Part shown: positions 1 through 18,003 of the stretch, piece by piece | Layout: every line of letters starts with the position of its first letter | How positions within the stretch are numbered: position 1 is the first letter of the stretch | Notes under the pieces: model-generated | Database searches by the model: none | Told to the model about the DNA's origin: nothing | What the model saw: the letters and a program-made list of their open reading frames with translations, nothing else | Program-made: the position numbers and the translations under genes | From: Nanobdellota archaeon | GTDB taxonomy: Archaea; Nanobdellota; Nanobdellia; Woesearchaeales; SM23-78 | Length of the DNA stretch: 18,003 nt | Direction: 5' to 3' | Assembly (NCBI GenBank): GCA_038046485.1 | Contig: JBBSWA010000019.1 | Span: forward strand, 1-18,003

Positions 1-386
1 CAGCCTAAACATCCCCCCAACCCAAAGGGTTGCCCGAATTATGCAACACAGCATTAACGAATAACCTCTAGATGATGATGCAAAATGACCGAACTCTACA
101 TTCCAAGAACAGAAAAAGAAGCACATGCAGCTTTGGCGCTAGGCTACAAACCCATTTACTGCACCTGCGTATTGTGCAAACTCATCGGAAAAAAATGGAT
201 GGTCCGAGATCATGTAAAAGAAGAACTGAACCTATTTTAAACACAATCAAGGTAGGGTTAAGTCAAGTGAAGGGTGCTTGGCAGTCTCGAACGGCTTTGC
301 GAGCAATTTGCTCTCTCGCTGCCGTTCGGTCGTATGAAACAAAGGTTTATTTTTGACACTTAACTTGACAATACCTCAAGGTAGTT

Positions 387-398
387 AACTTTATATAC
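387..398 (+). promoter_or_regulatory. Archaeal BRE/TATA-like promoter (AACTTTATATAC) for the leader micro-ORF / thrS transcript
   Basis: TTTATATA lies at 389-396. The same (A/G)A(N)(N)TTTATATA pattern recurs upstream of other first genes at 3261, 11866 and 12481. The predicted TSS of about 418-422 sits just upstream of the SD GGTGGT at 432-437. Confidence 0.5.
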
Positions 399-440
399 TT
401 CCGTCTTCTCCATAACCCCATAACAAACCCAGGTGGTCAT

Positions 441-509
441 ATGAACGCAAACCAAGAGATGAACAGTAAAACCCTTTCTTCTACTACAACCACCACTACG
501 ACCGTATAG
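441..509 (+). CDS. 22-aa leader-type micro-ORF MNANQEMNSKTLSSTTTTTTTV (7 consecutive Thr codons) upstream of thrS
   Basis: The ATG at 441 is preceded by GGTGGT (432-437) with 3-nt spacing. Codons 483-503 read ACT ACA ACC ACC ACT ACG ACC and the TAG stop is at 507-509. A 5-bp hairpin, CGACC(499-503)/GGTCG(509-513), covers the last Thr codons and the stop. Confidence 0.55.
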   Translation: MNANQEMNSKTLSSTTTTTTTV

Positions 510-526
510 GTCGCTCATTTACCCTG

Positions 527-532
527 TTTTTT
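527..532 (+). terminator. Oligo-T tract (T6) between the leader micro-ORF and thrS; candidate archaeal intrinsic terminator/attenuator
   Basis: CCCTGTTTTTTG begins 18 nt after the micro-ORF stop. Archaeal RNA polymerase terminates at T5+ runs. The function here is inferred only. Confidence 0.35.
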
Positions 533-574
533 GTCAACAATACCAAAAGATAATTAAAGAATACTCGACAAAAG

Positions 575-2506
575 GTGATGATCATGATCGAACTCACATT
601 CCCAGATGGAAACAAGAAGAAATACAAGGAAGGAATAACTCCGATTGAGATAGCAAAAGAAATCTCAAGAAGTTTAGGAGAAAAGGCCTTAGCAGCAAAG
701 CTAGGGGATAAGGTAATTGACCTTCTTTCTCCCATTAAAGAGAATGACTCATTTAAGATTTTGACTTTTGAAGATCCGGAAGGAAAGGCGGCCTTTTGGC
801 ATACCGCTGCTCATTTATTAGGGGATGCCGTCTTGCAATTATACCCCGATGCCAAACGCACCATTGGCCCGGCCATCGAAGAAGGATTCTACTACGATTT
901 TTTTAGAGAAAAGCCCTTCACCCCCGAAGAGATGGAAAAGATCGAAAAGCGCATGAAAGAAATCGCGAGTCAAGATGCCCCCCTTTTCAGAGAAGACTTC
1001 ACCGCAGCAAAAGCAAAAGAATTCTATCACGACAACCCTTTCAAGCAAGAGCTCATCGACGAATTCGCACCGCAAGGAAAAGGCTCATTGTCCTTTTACT
1101 GCCATGGAGAGTATAAAGATCTCTGTAAAGGCGGCCACGTCGCAAGTACAGGGTTACTCAAGGCAATTAAGCTCCTCAAGACCTCAGGTGCTTATTGGCG
1201 GGGCAATGCCAGTAATCCGCAATTGCAGCGCATCTATGGCATCGCCTTCCCAGCGGAAAAAGAGTTAAAAGAATACGTACAACGCCTGGAAGAAGCAGAG
1301 AAACGCAATCACGTCAAACTAGGGCAAGAACTTGACTTATTCAGTACCGAAGCAGAGATGTTAGGTGGGGGCTTAATCCTCTGGCATCCGAAAGGGGCAC
1401 TAATCCGTTACCTCGTCGAAGATTTCTGCATGAAAGAACATCTTGCAAAGGGATATGATATTGTTTCGACTCCCCACATTGGAAAAAGCACTTTGTGGAA
1501 AACATCTGGTCATCTAGACTTTTATAAGGAGTCCATGTATTCGCCGATCGACATAGAAGGACAAGAATATTATCTAAAACCTATGAATTGCCCATTTCAT
1601 ATACTGATTTATAAGAACCGATTACGCAGCTATCGTGACCTTCCTTTACGATATGCTGAGTGGGGAACTGTCTATCGCTATGAAATGAGTGGGGTCTTGA
1701 ACGGATTGCTTCGTGTACGAGGATTTACACAAGATGATGCACATCATTTTGTACAACCTGAAAAGATGCCGGAAGAAATAGATTTTGTGCTTAACTTTTG
1801 TTTAGATATCTTACGTAATTTGGGCTTAACAAACTTCCAAGCCTATCTGAGCACGCGTCCAGAAGGAAAGAAAGCAGTAGGAGATCCAAAACAGTGGGAA
1901 GAGGCACAAATAGCATTAGAAGAGGCTCTTAAACGAGCAAAGCTCCCATACCAGATAGATGCAGGAGGAGGAGCATTTTATGGACCAAAAATTGATTTAA
2001 AATTCAAAGATGCCTTGAACCGAGAATGGCAATTAAGCACGATTCAATTTGACTTCAACTTGCCGCAGCGTTTTGACATTAGCTACATTGGAGAAGACGG
2101 ACAACGGCATCAACCCTACATGGTTCATCGGGCTTTACTCGGATCTATGGAGCGCTTTTTTGGAACATTAATTGAGCATTACGCCGGCCGATTCCCTCTC
2201 TGGCTAAGTCCTGTACAAGTAAAAGTGCTCAACCTCACCGATCGCCAAATAGATTATGCCAAGAAGGTTACCGAACAAATGAAGCAAGCAGGTCTACGTG
2301 TAGAGTTAGACGACCGTTCCTTGACGTTAGGCAAAAAGATCCGCGACGCCCAATTAGAACAAGCGAATTTCATCCTGGTCGTAGGTGACAAAGAAATGCA
2401 AGAAAACACAGTCAACATTCGTACTCGAGAAGGTGGCGTGCAGGGTACGAAAGAAATCAATGTCTTCATTGCTGAACTACTCGAAGAAGTTAGAAAACGC
2501 GTTTAA
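575..2506 (+). CDS. thrS: Threonyl-tRNA synthetase, bacterial/eukaryal-type architecture (TGS domain, HxxxH editing domain, class II core, anticodon-binding domain)
   Basis: The ORF encodes 643 aa. The N-terminal TGS-like segment is ELTFPDGNKKKYKEGITP. The editing-domain motif is HTAAHLLGDAV. Class II core motifs include YLKPMNCPFH, FRYE-like YRYEMSG and RVRGFTQDDAH, and the C-terminal anticodon-binding domain is present. The true start is probably ATG 578 or 584, just after the SD GGTGAT at 574-579. Confidence 0.97.
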   Translation: MMIMIELTFPDGNKKKYKEGITPIEIAKEISRSLGEKALAAKLGDKVIDLLSPIKENDSFKILTFEDPEGKAAFWHTAAHLLGDAVLQLYPDAKRTIGPAIEEGFYYDFFREKPFTPEEMEKIEKRMKEIASQDAPLFREDFTAAKAKEFYHDNPFKQELIDEFAPQGKGSLSFYCHGEYKDLCKGGHVASTGLLKAIKLLKTSGAYWRGNASNPQLQRIYGIAFPAEKELKEYVQRLEEAEKRNHVKLGQELDLFSTEAEMLGGGLILWHPKGALIRYLVEDFCMKEHLAKGYDIVSTPHIGKSTLWKTSGHLDFYKESMYSPIDIEGQEYYLKPMNCPFHILIYKNRLRSYRDLPLRYAEWGTVYRYEMSGVLNGLLRVRGFTQDDAHHFVQPEKMPEEIDFVLNFCLDILRNLGLTNFQAYLSTRPEGKKAVGDPKQWEEAQIALEEALKRAKLPYQIDAGGGAFYGPKIDLKFKDALNREWQLSTIQFDFNLPQRFDISYIGEDGQRHQPYMVHRALLGSMERFFGTLIEHYAGRFPLWLSPVQVKVLNLTDRQIDYAKKVTEQMKQAGLRVELDDRSLTLGKKIRDAQLEQANFILVVGDKEMQENTVNIRTREGGVQGTKEINVFIAELLEEVRKRV

Positions 2507-2877
2507 CGTCGTTTTTTCTTTTTTCCAGACTTTTTAGCTTTTTTAGCTGGTTTTTTAGTCTTTTTAGAAGCTTTTTTCTTGGACTTAGATGCCTTTTTCG
2601 CTTTTTTCTTTGATTTTAGAGCTTTTTTGTGTTTTTTAGCTGGTTTCTTAACTTTAGAAGGTTTTTCGCTCTTTTCTTCCTCTTCTCCAGTCTTTTCTTC
2701 CCCAGTTTCATCTTCAGAAACCTCTTCTTTAGGTTCTTCTACAGCTTCATCATAGCCGGCCATGAAGGCTTCTTCTTGAGGAGAGATTTCGTCGTCCTTA
2801 ACCAGCTCTTCTCGGGCGTTGTCGTCGTATACTTCATCAAACTCAGGTTTGTCTTCCGACTCTTCATCGTATCCCAT
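2503..2877 (-). CDS. Bipartite-charge protein of unknown function: acidic N-terminal half plus histone-H1-like polylysine C-terminal tail (KKPAKK repeats)
   Basis: The ORF encodes 124 aa. Residues 1-70 are D/E-rich (MGYDEESEDKPEFDEVYDD...). Residues 70-124 are K/A/S-rich and end in KKKKRR. An internal DNA repeat, TTTTTTAGCTGGTTT (2539-2553 and 2632-2646), encodes KKPAKK twice. Its stop shares the palindromic TTAA with the thrS stop. Confidence 0.7.
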   Translation of the reverse strand: MGYDEESEDKPEFDEVYDDNAREELVKDDEISPQEEAFMAGYDEAVEEPKEEVSEDETGEEKTGEEEEKSEKPSKVKKPAKKHKKALKSKKKAKKASKSKKKASKKTKKPAKKAKKSGKKKKRR

Positions 2878-2902
2878 AGTTCTCCCTGGAGCGTGGTTTT
2901 AT

Positions 2903-3215
2903 TTAAAGATTTCGCTCGGATTTCGTCGTCGAGACTGAATCCTTTTTATGTTTGAGAATAACCTCTTCCTCACCGCGTTTAATGGCAAGCACGAAAAGCG
3001 CCTTGTTTTCCTTTTCGAGTTTATCAAGAACCACCGTCAAACACTTATGAATAAGTGGTTCTTGATCATTCCAGATTCCACATATGAATACGTGAGATTT
3101 AGACCGCCGTCCAGAAAATAGTGGAATCTGTTATTTCAATCTGCGCCTGTTTGCGCACGAGCTCTTCTTCCAGAATCTGAATTTTTTTCTCGTAGTCAAC
3201 TGGCAAGGGTTCCAT
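2903..3215 (-). pseudogene. Small ORF apparently interrupted by a +1 frameshift (38-aa upstream ORF 3099-3215 plus an open downstream frame 2906-3130)
   Basis: The upstream ORF MEPLPVDYEKKIQILEEELVRKQAQIEITDSTIFWTAV starts at ATG 3215, about 27 nt from a TTTAATAC TATA-like box (3239-3246, minus strand). A second frame stays open from 3130 to the stop at 2903-2905 and has no in-frame ATG: ...SGRRSKSHVFICGIWNDQEPLIHKCLTVVLDKLEKENKALFVLAIKRGEEEVILKHKKDSVSTTKSERNL. The two frames overlap at 3099-3130 around a TATTTTCTGG run. Confidence 0.3.
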
Positions 3216-3256
3216 GCCTTATTTTATAGAACAGTAGGTATTAAAGTTTTCGTGGC

Positions 3257-3270
3257 AAGGTTTATATACT
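3257..3270 (+). promoter_or_regulatory. BRE/TATA-like promoter (AAGGTTTATATACT) for the 85-aa gene / gatD operon
   Basis: TTTATATA lies at 3261-3268, inside the 5' extension of the 3252 ORF call, which argues for the ATG 3312 start. The SD-like GGGTGA is at 3302-3307. Confidence 0.5.
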
Positions 3271-3311
3271 CCTTCCTCGTCAGTATTTTCAATATTAAAA
3301 AGGGTGAGATC

Positions 3312-3569
3312 ATGAACGCATTAAAACACCACCGAATTGCAAAGAAGGCGGCCTCGTTAAGTGTGCGCGCTTTGCTGAAGATGGGCCACGTTGTAAAAAA
3401 GTTACATGAGAAGGGTTACGATGAAAGAGCAGCTAAGCTTTTATTAGCCACTTCCGAGCGCCTTATGCAGGAAGCAAGCCGTTTAGAGCGAGAAGCCAAG
3501 CGCTCAAAAGGAAGTAAGCCTAAGAAGAAAGGAAAAGTGAAGAAAAGAAGTAAGAAGAAGAGAAGATGA
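3312..3569 (+). CDS. Small helical protein with polybasic C-terminal tail, translationally coupled to gatD; function unknown
   Basis: The 85-aa product is MNALKHHRIAKKAASLSVRALLKMGHVVKKLHEKGYDERAAKLLLATSERLMQEASRLEREAKRSKGSKPKKKGKVKKRSKKKRR. Its stop TGA overlaps the gatD ATG (ATGA at 3566-3569). The ORF-track start at 3252 would include the TATA box. Confidence 0.65.
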   Translation: MNALKHHRIAKKAASLSVRALLKMGHVVKKLHEKGYDERAAKLLLATSERLMQEASRLEREAKRSKGSKPKKKGKVKKRSKKKRR

Positions 3570-4858
3570 ATGCAAAAGAGGGCGACTGTGTACGGGTCAT
3601 ATGTAAAGACGAATCCATCGAAGGAGTTTTACTGCCCTCAAAAGAAGACTTCATCACCCTTAAATTAAGTAGTGGCTATAATCTAGGAATTGAGCGTTCT
3701 CGCATCGTAAATATAGAGCTCTTACAACCCAAAACGCCTAAGCCGACTGAAAAGAAGCCCATAAAGGTTTCTCCCAATCTTCCGACGATTTCCATTCTGC
3801 ATACGGGGGGAACGATTGCATCGAAGGTAGATTATGATACGGGTAGTGCCGGGCCACATTTCACCCCAGAAGATCTATTGGAAATGTTTCCCGAACTAAG
3901 CAAGCTCGCAAATATTCGAAGCCGCTTAGTAGCAAGTATGTGGTCACAAGACATGCGTTTTTCGCATTACAATTTCTTAGCTAAAGAAGTAGAGAGGGAA
4001 ATCGCGCAAGGAGCAGATGGGATCATAATCCCACAAGGGACAGATTATATCCACTACACAGCTGCCGCACTAAGCTTCATTTTTGAATCGCTTCCCATAC
4101 CGATCTTGATCGTGGGAGCGCAACGCTCCTCGGACAGGGGGGGCAGCGATGCGGCGCTGAACTTACTAAGTGCCATCTATTTCATGACAAAAACAGATTT
4201 CGCTGAAGTGGGCGTGTGCATGCATGCGCATATGAGCGATAGTGAGTGTTGGATTTTGCCAGGAACGAAATGCCGAAAAATGCACACTTCACGCCGGGAC
4301 GCATTTCGACCAATAAATGAGCAAGCATGGGCGTACGTTAATTTCTTAGAAGAAAACATTACTTGGGTTCGTAAAGAATATAAGAAGAAAGAGAAGAAGA
4401 AGCCCGTATTGAAGTTGTTTAAGGACAATATCAAGGTGGGCTTGTTAAAGACGCATCCGAACATGTTTGCAGAAGAATTCTCGTTCTTTGAAGATTATGA
4501 TGGTCTTGTGCTAGAAGCTTCAGGTTTAGGGTGTTTACCGATTACAGAAAAAGATGAAATGACACGAGAATCAGGGCGGATCAAACATAGTTTGTCTACA
4601 TTACTAAAAAAGGGGATCGCGATCGTCGAAGCTCCACAAACACTATACGGCCGCATAAACATGAATGTATACGACGATCAGCGGATCGCGCAAGAAATGG
4701 GTATTCTAGGTCATCTATGTGACATGACTCCAGAAACCGCCTTCATCAAATTGGCCTGGCTACTCAGCAATTATAAGAAGGATAAAATAAAAGAGTTGTA
4801 CGAGAAAAACCTACGCGGAGAGATATCAGATCGTTCGACAGATTATTTCTTGGTATAG
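3566..4858 (+). CDS. gatD: Glutamyl-tRNA(Gln) amidotransferase subunit D (asparaginase-like)
   Basis: The ORF encodes 430 aa. An N-terminal small beta domain is followed by the type-I asparaginase signature ILHTGGTIAS and the motif GIIIPQGTD. Both size and layout are typical of archaeal GatD, and gatE lies nearby. Confidence 0.95.
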   Translation: MNAKEGDCVRVICKDESIEGVLLPSKEDFITLKLSSGYNLGIERSRIVNIELLQPKTPKPTEKKPIKVSPNLPTISILHTGGTIASKVDYDTGSAGPHFTPEDLLEMFPELSKLANIRSRLVASMWSQDMRFSHYNFLAKEVEREIAQGADGIIIPQGTDYIHYTAAALSFIFESLPIPILIVGAQRSSDRGGSDAALNLLSAIYFMTKTDFAEVGVCMHAHMSDSECWILPGTKCRKMHTSRRDAFRPINEQAWAYVNFLEENITWVRKEYKKKEKKKPVLKLFKDNIKVGLLKTHPNMFAEEFSFFEDYDGLVLEASGLGCLPITEKDEMTRESGRIKHSLSTLLKKGIAIVEAPQTLYGRINMNVYDDQRIAQEMGILGHLCDMTPETAFIKLAWLLSNYKKDKIKELYEKNLRGEISDRSTDYFLV

Positions 4859-4859
4859 C

Positions 4860-5582
4860 TCAACGAGGAGGAAAGGTCATAGACAAGCCATTTGGGAGCA
4901 GTTCTCCATTAAGGCCTTTTACATTCTGACCAAGAACTTCATAGCCAGAACGAAGAGCGTCGTCTTCAGAAGGATACACATCACAGGAGGGGAAATAAAC
5001 CGTAAGGAAGGTTTCTTTGGACAGTTTGTAAGAGAAGCCTGTTAAAACGACTTGTGGATGGCATTCATAGCGAGGGCGGGTTAAGGAAAAAATAACAGCC
5101 TCGTCTAAGACGATAAGTCTAGGTAATGGATCGGTAACAGTGCAAGCATATTTTTGTGGGATCATGGAACAAGCAACTTCAGAAAGAGAAGGCAGTCCAA
5201 GTGTTTCAGCGCGTTGATAAAGCGCAAGGAAGTTTTGGCGGGTGTTTTCATAATCTTCTGCATAAGGGAGTACCGCGGCTGCTCCATTGAAAGTGAGATG
5301 AAAATCACAGGCAGCAGGAGTGCAAGAGATCATTGCGCGAACTTTGTCCGGGTGTTGCGTTCCATAATGAAAGAGGGGGGTAATAACATTTTGAAATTGG
5401 TACGTTAAATCATTCAATGAGGTTTTTAGGCTGGTTCGAAGTTCTTGGAGTTCAAGAGGCCGATCAACTGAAGTAGAGGATGCCTGAGCAGACGCCGAAG
5501 AAGGGGATATGGGAGCAGGAAGTTGCAGAGGGGTATGGGTAAGAGAAAGGGCAGCAACCAATACGGCTAGACTATTTCGCAT
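4860..5582 (-). CDS. Predicted secreted Cys-containing protein, unknown function
   Basis: The likely start is MRNSLAVLVAALSL... at 5582, which lies about 27 nt from a TTTAAAAT TATA box on the minus strand. There is a signal-peptide-like N-terminus with an AQA motif and a P/S-rich linker. The mature part contains 7 Cys, and no family was recognised. Use of G/C-ending codons looks higher than in the neighbouring genes. Confidence 0.7.
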   Translation of the reverse strand: MRNSLAVLVAALSLTHTPLQLPAPISPSSASAQASSTSVDRPLELQELRTSLKTSLNDLTYQFQNVITPLFHYGTQHPDKVRAMISCTPAACDFHLTFNGAAAVLPYAEDYENTRQNFLALYQRAETLGLPSLSEVACSMIPQKYACTVTDPLPRLIVLDEAVIFSLTRPRYECHPQVVLTGFSYKLSKETFLTVYFPSCDVYPSEDDALRSGYEVLGQNVKGLNGELLPNGLSMTFPPR

Positions 5583-5603
5583 GGTCTTAGGAGAGGGGGT
5601 GTG

Positions 5604-5634
5604 CATTTTAAACCTTGGGGATAAGTATAAAAAG
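5604..5634. promoter_or_regulatory. Back-to-back TATA boxes for the divergent secreted-protein gene (minus) and gatE (plus)
   Basis: The minus-strand AAGGTTTAAAATG (5604-5616) is centred about 27 nt from ATG 5582. The plus-strand GTATAAAAA (5625-5633) is centred about 27 nt from ATG 5656. Both spacings fit leaderless transcripts. Confidence 0.45.
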
Positions 5635-5655
5635 GGCAAAAAACTAGGGAAGGAT

Positions 5656-7080
5656 ATGTCTTTAGACTATGCTCGGTTAGGGTTTAAGTGTGGTTTGGAG
5701 ATCCACCAACAGTTAGAGGGGGAAAAGTTATTCTGCCATTGTCCTACTCAGATCCGCAAGGAAGGCGCTGACTTTCTAGTGAAACGTCGTTTAAGAGCTT
5801 CAGCAGGGGAATCGGGCGCAAGGGATCAAGCAGCGGCCTTTGAGCAAGTCAAGCAAAAGGAGTTCATTTACCAGGGGTATCACGATTCCATTTGCTTGGT
5901 GGAATTAGATGAAGAGCCTCCCCACAATATAAACCCTCAAGCATTGCAAACCTCCATTCAAATAGCCAAGCTTCTCAACTGCAAGATCGCGGATCGGATC
6001 ATTTTCATGCGAAAAACTATAGTGGACGGAAGCAACACCTCGGCCTTTCAGCGTACCGCATTAATCGGTCGTAACGGATACTTAGAAGTGAATGGAAAAA
6101 AGGTGGGCATCACCGCGGTTTGCCTCGAAGAAGAAGCGTGCCAGGTCATGGAGCGAAAGGAAAAAGAAGATACCTACAATTTATCCAGGTTAGGGATTCC
6201 ACTCATTGAGATTGCTACGGACGCTTCCATCCATTCCCCTGAAGAATGTAAAATCGTAGCAGAAAAACTCGGGCTCATATTACGAAGTGTTCCGGGGATG
6301 AAGCGAGGCATTGGAACTATCCGTCAGGATGTGAACATTTCCATTAAGGGTGGTGCACGAACGGAAATCAAGGGGTTTCAAGAATACAAGGCCATTCCAA
6401 AAGTAGTTGATGTTGAAGTAATCCGGCAGTTGGATTTAGTCAAGCAAGGAAAACCCATTGATTCAGGCGTTCGAAAAGCCGAGGCCGATTTCACCACTTC
6501 TTTTTTAAGACCCATGCCAGGTGCCGATCGCATGTATCCAGAAACAGACGTCCAAATTATAATTCCTAAAATAGAGGAGCTGGCGAAAGTTGAATTATTA
6601 GAGGATAAAGCAAAGAAATTTATGGACTTAGGAATGAGTAAGGACTTAGCCATGAAGATCGTGAAATCAAGTGATTTGGCTTTGTTTGAAAATCTCTTAA
6701 AGTACAATAAGGTAAAGCCGGCCTTCATCGCAGAAACATTAATCTCCTATGATTCAGATATAAAAGGTAAATTCAAGGAAGCCGATCCGAAAAAGGTAAC
6801 TCCTAAACATTGGGAAGAACTCTTCAAAGAGTTGAATGAGGAAAAGATTGCAAAGACTTCAGTATTGGAAATTCTAGGAGACATTTGCACGGGAAAAAAG
6901 ATGGACTTGAAAAACTACGAAATTGTATCCGATGATGAATTAAAAAAAGAGCTGGAAAAGGTAATAAAGGAAAACCCTTCATCCCCCCCAGGAATGATCA
7001 TCGGTAAAATCATGGAGAAGTACAAAGGAAAAGTGGATGGAAAAAAGGTAGCTGAGTTAGCGAGCAAGATAAAGAGGTAA
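5656..7080 (+). CDS. gatE: Glutamyl-tRNA(Gln) amidotransferase subunit E, unusually short form (474 aa)
   Basis: The start MSLDYARLGFKCGLEIHQQLEGEKLFCHCP is a GatE-type N-terminus. Further matches are CLVELDEEPP, DGSNTSAFQRT, LSRLGIPLIEI, GTIRQDVNISI, RPMPGADRMYPETD and a C-terminal YqeY/GatB-type tail (IIGKIMEKYKGKVDGKKV). The ORF-track start at 5509 overlaps the divergent promoter region. Confidence 0.93.
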   Translation: MSLDYARLGFKCGLEIHQQLEGEKLFCHCPTQIRKEGADFLVKRRLRASAGESGARDQAAAFEQVKQKEFIYQGYHDSICLVELDEEPPHNINPQALQTSIQIAKLLNCKIADRIIFMRKTIVDGSNTSAFQRTALIGRNGYLEVNGKKVGITAVCLEEEACQVMERKEKEDTYNLSRLGIPLIEIATDASIHSPEECKIVAEKLGLILRSVPGMKRGIGTIRQDVNISIKGGARTEIKGFQEYKAIPKVVDVEVIRQLDLVKQGKPIDSGVRKAEADFTTSFLRPMPGADRMYPETDVQIIIPKIEELAKVELLEDKAKKFMDLGMSKDLAMKIVKSSDLALFENLLKYNKVKPAFIAETLISYDSDIKGKFKEADPKKVTPKHWEELFKELNEEKIAKTSVLEILGDICTGKKMDLKNYEIVSDDELKKELEKVIKENPSSPPGMIIGKIMEKYKGKVDGKKVAELASKIKR

Positions 7081-7083
7081 AAC

Positions 7084-7686
7084 ATGTTTGTATATCTACT
7101 CATCGGAATCATCATTGTGTTATGGGCACTGCACAAGTTCTGGTTCCTGCGTGACCCGGATCGTAAAATACCCGCTGGAAATAACATCGTAAGTCCAGCA
7201 GATGGCCGTGTAATTCGCATCATGCCCTTTGACAACACCGAAGTCATCGTGGAAAAAGGCTTAGCAGGGCAAATTAAGGTCTTAACAGAAGATGTGGCTG
7301 CAGAAGGAAACATTGTAAGCATCTTCATGAGTCCAATGGATGTACACATCAACCGCTCGCCGATCAAGGGTGAAGTCAAGTACATCAAGTACCATTCAGG
7401 CAAGTTTAGACCGGCAAAGTATTTTGATGCTGTTTTTGACAATGAAAATGCCCAAACCTTGATTGTAGATAAAAAGCTTCGAGTAAAAGTCATCCAAATC
7501 GCAGGCATCATGGCTCGCCGTGTTGTTTCATTTCTAAAACCAGGCCAATGGGTGGAGAAGGGTGAACGCATCGGTTTGATCAAGTTAGGTAGTCAGTGCA
7601 CATTAGTCCTTCCCAAATCAGTCAAGTTAAAGGTCAAAGCAGGCGATTATGTGTATGGGGGAAGTACGATCATAGGAACGCTTTAG
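7084..7686 (+). CDS. psd: Archaeal-type phosphatidylserine (archaetidylserine) decarboxylase proenzyme
   Basis: The ORF encodes 200 aa with an N-terminal TM helix. Motifs include SPADGRV and the LGSQ self-cleavage-type motif (KLGSQCTL) near the C-terminus. The size matches the short PSD-related family. Confidence 0.88.
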   Translation: MFVYLLIGIIIVLWALHKFWFLRDPDRKIPAGNNIVSPADGRVIRIMPFDNTEVIVEKGLAGQIKVLTEDVAAEGNIVSIFMSPMDVHINRSPIKGEVKYIKYHSGKFRPAKYFDAVFDNENAQTLIVDKKLRVKVIQIAGIMARRVVSFLKPGQWVEKGERIGLIKLGSQCTLVLPKSVKLKVKAGDYVYGGSTIIGTL

Positions 7687-7725
7687 AACAAAAGCTTTTT
7701 TAAGGGTAGCCGTTTCTAGAAATGC

Positions 7726-8244
7726 ATGGCAAAGGGGTATCTTTCTATTTTCCAGGTAACATTCCCAGACATAGTGACCTTCCTAAACGTCTCATTAGGC
7801 TTCTCATCCATGGCAGCAAGCGCATTGCAGCATTGGGATGTAGCCTTTGCTCTTCTCATCGGTGCCATGATCATGGATTACTTGGATGGAAAGGTAGCCC
7901 GGGCGCTGAACCAAACCTCAGAACTCGGAACCAATCTAGACTCACTCTCTGACATGGTCTCATTCGGTGCCGCTCCTGCCTTTTTGCTCCTCTCAAAAAA
8001 TGGTTTTGCACCGATACTGTGGGTTACCAGCGTAATCTTCATTTCCTGCGGCGCCTTTCGTCTGGGAAGGTACAATCTATTGCATAAGGTAGTAAAGGGT
8101 TGGGTGGGAATGCCAATTACAACAAATGCCATCATCCTTCCTGTGGCGAGTTTCTTAACCTCAAACACAACAGTTTTAGCGATCCTTATGCTTCTTTCAA
8201 GTGGCTTGATGGTAAGTTCAATCAAGGTGAAGAGGTTCTTCTGA
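7726..8244 (+). CDS. pssA: CDP-alcohol phosphatidyltransferase, likely archaetidylserine synthase
   Basis: It carries a perfect D-x2-D-G-x2-A-R-x8-G-x3-D-x3-D motif (DYLDGKVARALNQTSELGTNLDSLSD). The protein is multi-TM and 172 aa long. The serine specificity is inferred only from the flanking psd and carS genes. Confidence 0.8.
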   Translation: MAKGYLSIFQVTFPDIVTFLNVSLGFSSMAASALQHWDVAFALLIGAMIMDYLDGKVARALNQTSELGTNLDSLSDMVSFGAAPAFLLLSKNGFAPILWVTSVIFISCGAFRLGRYNLLHKVVKGWVGMPITTNAIILPVASFLTSNTTVLAILMLLSSGLMVSSIKVKRFF

Positions 8245-8780
8245 TGTTTTTGCAAGTATTATACCTTTTATTACCTGCAGCCTTTGCAAACATGGCCCCG
8301 ATTTTCTTCAAGGATAGCTGGAAATGGCTTGACCGGCCTATAGATGGAAATAAAAAATGGAAGGGAAAACCCATTCTAGGGTCGCACAAGACCTGGCGGG
8401 GTTTCATTGCCGGAATTGTCCTAGGCATCCTTGTTGCCTTCTTGCAAAAACAACTTTGGGAGGCAGGAATTGGAAGGGCTTGGATTCTCATCAACTATGA
8501 ACATCTCTGGTTGTCACTGGGCTTTTGGATGGGCTTTGGCGCCATGTTCGGGGATAGTGTAAAGAGTTTTTTCAAGCGCCGGTCTAGTGTCAAACCGGGC
8601 GACCGATTCATGCCTTGGGATCAGATCGATTGGATTCTAGGCAGTTTGGTCTTTGTTTCGTTGTTCGTCCAAGTTCTTCCATGGCAGGTCTGGGCTTGGT
8701 GGTTGATCATCGGCTTTGCAGGCCACATCATCATTCGCCACATCTCTTATTGGTTAAAGATGGACAAGGATAAGTGGTAG
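8244..8780 (+). CDS. carS: CDP-archaeol synthase (CarS, DUF46 family)
   Basis: The start MFLQVLYLLLPAAFANMAPIF overlaps the pssA stop (TGATG). Motifs HKTWRGFIAG, GDSVKSFFKRR and PWDQIDW resemble the CarS family. The product is a 178-aa membrane protein. The upstream part of the ORF-track call (8100-8243) is pssA read in another frame. Confidence 0.85.
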   Translation: MFLQVLYLLLPAAFANMAPIFFKDSWKWLDRPIDGNKKWKGKPILGSHKTWRGFIAGIVLGILVAFLQKQLWEAGIGRAWILINYEHLWLSLGFWMGFGAMFGDSVKSFFKRRSSVKPGDRFMPWDQIDWILGSLVFVSLFVQVLPWQVWAWWLIIGFAGHIIIRHISYWLKMDKDKW

Positions 8781-9311
8781 CTATTCATACACCAACTTTC
8801 CAATCTCTTCATATTTGTATTCTTGCAAGACCCCATAAACTTCATAGTCTTTGATGAATTCAGAAAACCTTTGTCGGATGCCCTTGAAGATCTTGTCAAA
8901 GTGGCCTTGGCTTTCAGCCATAATATCCAAAATATAATCCCATTTTCCGATGAGGCCAGCAATGTATGTTACATTCTTATTATTTTGTAAGAAGGTCAAA
9001 AATTCTTTTTCTTTTTCCGGACTTGGATTGTAGATGGAGATGAAAACATAGTTGATGATTGGAAAACCCATACTGGGAGGATTATAGACGGGCTTGAATG
9101 CGTAAAGAACTTTGGCTGTAATGAGTTTCTGGATGCGGTTGCGAATGGCATCTCGAGATAATCCTACTTTGCGAGAGAGTTCAGAAAGGGGTTTTCGGGC
9201 ATTATCATCCAGCTCCTTGAGAAGAACAAGATCGTACCGGTCAAATTTATACGGTTTTCCGTAAGTAAGGGAAGGGTCAAAACGGCCTGTTTCTATTTTT
9301 TCTGACTTCAT
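8781..9311 (-). CDS. Lrp/AsnC-family transcriptional regulator
   Basis: The HTH_AsnC-like segment is LLKELDDNARKPLSELSRKVGLSRDAIRNRIQKL. It is followed by a RAM-like effector domain (VFISIY...VTYIAGLIGKWDYILDIMAE). A minus-strand TATA (TTATAAAAAAG, 9330-9340) lies about 25 nt upstream of ATG 9311. Confidence 0.85.
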   Translation of the reverse strand: MKSEKIETGRFDPSLTYGKPYKFDRYDLVLLKELDDNARKPLSELSRKVGLSRDAIRNRIQKLITAKVLYAFKPVYNPPSMGFPIINYVFISIYNPSPEKEKEFLTFLQNNKNVTYIAGLIGKWDYILDIMAESQGHFDKIFKGIRQRFSEFIKDYEVYGVLQEYKYEEIGKLVYE

Positions 9312-9428
9312 AAAGCGTAATATGCTATTCTTTTTTATAAATTTATCGTATTTTGCGCTTTTTTATAACAATATATATTTATATTAATATATGTAACTAT
9401 TAAGTAATAACAATAAAAGGTGATGAAA

Positions 9429-10004
9429 ATGAATACCCCCCAACCCAATCAAGATTTACTCAATGTAGTTAACGATATTGGTAACTTAATCGAACCAGAC
9501 CGAATCAGCAATACTCCTGAACTAAACCAGGTAAGATTTGGACTTCATGTACCTAAAATCCTTTTTAGAGATCCTGAACCCGGAGTATTAAACTTTGCAC
9601 TTAGCATGCCCTACCAAGTAGGAGGAGAAAATGAAGAGTATCTAGTAACTCCTGTACGATTGAATGGGTTTGGAAACAGAGCTATGTTTAACGTAGGATT
9701 CACACCTGAAGGAAGCGCTTTTCGTCAATACGGCCAAATGAGTCCTGAAGCAGCAAAAGAGCTTACAGAAAAATTTATTAAATACCGACCCGGACTTGAA
9801 AACGCTGTTGTAACCCTCGAAAAAGTTTCCCCTACAATTTATGAAACTCCACAAAATTCACTTAGAGGGCCTGCATTAAACGCATTTCATGCAAGAGGAA
9901 ATGTTCAAGTAACCCCTCCTTATAAGGGTTGGGCAAAGATGGCCGAAGTAGGATTAGTAGGTGGATTATGGAAATATGTAACCGTAGAAAAAGAAAAAGA
10001 GTAA
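9429..10004 (+). CDS. Hypothetical protein (191 aa), no recognisable family
   Basis: There is a strong SD (AAAAGGTGATGA, 9415-9426) 2-4 nt before ATG 9429 and a very AT-rich promoter region upstream. The ORF-track start at GTG 9420 lies inside the SD. The sequence MNTPQPNQDLLNVVNDIGN... gave no motif I recognise. Confidence 0.7.
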   Translation: MNTPQPNQDLLNVVNDIGNLIEPDRISNTPELNQVRFGLHVPKILFRDPEPGVLNFALSMPYQVGGENEEYLVTPVRLNGFGNRAMFNVGFTPEGSAFRQYGQMSPEAAKELTEKFIKYRPGLENAVVTLEKVSPTIYETPQNSLRGPALNAFHARGNVQVTPPYKGWAKMAEVGLVGGLWKYVTVEKEKE

Positions 10005-10006
10005 GC

Positions 10007-11104
10007 CTAATCCATCAGGTCCAAGTACATGGCAGCCCACAGCATGCCTTCATCACTCACGTGCAAAGCCGTCTTGTAGGGTTTTCCAAATGCATCAAAC
10101 ACTTCTAGAAAATTCTTATGGCGCTGGATGAGTTCAGTGTACTTTTTTAAATACACTTGGGCATAATTCAAATCGTACTTCTTTACAACCTGCAAGAAAC
10201 ACAATCCCAAGTGCATGAAGATGGCCGTGTGCTCATACTCCTTAGTCAACAATTGCACAGGAATCATACGGTGTTTAGCATGACCATTGGTATATTTTAG
10301 GGGAAAAGGCTGATCCAGGCCACTTTTGCGTAGCGTATCAAAGGCTTTTTGAAATCGTACTTTATCATCAAAGATCCCCGTCCAGAAAGGGAAGGTGGTG
10401 GCGTCCCCCGTAACAATGTTATGGCCCGAAAGGTCTTCTAAAAAGTGGGTTCCCGTCCAAAAATGGCGTTCGATGGTTTTAGCATAATCATATTGCTTAA
10501 GGGGGTTTTCAAGGCCTAACTTAGTGGCATAATGACTGAGCATGCCCAGCATGCAATTGGTATAGCAATCACTTTTACGAATAGCATGGTCTTTGATGCT
10601 GCTGACATGCACGTTTTTTCGAAGCAATCCAGAGGAAGGATCAATGTATTTTACGGCTTTTCGAATTTCGTTGTTAATGAAATCTTTGTGTTTTCGAACA
10701 AGGTCTTGAGCATCGGCAAGGGATAGGCTTCGTAAAAGGTAAGCGACAGATTCAGGGCTATACGTTGGAAAGTCAAAGGCCTTTCCTTGGGGAGTAATGG
10801 AGGTGGTTATCTTGCCACCTTTTTCAAAGCAGGTAAGAGCGTATTTTAGGGTATTTAAGACTTGGTTTTCATACCCCAAGTCCAATAGACTCTGCGTGCA
10901 CATGCCAAAGTCTCGGGTGTAAAACTGGCAGTAGTGCCCCGTGCTGGTCATGAAGTATTCATATTCATGGTTGTAGCAGTCCAGAATGATTTGGCGACAA
11001 ATCGCTTTTACATCACCAGGGTATTGGTTAAATCCCTTGCTATGAACATTTCGAGCTCGTTTGAAGATGCGCCAACCTTCTGAGATCATAGTAGGAGTAA
11101 TCAT
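10007..11104 (-). CDS. (alpha/alpha)6-barrel glycoside-hydrolase-like protein (GDE_C/GH63-like); function tentative
   Basis: The likely start MITPTMISEGW at 11104 is preceded by GGAGGA. The ORF-track start at 11197 would overlap the upstream VOC gene. The motifs YTRDFG and DEGMLWAA and the helical-repeat character resemble amylo-alpha-1,6-glucosidase-like barrels. The assignment is from memory only. Confidence 0.6.
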   Translation of the reverse strand: MITPTMISEGWRIFKRARNVHSKGFNQYPGDVKAICRQIILDCYNHEYEYFMTSTGHYCQFYTRDFGMCTQSLLDLGYENQVLNTLKYALTCFEKGGKITTSITPQGKAFDFPTYSPESVAYLLRSLSLADAQDLVRKHKDFINNEIRKAVKYIDPSSGLLRKNVHVSSIKDHAIRKSDCYTNCMLGMLSHYATKLGLENPLKQYDYAKTIERHFWTGTHFLEDLSGHNIVTGDATTFPFWTGIFDDKVRFQKAFDTLRKSGLDQPFPLKYTNGHAKHRMIPVQLLTKEYEHTAIFMHLGLCFLQVVKKYDLNYAQVYLKKYTELIQRHKNFLEVFDAFGKPYKTALHVSDEGMLWAAMYLDLMD

Positions 11105-11156
11105 AATATCCTCCAATACGAAAGGATTGTATTTAAAGGTATATGATGTGAAAGCC

Positions 11157-11555
11157 CTATTTTTGTGAAGGGAGTAAGATCTCCAGAAAATTCCCATCTG
11201 GATCTAAAAAAATCGTGATCTTACCATAACTGCGCTGTTCCGAACGAGTGAGCAGCTTTACTCCCTTTTTCTCAAGTTGTTGATTCATGGCTTCGAGTTC
11301 ATCTTCATCGTGAGCTTGAAATTGTACTAAAACAGGATTCTTTGTATTATACTCCCAAGTATACCTTTTTCGGTTGCTAACTGGTTCCAGAGCAAAAGTT
11401 GTTTTGCCCGTGTCAAAACCATACCAATTATCTTTTTCATTCATTCCTTTAAGAGGATTCATCCCAATGACATCTCGATAGAAACGTATGAGTTTAGAGT
11501 AATCTTCTGAGTACAAGTTGACATGACTGATGCGCCAATTTATTTTCTTTTCCAT
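11157..11555 (-). CDS. VOC-family (glyoxalase/bleomycin-resistance/dioxygenase fold) protein
   Basis: The start MEKKINWRISHVNLYSEDYSKLIRFYRDVIGM is preceded by GGTGGTGA. The C-terminal FLDPDGNFLEIL is typical of the VOC family. The 5' part of the ORF-track call (11556-11684) overlaps the tRNA gene and is rejected. Confidence 0.85.
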   Translation of the reverse strand: MEKKINWRISHVNLYSEDYSKLIRFYRDVIGMNPLKGMNEKDNWYGFDTGKTTFALEPVSNRKRYTWEYNTKNPVLVQFQAHDEDELEAMNQQLEKKGVKLLTRSEQRSYGKITIFLDPDGNFLEILLPSQK

Positions 11556-11584
11556 GCGATCACCACCTATAATTATAAAAAAGG

Positions 11585-11811
11585 CGAGCCTGGGAGGACT
11601 TTCATAGTTCACTACGAAGGTTTTTTGAACCAGCGAAGTTGCGTCAGCGACTTCGCGGCTCAAAGTTGTGAACGAAGTGAACAACTTTGAACCCCCGACC
11701 TACTGCTGTTTCCGCTTCTCGGCTGATGCTTTTGATACCGCAAGGGCACAGGTAAGCGATCGTCATCAAAGCTAGGAGGCAGTTGCGCTATCCAGGCTGC
11801 GCTACAGGCTC
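11585..11811 (-). tRNA. tRNA-Arg (anticodon CCT) interrupted by two introns: 65 nt at 37/38 and about 87 nt in the T-loop (59/60, or 56-59)
   Basis: This is a hand fold of the minus strand. The acceptor stem is GAGCCTG(11811-11805)/CAGGCTC(11592-11586), 7/7 paired. The D arm is GCGC-AGCCTGGATA-GCGC. The anticodon stem is ACTGC(11783-11779)/GCAGT(11706-11702), with loop CTCCTA+A. The variable loop is AGGTC. The T stem is GGGGG(11696-11692)/CCTCC(11597-11593), with T-loop TTCAAA+T. The discriminator is G and no CCA is encoded. The exons sum to 75 nt. Confidence 0.85.
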
Positions 11812-11835
11812 GTATCGTCGAAAAGGGAGCCCAGA

Positions 11836-11843
11836 TTTATAAA
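11836..11843 (-). promoter_or_regulatory. TATA box (TTTATAAA) for the tRNA-Arg gene
   Basis: The box lies 25-32 nt upstream of tRNA position 1 (11811) on the minus strand, which is the canonical archaeal spacing. Confidence 0.5.
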
Positions 11844-11897
11844 GGAAGCGGTGCCAGGCAAGTAAAGTTTATATATTCAAAGAAAAGGAAAAAGGGA

Positions 11898-12377
11898 ATG
11901 AAAAAAGAAGAGGATTTCTTTCAGACCAATCCTCAAAAAGCCTCAGCAAAGGTGACGATTAATTCATTTATGATGGGCAGTTTATTTTTTATCTTAACCT
12001 TAATCTGGTCGTTAAATCCGGAGAAATTCAGCCCCTCCATCATAGCTCAATTGGTTTTAGCAGTCCCTCTTCTTTTTATGTCGAGCCTTGCTTATTCAAA
12101 GATTGGGTATTGGAAAGAGATAAAACTCTGGGATTATCTAGGGTGGTTTACAAATAACATCGGAAATATTTTCATCCTAAACGTGATTGGGTTAATGACG
12201 GCCATGTTTTACCCAACCTTAGCATGGATCTATTTCAGTTTAATTATTGTGTTAATGGGAGTCTATTCTTGGATCAATTGCATATACAATCCCCATTCAT
12301 TGCGGGAGAAGGCGTTCAAACTGATCTTTTTCTTAGTGGTACTTCTGCTGGGCGGAATCTTACCTTCACTAACTTGA
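11898..12377 (+). CDS. Hypothetical integral membrane protein (about 4 TM helices)
   Basis: The ORF encodes 159 aa with hydrophobic segments (LFFILTLIWSL, LVLAVPLLFMSSLAY, IFILNVIGLMTAMFY, LIIVLMGVY, IFFLVVLLLGGIL). The TATA box AAAGTTTATATATT at 11863-11876 is about 27 nt upstream of the ATG, which fits a leaderless transcript. Confidence 0.75.
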   Translation: MKKEEDFFQTNPQKASAKVTINSFMMGSLFFILTLIWSLNPEKFSPSIIAQLVLAVPLLFMSSLAYSKIGYWKEIKLWDYLGWFTNNIGNIFILNVIGLMTAMFYPTLAWIYFSLIIVLMGVYSWINCIYNPHSLREKAFKLIFFLVVLLLGGILPSLT

Positions 12378-12533
12378 TCCCATTCAGGAAGTGTTGGAAG
12401 AAAGGTATATTAGTTTCTATATAGAAAAGTATAAAAAGAGCCCCACACCAGTATACCTTTTCCCAGAAAAATAGAAACATTTATATACTAGGGGTACTAA
12501 TATACACAAAGATCACAATGGTGAACAACCGCA

Positions 12534-12950
12534 ATGGTCATACTGTACGATCAATACAACCTTCCCGAAGACATATTCGAGATCACATTCGCAACCAAGC
12601 AACAAGTCATCGTGGCTCGGCTGTTAGTTGAAGAGATGAAGCGCAAAGAAGGCGAAATCGGAAAAACCGAGATGTCTCTCTTCGCAACAGCCCTGCACGA
12701 CGGCACCCTGGTGGAAATGCCCCACGAGAACAAGTTCATCAAGTCCAAGACTGAAAAGTTGTCGTACAACAAGCGGCAATTTTACGATCGCATCCTCACT
12801 CCCATGAAAACCATGGGATTGATCGACTACGACTTGTACAAGAAGACGTACAAGTTAAGTGAAAAGTTCAACAAGAACATGATGCGCATCGGCCTTATGT
12901 GGCTTCAAGAGCTTCGAAGGCCTCCGCAAGAGTTCAGGTTGAAAAGGTAA
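12534..12950 (+). CDS. Hypothetical protein (138 aa), possible wHTH-like C-terminal half
   Basis: The ORF shows a marked preference for C/G-ending codons (TTC, ATC, GAC, AAG, CTG) relative to neighbouring genes. TATA AACATTTATATACT lies at 12476-12489. The segment YNKRQFYDRILTPMKTMGLIDYDLYKKTYKLS resembles a winged-helix wing. Confidence 0.7.
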   Translation: MVILYDQYNLPEDIFEITFATKQQVIVARLLVEEMKRKEGEIGKTEMSLFATALHDGTLVEMPHENKFIKSKTEKLSYNKRQFYDRILTPMKTMGLIDYDLYKKTYKLSEKFNKNMMRIGLMWLQELRRPPQEFRLKR

Positions 12951-12951
12951 A

Positions 12952-12974
12952 CATCCATTCACAAGGAATGGATG
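12952..12974 (+). other. Perfect 9-bp stem-loop immediately after the stop of the 138-aa gene
   Basis: CATCCATTC (12952-12960) pairs with GAATGGATG (12966-12974) around a 5-nt loop. No T-run follows, so a terminator role is uncertain. Confidence 0.6.
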
Positions 12975-12989
12975 CAGTACATCACAGTC

Positions 12990-13056
12990 AAAAGCCCCGG
13001 CTTTACACCCTCCCCCCTCTGAAAAATCAATGATTTTTCTCTAGCCGGGTGCTTTT
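12990..13056. repeat. Nested inverted repeats: outer 13-bp stem enclosing a C-rich stretch and a 19-bp perfect palindrome
   Basis: The outer arms are AAAAGCCCCGGCT (12990-13002) and AGCCGGGTGCTTTT (13043-13056), with one bulged T. Inside lie CCCTCCCCCCTCT (13008-13020) and GAAAAATCAATGATTTTTC (13021-13039), a perfect palindrome about its centre. Confidence 0.8.
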
Positions 13057-13115
13057 ACAATCCTTAAATCACAACTTAGATCACAAAAACAACACGGGAA
13101 AAAGAGCGTGAGAAC

Positions 13116-13304
13116 ATGAAAGACAGCAAAACCAGCGAACTAGTCGCGCCAGAGTTACAGACGCCAACAAACCTAGAGCAGCAAGAAAAGATTGAAGTCG
13201 TCCTCTTCGATTATGAAGATGATGAATGTGCCTTCACTCTATCGTTTGAGTTCGTCTACACCTACAACCACAAGCTACAACAAGGCTTTGTCGAAATTCG
13301 CTAA
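13116..13304 (+). CDS. Small acidic hypothetical protein (62 aa)
   Basis: The product is MKDSKTSELVAPELQTPTNLEQQEKIEVVLFDYEDDECAFTLSFEFVYTYNHKLQQGFVEIR. The SD-like GTGAGA lies 3 nt before the ATG. The ORF ends 13 nt before the next gene's AGGAG-led ATG. Its codon style matches the 138-aa gene. Confidence 0.5.
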   Translation: MKDSKTSELVAPELQTPTNLEQQEKIEVVLFDYEDDECAFTLSFEFVYTYNHKLQQGFVEIR

Positions 13305-13317
13305 AACAGGAGCGAAG

Positions 13318-13932
13318 ATGGAGCAGGAATTATTATTTACTGCATCCAAATGGGAGATCATCAAGCTGATCACAGCAAATGACCGCTCCCCGTTAGAGTT
13401 AGCTCAACTTCTGCATACTTCTGTTGCCAACATCAGCCAGCAGTTAAAAGGCTTGGAAACAGCAGGTTTGGTTAAGAAAGAGCGCATTAAGAATGGAGGC
13501 AAGGGCCTTCCTCGCTTATTATACTCATTAGCAAACGATTGTTCCTACTTGATTACGGCCGCAAAGGATTTTGCCGGTAAGAAATTAGTTCCTCTTTCAG
13601 CCTACAACAAAATCATCTTAAAGATCTGGTTCTTAGATAACCCTGAACAACGTTATCCATTAGAAAAAGCCTTTTGGAACATGGAGCCCTACTGGGAAAA
13701 GATCGATGGCTTGTTCCTGGACCAATACATGAGTACCGATGACCTTCACCTGATGGTCGTTTCCAAGTCAAAGCAAGTCGGCAGTCTCTGCCCCTTAATC
13801 TCCAAATCTGAAGGCAAGTCTTGCAAGACCCATTTCCATGTCTTTAGCCCAGAAGATTGGAAAAAGGAGCTCACCAAGCGTGAAGCAAAGGATTTCTATG
13901 CGTTGTATGATCCGAATAAGTTTGTATCATAA
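13318..13932 (+). CDS. ArsR-like winged-helix transcriptional regulator with an uncharacterised C-terminal domain
   Basis: The start MEQELLF at 13318 is preceded by AGGAG (13306-13310). The wHTH segment is KWEIIKLITANDRSPLELAQLLHTSVANISQQLKGLETAGLVKKERI. The 5' part of the ORF-track call (13192-13317) overlaps the 62-aa ORF in another frame. Confidence 0.8.
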   Translation: MEQELLFTASKWEIIKLITANDRSPLELAQLLHTSVANISQQLKGLETAGLVKKERIKNGGKGLPRLLYSLANDCSYLITAAKDFAGKKLVPLSAYNKIILKIWFLDNPEQRYPLEKAFWNMEPYWEKIDGLFLDQYMSTDDLHLMVVSKSKQVGSLCPLISKSEGKSCKTHFHVFSPEDWKKELTKREAKDFYALYDPNKFVS

Positions 13933-13970
13933 CACGAAAAGTTTAAAAAAAGATACTCTTATACGATACT

Positions 13971-15053
13971 GTGAAATTTCAAAAGGCCTGTTTTTCATTC
14001 ATTTTACTTATTCTACTTGTTGGGTGCAGTACCAATAAAAACGTAGAAATGCCGGTTAAGATTGGAGCAGTCTTGAGTCTTACAGGCTTTGCAGCGTATT
14101 ATGGAGAAAACTCAAAGAACGGAATGGATCTGGCAGTAGACGAGATCAACCAAGCAGGAGGAATCAATGGAATTCCATTACAGATCATTTATGAAGATGA
14201 CGCAACCGATGGAAAAACAGCCGTTACAGCCGCTCAAAAGATGATTGACACAGATAAGATAGCCGCACTCCTAGGCGGAACATGGGATGTTTCTCTTGGT
14301 GCCATGGTTCCGATTGCAGACAGTTCTAAGATATTACTTATCAACCCTTCTACAGGTAACAATGAAGAAGGTACTCGTTTAAGTCCTTACCTCTTTAGGT
14401 TATGGTCTCCAACAGCAAAAAAGGTTCGGGCATATGCTCCGATTCTCGATAAAGAAAACATAAAAACGGTTGTTTTATTCAGGAACAGCGGAGCTTGGGC
14501 ATTAGGACATAAAAAAGCTTTAGAAAAATTACTAAAAGAAAGAGGAGGTTCTTTGTTTGGAGATATAGTTGGAGTAAATGTGGACGACAATAATTTCTAC
14601 ACGGAGATAACCAAAGCTAAGTCACTCAGCCCGGATGCGGTCTTCCTTGCGCTTGGTTTAGGAGATACAAGCAACGTCATCCGACGAATGAAAGAGCAAG
14701 GTTTTAAGGCCAAAATACTAGGTGCAGAAGGTACTATGGAAGTGGTAACCAAAAACATGATAGTCCCACAAGACGCAGAAGGTGCCTATTTTGTAGACCT
14801 TGTTTCTACCGACCCAGGCTTTATAGAGAAATACACGGCCAAGTACGGAAAGCCACCAGGAATATCAGCAGATACAGCCTACAAAGCGGTTCAAGTGCTT
14901 GCGCAAGCCTATAAAACAACAGGCACTACAGATACGGAAAAAATAAGAGCTTATTTACAAAGCCTACCTTTGTTTGATGAATATGGGGATATTATAATGC
15001 AAATTCCTATCTACCAAATTCAGTCAGGTAAACCAGTGCTTGTCTCTAAATAA
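13971..15053 (+). CDS. ABC-transporter substrate-binding lipoprotein, branched-chain amino-acid (LivJ/Peripla_BP_6) type
   Basis: The signal peptide carries a lipobox-like LLVGC|S. KIGAVLSLTG..YG.....G..LAVDEINQAGGINGIPLQIIYEDD is typical of Leu/Ile/Val-binding proteins. The TATA-like TTTAAAAA at 13942-13949 is about 25 nt upstream of the GTG start. Confidence 0.9.
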   Translation: MKFQKACFSFILLILLVGCSTNKNVEMPVKIGAVLSLTGFAAYYGENSKNGMDLAVDEINQAGGINGIPLQIIYEDDATDGKTAVTAAQKMIDTDKIAALLGGTWDVSLGAMVPIADSSKILLINPSTGNNEEGTRLSPYLFRLWSPTAKKVRAYAPILDKENIKTVVLFRNSGAWALGHKKALEKLLKERGGSLFGDIVGVNVDDNNFYTEITKAKSLSPDAVFLALGLGDTSNVIRRMKEQGFKAKILGAEGTMEVVTKNMIVPQDAEGAYFVDLVSTDPGFIEKYTAKYGKPPGISADTAYKAVQVLAQAYKTTGTTDTEKIRAYLQSLPLFDEYGDIIMQIPIYQIQSGKPVLVSK

Positions 15054-15105
15054 GCTTGTGCCGATCTCATTAATTTGAGCCTCAATCCAACACTCTTCCA
15101 ATTAC

Positions 15106-15432
15106 CTATCTCACCACCACCTTCACCTTCTGCGATCTTTTCTTCAAGTCTTCCAAAACAAGCTTATCGTCAACTTCCATGAGCTTCTGGATGACCGCAT
15201 TGTCTTTGTTCAATTTGAACAGTTTGGCTTTCCCAATGATTCTTGTAGGCAAAATAATGTTGTTTTTGATCAAGCCTTCCCAGATCCGGTACAGTGTAGA
15301 CCTTCCTATGCCAGCGTTCTTAGCCAAGTCCGTGATGGAAAAGTCCAGCTCTCGCTCCGTAAGCAAATAGTCCAAAACACGTATCGTGGGAGAGTCTCCC
15401 ATAAACTCGATGAACAAGGATGTTTCTTCCAT
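15106..15432 (-). CDS. Small winged-helix DNA-binding protein (108 aa)
   Basis: The HTH is ITDLAKNAGIGRSTLYRIWEGLIKNNIILPTRIIGKAKLFKLN. The minus-strand TATA ATATTTAAATAGG (about 15452-15464) lies about 27 nt from ATG 15432, which fits a leaderless transcript. Confidence 0.8.
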   Translation of the reverse strand: MEETSLFIEFMGDSPTIRVLDYLLTERELDFSITDLAKNAGIGRSTLYRIWEGLIKNNIILPTRIIGKAKLFKLNKDNAVIQKLMEVDDKLVLEDLKKRSQKVKVVVR

Positions 15433-15470
15433 AATGGAAAGAATACCCCAACCTATTTAAATATTCCTAT

Positions 15471-15492
15471 ATTGATACAATATTGTATCAAT
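15471..15492. promoter_or_regulatory. 22-bp perfect palindrome ATTGATACAATATTGTATCAAT; candidate operator in a divergent promoter region
   Basis: The palindrome was verified base by base. It lies immediately upstream of the TATA box of the 108-aa wHTH gene and about 55 bp upstream of the TATA (TTTTATA, 15544-15550) of the 91-aa gene. Confidence 0.7.
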
Positions 15493-15571
15493 TTAGGATT
15501 ATCCGATAAAACCGAAAACCTTCCGGAAAATCCAAGCGAGATTTTTTATAGGAAGTATCTTCTGCCAAATT

Positions 15572-15847
15572 ATGAGCTTTACAAAGGAGGAGATCAAGCA
15601 ACGAATCATCAGAAAGTTAGTGAAATGGAAAAAGTGGGGCGGCGCACACACCGAGAACATCCTAAACGGCTTGCCTTCCCATATCAGAGGAGAAAAAGTA
15701 ACAAAAGAAGCATTAAAAGAACTAGAGCGGGACGGCTGGATCCTACCCGCAAAGAAAACGAAAGAGATCCATTATTCGCTCAATCCAGAGAAAACAGCTG
15801 AGATCCTACAATTCTACGAAAAATATTGCAAGCAGGAAAATGACTAA
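15572..15847 (+). CDS. Small hypothetical protein (91 aa), possibly winged-helix-like
   Basis: The product is MSFTKEEIKQRIIRKLVKWKKWGGAHTENILNGLPSHIRGEKVTKEALKELERDGWILPAKKTKEIHYSLNP.... The TATA is about 25 nt upstream, which fits a leaderless transcript. The overlapping alternative-frame ORF 15472-15801 would include the palindrome and promoter, so it is not preferred. Confidence 0.65.
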   Translation: MSFTKEEIKQRIIRKLVKWKKWGGAHTENILNGLPSHIRGEKVTKEALKELERDGWILPAKKTKEIHYSLNPEKTAEILQFYEKYCKQEND

Positions 15848-15919
15848 TTTTGTACAGACTGGATGAAGAGTCAATCGACGCAAAAAAGCTTATAAACCCC
15901 TTCCACGTTCTTGACGAGC

Positions 15920-16372
15920 ATGGGTGAAGAGTTTGATCGTCTCAAGAAAAAGTACAATCTACCCTCTTTTGAGGTCTTAAACAATGAATTGGACCTAAGC
16001 GGAAGCGAAGAGGCCGAAAACCTCTTACGTTGGATAATGAAGCAAATGGGCGATCGGTTAGAATTCTTCTCCGACATGGTGGGTAACTTATTGCAACCCG
16101 ATAGCAATCCAAGTAATATTTATGAGTTAAGTGCCTTCTCAGAGGAAGAACGAGAAAAACTTCCAAGAATATACAAGGATCTTATGTTCCTTCATAGGGA
16201 GTATATGGAACAGGAATTAAATTATAAAGAAGAAAATTGCGCCCTATTCATACTTCATTTTATGAAAGAGTGGGAAGGCTTAAAAAAAGACCTCACAAGC
16301 ATATTAGGGGTTATGAAACGTTCGTGGAAGGGAGAAAACGCATTAAAGTCAGATTTAGTGTATTATGGGTGA
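15920..16372 (+). CDS. Hypothetical protein (150 aa) overlapping the adk start
   Basis: ATG 15920 (MGEEFDRLKKKYNLPSFEVL...) lies about 29 nt from the TATA-like CTTATAAA (15887-15894). The 3' end overlaps the adk start by 8 nt, so the two genes are probably co-transcribed. No family was recognised. Confidence 0.7.
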   Translation: MGEEFDRLKKKYNLPSFEVLNNELDLSGSEEAENLLRWIMKQMGDRLEFFSDMVGNLLQPDSNPSNIYELSAFSEEEREKLPRIYKDLMFLHREYMEQELNYKEENCALFILHFMKEWEGLKKDLTSILGVMKRSWKGENALKSDLVYYG

Positions 16373-17021
16373 ACTAAAGTTGAACATCATCATTATGGGG
16401 GCCCAAGGCTCAGGTAAGGATACACAAGGAGAACGCCTAGCATCAGTTCTAAAAATTCCGTTGGTGACTTCAGGAGATGTTTTTAGAGCAATAGCAAAAG
16501 AGAATTCTCCTAGAGGGAAAGAAGTAAAAAAGCTCTTAGACTCAGGTAACCTAGGGAGTGATGAAATGATCAACGGTTTCATCAAAGAGCGTCTCTTACA
16601 GGAAGATTGTAAGAAGGGTTTTATTCTAAATGGCTATCCTCGGAATCTCAACCAAGTTAGGTTTTTAGATTCCACAATTAAAATCGAAAAAGTGGTGGTC
16701 TTGGACATTGCAGAGAAAGTGGCCATCGAACGCATCTCTTCAAGAAGGGTGTGTAAGAAGTGCAATGCCAGTTACAATTTAAAGACCATGCCTCCTCACA
16801 TGGAAGGGATGTGCGATCGATGCGGAGAAGAGCTCGTGCAAAGAGAAGACGATCATCCTTCCGCCATTAAGAAGCGCTTGCAGATTTATCATGAAAAGAC
16901 AACCCAGATCATAAACTATTATAAGAAGAAGCACCTCGTGGTAAAAGTGGATGGGGCAAAACCAATTGAAGAAGTGCAAAAGGGTTTGTTAAGGTTGTTA
17001 AGAGCGAGGAAGAAAAAATGA
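16365..17021 (+). CDS. adk: Adenylate kinase, bacterial-type long form with a Cys4 zinc lid
   Basis: The P-loop is IMGAQGSGKDTQ. The NMP-binding region is TSGDVFR and the lid is CKKCNASYNL...CDRCGEELVQREDD. The product is 218 aa. Confidence 0.95.
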   Translation: MGELKLNIIIMGAQGSGKDTQGERLASVLKIPLVTSGDVFRAIAKENSPRGKEVKKLLDSGNLGSDEMINGFIKERLLQEDCKKGFILNGYPRNLNQVRFLDSTIKIEKVVVLDIAEKVAIERISSRRVCKKCNASYNLKTMPPHMEGMCDRCGEELVQREDDHPSAIKKRLQIYHEKTTQIINYYKKKHLVVKVDGAKPIEEVQKGLLRLLRARKKK

Positions 17022-17125
17022 ACAACCTTACCAAATTAAAAGAGATAAGATCTAAAAGTAAGGTTGTTCAGGCCAAAAAAGGTACCCAACCAAAAGCATT
17101 AAAAAATGTGAGGTATCTTTTTTGA
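17018..17125 (+). CDS. Possible 35-aa basic micro-ORF filling the adk-HAD gap
   Basis: The product would be MNNLTKLKEIRSKSKVVQAKKGTQPKALKNVRYLF. Its ATG overlaps the adk stop (ATGA, 17018-17021) and its stop lies 2 nt before the HAD ATG. The same DNA could instead form an 11-bp inverted repeat, so coding status is uncertain. Confidence 0.3.
   Translation: MNNLTKLKEIRSKSKVVQAKKGTQPKALKNVRYLF
17020..17069 (+). repeat. 11-bp perfect inverted repeat (GAACAACCTTA ... TAAGGTTGTTC) with a 28-nt spacer at the adk 3' end
   Basis: The arms at 17020-17030 and 17059-17069 were verified base by base. A T6 run follows at 17117-17122. Confidence 0.6.
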
Positions 17126-17127
17126 GC

Positions 17128-17805
17128 ATGAAATCAAATATAAAAGCAGTTATTTTTGATTGGGGTGGAATTATTGTTACCGATGGATTTAAGCGAATCG
17201 TTCCTATTTTATCTAAGAAGATCGCGATTTCCGAGGAAGAATTATACCGCGCCTATCTAGACACCATTGATCCCAATTACATAAAGGGTTTAATTAAGGT
17301 GGAAGATCGCTGGAACGCCATGTTTGATAAGTTAGGCATCCGAGCGCCCTTAAGAGATTTCTTAATGGAAGTTCATAAGATTTACCAACCCATCAAGGGC
17401 TCTATTGAACTCATTCCCAAGTTGAAGCAAGCCGGGCTTAAAGTGGGAATCATATCAAATCAGAGCGAAGACACCCTCACCTATCTAAAAGAAAAATATC
17501 CTACGTTATTCAAGCTCTTTGATTTCTACATTTGGTCCTGTGAATTAGGCTATGCAAAGCCCGATCAGCGCATGTATGAAAAGGCCTTGGAAGCCGTAGG
17601 CGTTCCTGCAGATGACTGTCTTTACATTGATGACAATGACAAGTTCTTGGATAAGGCCAAGCACTTGGGTTTTCACACCTTAAAATTTCAAAGTCCAGAA
17701 CAACTGCACCAAGCATTCATTACAGGAAAAATCTTAAAAGAAGATCCACCTGAGCGGGATCGCGACGCATTACAGAAAAATTATAAGTTTGTGGGTAAAC
17801 TTTAA
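17128..17805 (+). CDS. HAD-superfamily hydrolase (subfamily IA-like)
   Basis: Motif I is VIFDWGGII; the second position is Gly rather than Asp. Motif II is IISNQ. Motifs III/IV are AKPD...YIDDNDKFLDKAKHLG. ATG 17128 is preferred to the TTG 17122 of the ORF track. Confidence 0.9.
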   Translation: MKSNIKAVIFDWGGIIVTDGFKRIVPILSKKIAISEEELYRAYLDTIDPNYIKGLIKVEDRWNAMFDKLGIRAPLRDFLMEVHKIYQPIKGSIELIPKLKQAGLKVGIISNQSEDTLTYLKEKYPTLFKLFDFYIWSCELGYAKPDQRMYEKALEAVGVPADDCLYIDDNDKFLDKAKHLGFHTLKFQSPEQLHQAFITGKILKEDPPERDRDALQKNYKFVGKL

Positions 17806-17875
17806 GCATTTTCTTAATTTTCATATGCGATCAAGTGTTCCAAGATGAATAAAACCCTGTTTTCAGGTTTTTAAA

Positions 17876-18003
17876 TGTTTAAGACTAAAAACCAATTTTA
17901 CCATAACATCGAACTGTACCAGATTAGTGAGCCTAATGCCGACGATAAAGGCTTAAGCGGTAATCAAATCTCATCATTTTCTCGTCTGCAAACTCAATTA
18001 TAA
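17876..18003 (+). CDS. Possible 5' end of an ORF running off the window
   Basis: From ATG 17876 the frame (MFKTKNQFYHNIELYQISEPNADDKGLSGNQISSFSRLQTQL...) stays open to the window edge. No motif was recognised. Confidence 0.25.

Follow-up and report, generated by a model that had tools for sequence, protein, structure and literature searches.

Ribosome-mediated attenuation is a textbook mechanism of bacteria. In E. coli, the thr operon is preceded by thrL, whose leader peptide contains a cluster of Thr codons, and a Phe-rich leader peptide, pheM, lies directly upstream of the cognate synthetase genes pheST. The E. coli thrS gene has an operator through which threonyl-tRNA synthetase (ThrRS) regulates its own synthesis by mimicry of tRNA-Thr. 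In archaea, transcription ends at oligo-U tracts and not at hairpin terminators, so that a working archaeal attenuator would need a different output device. In Firmicutes, a T-box with a Thr specifier is found upstream of thrS (PMC2494555). Archaea couple transcription with translation, and polarity, i.e. transcription depending on translation, has been reported for them (PMC12548453). No described archaeal amino-acid-sensing leader peptide was found in our literature search.

Here we analyse the 5' leader of a thrS gene in a stretch of archaeal DNA of 18,003 nucleotides (the window). A previous sequence-only reading of it had proposed that a micro-ORF rich in Thr codons acts as a leader-peptide attenuator of thrS.

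Organization of the thrS leader

The genes for GatD and GatE in the window show that it is archaeal, as that reading had supposed, and the relatives of GatD are named Woesearchaeota or Nanoarchaeota; the host is a Woesearchaeota-like archaeon of the DPANN group. The ThrRS is identical to MEK6963229.1 of a 'Nanoarchaeota archaeon', while its nearest homologues outside the lineage are from Chloroflexi (62–64% identity). The elements of the locus are as follows; L001 and L031 are the two loci with which it is compared below.

390-397, + strand: promoter P1, consensus archaeal TATA box TTTATATA; the same 8-mer heads the leader in L001 and L031
432-438, + strand: Shine-Dalgarno (SD) sequence GGTGGTC of the micro-ORF (GGTGGT at 432-437), 2 nt 5' of ATG441
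441-509, + strand: leader micro-ORF MNANQEMNSKTLSSTTTTTTTV, from ATG441 to TAG509, 22 codons, 8 of them Thr
483-503, + strand: run of Thr codons, the presumed sensor (ACT ACA ACC ACC ACT ACG ACC), followed by GTA and TAG
499-513, + strand: hairpin H1, CGACC-GTATA-GGTCG, over the two final Thr codons, the Val codon and the stop
514-525, + strand: post-stop box CTCATTTACCCT (CATT...ACC), complementary to the AUG and GGU of a ribosome-binding site (RBS); role putative
527-532, + strand: T6 tract, a candidate signal of the archaeal type for terminating transcripts from P1
542-561, + strand: conserved motif ACCAAAAG and TATA-like element ATAATTAAAGAA, some 30 nt upstream of the ATG of thrS; possible promoter P2
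571-586, + strand: RBS of thrS, with the SD AAAGGTGAT (571-579) and the start ATG (584-586)
584-2506, + strand: thrS, bacterial-type ThrRS with TGS, SAD editing, class II core and anticodon-binding domains (Pfam)

The 5' leader of thrS thus contains, 75 nt before the gene, a small ORF that has initiation signals of its own, and its run of seven Thr codons uses all four Thr codons. Every element that the sequence-only reading had described was recovered, namely the 22-codon ORF with eight Thr codons (seven of them consecutive and of four types), its GGTGGT, the inverted repeat CGACC/GGTCG (499-503/509-513), the T6 tract and the strong SD of thrS; the TATA box was also present, but one base off, at 390-397 instead of 389-396. 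From the promoter geometry, transcription from P1 would start near position 420. For thrS itself, GTG575, ATG578 and ATG584 are candidate starts, and ATG584 is favoured since the N-terminus MIELTFPDG is typical of a TGS domain.

When the window is translated in all six frames, the Thr run is the longest stretch of any single amino acid. On both strands of 28 thrS loci that were fetched, at least four Thr codons in a row occur three times, and at least six only in the orthologous leader of L001. Among the intergenic short ORFs started by ATG in the archaeal loci, only those in three thrS leaders contain a Thr run, and no other uORF with codons for the cognate amino acid was found in about 90 kb of archaeal loci. 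The Thr-run uORF is absent at the thrS loci of two other DPANN archaea, L011 (Micrarchaeota) and L029 (Diapherotrites).

Conservation of the micro-ORF in related loci

Scans for ThrRS in genome and metagenome contigs, searches with the ThrRS protein (full length and the N-terminal 200 aa) and a pattern scan of viral contigs led only to L001, while L031/L032 was reached through a search for GatD synteny, so that the comparison rests on three leaders from two clearly independent lineages. The ThrRS of L001 and L031 are 86% and 55% identical to that of the window, respectively, and the GatD of L031/L032 is 68% identical. The window, L001 and L031/L032 share one gene order: a small Cys protein, the leader, thrS and GatD. 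There is no thrS in synteny in L030 and in three loci with GatD identity of about 60%. P0002 (693 aa), a close relative as judged by score, was rejected since its sequence is internally duplicated and the identity is 57%.

Both further syntenic loci that could be identified have a micro-ORF with a Thr run before thrS, as the proposal of an attenuator had led one to expect: MKANKSVTNIISSTTTTTTV in L001 (2828-2889) and MRIENISKNILPSLTTTTA in L031 (3790-3849). The run consists of 7, 6 and 4 consecutive Thr codons in the window, L001 and L031, respectively, and always ends one codon before the stop. In the alignments of the three micro-ORFs, conservation is confined to the start, the C-terminal run of Thr, a single small codon and the UAG stop; elsewhere the peptides diverge, as bacterial leader peptides do, while the regulatory codons are kept. 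The differences in length are multiples of three, which means that the reading frame is preserved. In addition, (G/A)GTGGT-N-ATATG is retained in all three leaders. A 110-nt insertion between the SD and the AUG of the micro-ORF in L001 speaks against a regulatory uORF.

The run and the stop region are also constrained at the nucleotide level. Between the window and L001, all nine four-fold codons in or adjoining the Thr run are identical, compared with 87 of the 188 four-fold sites in thrS (46%) and 6 of its 21 Thr codons, indicating that a constraint on the RNA acts too. Furthermore, a block of 47 nt around the post-stop box is 93.6% identical. One explanation, which we regard as very improbable, is that the conserved block serves the opposite strand, as an antisense small ORF, or the DNA, with the palindrome CGACC-N5-GGTCG as the operator of a transcription factor that acts on the thrS-proximal promoter. 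Such antisense ORFs exist in the window and in L001:

518 to 360, - strand, window: antisense small ORF beginning MSDLYGRSGGCSRRKGF, 52 aa
2898 to 2809, antisense strand, L001: antisense small ORF beginning MRDLYGRSGGCRRNDV, 29 aa

In both, the reverse complement of the post-stop box reads like an SD and ATG of the antisense ORF (SD-like AGGGT(A/G)AATG), and dual coding would account for the missing synonymous change; however, the two products differ in length and are unrelated outside the conserved DNA block, and seven consecutive NGT codons are unexpected in an antisense protein, (ACN)7 being simply a Thr run. As for the operator, the palindrome lies about 75–85 nt upstream of thrS, but its sequence differs in L031, where it is the Thr run that persists.

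The same constraint bears on a second explanation, an untranslated RNA operator which is either bound by ThrRS, as in E. coli thrS, or pairs through its ACC/ACU with tRNA-Thr, as in a T-box, the ORF being incidental. The identity of 9/9 four-fold codons against a background of 46% goes beyond the need for coding, the conserved helix and hairpin described below include Thr codons, and bacterial relatives use T-boxes: a covariance-model search found T-boxes in seven bacterial thrS loci, among them the nearest bacterial homologues from Chloroflexi (L007 and L008), which have Thr T-boxes; that of L008 has the specifier ACC and ends 42 nt before thrS. The archaeal leaders, though, gave no T-box match, neither in positions 200-650 of the window (gathering score and E up to 10) nor in L001, and Rfam, searched with the whole window (gathering score) and with 200-650 (E up to 10), yielded nothing but two snoRNA-like matches attributable to chance. 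ARAGORN found no tRNA or tRNA-like element. By reading, none of the anticodon-loop motifs UGGUA, UUGUA and UCGUA occurs in 420-583 of the window or in 3780-3905 of L031; the hairpin loops are GUAUA (window) and UUAG (L031), which do not resemble the U-NGU-A of a Thr anticodon. Moreover, no scaffold like Stem I is present, the leader is not unusually structured, and the start codon, frame and stop are kept across indels. We thus consider an untranslated operator improbable.

Predicted RNA structures

The stop codon of the micro-ORF lies in a hairpin in two lineages. The sequence of H1 is identical in L001, while L031 has a different 5-bp hairpin, ACAGC-TTAG-GCTGT (3841-3854), over the last Thr codon, Ala and the stop. 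Since the L031 hairpin is shifted by 1–2 nt, this is conservation of position, not covariation of columns; the chance of a stop-spanning 5-bp hairpin is 0.06 in shuffles of the window and 0.09 in L031, which makes it a weaker signal than the Thr run. According to the RNAalifold consensus, the SD of the micro-ORF pairs with ACCACT (492-497) in 3/3 leaders, the helix being invariant except for one change from G-U to A-U, without covariation; this SD:ACCACU helix and the hairpin of the window and L001 are all that RNAalifold keeps.

The post-stop box lies at the edge of the footprint of a stalled ribosome, and L031 also has CATT directly 3' of its hairpin. In local minimum free energy (MFE) folds the box pairs with the thrS RBS in the window, L001 and L031, and RNAduplex named it the best partner of that RBS in all three loci when the L001-specific insertion is disregarded; in a longer fold of L001 it pairs with thrS codons 3–5 and not with the SD or AUG. 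The energies of these duplexes are not significant: compared with shuffles, p was about 0.02–0.04 in the window for a wide RBS window and 0.41 for a narrow one, 0.40–0.82 in L001 and 0.20 in L031. An RBS-masking helix (515-535 with 567-581) is not claimed here because its duplex energies were no better than those of shuffled controls (p = 0.2–0.47 in one set of comparisons).

Folding of the window leader gave no terminator/antiterminator switch; the MFE z-score was -0.08 when the leader was folded as a whole and between -1.0 and -1.2 in local folds. When a ribosome was masked at successive Thr codons, the accessibility of the thrS SD rose from about 0.2 to about 0.4, but inconsistently, and neither the window nor L001 showed a consistent opening of the thrS SD or AUG. 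The earlier proposal of leader-peptide attenuation divides into two parts: a uORF whose Thr codons sense the supply of Thr-tRNA is supported by the conserved Thr run, whereas the anatomy of transcription attenuation is not supported, as no alternative structures emerged and the ribosome-masked folds contain no switch.

T tracts and promoters

The T6 tract had been taken for the termination signal of the attenuator, a role which is not supported: it is separated from H1 by 13 nt, it is missing in L031, and T runs are tolerated inside genes (sense runs of T5–T7, including 898-904 and 2156-2161 in thrS). At the position of T6, L001 has T4 and T5, and L031 has no run of at least four T. A scan for a bacterial-type terminator or promoter at the leader found none.

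The TATA box of P1 has the same form as those of other genes in the window, and five of these genes have TTTAWATA starting 29–30 nt before the start codon, in agreement with the earlier remark that most of the other genes look leaderless. The weak TATA-like sequence of thrS, which had been placed at 550-558, turned out to be part of a conserved arrangement. Each of the three loci has a TATA-like 8-mer that begins 28–30 nt upstream of the thrS ATG, ACCA(A/C)AAAG is retained in all three leaders, and the spacing of P2 equals the geometry of the leaderless genes of the window; positions 537-557 also resemble 368-388, just upstream of P1. Judged from this arrangement, P2 could give a leaderless thrS transcript, making thrS independent of P1.

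This leads to a third explanation, in which P1, the SD, the 22-codon ORF and T6 form a self-contained unit, that is, an independent mini-gene for a Thr-rich micropeptide or a small RNA of about 110 nt, with thrS separately leaderless from the TATA-like element and a link to ThrRS in trans or none at all. The T6 tract begins 18 nt past the stop of the micro-ORF, which is how ordinary genes of the window end, the TATA-like element lies at a leaderless distance behind conserved ACCA.AAAG in three loci, and an RNA switch is not detectable by folding, all of which would fit such a unit. On the contrary, the only conserved part of the peptide is a run of the amino acid cognate to the next gene, which is the signature of a sensor and not of a functional protein, and L031 has no T6. 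A strong SD is kept before thrS in all three loci (AAGGAGGAT in L001 and AAGGTG in L031), yet it would be untranscribed in a leaderless mRNA; its retention in spite of sequence change speaks for translation of a leadered thrS mRNA. An independent mini-gene is therefore unlikely in our judgement, though less so than the two explanations discussed above.

Proposed mechanism

Considering these results, we assume that the micro-ORF at 441-509 is probably a cis-acting, Thr-sensing regulatory uORF that controls thrS, and we infer that it is translated and that thrS is co-transcribed with it. Transcripts would begin at P1, at about position 420, and a ribosome would load at GGUGGUC/AUG441 and run into the Thr codons, the last of which is separated from UAG by a single codon. 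When Thr-tRNA-Thr is scarce, the ribosome would dwell on these codons, covering the ones that otherwise pair with the SD of the micro-ORF (432-437 with 492-497) and also unwinding the stop-spanning hairpin (499-513), and the result would be an altered expression of thrS from the leadered transcript, 55–85 nt downstream.

How the dwelling ribosome might act on thrS, and in which direction, can be proposed only tentatively, and the particular version given here is rather doubtful. Our guess is a homeostatic response, in which low charging leads to more ThrRS: by pausing, the ribosome would prevent the hairpin at the stop codon and the post-stop box from adopting a repressing state, which may consist of premature 3'-end formation at the U-rich stretch, of masking of the thrS RBS, or of both. 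The output could be a coupling of ribosome and RNA polymerase at the U-rich stretch (polarity or FttA-type termination); alternatively, the ribosome could remodel the hairpin at the stop codon together with the RBS of thrS. Against this proposal, the simplest logic of archaeal polarity predicts less transcription of thrS on stalling, not more. DPANN archaea are generally thought to depend on their hosts for amino acids and may for this reason need levels of synthetases matched to the supply. For terminator-free translational attenuation by codon-run sORFs there is a mycobacterial precedent (bioRxiv 10.1101/834739). The nearest bacterial thrS genes are controlled by Thr-specific T-boxes, and a gene of this family would therefore be expected to respond to the charging of tRNA-Thr.

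Judged at the level of sequence, this locus is the strongest candidate to emerge from the analysis for an archaeal amino-acid sensor which is based on the ribosome, like the leader peptides of bacteria. There is about an even chance that it is the first sensor of this type in Archaea, a DPANN uORF whose Thr codons report the supply of Thr-tRNA-Thr to a bacterial-type thrS, dispensing with a bacterial hairpin terminator and functionally replacing the T-box of its closest bacterial homologues. If so, it would join the small number of cis-regulatory elements that have been proposed in DPANN archaea. The leader, small (about 190 nt) and conserved, offers a concrete object on which the output of an archaeal attenuator can be tested.

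Comparison with known systems

The classical attenuators of E. coli (thrL, trp, his and leu) likewise have a leader ORF of about 20 codons conserved only in the codons of the sensed amino acid, and in both the thrL type and the window leader the ribosome acts as the sensor (by proposal in the latter) and RNA pairings overlap with the regulatory codons. The differences are that the host here is an archaeon, that the regulated gene is a synthetase and not a biosynthetic operon, that the Thr run lies right at the 3' end of the ORF, and that the window leader has neither a G+C-rich hairpin directly followed by a U-tract nor a predicted pair of mutually exclusive terminator and antiterminator. The E. 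coli thrS operator is also a cis element in the leader near the RBS of a bacterial-type ThrRS, but the present leader lacks hairpins like an anticodon arm, and its conserved feature is an ORF with Thr codons. In the poly-Cys leaderless sORFs of mycobacteria (bioRxiv 10.1101/834739) and in systems of the ermC type, a run of codons for one amino acid is likewise used, located where the transcript begins, and a stalled ribosome alters both the mRNA structure downstream and the translation of the following gene. These systems need no transcription terminator, and their RBS-masking duplex is demonstrable, unlike the candidate helix of the window (515-535 with 567-581), which is no better than shuffles.

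The pheM-pheST system is based on the same logic and concerns the same class of genes; it is bacterial and read out by a Rho-independent terminator, whereas the candidate here is a bare oligo-T, which is not conserved in L031. The Thr T-box likewise senses the charge of tRNA-Thr for thrS and precedes the bacterial thrS genes most closely related to the one studied here, but it binds the tRNA directly without translation, while the archaeal leaders have no Stem I or T-box bulge and no match to the covariance model. Hence, the regulation of one gene family appears to have turned over between a T-box RNA in the bacterial relatives and a translating ribosome in the archaeal copies.

Anatomy of the thrS leader

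All the leader elements listed in the sequence-only reading (TATA box, Shine-Dalgarno (SD) sequence, Thr-rich ORF, inverted repeat, T6 tract and thrS SD) were present on rereading of the window; the TATA box of P1, the promoter heading the leader, had been reported at 389-396, but it lies one base further.

Elements of the thrS leader in the window
390-397, + strand: P1 TATA box TTTATATA, read from the sequence
432-438, + strand: SD of the micro-ORF, GGTGGT(C), read from the sequence
441-509, + strand: micro-ORF from ATG (441) to TAG (509), encoding MNANQEMNSKTLSSTTTTTTTV by ORF reading
483-503, + strand: Thr run ACT ACA ACC ACC ACT ACG ACC, from the sequence
499-503/509-513: inverted repeat CGACC/GGTCG, covering the last two Thr codons, the Val codon and the stop
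527-532, + strand: T6 tract, from the sequence
571-579, + strand: thrS SD AAAGGTGAT, upstream of the thrS start

The micro-ORF contains eight Thr codons, of which seven are consecutive and between them use all four Thr codons. Starting at ATG584, thrS gives a ThrRS with the TGS-domain-like N-terminus MIELTFPDG, and Pfam detects the TGS, SAD, class II core and anticodon-binding domains in the product. Since GatD and GatE are also encoded in the window (Pfam), it is archaeal. Moreover, its ThrRS has the same sequence as MEK6963229.1, an entry labelled 'Nanoarchaeota archaeon', and GatD homologues at 55–60% identity carry the names Woesearchaeota or Nanoarchaeota; therefore, the host is a DPANN archaeon.

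The Thr run is no chance feature. It is the longest homo-amino-acid run (T7) in the six-frame translation of the window, just three Thr-codon runs of at least four occur on both strands of 28 other thrS loci, and among the intergenic ATG-started short ORFs of the archaeal loci a Thr run is found in thrS leaders only. The other individual signals are weaker: a 5-bp stop-spanning hairpin appears in about 6% of shuffles, and T5–T7 runs in sense also lie within genes, including thrS.

Conservation of the micro-ORF in relatives

ThrRS-based scans of genomes and metagenomes, together with two protein searches, yielded one close relative, L001 (ThrRS 86% identical to that of the window), and a GatD synteny search yielded a second, far more distant lineage, represented by L031 (JGI) and L032 (Logan), whose leaders are identical to each other and whose ThrRS and GatD are 55% and 68% identical to those of the window. 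Gene order is the same at the three loci (small Cys-containing protein, leader, thrS, then GatD), and in all of them the micro-ORF follows a TTTATATA box and begins within (G/A)GTGGT-N-ATATG. The sequence-only reading had staked its hypothesis on a Thr-rich upstream ORF being kept in relatives, and a Thr-run micro-ORF is indeed conserved in L001 and in L031/L032. Across the loci the first two-thirds of the peptide have drifted (MKANKSVTNIISSTTTTTTV in L001, MRIENISKNILPSLTTTTA in L031) and the length differences keep frame, while every micro-ORF retains the Thr run, then a single small codon (GTA or GCT), then TAG. Judged from these sequences, a drifting peptide with a kept Thr run matches the pattern of bacterial leader peptides. 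That the leader instead works without being translated, as an operator bound by ThrRS or tRNA-Thr, appears quite improbable. No Thr-run leader ORF was found in the more distant DPANN thrS loci of a Micrarchaeota (L011) and a Diapherotrites (L029).

In L001, an insertion of about 110 nt (2714-2823), made up of four consecutive small hairpins with A-rich loops and including a T5 run, lies between the conserved GGTGGTC and the start codon of the micro-ORF. It matches no Rfam family and occurs only once in the sequences examined; translation of the L001 micro-ORF may be weakened or altered by it. The MAG title of L001, 'uncultured Methanosarcinales archaeon', conflicts with the deposition of the window proteins as 'Nanoarchaeota archaeon' and with the Woesearchaeota or Nanoarchaeota names of the GatD relatives; it is probably a binning label, with L001 mis-binned or mislabelled.

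The window ThrRS also carries an N-terminal TGS domain (residues 1–65, 584-780) missing in L001, L031 and the closest Chloroflexi homologues, and its first 200 residues match best to DPANN (Diapherotrites, 56%) and its core to Chloroflexi (62–64%). The leader and ribosome-binding site (RBS) region is conserved despite this difference, and the sequences suggest that the thrS start codon marks the precise point of gain or loss of the domain.

Several neighbouring genes recur as well. Directly upstream of the leader, all three loci encode a conserved small protein (about 51 aa) that contains the motif GYKP(I/L)(Y/F)C(T/S)C..LCKL and lacks a Pfam match (window 85-240, L001 2494-2646, L031 3588-3749), beyond which a TrmB-family regulator is divergently transcribed in L001 (1697-2434) and L031 (1782-2507). 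On the other side, a gene convergent with thrS (window 2503-2877, - strand) overlaps the thrS stop codon by 4 nt. It encodes 124 aa without a Pfam match, acidic in the N-terminal half and extremely rich in Lys in the C-terminal tail; the gene is conserved beside thrS in L001 (4722-5081), and L031 has one at 6152-6520 that resembles it in size and strand. Between gatD and gatE, the opposite strand carries an ORF of 240–330 aa without Pfam match (window 4860-5639, - strand; L030, a locus without thrS in the synteny, 3498-4484; L031 8107-8832); in the window, this ORF and the called start of gatE overlap by about 130 nt. GatE is short (473–523 aa), and only its GatB_N and GatB_Yqey domains were detected.

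Constraint beyond the coding sequence

The thrS products of the window and L001 are 84.6% identical. Of the four-fold sites at their conserved residues, only 87 of 188 (46%) match, and the third base is shared by only 6 of the 21 conserved thrS Thr codons. In the micro-ORF stretch TCT TCT ACA ACC ACC ACT ACG ACC GTA, however, all nine third positions are identical (p roughly 0.001), and the conserved block reaches 525, with 93.6% identity across 47 nt. Thus, the Thr codons lie under an additional constraint at the RNA or DNA level. Two candidate pairings, the stop-spanning hairpin and a helix between the micro-ORF SD and Thr codons, could be its source. L031 has a different stop-spanning hairpin at the same place (ACAGC-TTAG-GCTGT), the chance probability being 0.06 in the window and 0.09 in L031. 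The helix of the SD with ACC ACU can form in all three leaders, but because it is invariant it is uninformative.

The constraint could also belong to an antisense ORF or a DNA operator. On the opposite strand, the conserved segment just 3' of the hairpin (the post-stop box) gives AGGGT(A/G)AATG, and both the window and L001 contain an antisense ORF, MSDLYGRSGGC...; its seven consecutive NGT codons, however, are sensible only as the mirror of the Thr run, and we regard this explanation as very improbable. This ORF (window 360-518, - strand, MSDLYGRSGGCSRRKGF...; L001 2809-2898, - strand, MRDLYGRSGGCRRNDV...) starts opposite the post-stop box and has an SD-like AGGGT 2–3 nt before its ATG, its conservation is confined to the conserved sense block, and it encodes 52 aa in the window versus 29 aa in L001.

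A possible second promoter before thrS

Five window genes have TTTAWATA beginning 29–30 nt before the start codon, which implies leaderless mRNAs for them. A TATA-like 8-mer occurs at the same distance from the thrS start in all three loci (TTAAAGAA, ATTAAATA and ATTTATTT), each time with a conserved ACCA(A/C)AAAG upstream, so thrS may also be expressed as a leaderless mRNA, and a second promoter, P2, is plausible from these sequences. If thrS were driven from P2, the micro-ORF could be an independent mini-gene or sRNA, which we consider unlikely: a strong thrS SD, differing in sequence, is kept in all three loci (AAAGGTGAT, AAGGAGGAT and AAGGTG), and it would be missing from a leaderless transcript, which speaks against P2 as the sole route. 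We conclude that thrS mRNA probably arises by two routes, with the sensor traversed by the P1 route only.

Just before the P1 TATA box is a MITE-like insertion of about 120 bp (247-384). A 9-bp direct repeat without mismatches, TCAAGGTAG (247-255, 376-384), flanks it, and its terminal inverted repeats (262-275/356-369) are imperfect; it is absent at the orthologous position in L001 and L031. In addition, a 21-nt direct repeat of 81% identity has one copy just upstream of the P1 TATA box (368-388, ACAATACCTCAAGGTAGTTAA) and another overlapping the thrS TATA-like element (537-557, ACAATACCAAAAGATAATTAA). An identical 12-mer, AAAAGGTGATGA, occurs in the RBS regions of thrS (570-581) and of gene 9420-10004 (9415-9426); at 9420, the GTG called as the start probably belongs to the SD, and the true start is probably a following ATG.

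The output step

Transcription attenuation at the T6 tract, as first proposed, has a weak anatomy: 13 nt separate the hairpin from T6, a scan for bacterial-type terminators called none, and the whole-leader fold is not unusually structured (z = -0.08). The counterpart of T6 in L001 is T4 plus T5, and the L031 leader contains no run of four or more T. A candidate masking helix would pair the post-stop box (CAUU...ACC, 515-535) with the thrS SD and AUG. With the L001-specific insertion disregarded, no other segment forms a better duplex with the thrS RBS than this box at any of the three loci, and local MFE folds pair the two in the window, L001 and L031, the pairing being lost in a slightly longer L001 fold; the duplex energies are no better than those of shuffles. 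The predicted RBS-masking helix is thus tempting but unproven. Nor did folding of alternative structures, suggested as a check, reveal a clear switch, as masking of the ribosome footprint moves the accessibility of the thrS SD no further than between about 0.2 and about 0.4, without a consistent trend. In each species, the stop-codon hairpin would be unwound by a ribosome pausing at the final three or four Thr codons, a geometry that is suggestive only.

Proposed mechanism and comparison with known systems

We favour, with some reserve, the reading of the micro-ORF as a Thr-sensing regulatory uORF. When Thr-tRNA-Thr is scarce, ribosomes on the micro-ORF would slow at the Thr run, cover the Thr codons and open the stop-codon hairpin, which would change thrS output from P1 transcripts. 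If T-box, pheM and poly-Cys sORF systems are a guide, thrS would be expected to rise on shortage, whereas simple archaeal polarity logic predicts the opposite sign (less thrS on stalling); the proposed direction and effector are accordingly tentative and somewhat doubtful.

An E. coli-type thrS operator was rejected, as no leader loop resembling the Thr anticodon was found in the window or L031, and so was a T-box, the leader having no Rfam T-box match even at E up to 10. The same search detected T-boxes in seven bacterial thrS loci, among them L008, with specifier ACC and its end 42 nt before thrS. Because the nearest non-archaeal ThrRS homologues are from Chloroflexi (62–64% identity) and these bacterial thrS loci carry T-boxes, tRNA-Thr sensing controls this gene family in bacteria, and the archaeal copies would carry a different device at the same position. 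An archaeal amino-acid-sensing leader peptide was not found in the literature searched, where one tool paper mentions archaeal uORF regulation only generically. Whereas the T-box of bacterial thrS is an RNA detectable by a covariance model, the archaeal leaders give no such match and have a micro-ORF instead; the logic of bacterial leader peptides would thus operate in a DPANN archaeon and act through another output device.

Follow-up and report, generated by a model that had tools for sequence, protein, structure and literature searches.

The minus strand of positions 11811-11585 very probably carries a functional tRNA-Arg(CCU) gene interrupted by two introns, in the genome of a DPANN archaeon of Nanoarchaeota or Woesearchaeota type from the Hainich groundwater. 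These positions are those of the window, by which we mean the whole 18,003 nt stretch of DNA that was analysed. The gene has a total length of 227 nt and, following removal of one intron at the canonical position 37/38 and another within the T-loop, yields a cloverleaf of 75 nt. The gene and both introns, with these positions and lengths, had been proposed in an initial annotation made from the sequence alone, and each is borne out by tRNA prediction on the spliced sequence and by the two syntenic orthologues described below. The features of the locus are as follows:

11843-11836, minus strand: TATA box TTTATAAA, lying 25-32 nt upstream of tRNA position 1; a putative promoter element, read from the sequence.
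11811-11773, minus strand: exon 1, 39 nt, tRNA positions 1-37 (ARAGORN on the spliced sequence); comprises the acceptor 5' strand, D-arm, anticodon stem 5' strand, anticodon CCU and A37, reading GAGCCUG-UA-GCGC-AGCCUGGAUA-GCGC-A-ACUGC-CU-CCU-A.
11772-11708, minus strand: intron 1, 65 nt, at the canonical position 37/38, with a relaxed BHB motif (ARAGORN -i, MFE fold and covariance model).
11707-11686, minus strand: exon 2, 22 nt, tRNA positions 38-59 (ARAGORN); comprises the anticodon stem 3' strand, variable loop, T-stem 5' strand and the T-loop residues UUCAAA, reading A-GCAGU-AGGUC-GGGGG-UUCAAA.
11685-11599, minus strand: intron 2, 87 nt, at position 59/60 in the T-loop, with a strict hBHBh' motif and a long internal hairpin.
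11598-11585, minus strand: exon 3, 14 nt, tRNA positions 60-73 (ARAGORN); comprises U60, the T-stem 3' strand, acceptor 3' strand and discriminator G, with no encoded CCA, reading U-CCUCC-CAGGCUC-G.
11577-11582, minus strand: run of six T, 2 nt past the discriminator; probable transcription stop.
11157-11555, minus strand: VOC/glyoxalase-family gene, 132 aa, with the start ATG at 11555; separate from the tRNA gene.

When the raw window was searched, no match was returned by ARAGORN or by Rfam (at the gathering threshold and at E-values up to 10), so that neither program sees the gene, which reflects what they are able to detect and does not speak against its existence. The 75-mer spliced by hand is identified by ARAGORN as tRNA-Arg(cct), with acceptor, D, anticodon and T stems of 7, 4, 5 and 5 bp respectively and the T-loop UUCAAAU. 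Deletion of intron 2 alone is sufficient for ARAGORN -i to recover the gene and its 65 nt intron unaided, an intron search of the kind suggested in the initial annotation. As a proxy for the spliced window sequence, the uninterrupted tRNA-Arg(CCU) of locus L105 scores 68.5 bits with the Rfam tRNA model against a threshold of 29; it differs from the window's spliced product only at one acceptor pair, where the change is compensated, and at two positions on the 3' side of the T-stem, with pairing kept throughout. Even unspliced, the 227-mer retains all four cloverleaf stems in an unconstrained MFE fold of -82.4 kcal/mol (z = -3.36 relative to 200 shuffled sequences, none of which folded as well). 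A DPANN genome in which a gene of this type is missed by ARAGORN and Rfam would seem to be without an AGG decoder; the tRNA sets of DPANN archaea do look incomplete because such genes are missed, and undetected disrupted tRNAs remain in these genomes (PMC5829648).

Both exon-intron boundaries were scored explicitly for the strict 3-4-3 bulge-helix-bulge geometry, and computational folding places BHB-like motifs at both of the proposed junctions, strict at intron 2 and relaxed at intron 1. The motif at intron 2 is an exact 3-4-3 arrangement, the central helix of which is formed between T-loop residues U54-A57 (UUCA) and a UGAA near the intron 3' end, with 4/4 pairs; the outer helix is the T-stem itself (5/5 pairs), while the inner helix, UUGUUCACU/AGUGAACUA, has eight of nine positions paired and one U.U. 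In the two bulges, AA^G and AG^U, the predicted cuts fall after the second nucleotide. This strict register assigns the junction to 59/60 and gives the mature T-loop UUCAAAU. The initial annotation had allowed either 59/60 or a junction at 56-59 that would leave a T-loop of TTCAAGT; only the former stands, since the latter fits neither the BHB register nor the T-loops of the orthologues. Intron 2 also contains a GCGAAGT/ACTTCGC hairpin, a GTTCAC/GTGAAC pairing and the T-arm-like GGTTCAAAAAACC, all of which had been pointed out previously and are indeed present in the sequence; no convincing kink-turn or C/D arrangement was found when looked for in this intron.

The motif at intron 1 is relaxed, as first described: its central helix consists of 3 bp and a C32.A mismatch, and the 5' bulge counts 2 or 3 nt according to whether the intron's first G is paired. 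Strict-geometry BHBs with short flanking helices occur about seven times per shuffled 227-mer, and BHB statistics alone are thus not significant; the argument instead rests upon the register of the cloverleaf and upon the orthologues. Judged by sequence comparison, it is the orthologues, rather than the BHB alone, that rule out chance. Separately, the intron 1 motif departs from the 3-4-3 geometry and its cleavage by a strict alpha4 endonuclease would be unexpected, a feature that counts against the assignment.

The pathway by which this architecture would be resolved is drawn from established archaeal tRNA biology. Transcription would be driven by the TATA box at 11843-11836 to give a precursor of approximately 230 nt, in which EndA would cut two BHBs, the relaxed motif at the anticodon loop (37/38) and the strict 3-4-3 motif at 59/60 that is formed by pairing of T-loop residues 54-57 with the 3' end of intron 2. 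An RtcB-type ligase would then join the three exons into the 75 nt tRNA, creating the predicted junctions of GCCUCCUA with AGCAGUAGG and of GGGUUCAAA with UCCUCCCAGG, and CCA would be added post-transcriptionally. Both introns would be released, probably as circles, with predicted junctions of GCGGAAAC with GCUUUGAUG for intron 1 and CUAUGAAAG with GUUGUUCAC for intron 2. The exon and intron architecture and the geometries of the two BHBs are directly established; the enzymes, the order of the cuts and the circularisation are presumed.

Comparison of orthologous loci, another check put forward at the outset, lends further support to the gene call. The first orthologue, L103, is a JGI metagenome contig with the same sequence as L083 (Nanoarchaeia archaeon SMAG_U8113). 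As determined by tblastn with the window's proteins, these are syntenic with the window, with the same gene order and amino acid identities of 75-98%. Their tRNA-Arg(CCU) gene has a 109 nt canonical intron and no T-loop intron: aligned with the window, the exons of L103 are identical at 74 of 75 positions, and there is a gap of exactly 87 columns at the position of intron 2. The second, L108 (GCA_041643055.1, contig JBGGHI010005950.1), was reached through the neighbouring 159 aa protein, and its tRNA gene adjoins a VOC gene as in the window. It is interrupted by introns of 64 nt at 37/38 and 85 nt at 59/60, and by a third of just 13 nt in the D-loop with the strict central helix CUGG/CCAG; removal of all three leaves a product identical to the window's spliced tRNA at 75/75 positions. 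By exon, the first is identical (39/39) in L103, L083 and L108, the second matches L108 at 22/22 positions and L103 at 21/22, and the third is identical (14/14) in both L108 and L103. The exact presence or absence of an intron in orthologues while the mature sequence is unchanged, the behaviour looked for in BHB introns, is seen in the comparisons with both L103 and L108.

The introns diverge faster than the exons. Between the window and L108, identity is 100% in the exons, 66% in intron 1 and 79% in intron 2, and the helices within the introns are kept: the first pair of the intron 1 terminal stem (G1-C59) has changed from G-C to A-U, and the intron 2 hairpin contains two compensated pairs, G-C to U-A and G-C to A-U. 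This combination of conserved exons, diverging introns and maintained helices is, as a pattern of sequence change, that predicted of a spliced gene rather than a pseudogene. With syntenic orthologues that differ in intron number, from one to three, but share the mature tRNA, the locus also provides a clean natural series for studying the gain and loss of BHB introns, and could be useful in testing the substrate range of DPANN splicing endonucleases.

A wider sample was obtained through a pattern scan of species-representative genomes for the D-arm and anticodon, which returned 101 loci. These are mostly labelled as Woesearchaeota, Nanoarchaeota, Micrarchaeota or Iainarchaeota, with a minority labelled as Methanosarcinales, Nitrososphaeria or other groups. 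A canonical intron of 13-170 nt is present in around 45 of the 101. Introns at 59/60 are found in five, all of them DPANN genes, with lengths of 12, 12, 39, 47 and approximately 84 nt; four of these have BHBs of strict geometry, that of L024 being relaxed, and three of the five loci have a canonical intron as well.

The canonical intron of the window belongs to a family of 63-109 nt introns in DPANN tRNA-Arg(CCU) genes, its homologues being the 63-78 nt introns of seven other loci and the 109 nt intron of L103 (alignment z of about 4). It probably folds as a kink-turn of the box C/D-like type, on the basis of the following elements:

11772-11760, minus strand: bulged strand of the kink-turn, consisting of the stem GCUUU (11772-11768), the bulge GAU and then G-A (hand analysis).
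11766-11760, minus strand: box C variant AUGACGA, read within the bulged strand.
11735-11749, minus strand: central hairpin of intron 1, GUGCC-CUUGC-GGUAU (MFE fold).
11722-11714, minus strand: non-bulged strand of the kink-turn, consisting of the box D variant CCGA (11722-11719) and the stem GAAGC (11718-11714), which pairs with 11772-11768.

The members share a common order of a 5' stem, bulge, box C variant, central hairpin, NNGA followed by G (the box D variant) and 3' stem. An NNU bulge followed by GA lies beside the terminal stem in all ten, and the NNGA followed by G is invariant. The box C variants are RUGAUGA, CGAUGA and, in the window, AUGACGA, and those of box D are CUGA, CCGA, CAGA and UUGA; hence C and D boxes that can form a kink-turn with a terminal stem are found as in C/D RNAs, with the window's boxes being variants and not the consensus. 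The terminal stem covaries across the family (GCC/GGC, CGCU/GGCG, GCUUU/GAAGC, ACUUU/GAAGU and GGGCUU/GAGCCC). In a seven-sequence alignment this stem is paired in every case, with two pairs changed on both sides, and the hairpin has three such pairs. A covariance model built from seven relatives, with the window excluded, has its best match in the window at 11771-11710 (18.1 bits, E-value 0.0064; next best 0.59), these E-values being rough, as a chance match in a coding region reached a similar one in a larger search. In 734 kb of related loci the model detected no copy of the module standing on its own; the only extra match, in L061, falls within coding sequence and was rejected as such a chance hit. 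As the canonical stem of the kink-turn doubles as the inner helix of the BHB, intron 1 probably binds L7Ae. These box C/D-like signatures had been missed in the initial annotation.

Whether the intron also functions as a guide is a separate matter, which would add to the reading as a spliced tRNA gene and not replace it. Under this proposal, the tRNA would have an active box C/D sRNA nested within it, as in archaeal tRNA-Trp, namely intron 1, which once excised would direct the 2'-O-methylation of rRNA or tRNA. This would account for the C box, D box and covarying terminal stem common to the family, for the recovery of the window's intron by a model built without it, and for the conserved 12-mer GAAGAGAGUUAG, found in most members directly upstream of the D box, which is the expected place for a guide; the length of the intron also matches that of the 65 nt C/D introns of tRNA-Trp (PMC4090602). 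Against this, there is no recognisable C'/D' pair in the family, but a hairpin instead, a D'-like CCGA being found only in L103 and L108. The spacers are of 8-11 nt on the 5' side, rather than 12, and 12-13 nt on the 3' side. A site complementary to the consensus guide would have the form of a CUAACUCUCUUC-like sequence, with the methylated residue expected at the fifth position from the D box; the target search, which covered the tRNA itself and 800 kb of related loci fetched for the analysis, none containing an rRNA gene, found no complement and only opposite-strand self-matches. No snoRNA or sRNA family matched positions 11450-11950 in Rfam at E-values up to 10, and the covariance-model evidence is tempered by the coding-region chance match having reached the same E-value. 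Furthermore, the guides of the window (CAAAAGCAUCAG) and of L108 (GAAAGAGAAUAU) have both diverged from the family consensus, and guide function may therefore have been lost in this sub-lineage. We consider that intron 1 is unlikely to be a working guide, a function that is unproven.

It is very unlikely that the locus is a dead gene, with two insertions having broken an ancestral tRNA-Arg(CCU) that has since ceased to be expressed or matured, such that the apparent introns are simply inserted DNA. The standard finders drew a blank on the raw window, and the T-loop insert is 87 nt long, has inverted-repeat ends and shows no detectable homology (z below 1) to the T-loop introns of the more distant loci L024, L018 and L053, which are likely to be independent gains or too diverged to be recognised. 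There are also att-like duplications at the 3' ends of the tRNAs in related genomes, from which it follows that this gene may be an insertion target. However, a pseudogene would not keep its exons perfect (75/75 relative to L108) while its introns fell to 66-79% identity; the ends of the insert make an exact 3-4-3 BHB in register with a 7 nt T-loop; the promoter and the T-run are conserved; and compensatory changes preserve the intron helices. It is scarcely credible that only the anticodon-loop intron is real and the 87 nt T-loop segment an assembly or chimeric artefact: whilst the contig does come from a metagenome assembly, and L103, the closest fully syntenic relative, is without the segment, the same contig has been recorded from three samples, an independent assembly from another project (L108) has a homologous 85 nt segment in the same place with 18 differences, and an artefact would not yield a perfect BHB.

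A functional gene with two spliced introns has clear precedents. The genome of ARMAN-2 contains introns at 59/60 and also two introns within the T-loop, and a DPANN EndA cleaves both 59/60 and multiple introns, with 59/60 cleavage having been demonstrated in vitro on pre-tRNA-Cys (PMC3239211). The present gene resembles those described in ARMAN-2 in 2011 in several respects: the host is a DPANN archaeon, the T-loop intron sits at exactly 59/60, the gene has multiple introns, and strict hBHBh' and relaxed motifs occur together. It differs in the identity of the tRNA, in the DPANN phylum to which the host belongs, in the 59/60 intron being 87 nt rather than 13 nt, in having a long canonical intron as well, and in its splicing being predicted, in contrast to the in vitro demonstration with ARMAN-2 pre-tRNA-Cys. 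Among Crenarchaeota, multi-intron tRNA genes are known from the Thermoproteales and from other members (Sugahara et al. 2007, 2008, as cited in PMC4090602 and PMC3239211); there, as here, a single gene may have as many as three BHB introns, in canonical as well as non-canonical positions, with rapid turnover between close relatives. These belong to a different superphylum, and their endonuclease is an (alpha-beta)2 enzyme with the crenarchaeal loop, unlike the DPANN lineages, for which the literature points to alpha4 enzymes carrying an 'L3' insertion; in DPANN archaea, Woesearchaeota and Pacearchaeota among them, EndAs with this insertion are associated with disrupted tRNA genes (PMC5829648). 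The lineage context first suggested, that such genes are known mainly from Thermoproteales and a few other archaeal lineages, needs refining: the host is a DPANN archaeon and not a member of the Thermoproteales, and both 59/60 introns and multi-intron tRNAs are documented in DPANN (PMC3239211, PMC5829648).

As 59/60 introns, multi-intron tRNAs and the matching endonucleases have all been published for DPANN, this type of gene is not new; the architecture is already known in these archaea and the gene in the window is a further example of it. Two things are added: close relatives that differ in having one, two or three introns in this gene, and a conserved family of kink-turn-bearing introns. 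The nearest parallel to the latter is archaeal pre-tRNA-Trp(CCA), whose intron harbours a box C/D sRNA (Omer 2000; Clouet d'Orval 2001; Singh 2004; summarised in PMC4090602 and PMC7994747). A review has called this intron 'a unique example' of an archaeal tRNA intron containing a functional unit (PMC4090602). Both introns are of around 65 nt at 37/38, in tRNAs with a CCN anticodon, with C/D-like elements at the intron ends and a terminal stem that abuts the BHB. The tRNA-Trp intron possesses both guide units and is complementary to the tRNA containing it, at C34 and U39, whereas the Arg(CCU) intron has neither a C'/D' pair nor complementarity to its own tRNA, and its membership of the C/D family is unproven.

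With some reserve, we suggest that the Arg(CCU) introns may represent an undescribed, conserved DPANN family of kink-turn introns, the second case of an L7Ae-binding or guide module after that of tRNA-Trp, with a stem that also serves as the inner helix of a relaxed BHB, and that the occurrence of one, two or three introns with an identical mature tRNA in a narrow clade of Nanoarchaeota may reflect very recent gain or loss outside the Thermoproteales. A second such family would be of moderate interest; functional RNAs nested within archaeal tRNA introns are known from a single case, which the intron 1 kink-turn would widen if it were to bind L7Ae or to guide methylation.

The contig is recorded as ENA ERZ1292627 'Hain_H51_01um', corresponding to the 0.1 µm fraction of Hainich groundwater, and the protein adjoining the tRNA gene is named at NCBI as 'AABX70_02355 [Nanoarchaeota archaeon]'. 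The genomic context is archaeal, with GatD and GatE encoded in the window, as well as ThrRS, lipid-synthesis genes, adenylate kinase and others. Neither EndA nor RtcB is found on this contig. When the EndA of M. jannaschii was used as a tblastn query, there was no match in the window or in any of the fetched DPANN loci, the only matches being beside tRNA-Arg(CCU) in Nitrososphaeria loci.

The sequences flanking the tRNA gene are also conserved. The TATA box TTTATAAA is at the same distance upstream in both of the syntenic orthologues (L103 and L108), and the 39 nt preceding the tRNA are identical to those of L108 at all but one position (38/39). On the other side, the tRNA trailer is identical to that of L108 (10/10), and the T-run overlaps TTTTATAA, a possible TATA box for the VOC gene downstream. 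The initial annotation had the tRNA gene masked by an over-long open reading frame at 11157-11684. The frame is indeed over-long, yet exists only in a naive listing, the deposited call being the 132 aa VOC gene. The 175 aa product that would run through the 3' part of the tRNA was rejected in favour of the ATG at 11555: in the protein that begins there, the Pfam Glyoxalase match starts at residue 8; the gene is called publicly with a length of 132 aa; and the orthologues in L103 and L108 begin at the same methionine.

The intron at the canonical position (37/38) of tRNA-Arg(CCU) belongs to a conserved family, found in the window and in nine loci fetched from other genomes (L-numbers):

Canonical-intron family of tRNA-Arg(CCU)
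11708-11772 (-), the window's canonical intron
L016:2876-2938, family member
L076:5210-5272, family member
L008:4970-5033, family member
L017:471-534, family member
L042:330-395, family member
L021:6552-6618, family member
L034:224-301, family member
L103:3149-3257, family member
inside L108:4009-4245, family member

Each has the signatures of a box C/D-like kink-turn, along with a central hairpin and a terminal stem that covaries. In most members the D box is preceded by a conserved 12-mer, GAAGAGAGUUAG, at the position expected for a methylation guide; the guide of the window's intron is diverged. A search of the tRNA itself and 800 kb of related loci found no target for the intron-1 guide.

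The syntenic orthologue in L108 (GCA_041643055.1, JBGGHI010005950.1) has an additional intron:

L108:4009-4245 (-), tRNA-Arg(CCU) gene with three introns

One of these, in the D-loop, is 13 nt long and has a strict bulge-helix-bulge motif (CUGG/CCAG); a 64-nt intron occupies 37/38 and an 85-nt one 59/60, and the spliced tRNA is identical to that of the window. As the gene in the other syntenic relative, L103 (same sequence as L083, Nanoarchaeia archaeon SMAG_U8113), contains a single intron, intron number ranges from one to three in one narrow clade.

At three further loci (L105:98-275, L043 and L070), the final 18-19 nt of an intact tRNA-Arg(CCU) recur as a direct repeat around 100-130 nt downstream of the gene. 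The repeated segment extends from T-loop position ~59/60 through the 3' end and includes the trailer, so that it begins at the very T-loop site that the 59/60 introns occupy. It resembles the att duplication that a small element leaves behind on integration. In five thaumarchaeal (Nitrososphaeria) loci (L029, L065, L072, L077 and L081), tblastn located a homologue of EndA, the splicing endonuclease, between a few hundred bases and ~1.5 kb from an intron-less tRNA-Arg(CCU).

Three protein-coding genes of the window showed further features:

11898-12377 (+), 159-aa protein matching no Pfam family, encoded divergently from the tRNA gene
10007-11197 (-), 396-aa protein matching neither a Pfam nor an NCBIfam family
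5509-7080 (+), GatE

The 159-aa protein has homologues (55-70% identity) not only among DPANN archaea but also under CPR-bacterial labels (Staskawiczbacteria, Vogelbacteria, Paceibacterota and Patescibacteria), which could reflect either inter-domain transfer or mis-binning. The 396-aa protein is a conserved, uncharacterised neighbour of tRNA-Arg(CCU), with homologues (41-86% identity) nearby in many Woesearchaeota-type loci (L103, L003, L080, L051, L022, L017, L086, L009, L060 and L008). The matching L103 ORF has no such family match, and at the similar position in L108 a Peptidase_S66-like annotation falls only on a different, adjacent gene. At 474-523 aa, the window's GatE falls short of its family profile (620-630 positions) and matches that profile in two separate stretches, suggesting that it lacks an internal domain present in canonical GatE.

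Several binchicken/TPA MAG records, including L003, L008, L009, L018, L040 and L043, are titled 'uncultured Methanosarcinales archaeon'; this label looks wrong, these loci having a DPANN-type tRNA-Arg(CCU) with the intron families that go with it, and being syntenic with the window for the GatD, GatE and 396-aa genes.
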